Shown in pieces: positions 1 through 32,000 of a stretch of 32,000 bases of DNA. A program made the position numbers and the translations under genes. The notes beneath the pieces were generated by a model, which saw only the letters and a program-made list of their open reading frames with translations, ran no database searches and was not told the origin of the DNA. Each line of letters opens with the position of its first letter. Position 1 is the stretch's first letter. The DNA is from Candidatus Kuenenia stuttgartensis (GTDB lineage: Bacteria > Planctomycetota > Brocadiia > Brocadiales > Brocadiaceae): assembly GCF_900232105.1 (NCBI RefSeq), contig NZ_LT934425.1, positions 3,300,001 through 3,332,000 of the forward strand. The letters run 5' to 3'.

Positions 1-687
1 ACCCCGCTCACGGCAATCATTGGATTCACGAACATTATTAAAAAACGATTAGATACCTTCATCTTTCCGCAAATAGAAACGAACGCAATAAAATCACAAA
101 AGGCTATACAACAGATAAAGGAAAATATTAACATCATACTCTCGGAAGGAGAGAGGTTAACAAATTTGATTAATGACGTGCTTGACCTGGCGAAGATTGA
201 AGCAGGCAAAATTGAATGGAAAAGGCATCAGACTTCGGTAACAGAAGTAATTATGAATGCTACAGCGGCAACCACTGCCCTTATAGAACAAAAAGGCCTT
301 GCGCTGAATGTTGATATTGAAAAAAATATACCCGATTTTTACGGGGATAAAAACAGGTTTATACAAGTCGTGATAAACCTAATTTCCAATGCAATAAAAT
401 TTACCGACAAAGGCGCCATCTCATGCTATGCAAAACAAACAGACAATAAAATCCAGGTTACCGTAATGGACACTGGCGTAGGGATTGCACCTGAAAATCT
501 TGAAAAAATCTTTGACAAATTCAAACAAGTGGGTGATACGCTTACCAATAAACCTGGCGGCACCGGTCTGGGCCTCCCGATATGCAAACAGATCGTTGAA
601 TATCATGGAGGCTCTATCCATGCAGAAAGCGAACCAAACAAAGGCACCGCATTTTCATTTACAATACCCTTGCGTGCTGATGTGTAA
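1..687 (+). CDS. Sensor histidine kinase, C-terminal portion (5' end lies upstream of window)
   Basis: Frame 1 is open from base 1 (TPLTAIIGFTNII, end of the HisKA H-box helix). Downstream are the N-box VINLISNAIKFT, G1 box MDTGVGI and G2 box GGTGLGL of an HATPase_c domain. Stop at 685-687. Confidence 0.9.
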   Translation, partial: TPLTAIIGFTNIIKKRLDTFIFPQIETNAIKSQKAIQQIKENINIILSEGERLTNLINDVLDLAKIEAGKIEWKRHQTSVTEVIMNATAATTALIEQKGLALNVDIEKNIPDFYGDKNRFIQVVINLISNAIKFTDKGAISCYAKQTDNKIQVTVMDTGVGIAPENLEKIFDKFKQVGDTLTNKPGGTGLGLPICKQIVEYHGGSIHAESEPNKGTAFSFTIPLRADV

Positions 688-933
688 ACCCCTTTAGCAG
701 GGATTCTTCATCTGATATCTATGTGCTTCCAAAGTACCCCGAAACTCTTTCTCATAGAAGCAGAACAGACTTTGTTTAAATAACATACTTTGCTTGACGA
801 ACATGTTCTCTGTATCTATACTTAAACCGTTCATAATTTGTAATTCATCTTTTAAGCATCTTGAGTATATTATAAAAATGTGCATAATACGCTGTTTACT
901 TTTCTGCAGCATAAAGAGGGCTAGGGAGGATTA

Positions 934-1866
934 ATGAAAATACTTGTCACGGGAGGCGCAGGCTTTATCGCTTCTCATTTAGTGGACAACTTAATTGCCA
1001 AAGGGCACGACGTAGTAATTGTTGATAATCTTTCCACGGGAAGAGAAGAAAACATTAATCCCAAGGCGCGGTTTTACAAAATGGATATTTGTAATGTCGC
1101 TGCCTTGGCAGACATCTTCGACAAGGAAAGGCCTGATGTAGTAAATCACCATGCTGCGCATGCTGATGTACGTAAATCGGTAGAAATGCCGGCTTACGAT
1201 GCAAATATAAACATACTCGGGTCACTGAATCTTTGTCAATTATCGATGAAATACCAGGTAAAGAAATTTATTTATGCTTCTACGGGAGGGGCAGTCTATG
1301 GAGAACCGAAGCGCATGCCTGTAACGGAGGAATCACCCATTGAACCTCTTTCCCAATACGGAGTAAGCAAGCATACGGTAGAACATTATTTGTCCGTTTT
1401 TAACAAATTATACCATATGGACTTCACTATTCTTAGATACCCAAATGTTTACGGTCCAAGACAATCACCGTATGGAGAAGCAGGCGTTGTAGCTATTTTC
1501 AGCGAACATATTTTAAATAATAAACGCCCAACAATTTTTGGGGATGGCAGTAAAACGAGGGACTATGTTTTTGTAGCAGATATTATTGAGGCAAATCTTA
1601 AAGCATTGGAAAAAGAAGGGAATGGCGAAATCTTTAATTTAGGATGGGGGCTGGAAATTCCCGATTTGGCTGTTTTTCAGGCTATTCGGGATGCCTTAAA
1701 TTCAAAAATAGAGCCTATTTTCGGAAATAAACGGAATGGAGAAATAGAACGTATATGCCTTGATAGCACTAAGGCAATAAAAATGCTTCATTGGATGCCA
1801 AAAATCAATTTTAAAGAGGGGATAAAACTATCCACTAATTACTATAAGCAATTAAAGAACGCTTAA
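934..1866 (+). CDS. NAD-dependent epimerase/dehydratase (UDP-glucose 4-epimerase-like SDR)
   Basis: Rossmann motif VTGGAGFIASHL at the N-terminus, catalytic YGVSKH (YxxxK), 310 aa. AGGGAGGA Shine-Dalgarno at 923-930 just upstream of the ATG. Confidence 0.85.
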   Translation: MKILVTGGAGFIASHLVDNLIAKGHDVVIVDNLSTGREENINPKARFYKMDICNVAALADIFDKERPDVVNHHAAHADVRKSVEMPAYDANINILGSLNLCQLSMKYQVKKFIYASTGGAVYGEPKRMPVTEESPIEPLSQYGVSKHTVEHYLSVFNKLYHMDFTILRYPNVYGPRQSPYGEAGVVAIFSEHILNNKRPTIFGDGSKTRDYVFVADIIEANLKALEKEGNGEIFNLGWGLEIPDLAVFQAIRDALNSKIEPIFGNKRNGEIERICLDSTKAIKMLHWMPKINFKEGIKLSTNYYKQLKNA

Positions 1867-1870
1867 TTAT

Positions 1871-1893
1871 CTGGGTATGACATCCATACCCAG
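1871..1893. terminator. Perfect 9-bp hairpin between convergent epimerase and rpsI genes
   Basis: ctgggtatg (1871-1879) / acatc loop / catacccag (1885-1893), 5 nt after the epimerase stop. There is no clear T-run on either strand, so the terminator function is tentative. Confidence 0.4.
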
Positions 1894-2003
1894 TGATATA
1901 CTACGAAAGATTTATAATAATTAATGGTACAGCAATTCCCCGTCTTTTATAAAAGGAGCTATCTCCAAAAAGATATTTTGCCATGCAGAAATATCTCTTG
2001 CTA

Positions 2004-2033
2004 ACAGGTTGTTTTTTATTAAAAACAACCTGT
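2004..2033 (-). terminator. 13-bp stem-loop immediately downstream of rpsI
   Basis: acaggttgttttt (2004-2016) pairs with aaaaacaacctgt (2021-2033), 4-nt loop. It lies 12 nt beyond the rpsI stop. The A/T runs are built into the stem. Confidence 0.5.
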
Positions 2034-2044
2034 ATAATGGGATA

Positions 2045-2440
2045 TTATCGTTTCGTCCACTGGAAACTCTTCCTTGCACCCTTTCGACCATACTTTTTGC
2101 GCTCTTTCATCCTGCTGTCACGCGTCAAAAGGCCATTTTCACGTAAGTCATCTGCCAGGGCAGAGTCAATCTTTGTCATTGCGCGTGCAATACCCATACA
2201 TACCGCCCCTGCCTGGCCACTTATCCCGCCTCCCCTTACATTTACCAGCACATCATATCCACCAAGTGTTTTAGTGGCCTTAAATGGGTTCAAAACTACC
2301 CCTTTATGGCGGTCAACAGGAAAATATTCATTAATATCACGCTTGTTCACAGTTACTTTACCTGTGCCTTTTTTTATTCTAACGCTGGCAACTGAAGTCT
2401 TGCGCCTTCCTGTTCCCCATACATACTGTTCTGTAACCAT
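2045..2440 (-). CDS. rpsI: 30S ribosomal protein S9
   Basis: 131 aa. GGGISGQAGA motif and the characteristic C-terminus RDSRMKERKKYGRKGARKSFQWTKR. Confidence 0.97.
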   Translation of the reverse strand: MVTEQYVWGTGRRKTSVASVRIKKGTGKVTVNKRDINEYFPVDRHKGVVLNPFKATKTLGGYDVLVNVRGGGISGQAGAVCMGIARAMTKIDSALADDLRENGLLTRDSRMKERKKYGRKGARKSFQWTKR

Positions 2441-2449
2441 ATTTCTCCC

Positions 2450-2884
2450 TTAATTTCTAATTGTTAACTCTTTTGGTTGTTGAGCCTGATGCGGGTGATT
2501 TGCATCTTTATATATTTTTACTTTTTTCAGCATTGATTTTCCCAATCTTGTTTTTGGCAGCATTAGCCTTATGGAGCGATTCAGTATTTTTTCCGGTGTT
2601 GTTTTAAGCGTATTTCCCACCATGCGTTTTCTCAATCCACCCTGATATCCAGTCACATAATAATGAATTTTTTCCTGCATTTTTTTCCCGGTAAGCTTCA
2701 CCTTACTTGCATTTGTAATAATAACAAAGTCTCCTACATCAATGTAAGGCGTGTATTCCGGTTTATGTTTACCTTGCAATACTCGGGATATCGTTGTTAA
2801 GATTCTGCCAAGCACCTTATCCTCAGCATCAACAATATACCAATCCCGCTTCACCTCTTCTTTTTTTGCCATATAAGTTTTCAT
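2450..2884 (-). CDS. rplM: 50S ribosomal protein L13
   Basis: 144 aa. N-terminus KRDWYIVDAEDKVLGRILTTISRVLQGKHKPEYTP is typical of L13. It sits 9 nt upstream of rpsI in the conserved rplM-rpsI order. Confidence 0.97.
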   Translation of the reverse strand: MKTYMAKKEEVKRDWYIVDAEDKVLGRILTTISRVLQGKHKPEYTPYIDVGDFVIITNASKVKLTGKKMQEKIHYYVTGYQGGLRKRMVGNTLKTTPEKILNRSIRLMLPKTRLGKSMLKKVKIYKDANHPHQAQQPKELTIRN

Positions 2885-2907
2885 TGCTTTGTATCCCTGA
2901 ATATTTC

Positions 2908-2939
2908 AAAAATAAAAAACGCCTTATCGGTATAAGGCG
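2908..2939 (-). terminator. Intrinsic-terminator-like hairpin in the rplM 5' leader
   Basis: On the minus strand cgccttat / accg / ataaggcg (2920-2939) is followed directly by TTTTTTATTTTT (2908-2919). It ends 24 nt upstream of the rplM start codon. Confidence 0.5.
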
Positions 2940-3121
2940 CCTCTTTATAAATTAAAAATGCAACTTAATTGATAAAATCCCTTATATTTTCAAATGTTAT
3001 ACCCTCCGGTAAACCAGAAAACCACTGTTCTTGGTTTAGCCTCTGATAAAGCACAGAAGTTCAACATCAATATGTGGCGATAAGATACTATAAACGTTTA
3101 TCAAATTTTGCCTTAAATGTC

Positions 3122-3143
3122 AATGGCATTTTAAAATGCCATT
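3122..3143. repeat. Perfect 22-bp palindrome aatggcattttaaaatgccatt
   Basis: aatggcatttt (3122-3132) is the exact reverse complement of aaaatgccatt (3133-3143). It lies in the divergent region between rplM and the FabZ-like gene. Confidence 0.6.
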
Positions 3144-3206
3144 TTGATTTAATTTTCATTTGACCTATCCAGCAATAGCATTTAACATAAAGTACGTACG
3201 TTTTTC

Positions 3207-3234
3207 ATTGTAATATCAGTTACCAATTTTTCAA
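3207..3234 (-). promoter_or_regulatory. Sigma70-like promoter facing rplM-rpsI
   Basis: Minus strand reads TTGAAA (3234-3229), a 16-nt spacer, then TACAAT (3212-3207). It would give a leader of about 315 nt containing the palindrome and the terminator-like hairpin. AT-rich DNA produces such matches by chance. Confidence 0.35.
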
Positions 3235-3248
3235 TAGGATTTTTTACT

Positions 3249-3722
3249 GTGCCAAATGATATTTTTATAAATTTAAATACCCTGGATTTAAACAACACTA
3301 TCGTAGATATAGAGGGAATACGCAGCATAATTCCGCACAGGTACGAAATGGAACAGCTTAGCGGCATTTTGCAATTTGACCCTGAACAGAAACTGATCGT
3401 GGGTTACAAAACTGTTTCAATGAATGAATTTTGGATAAGAGGACATATACCAAACCGTCCACTCATGCCTGGTGTGATGATGCTTGAAGCTGCCGCCCAA
3501 TTATGTTCCTATTATTATATGAAGACAACGAAAGACGCCCGCTTCCTAGGTTTTGGAGGGATAAATGATGTAAAATTTCGTGGGAAAGTTGTGCCGGGTG
3601 ACAACCTCATACTTATTGCAAAGAATAAAGAATTAAGGCCACGCAGGGCAATCTTTGATACACAGGGAGTCGTTAACGGAAAACTTGTGTTCGAAGGAGT
3701 TATAATTGGAATGGTCGTATAG
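3249..3722 (+). CDS. FabZ/FabA-family (hot-dog fold) 3-hydroxyacyl-ACP dehydratase-like protein
   Basis: IPHRYEMEQL...FWIRGHIPNRPLMPGVMMLEAAAQL matches the FabZ signature (PHRYP..., GHFP..PVMPGVL.IEA.AQ) with the catalytic His and Glu retained. GTG start with no obvious SD, so the start is uncertain. Confidence 0.7.
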   Translation: MPNDIFINLNTLDLNNTIVDIEGIRSIIPHRYEMEQLSGILQFDPEQKLIVGYKTVSMNEFWIRGHIPNRPLMPGVMMLEAAAQLCSYYYMKTTKDARFLGFGGINDVKFRGKVVPGDNLILIAKNKELRPRRAIFDTQGVVNGKLVFEGVIIGMVV

Positions 3723-3865
3723 GCAAAGGCAAAATACTATCGTTGACACATTTGAGAGAGTGGTGGAAAAACTTTTCGCCCACAATAACACATTGTAATA
3801 AAATCGATTTCCCATTTCTTAATACATTTATTAGCAAAATCCCAGGCCAGAATACAATAAAGAAA

Positions 3866-4597
3866 TTATACTGGTCTGCGAACTAATTCCAAAACATCCG
3901 CTATCTTTTTTATGGTGTAATCCGGTTTAATTTGCATACCCTTATTCTGTAAAAATGTCCTATAATGCCTCCCATGTTCGAACAAAATCGTAATCATGCC
4001 TAAAGTTTTTCCGGCAGCGATTTCATCATCTATCTTGTCCCCCACACAAATAATTTCTTCCGCTCGCAGATTACCGTGTTGCATGATTTCCTTAAAATAA
4101 TCTTTTTTTTTCTTTTCCCTATCCCTTTCTACAATCAATATTTTATCAAAATAATTATTTCCCAATCCGAGCGCATTAATTTTGTTTTTTTGGACAAGCA
4201 TTTCTCCCGATGTAACAAGGAATAACATATATTTCTGTTTTTTAAGTTGAATAAGCGTTTCTATTACGCCTGGAAACAATGTAATATCAGATATTTCAAC
4301 GCATATATATTCATCTAACAACCTTTTGCCACATGAAGGTGGAAGATTATACATTGCAACAATGTAGTCATAAACATTGCATTTTGTTCCATGTTTCTCC
4401 TCTAAATCATTTTGTAACCGGAACGCTTCTTCTTCGCTACAACTTATTAATTTAGCGATAGTTTTTGCAACCTGCCGTCTTCCCCTGACGATTAATGTGC
4501 CACTGCAATCATACAGCGTATCGTCAAGATCAAAAATAACGGCCTTTATTCCTGATAGATCATTTTCCATGTGTTTATGGCCTGCCTCTTGCGCCAA
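3866..4597 (-). CDS. HAD-superfamily hydrolase
   Basis: Motif I VIFDLDDTLYD, motif II LVTSG, motif IV-like VGDKIDDEI. The TTG start at 4597 has GGGGAG 8 nt upstream. An alternative ATG lies at 4570. Confidence 0.8.
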   Translation of the reverse strand: MAQEAGHKHMENDLSGIKAVIFDLDDTLYDCSGTLIVRGRRQVAKTIAKLISCSEEEAFRLQNDLEEKHGTKCNVYDYIVAMYNLPPSCGKRLLDEYICVEISDITLFPGVIETLIQLKKQKYMLFLVTSGEMLVQKNKINALGLGNNYFDKILIVERDREKKKKDYFKEIMQHGNLRAEEIICVGDKIDDEIAAGKTLGMITILFEHGRHYRTFLQNKGMQIKPDYTIKKIADVLELVRRPV

Positions 4598-4869
4598 ATA
4601 GGCCGCTCCCCGATGACCGGTAAAATTTTATCAAATATCTATACAACGATAGGAATTAAAAAAACCTTGCCATTTTCTTCATTTTTGTTGTAATCTTATA
4701 AAAATGTAAAAACAAATTCCTGTCAGTTCTTTGTTTGTAAAAAATTCCACCACATGAAGGATTTTATTTGGAGCAGAAAATAGAAATTCCGTCCTCGCCT
4801 GTAACTTCTGCCTTAAAATCAACCTGCACCTCATGCATTCAGTGGTTTCCTTTTTATTCCCGATATTTA

Positions 4870-4906
4870 GAAGTTTTGTAATACGTTAGTTTTTTTGAAA
4901 AAAAGC
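4870..4906 (-). repeat. Copy of a recurrent intergenic motif (T-run/A-run-CTAA-NGTRTTAC)
   Basis: The minus strand of 4870-4906 reads gctttttttcaaaaaaactaacgtattacaaaacttc. This aligns with 18471-18504 and 20815-20848. A partial extra copy (ctgaaaaactaattaaaaacc on the minus strand) is at 4921-4941. Confidence 0.55.
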
Positions 4907-5107
4907 TCATAGTATTACAAGGTTTTTAATTAGTTTTTCAGAACTAAAAAGGATTTTATGTTTTAAAGTTTGCCGATTGTGGACCATCTCCATATTGATA
5001 TTTGCAAATATCCCGGCGACTATGTCAGGTAAGTAAAGGTATTGAAAGTGATAAAAAGCGTTTTTAAACAGCGGATATTAGATTCCTGATTATAATATTA
5101 TATTATT

Positions 5108-6754
5108 ATGGATATTTCAACTCAAACGGTAATTACGGACACTAAATTAAAAAGTATGAGCGAAGAGATATCGCGGGAAGCATCGCGCCGTCGTACATTT
5201 GCGATTATTTCGCATCCGGACGCTGGTAAAACAACGTTAACAGAGAAACTTTTGTTATATGGAGGAGCTTTAGAACTGGCGGGTTCTGTTACAGCAAAGA
5301 AAAAACAGCGTGATACAGCCTCGGATTGGATGGATATTGAGAAAAAACGAGGGATTTCTATTTCATCCACTGTTCTCCAGTTTGATTACGGGAACTACAG
5401 ACTGAATTTGCTTGATACACCGGGCCATAAAGATTTTTCGGAAGATACGTATCGCGTATTAATGGCGGTTGATGCAGTAATTATGGTCATCGATGCCGGA
5501 AAAGGGATCGAGAGTCAAACCCGTAAACTCTTCGAGATATGCAGAAAGCGTGGCATTCCCATCTTTACGTTTATGAACAAGCTTGACCGTCCGTCAATGA
5601 CTCCTTTGGAGTTGATAGACCAATTGGAGAAAGTGCTGAACCTGCATGCCTTTCCTGTTGTCTGGCCATTGGGAAACGGACAGAATTTTAAAGGTGTTTA
5701 TGACAGGCTCAGGAAAGAAGTACATCTGTTTGAAAGGGTGCCGGCAGGGGAGTATAAAGCGCCTGTGTCGATTCGGGATATTCGTGACCATTTGGTAAAA
5801 GACCTCCTAAGCGAGCAAACCTACAACGAAGTTGTAGAAGAAATAGCGCTCCTGGATGATGCGCACGGAGGTTTTGAACGGGATGCGGTTCTCCATGGAA
5901 TGACGACACCGGTTTTTTTTGGAAGTGCGGCTAATAATTTTGGCGTGGAGCTTCTTTTGAGAGGGTTCCTTGAGTATTCGGCTGGTCCTTCTCCCAGAAA
6001 AGCAATAAGTGGCTGGATACCGTTGGATAATCCTCACTTTTCCGGGTTTGTTTTTAAAGTCCAAACGAACATGAACCCACTGCACAGGGATAGAATGGTT
6101 TTTGTAAGAGTTTGTTCCGGAAGATTCTATCGCGATATGATGATTCACCACGTGCGACTTGGAAAAGAAATAAGGTTATCCGGTTGCCATAGTGTTTTTG
6201 GACGCAACCGGGAAATAGCCTGGGAAGCTTATCCGGGTGATATCATTGGTTTTGTAACGAGAGCGGATTTTCGTGTCGGAGACACAATCAGCACGGATCC
6301 AAACCTTGTTTTCGAGGAGATTCCGCGGTTCGCTCCGGAGTGTTTCGCTTTTTTGCATAATTCTTTGTCATCAAGTTATAAATCTTTCCGCAAAGGCGTG
6401 GAACATCTTCTTGCCGAGGATATTGTGCAGGTGTTTCATTTGCAGGACCATGGGAGCAATCTCCCTCTTTTAGGGGCGGTGGGGCCTTTGCAGTTTGAAG
6501 TTATGCAGTATCGCCTCAAGGATGAATATGGGGTTGAATCCAGATTAGAATCCATGCCGTGGGAAGTTCTCAGATGGCTGGATGCACCTTTGAACGATAC
6601 GGATTTAAAACGGTCTTTACCGCACGGTGCTGCGTTAGGTACGGATGAACAAGGCCGGATGGTTATTCTTTTCCCGTCTGAGTGGTCATTAAAATATTTT
6701 TCGGAAAAGAACCCTTCAACAAGGCTTTTAGATTCACCCGGTAAAACCAAATGA
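5108..6754 (+). CDS. prfC: Peptide chain release factor 3
   Basis: RRRTFAIISHPDAGKTTLTEKLLLYGGA, LLDTPGH and NKLDR GTPase motifs, 548 aa. A start at ATG 5156 (MSEEISREASRRRTFAI) would fit the usual PrfC N-terminal length better, so the start is uncertain. Confidence 0.93.
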   Translation: MDISTQTVITDTKLKSMSEEISREASRRRTFAIISHPDAGKTTLTEKLLLYGGALELAGSVTAKKKQRDTASDWMDIEKKRGISISSTVLQFDYGNYRLNLLDTPGHKDFSEDTYRVLMAVDAVIMVIDAGKGIESQTRKLFEICRKRGIPIFTFMNKLDRPSMTPLELIDQLEKVLNLHAFPVVWPLGNGQNFKGVYDRLRKEVHLFERVPAGEYKAPVSIRDIRDHLVKDLLSEQTYNEVVEEIALLDDAHGGFERDAVLHGMTTPVFFGSAANNFGVELLLRGFLEYSAGPSPRKAISGWIPLDNPHFSGFVFKVQTNMNPLHRDRMVFVRVCSGRFYRDMMIHHVRLGKEIRLSGCHSVFGRNREIAWEAYPGDIIGFVTRADFRVGDTISTDPNLVFEEIPRFAPECFAFLHNSLSSSYKSFRKGVEHLLAEDIVQVFHLQDHGSNLPLLGAVGPLQFEVMQYRLKDEYGVESRLESMPWEVLRWLDAPLNDTDLKRSLPHGAALGTDEQGRMVILFPSEWSLKYFSEKNPSTRLLDSPGKTK

Positions 6755-6998
6755 AAAGGTTTTTTTTAACGCCTGTATAAGTACATCGAATCGATGAGCA
6801 TCGTTTGGTTTGAGGTGTACCCCATTGTACCTTGTGACTACAACATGGAGTAGAAAGGTGATTCTCTCATATTTGAATTTTCATAATAGCCAAATACAAT
6901 CATTAATACTTGATTGATAAAGACTTTCAAGGTATTTAAATATAGTAAAAAGCATTTATTTTTATAAAAATCTGTTTTTTTCTTGCATTTGAATTGTT

Positions 6999-9012
6999 TC
7001 TAGCGTGAGTTTATCACAAAATAAGGCATGAAGCAACGTAACATAAATACAGTCAATGCGTTAAGCACAACATCAATTGTATACACTGAGTCCTTGAAGT
7101 TTCAGCCGATGTTTGTGGAAATCCATAATGCCTAACGCATTCATCAACAGAGATTCCTTGTCGGACATTTCTTCCAATTTGTAGGTAGCCTTAACTCTCC
7201 CTCTGGCCTTTGTTTCTTCAAGCATAGCAGAAAGCCTTATATTATTAAGGGTGTCTAACAGGGTATCTAACGTTCCACTAAATTGTGCGTGCGCTTTTGC
7301 CTGATACCACACAATCGCCGCCATTAGGTATCCGAGGACGCAAATAAAAAAATGCACCCTGATTTTCTGATCCGTCCAGTGAAATTGCGGTTTTAAAGCA
7401 AGGTGATAGGGGTTCTTGAGATTTCTAAAGGCATGTTCAATTTTTGATTGCCCATAGTAGGCTTTTATAATGTCCGCGGTATCCCAATCGTGATGGTCTG
7501 TCATAAGAATCCTGAACCCCAGTTCCCCTTCTATTTCTTCGAGCTTTTTCTGGTCGATTGAAAAATTCAATTGAAACTTGCCTTCAGATACCTCTTTTAA
7601 CGACCAATCGATAACATCCTTCGCAAATTGACATTTCACTACACTTCTTATCGTATCCTCCAGACCCTCTTTGTCCCGCATCTTTCCCTTTGGATTACAC
7701 AGATGCTGCTGTAAGAGCTTTAACTGATGTTCTGCCTTTTCCAGAGACTGAGACATTCCCCTTAATTGCCCAACCTTTAATTTCTCGGAAATAAATACGA
7801 CAACGGTTCTTTCCTGCCCCCAAATAACCCGTTTGTCATGGTACACCTGTATCTTACTGCCGTCAACGTCATATTCCCTGAAATTACACATGGCATCCCC
7901 TACCAACTGCTTGTGATGATACGGTGTAAGCGCTCCAACGTAATGCAATGCCAATCTCTCTACAATAGCCATATTGTCCATGGAATTGTTTCCACGATCA
8001 AAAACAATAGTGTGCTTTTTGCTGTCGAAACCTAATCCGGTCATCCTGTCTTTTATCGTCTCAAGAACCGCGCTGAACACCTTTGCATCCGCCATGTTCC
8101 CCTGATAGGTATGGTGAAACAACGGTATCATGTCGTTACGTGTAACGACCATCGCCAACCCGACCTGCCTGAGATCGTATCGCTTTTGTTTGTTTTTCCC
8201 CCGCCGGGCAATAGTGCATCGCAGATTAGTTGTGTCGATATACGTGAAAAAATTGGTTGTATCAAAAAACAGTGTGTCGCTTTGAAGGTTGTATGTTTTA
8301 AATGTCTTTTCAATTAATTCGCGCTCGATTTCTGCAATGGATTCTTCAGGAAGTGCATCCATCAAATCCCAGAAATGCTGACTGTCTATTTTACTCAAGC
8401 TGTGTCTGAGTAAGTATTCGGCAGTAGTCGTCTTTGCCCAATCCCACCATCCTCTTTTGCTGGTAGGCACACACACTCTCCCCACGGCACCCAACAAGAG
8501 GGTACTTCCGGCGGTCAGATTATTTCGAACAGGTTTTTTAGCACAATACTGCCGTGGCGACTTTATATATTTATTAATCACGGAAGGGACGTCCAGGGCA
8601 TTGGCCACACTTAGCAATGCGGCTACCGCGCCATGTGAATAAGATTTGAGCCGTAATTTTTCGGTAAGACCTTGCAGTTGTTTTAATAAATCGTCTGCCT
8701 TGCCAAGATAGGCCAGGACGATGGGCCTGGGCTTGCCGTTAACGCGCCGCGATTCGACAATATACCAATATTTATAACCTCTGGAGTTTTTAGATTGAAT
8801 GGTAGCCATGGCTATTAGTTGTTAGTGTATACGTAATAGATTAATACTCCGTGTATAATAGTATATACAGGCATATAATGCAATATAAATATAGTATTAT
8901 TCAGTGTATACATAATTTTTTAGACAAAAAAAGTCGCAACCCGATACAAATCATTGGATTGCAACTTGATGTCTTTGTCTTACACCTTATTTCGTGATAA
9001 ACTCACGCTAGA
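6999..9012 (-). mobile_element. IS1634-family (IS4-like) insertion sequence
   Basis: 28-bp terminal inverted repeats: tctagcgtgagtttatcacaaaataagg (6999-7026) against the reverse complement of 8985-9012, 27/28 identical. They enclose a single 578-aa transposase gene. Element length is 2014 bp. Confidence 0.85.
7073..8809 (-). CDS. IS1634-family transposase
   Basis: N-terminus MATIQSKNSRGYKYWYIVESRRVNGKPRPIVLAYLGK is the typical IS1634-group opening. DDE_Tnp_1-like core (FFDTTNF..., VFDRGNNS...), 578 aa. Confidence 0.85.
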   Translation of the reverse strand: MATIQSKNSRGYKYWYIVESRRVNGKPRPIVLAYLGKADDLLKQLQGLTEKLRLKSYSHGAVAALLSVANALDVPSVINKYIKSPRQYCAKKPVRNNLTAGSTLLLGAVGRVCVPTSKRGWWDWAKTTTAEYLLRHSLSKIDSQHFWDLMDALPEESIAEIERELIEKTFKTYNLQSDTLFFDTTNFFTYIDTTNLRCTIARRGKNKQKRYDLRQVGLAMVVTRNDMIPLFHHTYQGNMADAKVFSAVLETIKDRMTGLGFDSKKHTIVFDRGNNSMDNMAIVERLALHYVGALTPYHHKQLVGDAMCNFREYDVDGSKIQVYHDKRVIWGQERTVVVFISEKLKVGQLRGMSQSLEKAEHQLKLLQQHLCNPKGKMRDKEGLEDTIRSVVKCQFAKDVIDWSLKEVSEGKFQLNFSIDQKKLEEIEGELGFRILMTDHHDWDTADIIKAYYGQSKIEHAFRNLKNPYHLALKPQFHWTDQKIRVHFFICVLGYLMAAIVWYQAKAHAQFSGTLDTLLDTLNNIRLSAMLEETKARGRVKATYKLEEMSDKESLLMNALGIMDFHKHRLKLQGLSVYN

Positions 9013-9026
9013 GTATTAAATTCTGC

Positions 9027-10064
9027 ATGAATCCATTTCTCAGTGAAAAAACCCGAATAGAATTTAAAAAAGCACATAAGAAAGAGCCTCATAGACGTCA
9101 TGCCGACCGAATCAAAGCTATACTTCTTCTTGATTCAGGATGGAGTTATGAAGAAGTAGCAGAAGCGCTCTTGTTAGACGATCAAACAATCAGGAATTAC
9201 GAAAAACTATACAAAGATAAAGGTTTCGACGGGCTTTTATCTGACAATTATGTTGGCTGTATGCCAAAACTCACTTGCGAACAAGAAGAACAATTAAAAG
9301 ATCATATCAGGAAAAACAACTATAGCGCGGCAAAAGAAATTGTTGAATATGTAAAACAGACATTCAATAAAATCTATACACCCGAAGGAATGGTACATAC
9401 CCTCGATAGATTAGGCTTTACTTACAAGAAAACTACAATAGTTCCAGGCAAAGCAAACCCTGAAAAACAAAAAGAATTTATCGAAAACTACAAACAACTC
9501 AAAGAAGAGAAAGCCCCTGGAGATAAGATACTTTTTATGGATGGAGTTCATCCACAGCACAATTCTACGTCTGCATATTGCTGGATAGAGAAAGGCAAAA
9601 AGAAGGAAATACCCTCTAATACCGGCAGGAAAAGAATAAATTTAAACGGGGCTATTGACATAGAAACCTTTGAAGTAACAATCCGGGAAGATGAAAGCAT
9701 CAATGCTCAATCAACAATAAAGCTTTTCCATGAAATAGAGTCAAGGTATGCTCAAGCCGGTACTATTTACATAATCTCTGATAATGCTAAATATTACAGG
9801 TCTAAGTTGGTCAAAGAATACCTTGCAAATTCGAGAATAAAGATCAAATTTCTCCCTTCCTATTCACCCAATTTAAATCTCATTGAAAGATTATGGAAAT
9901 TCTTTCGCAAAAAAATATTGTATAACAAGTATTATGATACTTATGAGAAGTTTAAAAACAAATGTTTAAGTTTTTTCAAAAATATTAACGAGTATACAGA
10001 TGAATTGTCTACTCTTTTAACTGAAAATTTTCAAATTATTGGCGAGCAAATTTCGAAAATCTGA
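9027..10064 (+). CDS. IS630-family (Tc1/mariner-like) transposase
   Basis: N-terminal HTH region, then FMDGVHPQHN, IISDNAKYYRS and LPSYSPNLNLIERLWKFFRKK. D to E spacing is 35 residues, as counted from the translation. Confidence 0.9.
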   Translation: MNPFLSEKTRIEFKKAHKKEPHRRHADRIKAILLLDSGWSYEEVAEALLLDDQTIRNYEKLYKDKGFDGLLSDNYVGCMPKLTCEQEEQLKDHIRKNNYSAAKEIVEYVKQTFNKIYTPEGMVHTLDRLGFTYKKTTIVPGKANPEKQKEFIENYKQLKEEKAPGDKILFMDGVHPQHNSTSAYCWIEKGKKKEIPSNTGRKRINLNGAIDIETFEVTIREDESINAQSTIKLFHEIESRYAQAGTIYIISDNAKYYRSKLVKEYLANSRIKIKFLPSYSPNLNLIERLWKFFRKKILYNKYYDTYEKFKNKCLSFFKNINEYTDELSTLLTENFQIIGEQISKI

Positions 10065-10095
10065 TTTGTTTGACTATATAATAGCGCAGAAAGAG

Positions 10096-10566
10096 TTACA
10101 CCATGCCGCCCTCAGAAATATCATAAACCCATGAGAGGTCTATTGGTTGATAATCAACGATCTCTTCTTTTGTAAAAAAAGCAGCTATTTCTTTTTCTGC
10201 GGAAGAAGGAGAATCCGAACCATGTATTAAATTAAAGCGGTTGCTTACCGCATAATCGCCCCGAATAGTTCCGGGTTCTGCCTTTGACCCGAAAGTGACG
10301 CCCATCATTTTACGCGCTATTTCTATGGCATTTTTACCCTTTACCACGATGACAACTACGGGAGAAGAAGTGGTATAGCTCACTAGAGGCTCGAAAAAAT
10401 CCTTCCCCTTATGGGAAACATAATGCGCTCGTGCCAAAGAGTCAGGGATCATCATCATCTTCATGCCGGTTATCTGCAATCCTTTTTCTTCAAACCGGGA
10501 AATGATCTTGCCAAGCAGGCGGCGCTGAATGGCATCCGGTTTCAATATAATTAACGTTTTTTCCAT
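10096..10566 (-). CDS. ndk: Nucleoside diphosphate kinase
   Basis: MEKTLIILKPDAIQRRLLGKIISRFEEKGL and the active-site NLIHGSD motif, 156 aa. Confidence 0.95.
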   Translation of the reverse strand: MEKTLIILKPDAIQRRLLGKIISRFEEKGLQITGMKMMMIPDSLARAHYVSHKGKDFFEPLVSYTTSSPVVVIVVKGKNAIEIARKMMGVTFGSKAEPGTIRGDYAVSNRFNLIHGSDSPSSAEKEIAAFFTKEEIVDYQPIDLSWVYDISEGGMV

Positions 10567-10572
10567 GTACAG

Positions 10573-11118
10573 CTATCCTTTCATTCCCTTAAGTTTCTTA
10601 ACATAATGCCCCCTGACCAAAAGAAAAAATTCCTGATATTCAGACGATTTATAATCGGGGAACGTCCACGGGAAGGATTCATATTTACCTTGGCGATAAT
10701 CCAATGTAACTTCAGCATATATGCCATCCCGTAAATAAATACGATGAGAAAAATCTTTGGTGGAAGCTAAAATAAGCCTGCTTTCATTGATATATCCCGG
10801 ATCTATATTCACCGGACGAGCTACAACATACTTTTCCTCTGAGGCGATTGCCTCCTCCAATGCGTTTGTTTTTATTTTTATGGCTGCGATTTCATCCGGC
10901 ATGATAAGCCTTTCAAAACTAAAAAACTGTCTCAAAATGCCTTCGCCCATCTCATCATTATAATATCTGGTATAGTGAAAAGGTTGTATATTGCTGCGAA
11001 GGTCAATTTCCCCAAAATATCCTTCGAGTGTTTCGCCTATTTGTGCAAAAAGTACTTGTACACCTGACAATACCCCTATAATTAAATTTGCCGGTTTTGG
11101 CCTTCCTATCTCACCCAC
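10573..11118 (-). CDS. DUF4416-like protein of unknown function
   Basis: 181 aa. The pattern PKPANLIIG...FHYTRYYNDEMG...NIDPGYI...LILASTKDFSHRIYLRDGIYAEVTL...FPWTFPDY matches my recollection of the DUF4416 family. It sits 6 nt from both proS and ndk. Confidence 0.6.
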   Translation of the reverse strand: MGEIGRPKPANLIIGVLSGVQVLFAQIGETLEGYFGEIDLRSNIQPFHYTRYYNDEMGEGILRQFFSFERLIMPDEIAAIKIKTNALEEAIASEEKYVVARPVNIDPGYINESRLILASTKDFSHRIYLRDGIYAEVTLDYRQGKYESFPWTFPDYKSSEYQEFFLLVRGHYVKKLKGMKG

Positions 11119-11124
11119 ATTATG

Positions 11125-12855
11125 TTAATTCGCACTCCTCTCTGTCTTTATCAGATGCTGCCGTATACGTTCAAGCTCTTGTTTGGTATTTTCGATGTGT
11201 GTTAAAAAAACTTCACCACTTTTTCTTAATTTTATCTCAAGTTCTTTTGTTTCGGTATATTTTTTCCCAATAATTATCTTTACGGGAATGCCTATTAAAT
11301 CGGCATCCTTGAATTTTACCCCTGGCCGCAAATCTCTGTCATCGAGTAATACATCGATTCCTTTCATGTTCGTCATATCGTCATAAATACTTCTTGCCGC
11401 GTCCATACATATTGTATCTTTGACGTTTACGGGAATAATGATAACATGGTATGGAGCAAGTGACATAGGCCATATAATCCCGTTTTCATCGTGTGATATT
11501 TCTATAATCGCCGCAATAATCCTATTCACTCCGATACCATAGCATCCCATAACTTTTGGCTTTTCTTTTCCATCCGCATCAAGGTAATGCGCTTTTAAAG
11601 CGCTCGTATATTTTGTTCCCAATTTAAAAACATGGCCTATTTCAATTCCCTGCGAGATTTCAAGAACATGATTACAATGCGGGCAATTATCACCCTGGGT
11701 TACATAACGAATATTTGCAATCTGATCAATTTTGAAATCCCTTTCGGAGTTAACGTTCAATAAATGATAATCTGTTTTATTCGCCCCCGTAACGAAATTA
11801 GAGAGCGTTGTAACCGCCTGATCGGCAATTATTTTAATTTTTAGACCTACAGGACCTGTAAAACCAACGTTTGCGCCGGTAGCGCGCTCAATAGTCTCAC
11901 GGCTTGCTAATTCAAAAGATTTCAAACCAAGAACACCTGACAATCTTGCTTCGTTCACTTCATGATCGCCTCGTAGGAGAACGGCAAACAGTTGTTCTTG
12001 TGAAGTATAGATTAGGGTCTTTACCATGTGATGTTGTGAGATATTCAAAAAATCACTGATTTCCCGGATAGTACGTTTGTCCGGCGTGTATATTTCCTCA
12101 AGCTTTCGCAGGGAATAATTCTCTTGTTGTGGTAAGGGGGCGGCTTCAGCCCTTTCACGATTTGCACTATAACCACAGTTCCGGCACAAAATCAATATGT
12201 CTTCTCCCACAGGACTTGGGACCATAAACTCATGGGAAGCATCCCCTCCCATTGCCCCGGAATCTGCTTCTGCAATAATATAATCAAGTCTGCACCGGTC
12301 GAAAATACGGCAATACGCATCATACATTAACTGATAACTGTTGTTTAAGCCCTTCTCGTCGAGATCAAAGCTATACGCATCCTTCATAATGAACTCCTTG
12401 CTCCTCAAAACACCAAAACGGGGCCTCATCTCATCTCTGAATTTCGTTTGAATTTGATACAACGTAATAGGAAGTTGCTTATAAGAATTGATTTCATTTT
12501 TAACTATATACGTAATAACTTCTTCGTGGGTAGGACTTAACACGGTTTCTTTGCCATGCCGGTCCTGAAAAGTTATCAGGTCTGCGCCGAAAACATCTAA
12601 TCGGCCACTTTCTTTTAACAGGTCTAAGTGTTGTAGTGCGGGAAGAAATACCTCTATCGCTCCAGAACGATTCATTTCTTCTCTCACAATGGCAATAACC
12701 TTGTTGAGAACCAACGTTCCTAATGGTAGGTATGCATACGCTCCGGAAGTTATTCGCCTGATAAGACCGGCGCGAATCATAAGCTTGTGGCTGTCTATTT
12801 CTGCTTCTGACGGACTTTCTTTTAATGTAGGAATTAATGTTTGAGACCATTTCAT
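11125..12855 (-). CDS. proS: Proline--tRNA ligase (bacterial type with editing insertion)
   Basis: MKWSQTLIPTLKESPSEAEIDSHKLMIRAGLIRRITSGAYAYLPLG, class II motifs (FRDEMRPRFGVLRSKEF; GCYGIGVNR), 576 aa. Confidence 0.95.
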   Translation of the reverse strand: MKWSQTLIPTLKESPSEAEIDSHKLMIRAGLIRRITSGAYAYLPLGTLVLNKVIAIVREEMNRSGAIEVFLPALQHLDLLKESGRLDVFGADLITFQDRHGKETVLSPTHEEVITYIVKNEINSYKQLPITLYQIQTKFRDEMRPRFGVLRSKEFIMKDAYSFDLDEKGLNNSYQLMYDAYCRIFDRCRLDYIIAEADSGAMGGDASHEFMVPSPVGEDILILCRNCGYSANRERAEAAPLPQQENYSLRKLEEIYTPDKRTIREISDFLNISQHHMVKTLIYTSQEQLFAVLLRGDHEVNEARLSGVLGLKSFELASRETIERATGANVGFTGPVGLKIKIIADQAVTTLSNFVTGANKTDYHLLNVNSERDFKIDQIANIRYVTQGDNCPHCNHVLEISQGIEIGHVFKLGTKYTSALKAHYLDADGKEKPKVMGCYGIGVNRIIAAIIEISHDENGIIWPMSLAPYHVIIIPVNVKDTICMDAARSIYDDMTNMKGIDVLLDDRDLRPGVKFKDADLIGIPVKIIIGKKYTETKELEIKLRKSGEVFLTHIENTKQELERIRQHLIKTERSAN

Positions 12856-13032
12856 TTTCTTGTTATTCCTTGATAAATTTTTAGTTTAGTATATGGTTTT
12901 AACAGCAAACTGCCATGAGAAAACATTATAATTCCTTATTCTTTGCGTTCAAGAGATAAAAATATACTATGTCTCTATTATAAAAAGCGAGTTACACTTT
13001 TATAACTAACCGTTAGGCTATGATGAAAATAT

Positions 13033-13060
13033 TTGACATACTACATTTTCGAATTATAAT
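13033..13060 (+). promoter_or_regulatory. Consensus sigma70-type promoter
   Basis: TTGACA (13033-13038), a 16-nt spacer, then TATAAT (13055-13060). It points toward the cytochrome gene at 13343. Confidence 0.45.
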
Positions 13061-13342
13061 GTGATTTTTATTTTTAAACCTTATGTTTGCCCATGAATAA
13101 CCCTGTTAATTGTGCCCAAAAAACACTCATCTTTGAAGAATATTGGTTCTTTAGCCAGTTGATAAAGCGCCACTAAGTTTTTGATGTTTTTAAAAAGCCT
13201 TACGTAATTAACAGCTGCATTGATTCAAGAATTAGTAGCAAATATTATTTGTTATGTAGGTTAGTGAATTATAGGTTGTGGTATTATTTTTGACTAGGTG
13301 CTTATAATTGGTAATTTTTATAGTACGTCTGGACTTTTTGTA

Positions 13343-13861
13343 ATGGAAGGGGAAAAAGCGTTGCGAAGTAAAATTCTGTTGATGTGCATATTCTCGATTG
13401 CTATCTTCAGTTTATCGGAAGACCGTTTTTGCTTGTGTGCTGAAGAAAATACTCAGGTTGAGGGTGAAAAAGAAGAGAAGAGCGAATTGGCCAAACTTAT
13501 GAAAGAAATAGATAAGAACTATAAGGCAACAGAAGAAATCTCTGGTTATTATAACTATAAAGAGAAAGAATGGAAAATTATAGGAGATGCGAGTGTTAAC
13601 CTCATAAATCTCTGCAAAATTGCTTTAAAAAAATTCGCGCGTCCAGATGATGAAAAATATCAGAAACTTAATAGAATGATGCTGGAAGAATCTGAGAAAA
13701 TGCATGAAGTATACGAACGCAGAGAGCAGGTTGGCGCATTAGAAGATGCCCAATGGCAGGTGCGCCGTTTGAGGCAAACATGCGCGTTATGCCACAAACA
13801 TTTAGGTATTCATCTCTACCCCAATTTATATCCTGGGCATAAAGATTGGGGAGTAAAATGA
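13343..13861 (+). CDS. Secreted/membrane-anchored monoheme cytochrome c with C-terminal CXXCH (class II, four-helix-bundle type)
   Basis: Hydrophobic N-terminus LRSKILLMCIFSIAIFSLS. Single heme motif CALCH close to the C-terminus (RQTCALCHKHLG), as in cytochrome c'/c556-type proteins. The ORF track starts at GTG 13298, and I prefer the in-frame ATG at 13343. Neither has a clear SD. Confidence 0.65.
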   Translation: MEGEKALRSKILLMCIFSIAIFSLSEDRFCLCAEENTQVEGEKEEKSELAKLMKEIDKNYKATEEISGYYNYKEKEWKIIGDASVNLINLCKIALKKFARPDDEKYQKLNRMMLEESEKMHEVYERREQVGALEDAQWQVRRLRQTCALCHKHLGIHLYPNLYPGHKDWGVK

Positions 13862-14292
13862 GGCGTAAAACATTTGTTCTGCTGTTTTGCCAAACCTCAG
13901 GCCGGTGAAAAACACGATATGCACATGTGATTTATTATAGGGCTATATCACGCATCGAAAAAGTGGTTCATTTCTTAAAATGAAGTACATAACTGTAATC
14001 AAATTAAACTTCCTCAATGCAAAAAATTTGATCAAAACCTTTAGTATTGCAACTTACAGTTATAAACCGCACACTGGTATAAATTAAACATTTTAGGTTT
14101 GTTGTGCTTAAAAATGTATAAAAGGCTAAAGCCATAATTGCGAATTACTTATAAATTTGTTTGTTGTTATTGGAATTGATGCTTTAGTATTTTATAAAAG
14201 TTTATTTATGTCCGTCTGCAGTATATTTCTTAAAATTATAAGGACAAGGTTTTTCCTCGAGTTCCAGACTGTTTTGGTATTCAAATTTTTGC

Positions 14293-14321
14293 TTGACTCA
14301 CTTTCTTTTCAATGATATATT
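14293..14321 (+). promoter_or_regulatory. Sigma70-like promoter in the ORF-free spacer
   Basis: TTGACT (14293-14298), a 17-nt spacer, then TATATT (14316-14321). It lies about 450 nt upstream of the next cytochrome gene. Confidence 0.4.
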
Positions 14322-14773
14322 GACAAGCCCTGAAGAAGCCGTACTATTTCTGAAATTAAATGGGTTTGGAGTGTCATTCAAAGAATTTATGAGGGGAAAA
14401 GCATCGCTTACCCAATAGATAGTACTAATTTGCTTGGTAATTACAGTAACCATGCAAATCTGGCGGTGTTTTTCATCATTTTATCGGAACGGTAGAATCT
14501 TGTGGATGGTGGTTGTAAATGTATAATGCAGTTAATTAGAAAAAAACTTTATCTAAGGAATAGTAGTTTTTATTCTGTGTATTTCTGAGTGAGAAAACAT
14601 TGATGGGTTTTGTAAACACATGCTGCTTCAAATATTTTTGCGCGAAGGGGGGGGGTGAAGAAGTATCTAAATTAACAGTAAATTTTTCTATTTCAGAGAT
14701 TTCTGGAATGTAAGCGCTAAGTAGGTAAACTTTTGATTAATATAATATAAATAAGTGAGGAGGGAAAAGAAAG

Positions 14774-15181
14774 ATGAAGCTAAAAAAAGGCATTTTAGCT
14801 GGGATTTGTGCGATGGTTATTTCTGGGATGGCATCGATTGGATATGGCGCAACACAACAAGAGATATGTAAGAATATGTGGGATCCTTTTCAATCAATGA
14901 GGGCTGTGACTGGATTAATGGAACTTACATCGGGTCAGTGTACACAATTATCAAAGGATGCGGCGGCTATTTTGGCAGGTGTAAAAGAATCACATGACAG
15001 TATTTCAGTAGATAAAAATTATAAGGTTTTGAATGATGAGGTTGCTTATCATGCTGCGAACATTGATGCTGCGGCAAAAGCGAATGATTTAGAGGAAGTT
15101 CAGGTGCAATTCAGGAGAATGACCATTGCATGCAGGAATTGTCATAAGATTTACAAGACAGAGCAAAGACTCGTTCCGTAA
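14774..15181 (+). CDS. Secreted monoheme cytochrome c with C-terminal CXXCH (class II, four-helix-bundle type)
   Basis: Signal peptide MKLKKGILAGICAMVISGMASIGYGA. Single CRNCH motif 14 residues from the C-terminus. Strong SD AGTGAGGAGGGA upstream. Confidence 0.8.
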   Translation: MKLKKGILAGICAMVISGMASIGYGATQQEICKNMWDPFQSMRAVTGLMELTSGQCTQLSKDAAAILAGVKESHDSISVDKNYKVLNDEVAYHAANIDAAAKANDLEEVQVQFRRMTIACRNCHKIYKTEQRLVP

Positions 15182-15226
15182 TATAAAATGCCTACGTTAA
15201 TTTCCAAATAGTGAGGAGGGATTATT

Positions 15227-15607
15227 ATGAAGTTGTTTCGTTTAAAATATGTATTACCACTTATTGCAGGGTTGGGTTTGTCTTTGACAAGCACAGCTTG
15301 GGCTTTGAATGAACACACCGCAGGTGATACAACAAAGAGTCCATATACTATATATGCGGGTCTTGGTTTTGCTGTACAAGAAAGTTGTTATTATTGCCAT
15401 GGAAATGGCGGGAAAGGAACTACCGAAGGACTTATTTTTGGAGTTCCTGATTTCACTAGCACAGAATTTCAATCATCAATGACAGATAAACAGATCATAG
15501 ATCATATTAATAAGGGAAAGGGTAAGTGTCCTTCTTACCAAGGAAAGATGTCTCCTGAAATGATTGAGAAAATGGCTGGTGTTGTGAGAAATTTTGCTGT
15601 AAAGTAA
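15227..15607 (+). CDS. Secreted class I monoheme cytochrome c
   Basis: Signal peptide ending TSTAWA. N-proximal CYYCHGNGGKG heme motif and a distal Met-rich segment KMSPEMIEKM. The 12-nt SD AGTGAGGAGGGA is identical to that of the preceding gene. Confidence 0.85.
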   Translation: MKLFRLKYVLPLIAGLGLSLTSTAWALNEHTAGDTTKSPYTIYAGLGFAVQESCYYCHGNGGKGTTEGLIFGVPDFTSTEFQSSMTDKQIIDHINKGKGKCPSYQGKMSPEMIEKMAGVVRNFAVK

Positions 15608-15659
15608 ATTCTCGCTATCGGGTTAATAGTAAACAAACCTTAGAGATGCAAAAATCAAA

Positions 15660-15702
15660 GGGTATATGAACAGCACAGTACGTTCATATGCCCTTTTTAT
15701 TT
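15660..15702 (+). terminator. Rho-independent terminator after the cytochrome genes
   Basis: gggtatatgaac (15660-15671) pairs with gttcatatgccc (15682-15693): 11 Watson-Crick pairs plus one G-U. It is followed by tttttattt. Confidence 0.75.
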
Positions 15703-15833
15703 CAAATATGGTAATGTACCTTTTTTAATAGCCGGTGTTTTGATTATATTAATCGATGTCTCATCGCGACAATAAACATTGTGCCATTCCAAGTTTTAAA
15801 ACTTCTTTCTAAAGATTTATCAAACTTCTTCCC

Positions 15834-18353
15834 ATGGAAACAAACTTAATTACTACTGAAAATTATTTTTACACCTTATTAAAAAAAAATTATCATACTT
15901 CGGAAAAAATACGTGCGCAAATTAGAGAAACGAAGGAAAAAGTTAGAAATATTGTACAAAGAGAGCCGTTAAAAGGGTTTACTATTAACTTTCAAGGAGA
16001 AGTCATTGGATGTTCTTTTGAAAAAACACTGAAAATAATTGCCAAACGCTTATTTAGCAAAGGAGTCGTTAATCATATTTTAACATTAAGGGATAAAAAT
16101 TCGGTAGAAGTAGATGCTACAGCAACACAAACTGAAGTGGAAGAACTCATTCGCTTTCTCATGAAACGTCATGTTGTCTTGCATTATAAGAAAAAAACGT
16201 CAAAAGATATCAGTAATATGTTGATAATCGATGAGAATGAACAAAATCAATTAGGAAGTTTTATTCCTGATTCACTTTGCTGTAATTATGCATCTTTTGT
16301 TGAATCTACTGAAAAATACACCGGAAGGCTGAATAGTTATCTTATTCTTAATAGTTTGCCCTTAACAACAGAAAAACTCGGTCGGGAGCTTCGTTTTAAC
16401 AAAATTGAAACAAAAAATAAAGTTTTCACGGGTACCGGTTTAAAAGAAATTTACTTAAATTTAAATTTTTTAAACCTTATCCTCATGTTGGATTTAGAAG
16501 AACACTATTTGAAACTTAGAATTTTTAGCGCACAGGAAGAATACCTGAAATCTGTCGAGGAAAAAATTGACAGTCTTGGTTTTTTTGCAGATATTTTTCA
16601 ATATATTGCAAGTGAAGATAATCCATTATTGTTCAACAAAAATTTGTTCATCGATTTAATGAGGATTGAACATATTATTGAAAAAGAAGATTGGAAATCA
16701 CTCCCTGCATATGGAGGTTATATTTACTCAGCATTAAATAAACTTAACGAACATTTCAAAATCATGGAGGAATATAATCTTTTTTTAACTTACGCCAACT
16801 GTATTGAGAAATTTTTGGCAAAATTAGACAAGAAGCTTTTCAAACAGAAATCAGACTTTAAAAATGAAAAAAATGATTTAAATGCAAACTACAATGAATT
16901 AAAAAAGCTACATATTTTATCCCGGCACCCCTCAATAAAGCATACCTATCTGGAGCTATTGAATTCTTTTAGTAAATTATTGACATACATTGATTTTATG
17001 TCCATGCAAAACAAATATTATGGCAAAGAAAATACGAGGCAAAAAGCGCTTTCCCTAAAAAGACAGGGAAATAGATTTATTTCAGGCATAAAAAAGTTTG
17101 TAACATCTGTTCTTGATCATTCGACCACTAATTCTATAAATTCCTTGCTTTCTAAAAAGGAAGTTTTTGTGAATGAACAAGAGGTAGATGTCCATAAGCT
17201 CATAGAAAAACTGAAAAAAAAGCTGAAAGAAATATCCCAATTAAAAACTGCTTCTGGAAGGGATGCTTATATGGAAGCCAGGACATGCATACCATTGCTC
17301 ACCTATTTGTCTGATATTTTAGATCAACTAAATGAGATAGTTAAAAAAGATGAATTGGGCAAGAATACTCAGGATTTATATAAAAATGTTTTTCTTAAAT
17401 CGAAATTGAATAAGTTCACTACGCTATTTAATGAATTGGACCGCTTAGTTACATTTGACGATGAAGATGAAAAGGAATTTGTCCGTAAAATATCGGCCGA
17501 TTTACAAAAATTCCTTTATAGTAAACCTTTAAAAGAAGACAATTATACAAAAATTATAGATAAAATTAGCGCTTTGGAGGATTTTGTAATAAATAAAAAC
17601 AAACCACATCTCGAAAGTGTTGATAAAATACATACCTTCACTCAAAAATTTAATCAGAATAACGTTTTTAAAAATATAATTGATATAAAAACGGAAATTG
17701 AAAAGATGCTTGAGCTAGAGAGGAAGTTCTTGCAAATTGAAACCTTTAAAAAGGAGGGTGATTTTTTTTCTTATAGCAGCAAAGAACTTGACTGTTTTCT
17801 TGAAGAAATAATAATATTTAATAAAAAATTGAAAGCAAACGGCTATTGGAACAACAAATCAAATTTTGAAGAAATCGAAAAAAAATTTGATCAATTGATT
17901 GCAGAGGTAAATGATATTGAAAACCGCATTGTTTCAAGCGCAAGGAATGAAAACAATAAAATATCTAAAGAAACCATAAAATACGTTGATTATTTAAAAA
18001 ATTCCATAGTGACAAGGAAGGGTTTGGAAGGTGCAGTTATTCTTATACAAAACCAAATTAGTCAAATAGCAGGATTTATTCATGCAATTAAAGCTTCTCT
18101 CTGCCAACAATCATTTGTCCACTCCGGAGTCTCAACCAGCGTGCTTTTTGATCAAATAACCTTTTTACTTAGTAGTATTGATGTAAAATTGCTGGATATG
18201 GACAAATTAACGGAAGACATGTTCATTGACTGTATTAGTACGATATCTCACTATCAAGTAGGAGAAACGTTTCAAGAGCCGCAAAATGACGATATTAATC
18301 GCTTAATGCTGGAAATTAGAAAAAGGGAAATAATCAAAACATATAAAAATTAG
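15834..18353 (+). CDS. Large hypothetical protein, K/N/E/L-rich, predicted mostly alpha-helical, no recognisable domain
   Basis: Uninterrupted 839-codon ORF in a very AT-rich stretch where random ORFs of this length are implausible. No signal peptide, Walker A or other motif recognised. Confidence 0.7.
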   Translation: METNLITTENYFYTLLKKNYHTSEKIRAQIRETKEKVRNIVQREPLKGFTINFQGEVIGCSFEKTLKIIAKRLFSKGVVNHILTLRDKNSVEVDATATQTEVEELIRFLMKRHVVLHYKKKTSKDISNMLIIDENEQNQLGSFIPDSLCCNYASFVESTEKYTGRLNSYLILNSLPLTTEKLGRELRFNKIETKNKVFTGTGLKEIYLNLNFLNLILMLDLEEHYLKLRIFSAQEEYLKSVEEKIDSLGFFADIFQYIASEDNPLLFNKNLFIDLMRIEHIIEKEDWKSLPAYGGYIYSALNKLNEHFKIMEEYNLFLTYANCIEKFLAKLDKKLFKQKSDFKNEKNDLNANYNELKKLHILSRHPSIKHTYLELLNSFSKLLTYIDFMSMQNKYYGKENTRQKALSLKRQGNRFISGIKKFVTSVLDHSTTNSINSLLSKKEVFVNEQEVDVHKLIEKLKKKLKEISQLKTASGRDAYMEARTCIPLLTYLSDILDQLNEIVKKDELGKNTQDLYKNVFLKSKLNKFTTLFNELDRLVTFDDEDEKEFVRKISADLQKFLYSKPLKEDNYTKIIDKISALEDFVINKNKPHLESVDKIHTFTQKFNQNNVFKNIIDIKTEIEKMLELERKFLQIETFKKEGDFFSYSSKELDCFLEEIIIFNKKLKANGYWNNKSNFEEIEKKFDQLIAEVNDIENRIVSSARNENNKISKETIKYVDYLKNSIVTRKGLEGAVILIQNQISQIAGFIHAIKASLCQQSFVHSGVSTSVLFDQITFLLSSIDVKLLDMDKLTEDMFIDCISTISHYQVGETFQEPQNDDINRLMLEIRKREIIKTYKN

Positions 18354-18470
18354 CGTAAACTGGTACAAATTTTACTTCCATTAATCCCGCACTATAGTGT
18401 GAGTGATATCAGTTATAAAATACATTTGTTTTCGCCCTGACTTTCAATATACGATGAAACACAAATGAAT

Positions 18471-18504
18471 GGATTTTCTAAAAAACTAAAGTGTTACAAA
18501 ATCT
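18471..18504 (+). repeat. Copy of the recurrent intergenic motif
   Basis: ggattttctaaaaaactaaagtgttacaaaatct. It aligns with ggatttttgaaaaactaaaatattaccgtaattt at 20815-20848 and with the minus strand of 4870-4906. Confidence 0.55.
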
Positions 18505-18672
18505 GCATATTTTTAGCCGGACAATAACAATTAATCATGACAACCATTTCTCATAAAAAGGACAAAAATTGGGACTAATCTGCAAAGTCATATACCGCTA
18601 TCGTCAACTCTGTAAAAAATATTATTTTTGTATGGTCTCTTCGTGCCCTTTGAGATATTTTAAAAATATCCT

Positions 18673-19209
18673 ATGAATTTAAGTTACAAAGAACTTCCAT
18701 TAATAGATTTATTTGCTCAAAAGGTTGCAAGCACTCGAGAGAGAAAAAATACCGATAAAACACCCCATGATTATGCACTGGACAAGGTAGATGCAATGTC
18801 GGTTCTACATTGTGCAAATTTGCTCAATGACCAATACCTGAAAAATGCAATTCAAGCTTCAGAAAAGCATATGATCAAAACTCAGCCTCAACACAATAAT
18901 ATTCCGCAAAATACAATATCCATTAACACAAATAATAATCGACCAACCAGCAGAAAAATACCACACTATACCCATCTTATTGAATTGAATGGCCATTTGA
19001 TTTTTCAAGCAGCATGTTGCCTTCCGTTAAAAATATTTGCGGCAAGTCTTGACGGTAAAACCGTCTCTGGCAAGACCTTGTTTAATAGTCACTCAGATTC
19101 TGGCGGAGGAAAGTTGGTATATGAATTTTTGGGAACAGGAAAAGAATTAATAGTTGATTTAAAACGCAGGGAAAGCACCAACGTACAACGTCTGATTTTT
19201 CAAATATAA
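18673..19209 (+). CDS. Hypothetical protein (178 aa)
   Basis: ORF followed 4 nt later by a strong terminator. It has an N/Q/T-rich central linker. No recognisable motif. Confidence 0.5.
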   Translation: MNLSYKELPLIDLFAQKVASTRERKNTDKTPHDYALDKVDAMSVLHCANLLNDQYLKNAIQASEKHMIKTQPQHNNIPQNTISINTNNNRPTSRKIPHYTHLIELNGHLIFQAACCLPLKIFAASLDGKTVSGKTLFNSHSDSGGGKLVYEFLGTGKELIVDLKRRESTNVQRLIFQI

Positions 19210-19212
19210 AGA

Positions 19213-19248
19213 AAAAAATCCCTGAGTAATTCAACTCAGGGATTTTTT
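19213..19248. terminator. Bidirectional rho-independent terminator
   Basis: Core stem tccctgag (19219-19226) / ctcaggga (19235-19242), flanked by an A-run on the 5' side and a T-run on the 3' side. It lies between convergent genes ending at 19209 and 19278. Confidence 0.8.
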
Positions 19249-19277
19249 CTTTAGTAAAAATAGGGATTTTTGAAATA

Positions 19278-19739
19278 TTAAATCCATTCCTCGGATAAAA
19301 CGCCACCTTCAATACCTACGACAACCTGCTTAACCGGTATTTTACGAGTTGCCCTTTCTGCACCCTCTTTTGCTACCTGAACTAACCCAAAACAACACGG
19401 TACCTGCATGATCATTACAGTCAAAGTATTAATCTTTGCGTTATCAATTAAAGACTTTACTTTTTCTATATAGACCTCTTGATCCGAATCCAGTTTAGGG
19501 CAAGCAATAGCAATGCTTTTGCCTTTCAGATAATCCTTATGAAAATCAGCTAATGCAAAAGGAACACAGTCAGCGACCAACAAAATATCTTTTTCCTGAA
19601 AATAAGGCGCTTGTGGCGAAACTAGGTGCAACTGTATCGGCCACTGCCTTAACTGAGACTGGCGCTTGCCTGATTCACCCTCGCTCTGTTCTTCCTTTTC
19701 ACTAAAATCTATCGTTTTTGATCCTGGACAACCACTCAT
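19278..19739 (-). CDS. Cysteine-containing putative redox protein (resembles the C-terminal module of ferredoxin-fused Fe-S proteins)
   Basis: LRQWPIQLHLVSPQAPYF...LLVADCVPFA...IACPKLD...MQVPCCFGL matches a family I recall as annotated 4Fe-4S-binding/ferredoxin-domain proteins, but here without the ferredoxin domain. Its ATG overlaps the upstream stop (ATGA). Confidence 0.55.
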   Translation of the reverse strand: MSGCPGSKTIDFSEKEEQSEGESGKRQSQLRQWPIQLHLVSPQAPYFQEKDILLVADCVPFALADFHKDYLKGKSIAIACPKLDSDQEVYIEKVKSLIDNAKINTLTVMIMQVPCCFGLVQVAKEGAERATRKIPVKQVVVGIEGGVLSEEWI

Positions 19740-20539
19740 TTTACAACCTCCCTTAAAAATTTCTCTTCCAATTCAATAATAAAATTCTCGTACTTTCTTG
19801 GCAATTCATCCCCAACAGAAGCATCCGCATCATTACACCTTTGAAACATTTCACCTACCTGTGCGTCAGATAATTGACGATCAATCCAAGGATAAAGGAT
19901 TTCATCTTCTTTTTTGATATGTTGTGTAAGCAAATCCATGTATCCAAAAAGGTGTTCTTTTATCGCAGCTTTGTCACCACTTTTCACCCCCTCTACTACT
20001 TGCCGGATATGGTTTCTTCCTGTATCGTGATCTTTATACATAATTTGTATAACTTCAGCATTTTCATCAACGTATTTAAATAAAATATCCTCTTCCTTCA
20101 TATGATGATATTTGTCTGCATAATTACGTATAAAATCAACGCAACTTAACACAAGGTCTTTATCAAGTTCCATGCTGCTTTCAATATATTCAACAATGGA
20201 AGGTATGAGAGCCAAAAGTCGTTTAATAAGAACATGTTCATCCACAAGTTTTTTCACCGAAGGAGAATAGGTAATTTTCCTAGGAGCAGCCATCTTTGTC
20301 AAATCCACCTTTGGCTCAGGTACCTCCCTGTCCGGATAAATAGCCTTTTCTATCCTATACATCAACGTCGCTTCTTGCAGAGGATCAAGATTGTGAATTC
20401 CAACTATATCCTTCATTAAGCAGCTTCCAACAGAACATGGTGCACACCCTATGCCATATTCCTCAAGAATTTTGCCTACTTCCGGATAAGTATCAATAAT
20501 CCCCTTTATCTCTTTATTTAAGATATTTTCCAAAAACAC
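19736..20539 (-). CDS. RIC/ScdA-like di-iron protein (DUF1858 domain + hemerythrin-like domain)
   Basis: N-terminal DUF1858-type segment IIDTYPEVGKILEEYGIGCAPCSVGSC. Hemerythrin-type His/Glu motifs YHHMKEEDILF, HDTGRNH and HIKKEDEILYPW. GTG at 20539 immediately follows AAGGAGG, so the TTG at 20533 may be the true start. Confidence 0.7.
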   Translation of the reverse strand: MFLENILNKEIKGIIDTYPEVGKILEEYGIGCAPCSVGSCLMKDIVGIHNLDPLQEATLMYRIEKAIYPDREVPEPKVDLTKMAAPRKITYSPSVKKLVDEHVLIKRLLALIPSIVEYIESSMELDKDLVLSCVDFIRNYADKYHHMKEEDILFKYVDENAEVIQIMYKDHDTGRNHIRQVVEGVKSGDKAAIKEHLFGYMDLLTQHIKKEDEILYPWIDRQLSDAQVGEMFQRCNDADASVGDELPRKYENFIIELEEKFLREVVK

Positions 20540-20677
20540 CTCCTTAATTCAATACTATTATAGTGCCGTCAATCTCAATATTTAAGAAACCATTATAGCC
20601 AACGATTATATAACATGTCAAGCAAAGAAATAGGTGAAAATTTACCAGGGAATGCTGATATCAAGCTTTTTTGCCGC

Positions 20678-20706
20678 TTGCAATTATTGTTTGTTTTTAT
20701 TATATT
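20678..20706 (+). promoter_or_regulatory. Sigma70-like promoter upstream of def
   Basis: TTGCAA (20678-20683), a 17-nt spacer, then TATATT (20701-20706). Low confidence because of the AT-rich context. Confidence 0.3.
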
Positions 20707-20814
20707 CTAAAAAGTCGACTAGTCGAATTTAATCCGCTCTTAAATAATACATTTTCACACGTTAGCCATGGCTTTAGGCTATTCTATAAATGCGGTGAGG
20801 TTTAACGCATGGAC

Positions 20815-20848
20815 GGATTTTTGAAAAACTAAAATATTACCGTAATTT
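20815..20848 (+). repeat. Copy of the recurrent intergenic motif
   Basis: ggatttttgaaaaactaaaatattaccgtaattt, 68 nt upstream of the def start codon. Confidence 0.55.
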
Positions 20849-20915
20849 TTTTAAAAAGGGCTGTTATCTCCCAGACTTTTTTAAACCTTTATATTTTTCA
20901 GAAAAAAATAATCAA

Positions 20916-21428
20916 GTGAATATTGTTACTTATCCAGCCCCTGTATTGCGCCAAAAGGCAAAACCTCTGACAGAAATCAATGCAGATGTGTATAAAAAGG
21001 CAGAAAAAATGGTTGAATTGATGCGTCGTGTGCATGGTATTGGATTGGCGGCGCCACAGGTAGGCTGGTCTGTGCGCTTGTTCGTTATTGATGTTGTTGG
21101 AAATAATGTAGACGATAATGTGTTTATCAACCCATCAATTATGGAAGAAGCTGGTGAAACAAGTAATGAAGAAGGATGTTTAAGTTTTCCAGGCATTATG
21201 GGAAAGGTTATAAGAACCCACAAAATTAAGGTATGCGCGTATAATCTTAATGGACAGAAAATTGAGGTTGTTCTGGAAGATTTACTTGCCCGTGCATGGC
21301 AACACGAGCTTGACCATCTGAATGGATGTCTTTTCATAGACAGAATGAGCCCTGCCAGCAGACTTGCTGCATCTCAACAATTAAAAGAATTAGAGCAGTC
21401 ATATAAAAAAGACCGGGTTCCGGTTTAA
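20916..21428 (+). CDS. def: Peptide deformylase
   Basis: GIGLAAPQVG, EGCLSFPG and HELDHLNG motifs, 170 aa, GTG start. Confidence 0.95.
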   Translation: MNIVTYPAPVLRQKAKPLTEINADVYKKAEKMVELMRRVHGIGLAAPQVGWSVRLFVIDVVGNNVDDNVFINPSIMEEAGETSNEEGCLSFPGIMGKVIRTHKIKVCAYNLNGQKIEVVLEDLLARAWQHELDHLNGCLFIDRMSPASRLAASQQLKELEQSYKKDRVPV

Positions 21429-21481
21429 TACACTCTTTTGCAAAATCTGAAAAAGGGAGAAAAGGAACAGTTGGTTAAATT

Positions 21482-22444
21482 ATGAACGTTATTTTTATGG
21501 GAACTCCGGAATTTGCAGTTCCCAGCCTGAGTTTTTTGGCAAAATCAAGGTATAATGTTGTTGCCGTGGTAACACAACCAGACCGGCCAAAAGGAAGAAG
21601 CAAAAAACTTTGCCCTTCGCCGGTAAAAATCAAAGCTATGGAATTGGGATGGGAAATATTACAACCAGCCAATGTAAATGACGAACCTGTAATAAAACAA
21701 TTGAAAAGATATGCCCCTGACTTTATCGTTGTTGTAGCATTCGGGCAACTTTTATCCAGCCGAATAATCGATATTCCACGATTCAAATGTATAAATATAC
21801 ACTCATCTTTGTTGCCAAAATACCGTGGAGCCGCCCCTATAAACTGGGCTATTATAAAAGGTGAAACTATGAGTGGCGTAACCTCTATGGTGATGACCAT
21901 TAAAATGGATGCAGGTGATATTATTGCGCAAAAAAGCGCTTCAATATCCTCGGATGAAAACGCAGGGGAACTTGAAAAAAGATTATCATTTATGGGTGCT
22001 GAGTTGTTATTGGAAACATTGGATAGTATTGCAACAGAAACGGCGCGTTATAAGAAACAAGAGGAAGAAAAGGTGACTTTTGCCCCAAAACTGAAAAAAG
22101 AAGACGGATTGATCTCCTGGGTAGAAAAAACACAGGAAATTCATAATCGAATACGCGGCGTTACACCTCTTCCTGGGGCATATGCGTTTTACAATAAGAA
22201 CAACCTGCCAGAAACGAGAAAGAGGATTATTCTCTTAAAGACACGTATTCATGAGGGATGTAGCACGCAGGAATCTATTATACCGGGAACAGTTGTCGAA
22301 ACGGCAACCTGTGGAATTCACGTTGCAACATTGGATGGCTCTATTTGTATTACGCAGTTGCAACCTGAAGGGAAACGCGCAATGGATGCGCAGGATTTTA
22401 TTCGTGGTTACAAAGTTGCATCTCAGGACATGTTTACTGCATAA
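21482..22444 (+). CDS. fmt: Methionyl-tRNA formyltransferase
   Basis: MNVIFMGTPEFAVPSL, INIHSSLLPKYRGAAPINWAI, C-terminal OB-like domain. Conserved def-fmt order. Confidence 0.95.
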   Translation: MNVIFMGTPEFAVPSLSFLAKSRYNVVAVVTQPDRPKGRSKKLCPSPVKIKAMELGWEILQPANVNDEPVIKQLKRYAPDFIVVVAFGQLLSSRIIDIPRFKCINIHSSLLPKYRGAAPINWAIIKGETMSGVTSMVMTIKMDAGDIIAQKSASISSDENAGELEKRLSFMGAELLLETLDSIATETARYKKQEEEKVTFAPKLKKEDGLISWVEKTQEIHNRIRGVTPLPGAYAFYNKNNLPETRKRIILLKTRIHEGCSTQESIIPGTVVETATCGIHVATLDGSICITQLQPEGKRAMDAQDFIRGYKVASQDMFTA

Positions 22445-22475
22445 ACACTAACATTTTTATAAGAGGCCGATAATT

Positions 22476-22919
22476 ATGGAATTTATTGATAAGAAGTTTG
22501 TTTCTATCAATAATCTTATGGTAAAACTCAGGAAGAAAAAATGCTCTTCAAAAAACTTACTTATTCTCTTCCCGCATTGTATTCAACACTCGGCGTGTAA
22601 ACAAAATGTAAAGAACGATTTGAACGAATGTAAACGCTGCGGAAAGTGCAAGATAAAAGATCTGATAGAATTTTCTGAAGAATATGGCGTTCACATATCT
22701 CTTGCCACCGGAGGACGTATTGCCCTTCAAAAAGTAAAATCAGCAGAGATACACGGAGTTGTTGCTATTGCCTGCGAAAAAGAATTAAGAACCGGTTTGA
22801 TGGCCGCTGCCCCAAAAACCATTTTTGCAGTGCCGAATCTCAGACCACATGGATATTGCAAAGATACGGACGTATATATGGATGAAGTAAAAGAAGCAAT
22901 TGAAAAATTCCTCAAATAA
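22476..22919 (+). CDS. DUF116 domain protein
   Basis: LLILFPHCIQHSACK...CKRCGKCKI...GVVAIACEKEL pattern as I recall for DUF116. It sits between fmt and rsmB. Confidence 0.7.
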   Translation: MEFIDKKFVSINNLMVKLRKKKCSSKNLLILFPHCIQHSACKQNVKNDLNECKRCGKCKIKDLIEFSEEYGVHISLATGGRIALQKVKSAEIHGVVAIACEKELRTGLMAAAPKTIFAVPNLRPHGYCKDTDVYMDEVKEAIEKFLK

Positions 22920-24309
22920 GATTGATGTACGCCTTGAAAGTATTCGCATTCTGCGGAAGGTTGATGAAAAAGATGTTTTAGCACAGGAACTTGTTGAGGA
23001 GCGATGCCAACAAACGAATGTATCAAGGCGAGACAAACACCTTCTCCTTGAACTGGTAAACGGCATTACCCGCCATCGATTATCCCTTGATACCATACTT
23101 TCTTTCTTTTCTAAGATTCCGCCCCAAAAAATAGAACCCTGGTTGCTATATGCATTGCGTCTGGGAATCTATCAAATGATTTTTTTAGATAAAATACCTC
23201 ATTCAGCCGCGGTAAATACCTCCGTAGAACTCGTTAAAAATCTAATACGGCGCCCGGATGCTGCGCGGTTTGCCAATGCGATACTGCGTGCAGTAGACAG
23301 AACCATAAAGAATAAATATTCAGTCAATCATAAAAATGTCAATCAGCAAAAATTGTTATACAAGAAAGAAAACGTTTGGTGTGAGTTCAGCGAGCCAATC
23401 TTTCCAGACCCGGGGGAAAACCTTACATCATATATCGCAAAAAACTATAGCCATCCGGAATGGTTGATAAAGCGCTGGCTCACCAGATACGGGATAGACA
23501 AGACAATAGAAATATGCAAGGCGAACAATCACATCCCGACATTATCTCTGCGTATTAATCATAACAAAACTTCAATCAATGAATTTGCTTCCCTCCTGGA
23601 ACAGAATGGCATTCTTGCGCGTGTAATAGATAACAATGCATTGATAATAAACAAGAGTGTTGTTTCTGACATACCTGGATTTTCTAATGGATTATTTTCG
23701 GTGCAAGATATAACTTCCATGAAAGTTGGTACCTTTCTCATTGCAGAAACACCCACCGCCGGCGCAATCACCCTATTGGATATGTGCGCAGCGCCTGGGG
23801 GAAAAACAACACATATTGCCGAAATAATACAAAACAAAGGCAGCATTTACGCTTTAGATATTTCTCTGAAAAGGCTGCATCGTGTAAAAGAAAACTGCCA
23901 AAGACTAGGCATCAAAAACATTACCATCATCTGCTGTGATGCTTCAGAAGGAAAAATCCCCTTTCGCTGCAAATTTGACCGTGTGCTTGCAGACGTGCCA
24001 TGTTCCAACACCGGAGTGCTTTCACGGCGGGTAGAAGCCCGGTGGAGGATCACGGAAAAAAATATAAAACAGTTGGCGGCACTTCAATATTCTCTGCTAA
24101 AAACAGGTTCCACCATGCTTAAACAGGACGGTATTTTGGTATACAGTACCTGTAGTATCGAACCGGAAGAAAACCAGGAGGTAGTGCAAAAATTCCTTAA
24201 AAATGAACCACAATTTTATCTTGATAAAGAAGATTGCTATTCCCCGGAAATAAACAAAGGAGATGGTGGATATATGGCAAGGATACGGAAAAGAAATTTG
24301 GGGTGGTAA
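22900..24309 (+). CDS. rsmB: 16S rRNA (cytosine-C5)-methyltransferase RsmB/Sun
   Basis: NusB-like N-terminal domain, SAM motif LDMCAAPGGKT, catalytic DVPCSNTG and STCSIEPEEN. TTG start overlaps the DUF116 gene by 20 nt, so the start is uncertain. Confidence 0.9.
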   Translation: MKNSSNKIDVRLESIRILRKVDEKDVLAQELVEERCQQTNVSRRDKHLLLELVNGITRHRLSLDTILSFFSKIPPQKIEPWLLYALRLGIYQMIFLDKIPHSAAVNTSVELVKNLIRRPDAARFANAILRAVDRTIKNKYSVNHKNVNQQKLLYKKENVWCEFSEPIFPDPGENLTSYIAKNYSHPEWLIKRWLTRYGIDKTIEICKANNHIPTLSLRINHNKTSINEFASLLEQNGILARVIDNNALIINKSVVSDIPGFSNGLFSVQDITSMKVGTFLIAETPTAGAITLLDMCAAPGGKTTHIAEIIQNKGSIYALDISLKRLHRVKENCQRLGIKNITIICCDASEGKIPFRCKFDRVLADVPCSNTGVLSRRVEARWRITEKNIKQLAALQYSLLKTGSTMLKQDGILVYSTCSIEPEENQEVVQKFLKNEPQFYLDKEDCYSPEINKGDGGYMARIRKRNLGW

Positions 24310-24383
24310 TATATTGTGTGGAATTTTATTATATTTGTTATTGTGGTATACAAAAATTATACAGTAGAAATATTATTATACTA

Positions 24384-25688
24384 TACTCAAACGGATTGAA
24401 AATTCAATGTAGAGATCCCCTTTAACTATGGTAAACTATTGACCTATGAAAATTACCCTAACCGAAGAGCAGAAACAAAAGCTGGAAGAACAGCACAAAA
24501 CCGAAAGAGATAGTAGAATATGCGATCGGATAAAGGCTGTATTATTGGCTAACGAAGGCTGGACTCAAAGGCAAATAGCTCAGGCATTACGCATACATGA
24601 AACCACGGTATGGGGTCACGTAAAGGATTACGTAATTCAGGAAAAATTAAAACCAAGCAGTGGCGGCTCTTCAAGTAAGTTGAATGAACAGCAAACGATA
24701 GAGATAATATCACATTTAGAACAAAACACCTATTCATCAACCAAAGAAATCATTCAATACGTCCAAGACACTTATGGTGTAAGTTATACGCAACAAGGCA
24801 TGCATGATTGGCTGATTAAGCACAAGTTTTCGTATAAAAAGCCTAAAGGGGTTCCCGCCAAGTTCAATAAATTACGGCAAGAAGCATTTATTCGGGAATA
24901 TGAAGAATTAAAAGCCAACCTCGGACCTGGCGAGGTTGTGCTGTTTATTGACAGTGTCCACCCTACTCAAGCGACAAAAATTACCAGTGGTTGGATTAGA
25001 AAAGGCGTAGAAAAGATGATAGCTACCGTTGCAAGCCGGAGTAGAATAAACCTAACTGGTGCAATTGATTTAAACACCATGTCGATTATTACTCGTGAGT
25101 ACGAGACCACAAATGGTAGCGCTACCGTTGACTTTTTAAAGGCAATCGAAGCAGCACACCCTGCATCCGCTAAAATTCATATAATCGCTGATGGTGGCGG
25201 AGCCCATACGTCAAATGAAGTAGGATTATTTTTATCAGAAGCAAATGCAGTAAACCGATTATTTTTAGATGAAACGTACGGGATCAAATTACCTGGCAAT
25301 AGCGTAAAATTACCGAAGAAAATGAAAGTACAGCTAAAATCAATTGTAGAAAAAGAGGCACAATTGTTTAAGGATCATTCAATTTTAGATGTTGACAAAT
25401 TAACTGCGCGTGAATTATTAGATACGCTAAAAGCACCACAACCGCATCCTAAATTAGTGATGCATATCTTGCCACCCTATAGTCCCAATTTGAACCCAAT
25501 TGAAAGAGCGTGGAAGGTAATGAATGAGCATGTCAGAAACAATAAGGTATTCGATTCATTTACTGAATTCAAAGCTAAAATCCGTACGTTTTTTAGTTCA
25601 ACCTGGAATATCATTTTACCTGATTTGACAGACAGAATTAATGATAATTTCCAGAAGCTGAAACCAGTGGTTTCAGTCTGATTGAGTA
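24384..25688 (+). mobile_element. IS630-family insertion sequence (second, different copy)
   Basis: Inverted repeats tactcaaacggattgaaa (24384-24401) against the reverse complement of 25671-25688 (tactcaatcagactgaaa), 15/18 identical. TA precedes the left end. The TA on the right side is offset by 2 nt, so the exact tips are uncertain. Confidence 0.65.
24446..25681 (+). CDS. IS630-family transposase with extended D-to-E spacer
   Basis: HTH N-terminus, FIDSVHPTQ, IIADGGGAH and LPPYSPNLNPIERAWK. By my count 104 residues separate the second Asp from the Glu, versus 35 in the copy at 9027-10064. Confidence 0.85.
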   Translation: MKITLTEEQKQKLEEQHKTERDSRICDRIKAVLLANEGWTQRQIAQALRIHETTVWGHVKDYVIQEKLKPSSGGSSSKLNEQQTIEIISHLEQNTYSSTKEIIQYVQDTYGVSYTQQGMHDWLIKHKFSYKKPKGVPAKFNKLRQEAFIREYEELKANLGPGEVVLFIDSVHPTQATKITSGWIRKGVEKMIATVASRSRINLTGAIDLNTMSIITREYETTNGSATVDFLKAIEAAHPASAKIHIIADGGGAHTSNEVGLFLSEANAVNRLFLDETYGIKLPGNSVKLPKKMKVQLKSIVEKEAQLFKDHSILDVDKLTARELLDTLKAPQPHPKLVMHILPPYSPNLNPIERAWKVMNEHVRNNKVFDSFTEFKAKIRTFFSSTWNIILPDLTDRINDNFQKLKPVVSV

Positions 25689-25820
25689 CATACGATATAA
25701 AATTATAAGGTAATTTTTGAAACACTAAGCAACAATTTTACCTGATAATAGTGTTTTTCTCAAGTTATCAGGGCAAATGATTGTGATAATCAATGGTTGG
25801 CTGTTAAAGAGGAGGTAAAT

Positions 25821-26567
25821 ATGATAGAAATCATCAAAGCAGATAGTCGTCATTTTTCAAACTTTGGGTGGCTCAAGACTTATTGGTTATTTTCTTTTTC
25901 TAACTATTTTGATCCACATAACATTCAGTTCGGAGCTTTGCGGGTATTTAATGATGACATCGTTGAGCCCGGAAAAGGCTTTCCAACCCATCCACATGAA
26001 GAAATGGAGATCATCACTATTGTTTTAGATGGTGAGATGACCCATGAGGACATTATGGGTAACAAAACCGTTATAAAAACCGGTGATGTGCAGCGCATGT
26101 CGGTAGGAACAGGACTTACCCATTCTGAATTCAATTTGGCCCAGGAGCCGGTGCACTTTTATCAGATATGGATATTCCCTGACAAGTCTGGACTGAAACC
26201 AACATATGATCAGAATAGATACGAAACGGCCAAATGGGAAAATCGACTTTTGCCTGTGGCATCCGGCCAAAATATACCGGAGACAGTATCTTTTCATACT
26301 GACGCAACAATCTATCGGTGCTCGTTGGATGCAGAAAAGGAAGTGACTCATGAGGCGACCGCTGGACGCAGGATTTTTATTTATCTTGCTGAGGGGCGAA
26401 TCTCAATAAACAATGAAACGTTGAATGCCAAAGACCAAGCACGCATTGATCTCGAAGAACCCCTTGTTCTCAAAGCTCAGCAGCCCTCTGATCTTATCCT
26501 GATTGACGTTCCCTCATGCAAGGGATGGGGCTACAGCGAAGAGACTCTGAAGGGTAAAGAACAATAA
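25821..26567 (+). CDS. Pirin-family protein
   Basis: FPTHPHEEMEIITIVLDGEMTHED cupin metal motif, two cupin halves. The ATG at 25821 is preceded by AAAGAGGAGG. The ORF track's earlier TTG at 25797 is less likely. Confidence 0.88.
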   Translation: MIEIIKADSRHFSNFGWLKTYWLFSFSNYFDPHNIQFGALRVFNDDIVEPGKGFPTHPHEEMEIITIVLDGEMTHEDIMGNKTVIKTGDVQRMSVGTGLTHSEFNLAQEPVHFYQIWIFPDKSGLKPTYDQNRYETAKWENRLLPVASGQNIPETVSFHTDATIYRCSLDAEKEVTHEATAGRRIFIYLAEGRISINNETLNAKDQARIDLEEPLVLKAQQPSDLILIDVPSCKGWGYSEETLKGKEQ

Positions 26568-26582
26568 AAGCCAACAAAAAAA

Positions 26583-26611
26583 TTCAGCGGACGCAAAAAG
26601 CCGCGTCGCTG
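26583..26611 (+). terminator. Bulged GC-rich hairpin after the pirin gene
   Basis: tcagcg(g)acgc / aaaaagcc / gcgtcgctga: 10 pairs with one bulged G. It is followed by atttaat, a weak T-run. Confidence 0.4.
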
Positions 26612-26641
26612 ATTTAATCGTTAGATCATCTAAAAAGAGTC

Positions 26642-27086
26642 ATGGATTTACTAAAATCTATCAAAGAAAAGTCAAAATACTTTGCTGAGACAGTAGAAGA
26701 CCAAGGGGTATTAAGTGTAATTTCGCATATAGAGATTGCAAAACGACACTATGAGGGCGGAAAAAAATGGCGACAACTATTTGTATAATGATGTTGTCTA
26801 TGGATGCAATCAGGCTTTTGAAGGATCATTGAAGGAAGCATATGGAATAATTACAGGGGATGACCCAAATAAAATTATGCCCCACCAGATAGAAAAATAT
26901 TTTGAACAGAACAGCGTGCTAAGAGAATGTGTACTTACACTATTTACAAATCACAGAATGGCGTGGAGAAATAAATCTACACATGATTACAAACTGTATT
27001 TTTCAGAGCATGAGGCATTTTTAGCAATCGTAAATATTTCAGAATTTATCAAAATCCTCTTAGACCAAATGATTGAAAAAAGGTAA
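26642..27086 (+). pseudogene. HEPN-like protein gene disrupted by a +1 frameshift at an A7 tract
   Basis: ATG 26642 opens a 48-codon frame (MDLLKSIKEKSKYFAETVEDQGVLSVISHIEIAKRHYEGGKK...) that stops at 26786-26788. The +1 frame is open from 26733 and continues NGDNYLYNDVVYGCNQAFEGSLKEAYG...WRNKSTHDY...*. The frames overlap across AAAAAAA (26761-26767). RNxxxHxY is a HEPN (DUF86-like) motif. Confidence 0.55.
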
Positions 27087-27171
27087 CTATTCAGCGAAAA
27101 TAATTTAGAATTTGCTTGACAGCAGAAATGTTACAAACAAGCAATTTACCTGGTAGTGTATGTATATGTTT

Positions 27172-28390
27172 GTAAATGCGTTAAAACCAGGCAGCAAGAT
27201 GCCGTGCATAGAGACGTGTGTGGGGTCTGTTCAGTTATAGAATTTCGAGCCTTTGTGGTGTGTTATAGAGCGAAAGAAAAGGGTGAAAAAACCTGTGGTA
27301 TAATAGATGCAGTAGATAATTTCAGGCTAATTATACAGGTATCATCCATTGACGATAGAGAATATAGACGTAGACGCAACACTCCAAAAAGTAGAGAAGC
27401 TGCTTTCAGAAGAGAAAGGGCTGTCACCGGCGGTGAGGTCAATGATAGAGTTGTTGGCATTATTGATAACACTGCTGGTAGGACGTCTGAACCGGAACAG
27501 CCGCAACAGCAGCAAGCCTCCCTCAAGCGATCCGAATCGCAAGAAAGAAAGCAAGGCGAAGGGTGAAAGGAAGGCAGGCGGGCAAAAGGGCCGTGATGGA
27601 GTAACGCTCAAAAAGGTAGACAATCCTGATGAGGTGGAAGTAATAAAAGTAGATCGGAGGAAGTATCCGCGCAGCAAATACAAGGTGGTAGGTTACGAAG
27701 CACGCCAGGTGTTTGATATAAAGATTTCGCGTGTAGTAACGGAGTATCGTGCAGAGGTAGTAGAGGATGCGAAAGGGAACCGGATTGTAGCGTCATTTCC
27801 GGAAGGGGTAACAAAGGCGGTGCAGTATGGTCCGGATTTGAAAGCGCATGCAGTCTATATGTCGCAGTATCAATTGATACCCTACAAGAGGATACAGGAG
27901 TATTTTGAAGGACAGATTGGGATACCGCTGAGTGAAGGTTCTGTTTACAACTTTAACAGGGAAGCCTACGAGTCATTGGAACCCTTCGAAGTGAGAGCCA
28001 GGGAAGAACTTGCAAAATCAGAGGTGATGCATGTGGATGAAACTAGTATCAACAAGAATGGAGACAGGTATTGGTTGCACAGTGCATCCAATAGTTTGTG
28101 GACGTACTTTTTCCCGCATGAAAGACGTGGAACAGAAGCGATAAATAGTATCGGGATATTACCTGAATTTAAGGGGATTCTTTGCCACGACCATTTGAAG
28201 TCGTATTACACCTATAGCAACTGTACGCATGCGTTGTGTAATGCACACCACTTGAGGGAATTGGATGGTGTGTGGGAAGATGATAATAAGCAGGAGTGGG
28301 CGAAAGAGATGAAAGCATTACTTAAAGAGATAAACCGTGCGACGAGTGATGCCGGGGGAATGCTGGGTGCTAAGCCCCACAATAAATGAA
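27172..28390 (+). mobile_element. IS66-family element (single-ORF type), 3'-truncated
   Basis: The candidate left tip GTAAATGCG at 27172 resembles the GTAA-type IS66 ends and coincides with a rise in GC. The transposase ORF ends prematurely at 28389, next to a different element. Confidence 0.55.
27349..28389 (+). CDS. IS66-family transposase, C-terminally truncated
   Basis: Hallmark N-terminal region LLALLITLLVGRLNRNSRNSSKPPSSD, then VMHVDETSI and CNAHHLREL motifs. It has only 346 aa, whereas IS66 TnpC-type proteins are about 500 aa. TTG start is uncertain. Confidence 0.8.
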   Translation: MTIENIDVDATLQKVEKLLSEEKGLSPAVRSMIELLALLITLLVGRLNRNSRNSSKPPSSDPNRKKESKAKGERKAGGQKGRDGVTLKKVDNPDEVEVIKVDRRKYPRSKYKVVGYEARQVFDIKISRVVTEYRAEVVEDAKGNRIVASFPEGVTKAVQYGPDLKAHAVYMSQYQLIPYKRIQEYFEGQIGIPLSEGSVYNFNREAYESLEPFEVRAREELAKSEVMHVDETSINKNGDRYWLHSASNSLWTYFFPHERRGTEAINSIGILPEFKGILCHDHLKSYYTYSNCTHALCNAHHLRELDGVWEDDNKQEWAKEMKALLKEINRATSDAGGMLGAKPHNK

Positions 28391-28405
28391 CCTGGAATTC
28401 TCAGA

Positions 28406-28708
28406 TTAAGTGGAATTAATATATTGAGGTAAAACGGATTTTAGCAGATAGACAGCATCTGGGAAAGAGGAGTTGGAATCTACCATGACGATGTCGATGG
28501 TATTAAAGTTTTTTTTACAACGGAAACACCTGGCGAGGTTCGTATTTGGGTTGGTGGCGGAATTAAATTCAGAACAGAGAGGGCAGAGGAAGCGGAAATA
28601 GCCTTCGGAGTATTTATGAGGTATGGAGAGGACATCAGCGATGAGTCGATCGATGGGGATATCGTTTCGTAATGAGCGCAAGAGTTGAGGGGAAAAGAGA
28701 CGGGCCAT
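28406..28708 (-). CDS. Small CHC2-like (primase-type) zinc-finger protein
   Basis: 100 aa. CPLC-x16-CFRC followed by NTIDIVM resembles the DnaG-type zinc finger. It is the last gene of the transposon module, 11 nt after the ATPase gene. Confidence 0.55.
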   Translation of the reverse strand: MARLFSPQLLRSLRNDIPIDRLIADVLSIPHKYSEGYFRFLCPLCSEFNSATNPNTNLARCFRCKKNFNTIDIVMVDSNSSFPDAVYLLKSVLPQYINST

Positions 28709-28719
28709 GGTAGACCTCC

Positions 28720-29511
28720 TTAAAAAGATTGAATTTCAGCAAGAGCCTGATGGAAGATATCCTGGGTAATTTTCTGTGATTGTCTGATGGAAGCGTTAAT
28801 CAGGCAGGCGGTGGAAATGGCGTTGATTTGCCTTGGGATGCCGGCGGAGAACTCATGGATCAGGTCTTTGACGTCTGAGTCAAAGATTTTATCGGATGCG
28901 CCGGAAGATTTCAGATGGAAGTCTATGTATGCAGCGGTTTGAGTTTTAGTAAGGGGATGAATGTGGTAATGTACCGAGATGCGTTGTGCGAAGTCGGCAT
29001 GGATGTCTCTTTTGAGGATATATTTGAGGTGTTCCTGTCCCGAGAGGATGATTTTGAGATGAGTGGAAGAATCAAGCGGAGAGCTGACAAGGAGTCTGAG
29101 GTCTGTGATGGCGTCGGTTTTCAGGAGATGAGCCTCGTCGATAACGATAATGGGAGTGAGATTTGAGCGCAAGGATTTATCCATAATTTGGAGGAAGAGC
29201 CGGTCTTTGGTGTGTTTTGGTATTTCACCGAGCTGGGAGACGATTAAGGAGAGAAGGCTGGATGATTTTAGGTGGGTAAAATGGAGGTAGATGGGGAGAA
29301 ACAGGTTTTGGGGGATTTGTGAGAGGAAGAGTTTGAGGAGTGTGGATTTTCCGACTCCCGTCTGTCCGTAGAGGACGGCGATAGAGCCTGAGTGTAAGAG
29401 GTATTGGAGTCGTGCAAGCCCCTGGGTAAAGCGTTCGTCTTTCATGATAAGGCTGGTGTTGATTCTTTCAGAGAACGGCTGAGTAGTCATGGAAAAATGA
29501 GAAGTAAACAT
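28720..29511 (-). CDS. ExeA/TniB-like AAA+ ATPase (transposition helper)
   Basis: Walker A GQTGVGKST, Walker B IIVIDEAHLL. The ExeA-type opening FSMTTQPFSERINTSLIMKDERFTQGLARLQYLL. Separated by 2 nt from the transposase stop. Confidence 0.8.
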   Translation of the reverse strand: MFTSHFSMTTQPFSERINTSLIMKDERFTQGLARLQYLLHSGSIAVLYGQTGVGKSTLLKLFLSQIPQNLFLPIYLHFTHLKSSSLLSLIVSQLGEIPKHTKDRLFLQIMDKSLRSNLTPIIVIDEAHLLKTDAITDLRLLVSSPLDSSTHLKIILSGQEHLKYILKRDIHADFAQRISVHYHIHPLTKTQTAAYIDFHLKSSGASDKIFDSDVKDLIHEFSAGIPRQINAISTACLINASIRQSQKITQDIFHQALAEIQSF

Positions 29512-29513
29512 GG

Positions 29514-31074
29514 TTAAGAGACCTCCTTTTTCGAGTAAGCGATTTGTAATTCACGAATGATATAGGGTAAGGTTTTCACGGAGGCATTTTGGAATGCCTC
29601 CGTGAGCAATGATTCGTTGAGAGCGGGGATACGGTTGTAGCATTTTTTAAGCGATTCGAGTTCATGAGAGCTGAAGGCGGAGAGAGAGCCTTTGTGTCCC
29701 ATGAGGAGTGCGAGTTTCTGGACGAATGCCATGAATGGCCAGGGTCGTTCGGAGATGATTTGGTGGTAATCAATGCCTTTGGCCTGAGCCTGGAGAATGG
29801 ATTTGTGTTTCTGAGTGATAAGGTCGAGGTAATTATGTTTTGGTTTTGAAGGTGAGGCGGCTGGAGTTTCAGCGCCCTGGTCGCGCAGGTAGAGATTTCC
29901 CGAGCCGAGGTATTCACCGTTTGCGGAATAGATCAAGACCTTTTTGAGATCGCCGTATGGGTCGTAACGGACTTCTACTTTATCGCCTCTGAGTTTGGGG
30001 TCAACACGGTAAAAGCGGTTATCAATGCGGACATCGGCAAAGGTTCTGTCAACGGTTCTGGGGATGCGTTTCATGAAGAAGGCAAGAGCGGCGTCCATAT
30101 CGACGTGTCGGATGACGGTAAGCCCCTCGTCGTAGCGTTGTTTTGGAGATTGATTGGTTTCGGAGTGGATTCTTGCGTGATAGACAACGGCAAGGTAAGC
30201 GGAGAAGGCCTGGTTAATGGCATCAAGGGTGATAATGTCGCCGGAGCGGACTTCCGACTCGAACTGTGTCTGGCTGGTGCCGAAGAAACGTTCGACCAGT
30301 CCGCCGGGAGCAGGGTCGCGTGGTGGTCTGTGGATGAGTTTAATGCCGAGGTTGTAACAGGCAGAGCGCAGGGCGTCAGAGTGGTAGACCTTGGCATTGT
30401 CGAGGTAGAGTTCTTTGGGCGAGCCGTGGATAGTCCAGGCCCTGATGAGAGAATCGATAAGGATATCGAGGGTTTGTTTGAGATAATACCGTCCTTCGAC
30501 CACATAACGGCTGTAGCAGTCGATAAAGAGACAGAGGTTTGTGGGAAGCGCCTCGCCGTCAACGAGCACGAAAGGGCCTTCCTGGAAGTCGCCAATCCAG
30601 AGGTCGTGGGTATGCTCACGGCTAAGAGCGTATACGCACCTTTTGCTGTGAGACGCCGAGTTTGAGCCGGGTCGCCCCTGCGAGTCTGAGATGGCGGTAG
30701 AGGGTGGATTTGGGGATCGTTTTCCCATAGTATTTCTCAAGAAAGCGGTTGAGGCAATCGTCGCTGCGGCGTGGTTGTTCTTTTTTGAGTTCAACGGCTT
30801 TGTCGATAATTTCAGGAGAAAACCTTCTGGATGCGCCACGGTCGCTCCTCGCCTTTCTTGCAAGAGATTGAAATCCATCTTTGCGGTAGCGGTTGAGTTT
30901 TCTCCTGAGGGTAGAGATAGTGGGTCTTTTCCGCTTTCCGTTGGGGAATACGACCTCCTGAAGGCAGAGTTTTTTCAGAAAAAGGTTGGTCTGCTCCTTC
31001 TCAATCTCACCGAAGATGACAGGATGCAGAAGATTGCACCAGAATAAAGCCCATTTTTCGTCTTTCGATTTCAT
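29514..31074 (-). pseudogene. Mu/TniA-like DDE transposase, split by a +1 frameshift
   Basis: ORF 30622-31074 encodes the HTH N-terminus (ends ...GATRLKLGVSQQKVRIRS*). ORF 29514-30878 carries the rve core (DLWIGDF, YLDNAKVYHS, GGLVERFF) and a Mu-transposase C-terminal-like segment (GDKVEVRYDPYGDLKKVLIY). Its first 80 or so codons look like out-of-frame readthrough. The frames join near the A4 run (30641-30644). Confidence 0.75.
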
Positions 31075-31112
31075 AATTCACCTCCTTTTTTAAGTGTGGA
31101 GGTGATTGTAAC

Positions 31113-31751
31113 TCAAGACCAGCCGCTTTTTGTTGCCAGTTCGGGGAAAAATGAATGCCCAAAAATTCGGTGATATTCCGGCTCGGCGCTGAACAATTGA
31201 ATCGATTGATCGAGGGAGGTTTTTCGTTGTTTGCTTTTATACTTTCCGTGGTAAATGGGAAACATTTGGCGAAAAACCGGAGAGTTGGGGTCGGCCTGCC
31301 TGATGAGGTCAAAGGCGTTGCGGAGTGTGTATTTCAGTGAGCCAAAGAAACGCAGCCACCTCCAAACGGTTGACCAGGCAAGCATGCGGTTGTCTATTTC
31401 CTGTGTTCGGGTAGTATATCCGATGGCAGAGGAGACACTCCGGTAGGTTTCTGTATCATCTTTGACATAAGCCTGACTGAAGGAGAGACAGTGATCCTTT
31501 ACGTACCGCTTGTAAGGGAGCGCATACTCAGGATAGGAAGTAAACGTCTTCTTGCACAAGGAACATTTCCAACGTCCCAGGAAAGATTCTATCGTATGAA
31601 CAAGGGAGTCGATAATAACGTGAAACAACCGATATCTGCATTCATGAAGGGTGAAATTGACATGGGTACTCTTGCACTTTGGACAAAAGCATGGCTTCTG
31701 TTTTGTCGCAATAAGCTTTTCATGCTTGTGGATTTTTTCTATAATATTCAC
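31113..31751 (-). CDS. Zinc-ribbon protein (possibly DUF6431-like), first gene of the transposon module
   Basis: CFCPKC ... CSLCKKTFTSYPEYALPYKRY gives two CxxC pairs. GTG start at 31751 with AAGGAGG 6 nt upstream. The DUF6431 assignment is from memory only. Confidence 0.6.
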   Translation of the reverse strand: MNIIEKIHKHEKLIATKQKPCFCPKCKSTHVNFTLHECRYRLFHVIIDSLVHTIESFLGRWKCSLCKKTFTSYPEYALPYKRYVKDHCLSFSQAYVKDDTETYRSVSSAIGYTTRTQEIDNRMLAWSTVWRWLRFFGSLKYTLRNAFDLIRQADPNSPVFRQMFPIYHGKYKSKQRKTSLDQSIQLFSAEPEYHRIFGHSFFPELATKSGWS

Positions 31752-31780
31752 GCACTGCCTCCTTTGTATAGGGGGGAAAT

Positions 31781-31832
31781 GGGCAGGAGGATGAAGTTTC
31801 CCAACGTTCGGTCCTCCTGCCCTGAGTTTTTT
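31781..31832 (+). terminator. Perfect 11-bp GC-rich hairpin plus T-run upstream of the transposon's first gene
   Basis: gggcaggagga (31781-31791) pairs with tcctcctgccc (31812-31822), followed by tgagtttttt. The terminator polarity is on the + strand, that is, outward-facing relative to the element's genes. Confidence 0.5.
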
Positions 31833-32000
31833 ATGTTCCGGAAAAATCTTACAAAACTTGTCCTCGTGAAAACGGGGAACTGGGAAGTAAACCGCCGTTA
31901 GGAAGTTTGGAAGTGGTTTTAACCCCTTCCAAACTATTTAATGAGGCTTTACTCCGCCTTACGGACGGAACTTCTTTCTAACGGGGTAAACGATGTATTT

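Follow-up and report, generated by a model that had tools for sequence, protein, structure and literature searches.

The window analyzed in this work is a stretch of 32,000 nucleotides from Candidatus Kuenenia stuttgartiensis (contig NZ_LT934425.1, positions 3,300,001 to 3,332,000). Four genes lie at 28406–31751, all on the minus strand and with 2–38 nt between them, in the order DUF6431 zinc protein, DDE transposase, AAA_22/ExeA-like ATPase, and a 100-aa stand-alone primase zinc-binding domain. This co-directional, tightly packed arrangement and its coordinates were given correctly in the original prediction, and the same order was found in about 80 loci of other organisms, which is far from chance. 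Across the family, the identity was 58% for the primase-type zinc protein (CHC2) and for the N-terminal part of the transposase (TnpA-N), 52% for TnpA-C, 47.5% for the ATPase (AAA), and 35% for the DUF6431 protein (ZnD), and dN/dS values of 0.05–0.27 against an intact relative indicate purifying selection.

The Zinc Proteins and the AAA+ ATPase

Gene 1 (31113–31751, minus strand) encodes a 212-aa protein in which the predicted double CxxC arrangement is present as two invariant pairs, C23/C26 and C63/C66. Its similarity to Pfam DUF6431 (E 2e-4, 21.4 bits) lies under the cut-off of 26.6 bits, and DUF6431 is matched by all 23 relatives in alignment A2, with a best E value of 1e-7. Of the four genes, this one evolves fastest. 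A full HMM search with DUF6431 returned 587 representative clusters, and among the 150 matches listed, all proteins are stand-alone and 111–318 aa long, mostly 200–250 aa. The structure model of the gene 1 product (pLDDT 55) was too poor for fold comparison. Gene 4 (28406–28708, minus strand) is the primase-like finger expected from the motifs, with C4 ligands (CPLC...CFRC) and not CHC2 ligands; it scores 26.3 bits against Pfam Zn_ribbon_DnaG, over the cut-off of 24.9. Furthermore, its family profile matches the DnaG zinc domain 1d0q (E 4e-4), and its AlphaFold2 model (pLDDT 93) superimposes on 1d0q in Foldseek with a TM score of 0.74 and an rmsd of 2.4 Å over 92 columns. Gene 4 was found in about 84 loci. 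Both zinc proteins are kept with the transposase-ATPase core in essentially every relative, so the co-occurrence that was to be checked holds within this family, but it does not extend to all related cassettes, as trios without the primase-like gene exist in Actinobacteria, Firmicutes, and Burkholderia. Profile searches also bear out that the zinc proteins are neither TniQ/TnsD proteins nor resolvases, and no TniQ similarity was detected in any of the 23 DUF6431-protein relatives of alignment A2.

Gene 3 (28720–29511, minus strand) encodes a 263-aa AAA+ ATPase of the AAA_22, ExeA/MuB-like type, whose Walker A motif is GQTGVGKST and whose Walker B motif is VIDEAH, as had been proposed. The Pfam search gave AAA_22 at 5e-21, TniB at just 0.026, and no IstB match. 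It also matches TIGR03015 (1e-41, under the cut-off of that model) and the PHROG family phrog_296, annotated as "DNA transposition protein" (7e-24).

The Transposase Gene Is Interrupted

The transposase domains named in the original prediction are all present, but in this copy the transposase is not encoded by a single gene. The 5' part (30622–31074, minus strand) is an ORF of 150 aa that comprises a conserved N-terminal segment together with an HTH_32 DNA-binding domain (Pfam 6e-9) and matches residues 1–150 of 519-aa relatives. The overlapping 3' part (29514–30620, minus strand), which is read in the +1 frame with respect to the 5' ORF, carries the rve core (1.5e-6), the Mu-transpos_C barrel (4e-10) with the motif VEVRYDPYGDL, and a conserved C-terminal tail, and it aligns to the intact relatives, in which N-terminal domain, HTH_32, rve, Mu-transpos_C, and tail form one protein of 519 aa. 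The matches to phrog_310 (7e-41) and to ShCAST TnsB (7svw, the best solved relative, 4e-12), together with Mu-transpos_C and phrog_296, support the proposed logic of a transposase working with an AAA+ regulator. By DNA comparison with the intact L098 copy (98.8% identity), the lesion was located at 30621–30627 (minus strand), where TCTTAGC replaces TGGAGC (Trp-Ser), which creates a stop codon and shifts the rest of the gene to the +1 frame. Because of this lesion, the window copy cannot give a full-length transposase by normal translation. The same 7-nt lesion was seen in 13/13 Kuenenia copies inspected. It is awkward for a simple reading as dead copies that all of them share the lesion yet occupy different sites.

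Ends of the Element and Its Insertion Site

The four genes make up most of a 3,790-bp transposon which extends from 28368 to about 32157, so the span originally predicted covers only the genes. As the element ends beyond the window, 157 bp of its left end are cut off. The boundary at 28368 is sharp, since the homology among at least nine copies ends exactly there; these Kuenenia copies are 99.9% identical and have different flanks and common boundaries. The encoded proteins match Kuenenia proteins at 100%. The element carries no cargo genes. It had been suggested that it landed in another IS, and the target was indeed an IS66-family transposase gene, whose 5' part (DUF6444 and DDE_Tnp_IS66; 27349–28367, plus strand) precedes the boundary (Pfam DDE_Tnp_IS66 6e-32; NCBIfam transpos_IS66 198.7 bits, cut-off 180). 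The 6-bp target duplication is GCTGGG, with the right-hand copy at 28362–28367 and the other one just outside the window, after the left end. In assembly GCA_048500235.1, the same locus has GCTGGG at both ends of the 3,790-bp element; the IS66 frame picks up again past the element, and removal of the element restores a frame of 479 aa.

The termini are of the TG...CA type, with a second related site about 30–40 bp inside each end. The right-end terminal repeat (28368–28389, minus strand), where the element strand ends in ...CATTTATTGTGGGGCTTAGCA-3', forms an imperfect inverted repeat of about 21 bp with the left end TGCTACGTCTTAGAATAAATG and is presumed to be the outer transposase-binding site. 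The right-end subterminal repeat (28398–28412, minus strand; TCTCAGATTAAGTGG as written on the plus strand), which overlaps the stop codon of gene 4, is the presumed inner transposase site; it matches the left-end subterminal site at 11 of 15 positions as aligned by eye, the repeat scan not having returned it. In other family members, the terminal core recurs 29–40 nt inside the ends. At the left end, the innermost unit of a direct-repeat array (TTTACCCCGTTAG, TACCCCGC-like) is at 31978–31990 (minus strand), and the rest of the TACCCCGC-like units are projected to 31991–32157, beyond the window, as are both transposase sites of the left end and its terminus; the full left end was taken from identical copies such as L004. 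The TACCCCGC repeats have a single orientation and are confined to the left end. Among the left ends of relatives, ACCCCGC is the most enriched 7-mer (75 occurrences in 33/47 relatives).

Between this array and gene 1, two hairpins were predicted on the minus strand. The leader hairpin (31781–31822) lies just 5' of the Shine-Dalgarno sequence (31758–31764) and the GTG start of gene 1, and its 3' arm UCCUCCU mimics an anti-Shine-Dalgarno sequence (MFE −31 kcal/mol, z −3.3). Equivalent leaders have z below −2 in 22/29 non-redundant relatives, where most pair the Shine-Dalgarno sequence itself, compared with 1/29 and 4/29 for control windows. The second, longer hairpin (31882–31958; inverted repeat I1) belongs to the left-end non-coding region and has, in the element copy of the window, an MFE of −30.9 kcal/mol and a z of −4.6. 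The broken transposase gene, the truncation of the element by the window, the TACCCCGC repeats, and the leader hairpin were absent from the original prediction.

Distribution of the Family and Target Sites

Homologous modules were gathered as had been proposed, and their ends and insertion sites could be defined. The order ZnD-TnpA-AAA-CHC2 is kept by essentially all of the 80 related loci, which come from at least eight phyla, genes being absent at contig ends only. The hosts include Planctomycetota, Desulfobacterota, Chloroflexota, and others, many of them anaerobic microbes; the archaeal occurrences are contigs assigned to archaea by MAG binning. Long-read genomes carry 7–9 near-identical copies each, the elements are 3.7–4.3 kb long, and the family ends are T(G/C)CTA...TAGCA. 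Among 34 copies, five have no target duplication, and the others have one of exactly 6 bp (25 copies), 7 bp (three), or 5 bp (one). Empty-site reconstruction at 29 sites restored long ORFs in most cases, including transposases, integrases, McrBC, and an ATPase. The near-random insertion explains why no tRNA or CRISPR attachment site is seen close to the element.

Proposed Mechanism and Alternative Explanations

We consider it likely, with a probability of about 0.78, that the element in the window is one copy of a multi-copy, 3,790-bp IS-like transposon that belongs to a widespread and apparently undescribed four-gene family. Apparently, this family fits none of the described ones, as judged from NCBIfam IS models, TniA, phage records, and the literature, and the literature search found no description of the four-gene set.

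Beyond transposition with a 6-bp duplication, we infer the steps of the mechanism from homology. The transposase would bind the two sites at each end, make a nick at the terminal CA of each 3' end, and join these ends to target DNA that is cut with a 6-bp stagger. The AAA+ ATPase may coat and present target DNA and activate the transposase, like MuB, TnsC, TniB, and IstB. The element lacks both a resolvase and a second nuclease of the TnsA type, and thus the strand-transfer product would have to be completed by replication or repair functions of the host, through a Mu-like replicative or nick-join-repair route or through copy-out-paste-in. The two zinc proteins may serve as accessory DNA-binding factors and not as attachment-site selectors. 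The conserved one-sided TACCCCGC array by the operon promoter would most likely be read by the strongly conserved primase-domain protein or by the equally conserved transposase N-terminus, a choice guided by their conservation and amounting to a guess, whereas the fast-evolving DUF6431 protein is more likely a regulator or a lineage-specific end-recognition factor. The leader hairpin, by masking the ribosome-binding site, probably keeps read-through transcripts from being translated, as is the case for IS10 and IS50.

As regards the window copy itself, the chances are even that it is a dead, non-autonomous relic and that such copies persist or were spread solely through recombination or with the aid of an intact helper. 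The stop and the frame change fall in a conserved segment ahead of the first catalytic Asp, intact 519-aa variants at 97–99% identity occur in other samples, and the Kuenenia copies cluster in IS-rich junk regions, several of them without target duplications. On the other hand, the finding of identical lesions at six or more distinct flanks, with 99.9% identity, implies that the lesioned form multiplied recently, and the dN/dS of 0.08 for the 3' part against an intact relative indicates little neutral decay so far.

It is unlikely, on the other hand, that the Kuenenia element is autonomous through +1 ribosomal frameshifting across TCTTAGC (CGC UCU UAG C), which would yield a little full-length transposase and an abundant inhibitory 150-aa HTH protein, an IS3-like layout that arose by mutation. 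The presence of the lesion at different sites suggests spread after it arose, but it could also be explained by trans-mobilization from an intact copy or by collapse of repeats in assembly. The frameshifted product occurs in 132 index blocks and the intact one in a single contig, but this count carries an ascertainment bias, as retrieval of the loci started from the frameshifted protein. A +1 shift would give the exact family length (KVRIRS-SREHTHDLW against KVRIRW-SREHTHDLW), and the in-frame stop at the shift point resembles the +1 sites of prfB (CUU UGA C) and antizyme (UCC UGA U). However, tRNA-Ser re-pairs poorly in the P site when it moves from UCU to CUU, there is no Shine-Dalgarno stimulator at the prfB spacing, and a nearly invariant Trp is lost. 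Moreover, one copy (L001) has regained a single ORF through a compensating 1-nt deletion, which is what a deleterious lesion would lead one to expect.

The suggestion in the original prediction that one or both zinc proteins select targets, as functional analogues of TniQ, TnsD, or TnsE for particular sites or DNA structures, appears improbable. Zinc ribbons are DNA-binding modules, the two genes hold accessory positions beside the transposase-ATPase core with which they are universally conserved, and a preference for forks or gaps is conceivable because the primase zinc domain reads a single-stranded template. However, the 29 insertions with target duplications from six genomes show no target consensus, they hit many unrelated genes, and their orientation has no bias relative to the flanking GC skew (15/30 positive, in a crude test). 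The elements behave as dispersed IS with 7–9 copies and not as residents of attachment sites.

Finally, it is very doubtful that the element is a member of a described family (Tn7-like/Tn5053, Tn552, IS21, IS481, or a Mu-like prophage remnant) which pipelines have labelled generically: the rve, Mu-transpos_C, and AAA+ logic is common to both, the TG...CA ends, two sites per end, and 6-bp duplication resemble Tn552, and IS481 is the best ISfinder-type model (1e-22), but all NCBIfam IS-family scores are far under the cut-offs (IS481 80.7/224, IS3 46/160, IS21 41.5/160) and TniA aligns with the catalytic core only (about 30% identity, E 1e-10).

Comparison With Known Systems

Tn552 of Staphylococcus aureus encodes the transposase p480, the ATP-binding protein p271, and the resolvase BinL; its termini are TG...CA, each end holds two transposase sites in direct repeat, and the target duplication is 6–7 bp. 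The element shares the order of a DDE transposase followed by an NTP-binding partner of about 260–270 aa. Unlike Tn552, it is without resolvase, res site, and cargo, and has two extra zinc-protein genes and the one-sided TACCCCGC array. No match was detected in Staphylococcus plasmids at E ≤ 1e-5, as judged indirectly from the genus ranking, in which Staphylococcus is outside the top ten by matching plasmids.

With Tn5053/Tn402 and Tn7-like elements, it has in common the rve and Mu-transpos_C transposase, an AAA_22-type regulator, a zinc accessory protein, and arrays of end sites, and TnsB of the Tn7-like ShCAST is its closest solved structure. It differs from them in having no TniQ domain, TnsA, or resolvase, in its 6-bp instead of 5-bp duplication, and in its dispersed multi-copy insertion as opposed to att- or res-site targeting. 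According to PMC8649781, archaea were not found to carry Tn7-like elements, whereas the four-gene family occurs on contigs binned to archaeal MAGs.

The element resembles Mu, D3112, and B3 in its best phage families, MuA-type phrog_310 and B-type phrog_296, in the Mu-transpos_C barrel, and in lacking a second-strand nuclease. However, it is 3.8 kb long, has no phage genes, and makes a 6-bp and not a 5-bp duplication; tblastn against 50,697 phage records gave no match, and it was not found in viral contigs. IS21 consists of IstA and the AAA+ ATPase IstB and has multiple terminal repeats, terminal CA, a variable 4–8-bp duplication, and no cargo. The element is likewise a compact IS in which the transposase gene precedes an AAA+ helper of about 260 aa, but its ATPase is ExeA/MuB-like (AAA_22) and not DnaC-like (IstB_IS21), it has four genes instead of two, and its transposase falls short of the IS21 model.

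The DUF6431-DDE-AAA cassettes of Actinobacteria, Firmicutes, and Burkholderia, of which a 15-copy example in Clostridium sp. JS66 was mentioned in passing (bioRxiv 10.64898/2026.08.16.744336), differ in that the primase-zinc-domain gene was not detected, the TACCCCGC array is absent at the one end defined, and an HTH protein can replace the first gene. They have the first three genes and their order in common with the element, and their transposases are about 30% identical over more than 80% of the length. Moreover, the ends of a Burkholderia copy form a perfect inverted repeat of at least 19 bp; it starts with TGTTACGTC, which resembles TGCTACGTC of the Kuenenia element.

Gene organization of the element

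The 3,790-bp element encodes four genes and nothing else, and its ORFs (28406–31751) are co-directional, closely spaced and all located on the minus strand. The first gene (31113–31751, minus strand) encodes the DUF6431 zinc protein of 212 aa, which has two CxxC pairs and matches Pfam DUF6431 below the cut-off, with an E value of 2e-4. The transposase follows as two overlapping ORFs in different frames, a 5' ORF of 150 aa (30622–31074, minus strand) with HTH_32 at 6e-9, and a 3' ORF (29514–30878, minus strand) with the Pfam domains rve (1.5e-6) and Mu-transpos_C (4e-10). The AAA+ ATPase gene (28720–29511, minus strand; 263 aa) matches AAA_22 at 5e-21 and carries the motifs GQTGVGKST and VIDEAH, and gene 4 (28406–28708, minus strand; 100 aa) matches Zn_ribbon_DnaG with 26.3 bits against a cut-off of 24.9. 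Neither endonuclease nor recombinase domains were found in the four genes by Pfam and NCBIfam searches. Immediately downstream of the module, domain and family models identified a truncated IS66-family transposase gene on the plus strand (27349–28389). The original prediction of a four-gene module is real, and its domain calls agree with the Pfam and NCBIfam matches of each ORF, but it was incomplete, because the transposase, taken there as one gene, is split into two ORFs in the window copy and the element is cut by the window edge. The G+C content at 28000–32000 is 45–53%, compared with 34–41% in the surroundings (1–27000), and the plus-strand GC skew is more strongly positive at 28000–32000 than at 1–27000. 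Both are consistent with a recent acquisition from a donor of higher G+C content. A full-length ORF of 411 aa at 24446–25681 (plus strand), apparently an IS630-type transposase (HTH_23/29/33 and DDE_3), is separated from the IS66 remnant by 1.7 kb, which makes this patch of the chromosome rich in IS elements.

Element ends, target duplication, and insertion sites

The window and eleven retrieved loci share a block of 3,790 bp with 99.9% identity, set within unrelated flanks, and the element proteins matched Candidatus Kuenenia stuttgartiensis with 100% identity. The left end of the Kuenenia element reads 5'-TGCTACGTCTTAGAATAAATG... and the right end ...CATTTATTGTGGGGCTTAGCA-3'. The ends are of the TG...CA type and form inverted repeats of about 21 bp that match imperfectly. 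In window coordinates the right terminus falls at 28368 and the left end is projected to 32157, 157 bp beyond the window; an inverted-repeat scan inside the window gave no definition of the ends because the left one lies outside. In a long contig covering the same chromosomal locus (L012), the whole element is located between direct GCTGGG repeats and the IS66 reading frame resumes past it. When the element and one repeat were removed in silico, a 479-aa IS66 frame was restored. Thus, the element has demonstrably transposed into an IS66 copy. No target duplications were seen in the short-read Kuenenia contigs, which we put down to chimeric or recombined flanks. The duplication was seen once the same locus was read in the long contig, and also in long-read genomes.

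Four long-read genomes contain 7–9 copies each (99.8–100% identical) and a fifth contains 3 (94–99%). The units in these five genomes are 3,693–4,321 bp long, start with T(G/C)CTAnGTCC and end with ...ACTTAGCA or ...ACGTAGCA. The target duplication was 6 bp in 25 of 34 copies, 7 bp in three and 5 bp in one, and was absent in five, and the sites were non-specific. Empty-site reconstruction showed that most insertions are inside long ORFs. The scanned target ORFs encode four transposases, two tyrosine integrases, McrBC and a P-type ATPase, to which sequence identity and domain or family models add a fifth transposase (locus L060) and the IS66 gene of the window. No orientation bias was found relative to the GC skew of the flanks as a proxy for replication (15/30 positive). 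The element is by its behaviour a dispersed IS and not an attachment-site transposon, and its copies persist preferentially in dispensable DNA. The earlier suggestion that the zinc proteins act as target selectors is unsupported, since the duplicated hexamers have no consensus and the targets are unrelated genes.

In a Desulfatiglandales MAG (L055), one copy is 5,393 bp long, compared with 3,716 bp, and has a clean 6-bp duplication, presumably reflecting a nested insertion of another element. In two Kuenenia assemblies that share the right flank (L002 and L003, 3717–4412), a 696-bp IS4-like segment abuts the left end and is inverted between them. These copies have no target duplication, and the inversion could come from recombination between IS copies or be a trace of intramolecular transposition.

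Distribution and conservation of the family

A profile built from 17 diverse transposases and searched against one-genome-per-species contigs identified 80 loci. The hosts belong to Planctomycetota, Desulfobacterota (many), Chloroflexota, Bacteroidales, Gammaproteobacteria and Zetaproteobacteria, as well as to Cloacimonadaceae, Desantisbacteria, Oligoflexia and Victivallales. Two contigs were binned to archaea, namely to Methanophagaceae (L024) and a Thermoplasmatales MAG (L033). If these bins are correct, the family is present in two domains; Tn7-like elements, by contrast, were not found in archaea (PMC8649781). Both carry complete four-gene elements on contigs of 3.5–3.7 kb, and short repeat contigs are easily mis-binned. 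Using phmmer with the four window proteins, all four were found with order and orientation kept in essentially every locus, and missing genes coincided with contig ends. The zinc genes therefore co-occur with the transposase–ATPase pair in essentially all 80 loci. Many family contigs are only 3.5–4.4 kb long, which is the signature of an assembly-breaking repeat, and in this way the elements fragment short-read assemblies of anammox bacteria and sulfate reducers. Current annotations of their products go no further than "DDE-type integrase", "AAA family ATPase" and "hypothetical protein".

A word-index search gave 1,048 clusters at 90% identity for the transposase and 961 for the primase-domain protein encoded by gene 4, and a full HMM search with the DUF6431-protein profile gave 587 clusters at 50% identity. 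The 150 matches listed from these 587 clusters were all stand-alone proteins of 111–318 aa, most of them 200–250 aa. Across 32 non-redundant loci, the median identity to the Kuenenia proteins was highest for the primase-domain protein and the transposase N-terminus (58% each), followed by the transposase core (52%), the ATPase (47.5%) and the DUF6431 protein (35%). The locus of Desulfoferrobacter suflitae DRH4 (L042, 2686–3294; also L027 and L085) carries a passenger gene on the opposite strand in the gap between the left end and gene 1. The passenger protein of this 4,321-bp variant has 202 aa and a CPCGSGKKYKKCC motif of the SEC-C type; strictly speaking, therefore, the family is not free of cargo.

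Assignment of the element proteins

The closest solved structure to the transposase by sequence was ShCAST TnsB (7svw, 4e-12), followed by other TnsB proteins and retroviral integrases, and the best phage family was the MuA-type phrog_310 (7e-41). The ATPase is ExeA-like (TIGR03015, 1e-41, sub-threshold) and matches phrog_296, the B-type "DNA transposition protein" of transposable phages, at 7e-24. Its similarity to TniB reached only 0.026, and neither the DnaC-like IstB_IS21 model (PF01695) nor a PDB sequence search gave a match. The gene 4 profile matched the DnaG zinc domain 1d0q over residues 1–90 (E 4e-4). Its AlphaFold2 model (pLDDT 93) was aligned by Foldseek to the same structure with a TM score of 0.74 and an rmsd of 2.4 Å, Aquifex DnaG being next. 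The ligands are C4 instead of CHC2, the His being replaced by Cys. Gene 4 is a complete primase zinc-binding domain (PF01807) and nothing else; having neither a Toprim/RNA-polymerase domain nor a helicase-binding domain, it is not a primase.

The window DUF6431 protein scored 21.4 bits against PF20020 (cut-off 26.6), all 23 relatives in the alignment matched at E ≤ 1 (best 1.2e-7), and several of them have a precomputed PF20020 assignment. The pairs C23/C26 and C63/C66 are invariant. A PDB search with the profile gave a chance match only, and the Foldseek result (best E 2.0) is meaningless because the AlphaFold2 model has a pLDDT of 55. TniQ (PF06527) was matched neither by the window proteins nor by the 23 DUF6431-protein relatives, and in this the original prediction of non-canonical partner proteins was right.

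The transposase lesion

Related transposases have 514–534 aa and, where the two ORFs of the window copy meet, carry ...QQKVRIRW(S/T)R(E/D)xTHDLW..., and the variants P0005–P0007 are intact and 97–99% identical. An intact relative with 98.8% identical DNA (L098) has CGC TGG AGC CGT at this position, whereas the window (30621–30627) has CGC TCT TAG CCG T. By this change of GG to CTT, a stop codon is introduced and the frame shifts by +1 before the first catalytic Asp is reached. The same seven nucleotides are present in all 13 Kuenenia copies inspected, and the frameshifted product was recorded in 132 index blocks. A 519-aa transposase (P0004) from another Kuenenia assembly (L001, 6001–7560) was considered as a truly intact Kuenenia allele and rejected. 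It comes from one of these 13 lesioned copies, which a second frameshift has rescued: 50 nt upstream of the lesion, a G run has lost a further nucleotide, and this re-fuses the ORFs but leaves a 17-residue out-of-frame patch; the deletion may be a compensating mutation or an assembly error. The dN/dS values between the lesioned lineage and the intact relative were 0.08 for tnpA, 0.05 for the ATPase gene and 0.27 for the DUF6431 gene, so the genes evolved under selection and the lesion is young. The TCTTAGC lesion may be bypassed by +1 recoding, for which the predicted junction peptide is KVRIRSSREHTHDLW, it may be complemented in trans, or it may simply be inactivating.

Cis-acting features

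Each end has a terminal site and a related site 29–40 bp inside, which are presumed transposase sites. The right terminus is only 38 bp past the stop codon of gene 4, and the left end of the Kuenenia element is long (406 bp). Beyond its two transposase sites, the left end contains an array of 3–10 direct repeats, TACCCCGC or TATCCCGC, in a single orientation. In 33 of 47 non-redundant loci, the 7-mer with the strongest left-end enrichment is ACCCCGC (75 occurrences); it is found only at positions of about 45–180 of that end and does not occur at the right end. The TACCCCGC array ends beside a conserved TTGAAA, which is likely a −35 element, and its position by the promoter fits a role as operator or enhancer. 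The 100-nt leader folds with z < −2 in 22 of 29 lineages (median −2.9), compared with 1/29 and 4/29 for control windows inside the element. The arms of the leader hairpin co-vary among sub-lineages (GUAUCCCUCC/GGAGGGAUAC, AAGCCUCC/GGAGGCUU, GGUCCCCU/AGAGGACC and AGCCUUCUUUC/GAAAGAAGGCU), and the Shine-Dalgarno sequence itself forms the 3' arm in most lineages. In the window copy, this hairpin is located at 31781–31822 (z −3.3) and a second one at 31882–31958 (z −4.6). An Rfam scan of the element identified no family. By analogy with IS10 and IS50, the leader hairpin would keep read-through transcripts untranslated. A junction promoter formed by abutted ends, in the style of copy-out-paste-in elements, was unsupported, as the candidate hexamers, judged by eye, would be spaced by 19–21 nt.

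Proposed mechanism of transposition

The four genes are kept under purifying selection. Judging from related families, the transposase would bind the two sites at each end, cleave 3' of the terminal CA, and join the cleaved ends to target DNA at strand breaks staggered by 6 bp. Target capture and activation of the transposase would fall to the AAA+ protein, as they do to MuB, TnsC, TniB and IstB. Completion must depend on host replication or repair, because the element has no TnsA-type nuclease and no resolvase, and the route could be Mu-like or copy-out-paste-in. Lineages that all keep the TACCCCGC motif have DUF6431 proteins of only 35% identity; the reader of this motif is more probably the primase-domain protein or the transposase N-terminus. 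In a relative on a Pseudonocardia plasmid (L101, 1961–2380), an HTH protein replaces the DUF6431 gene, which suggests that the DUF6431 protein binds DNA for regulation or for end recognition. Primase zinc domains act in trans between subunits. We hypothesize that transposition requires the primase zinc domain to link strand transfer with DNA synthesis. It would either read the strand-specific TACCCCGC array of the left end as a single-strand initiation signal or act in trans on the polymerase domain of the host DnaG; we consider this hypothesis unlikely, at roughly one chance in eight. If it is true, the replication that finishes transposition without resolvase and TnsA would be primed from inside the element, and a DDE transposon would carry its own priming-specificity factor, which to our knowledge is not known for any transposon.

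Comparison with known systems

No named reference element with the same genes and ends was found among the NCBIfam IS models, annotated plasmids and phages, or the full-text literature. No match was revealed by blastn with the whole element (72,556 plasmids), by tblastn with the transposase (50,697 phage records) or by a scan of 2.9 million viral contigs, and full-text searches on the gene set (DUF6431, Kuenenia IS, CHC2 with transposon, Mu-C with ExeA) returned incidental mentions only. The nearest relatives are unnamed DUF6431–DDE–AAA cassettes in Actinobacteria, Firmicutes and Burkholderia plasmids, whose transposases are about 30% identical; a primase-domain gene was not found in the plasmid cassettes. 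We found no literature description of the four-gene family or of the three-gene cassettes. A 15-copy cassette of Clostridium sp. JS66 is alike by gene organization alone (bioRxiv 10.64898/2026.08.16.744336). A Streptomyces plasmid cassette (L102, 3817–4095) has an extra 92-aa ORF between transposase and ATPase, and the accessory slots in the three-gene relatives are evolutionarily plastic. The 3,385-bp relative on plasmid p2 of Burkholderia sp. RPE67 (L097, 2659–6043) has perfect inverted repeats of at least 19 bp (TGTTACGTCGCGCGCAGAA) and shares the tip T-G-n-TACGTC with the Kuenenia family. Both the primase-domain gene and the TACCCCGC array are missing from it, a single case hinting that the two go together; with ends defined in one of the seven distant three-gene loci, the correlation is an anecdote.

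The original prediction of an architecture following Mu, Tn552, Tn5053 and Tn7 was right, as the DDE transposase and AAA+ logic is shared with these and with IS21. However, membership in any of these five groups fails on the tested defining features, since TniQ, TnsA, resolvase and IstB are absent from the element, its scores against IS models are sub-threshold, its duplication is 6 bp rather than 5 bp and its sites are non-specific. The TnsB/TniA-type transposase (rve and Mu-transpos_C) of Tn7 and Tn5053 is also present in the element, but the relationship is distant, TniA aligning with the core only at about 30% identity. The element has neither the TniQ/TnsD target selector of Tn7-like elements and Tn5053 nor the TnsA endonuclease of Tn7 or the resolvase and res site of Tn5053/Tn402. 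Furthermore, Tn7 and Tn5053 produce a 5-bp duplication at att- or res-directed sites, whereas the element produces 6 bp in unrelated target genes. IS21 differs as well, because its transpos_IS21 model gave 41.5 bits against a cut-off of 160 and the ATPase of the element is AAA_22/ExeA-like and not IstB. IS481 was the best IS model (80.7 bits, cut-off 224), but it has a single gene compared with four. Tn552 has a transposase and an ATP-binding protein, a 6–7-bp duplication and two direct repeats per end. It resembles the element in the gene pair, the 6-bp duplication and the terminal and subterminal site, and of the systems compared here it comes closest in the structure of its ends and the length of its duplication. 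However, a resolvase (binL) and a res site belong to Tn552 but not to the element, and the zinc proteins to the element but not to Tn552. In an indirect test for Tn552 p480, no similarity was detectable: tblastn against plasmids (E ≤ 1e-5) did not place Staphylococcus, the host of Tn552, among the ten genera with most matches.

From this comparison with NCBIfam models, plasmids, phages and the literature, made outside ISfinder and TnCentral, the element is best filed as a new family of DDE-plus-AAA+ transposons. Two-component transposons of this kind (Mu, Tn7/CAST, IS21) attract intense work in structural biology and biotechnology, and the family adds a compact and highly successful lineage, cargo-free apart from one passenger variant, with more than 1,000 transposase clusters in many anaerobic phyla and up to nine copies per genome. 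It offers a simple system for the role of a primase domain in transposition and for the way in which Mu-type elements without a resolvase finish their transposition cycle. Unlike the systems studied so far, it has no usual target selector, resolvase or second nuclease and keeps two zinc proteins universally. The surprising one of these, a primase template-reading domain on its own, is conserved to the same degree as the transposase, in a Mu-type element that lacks a resolvase.
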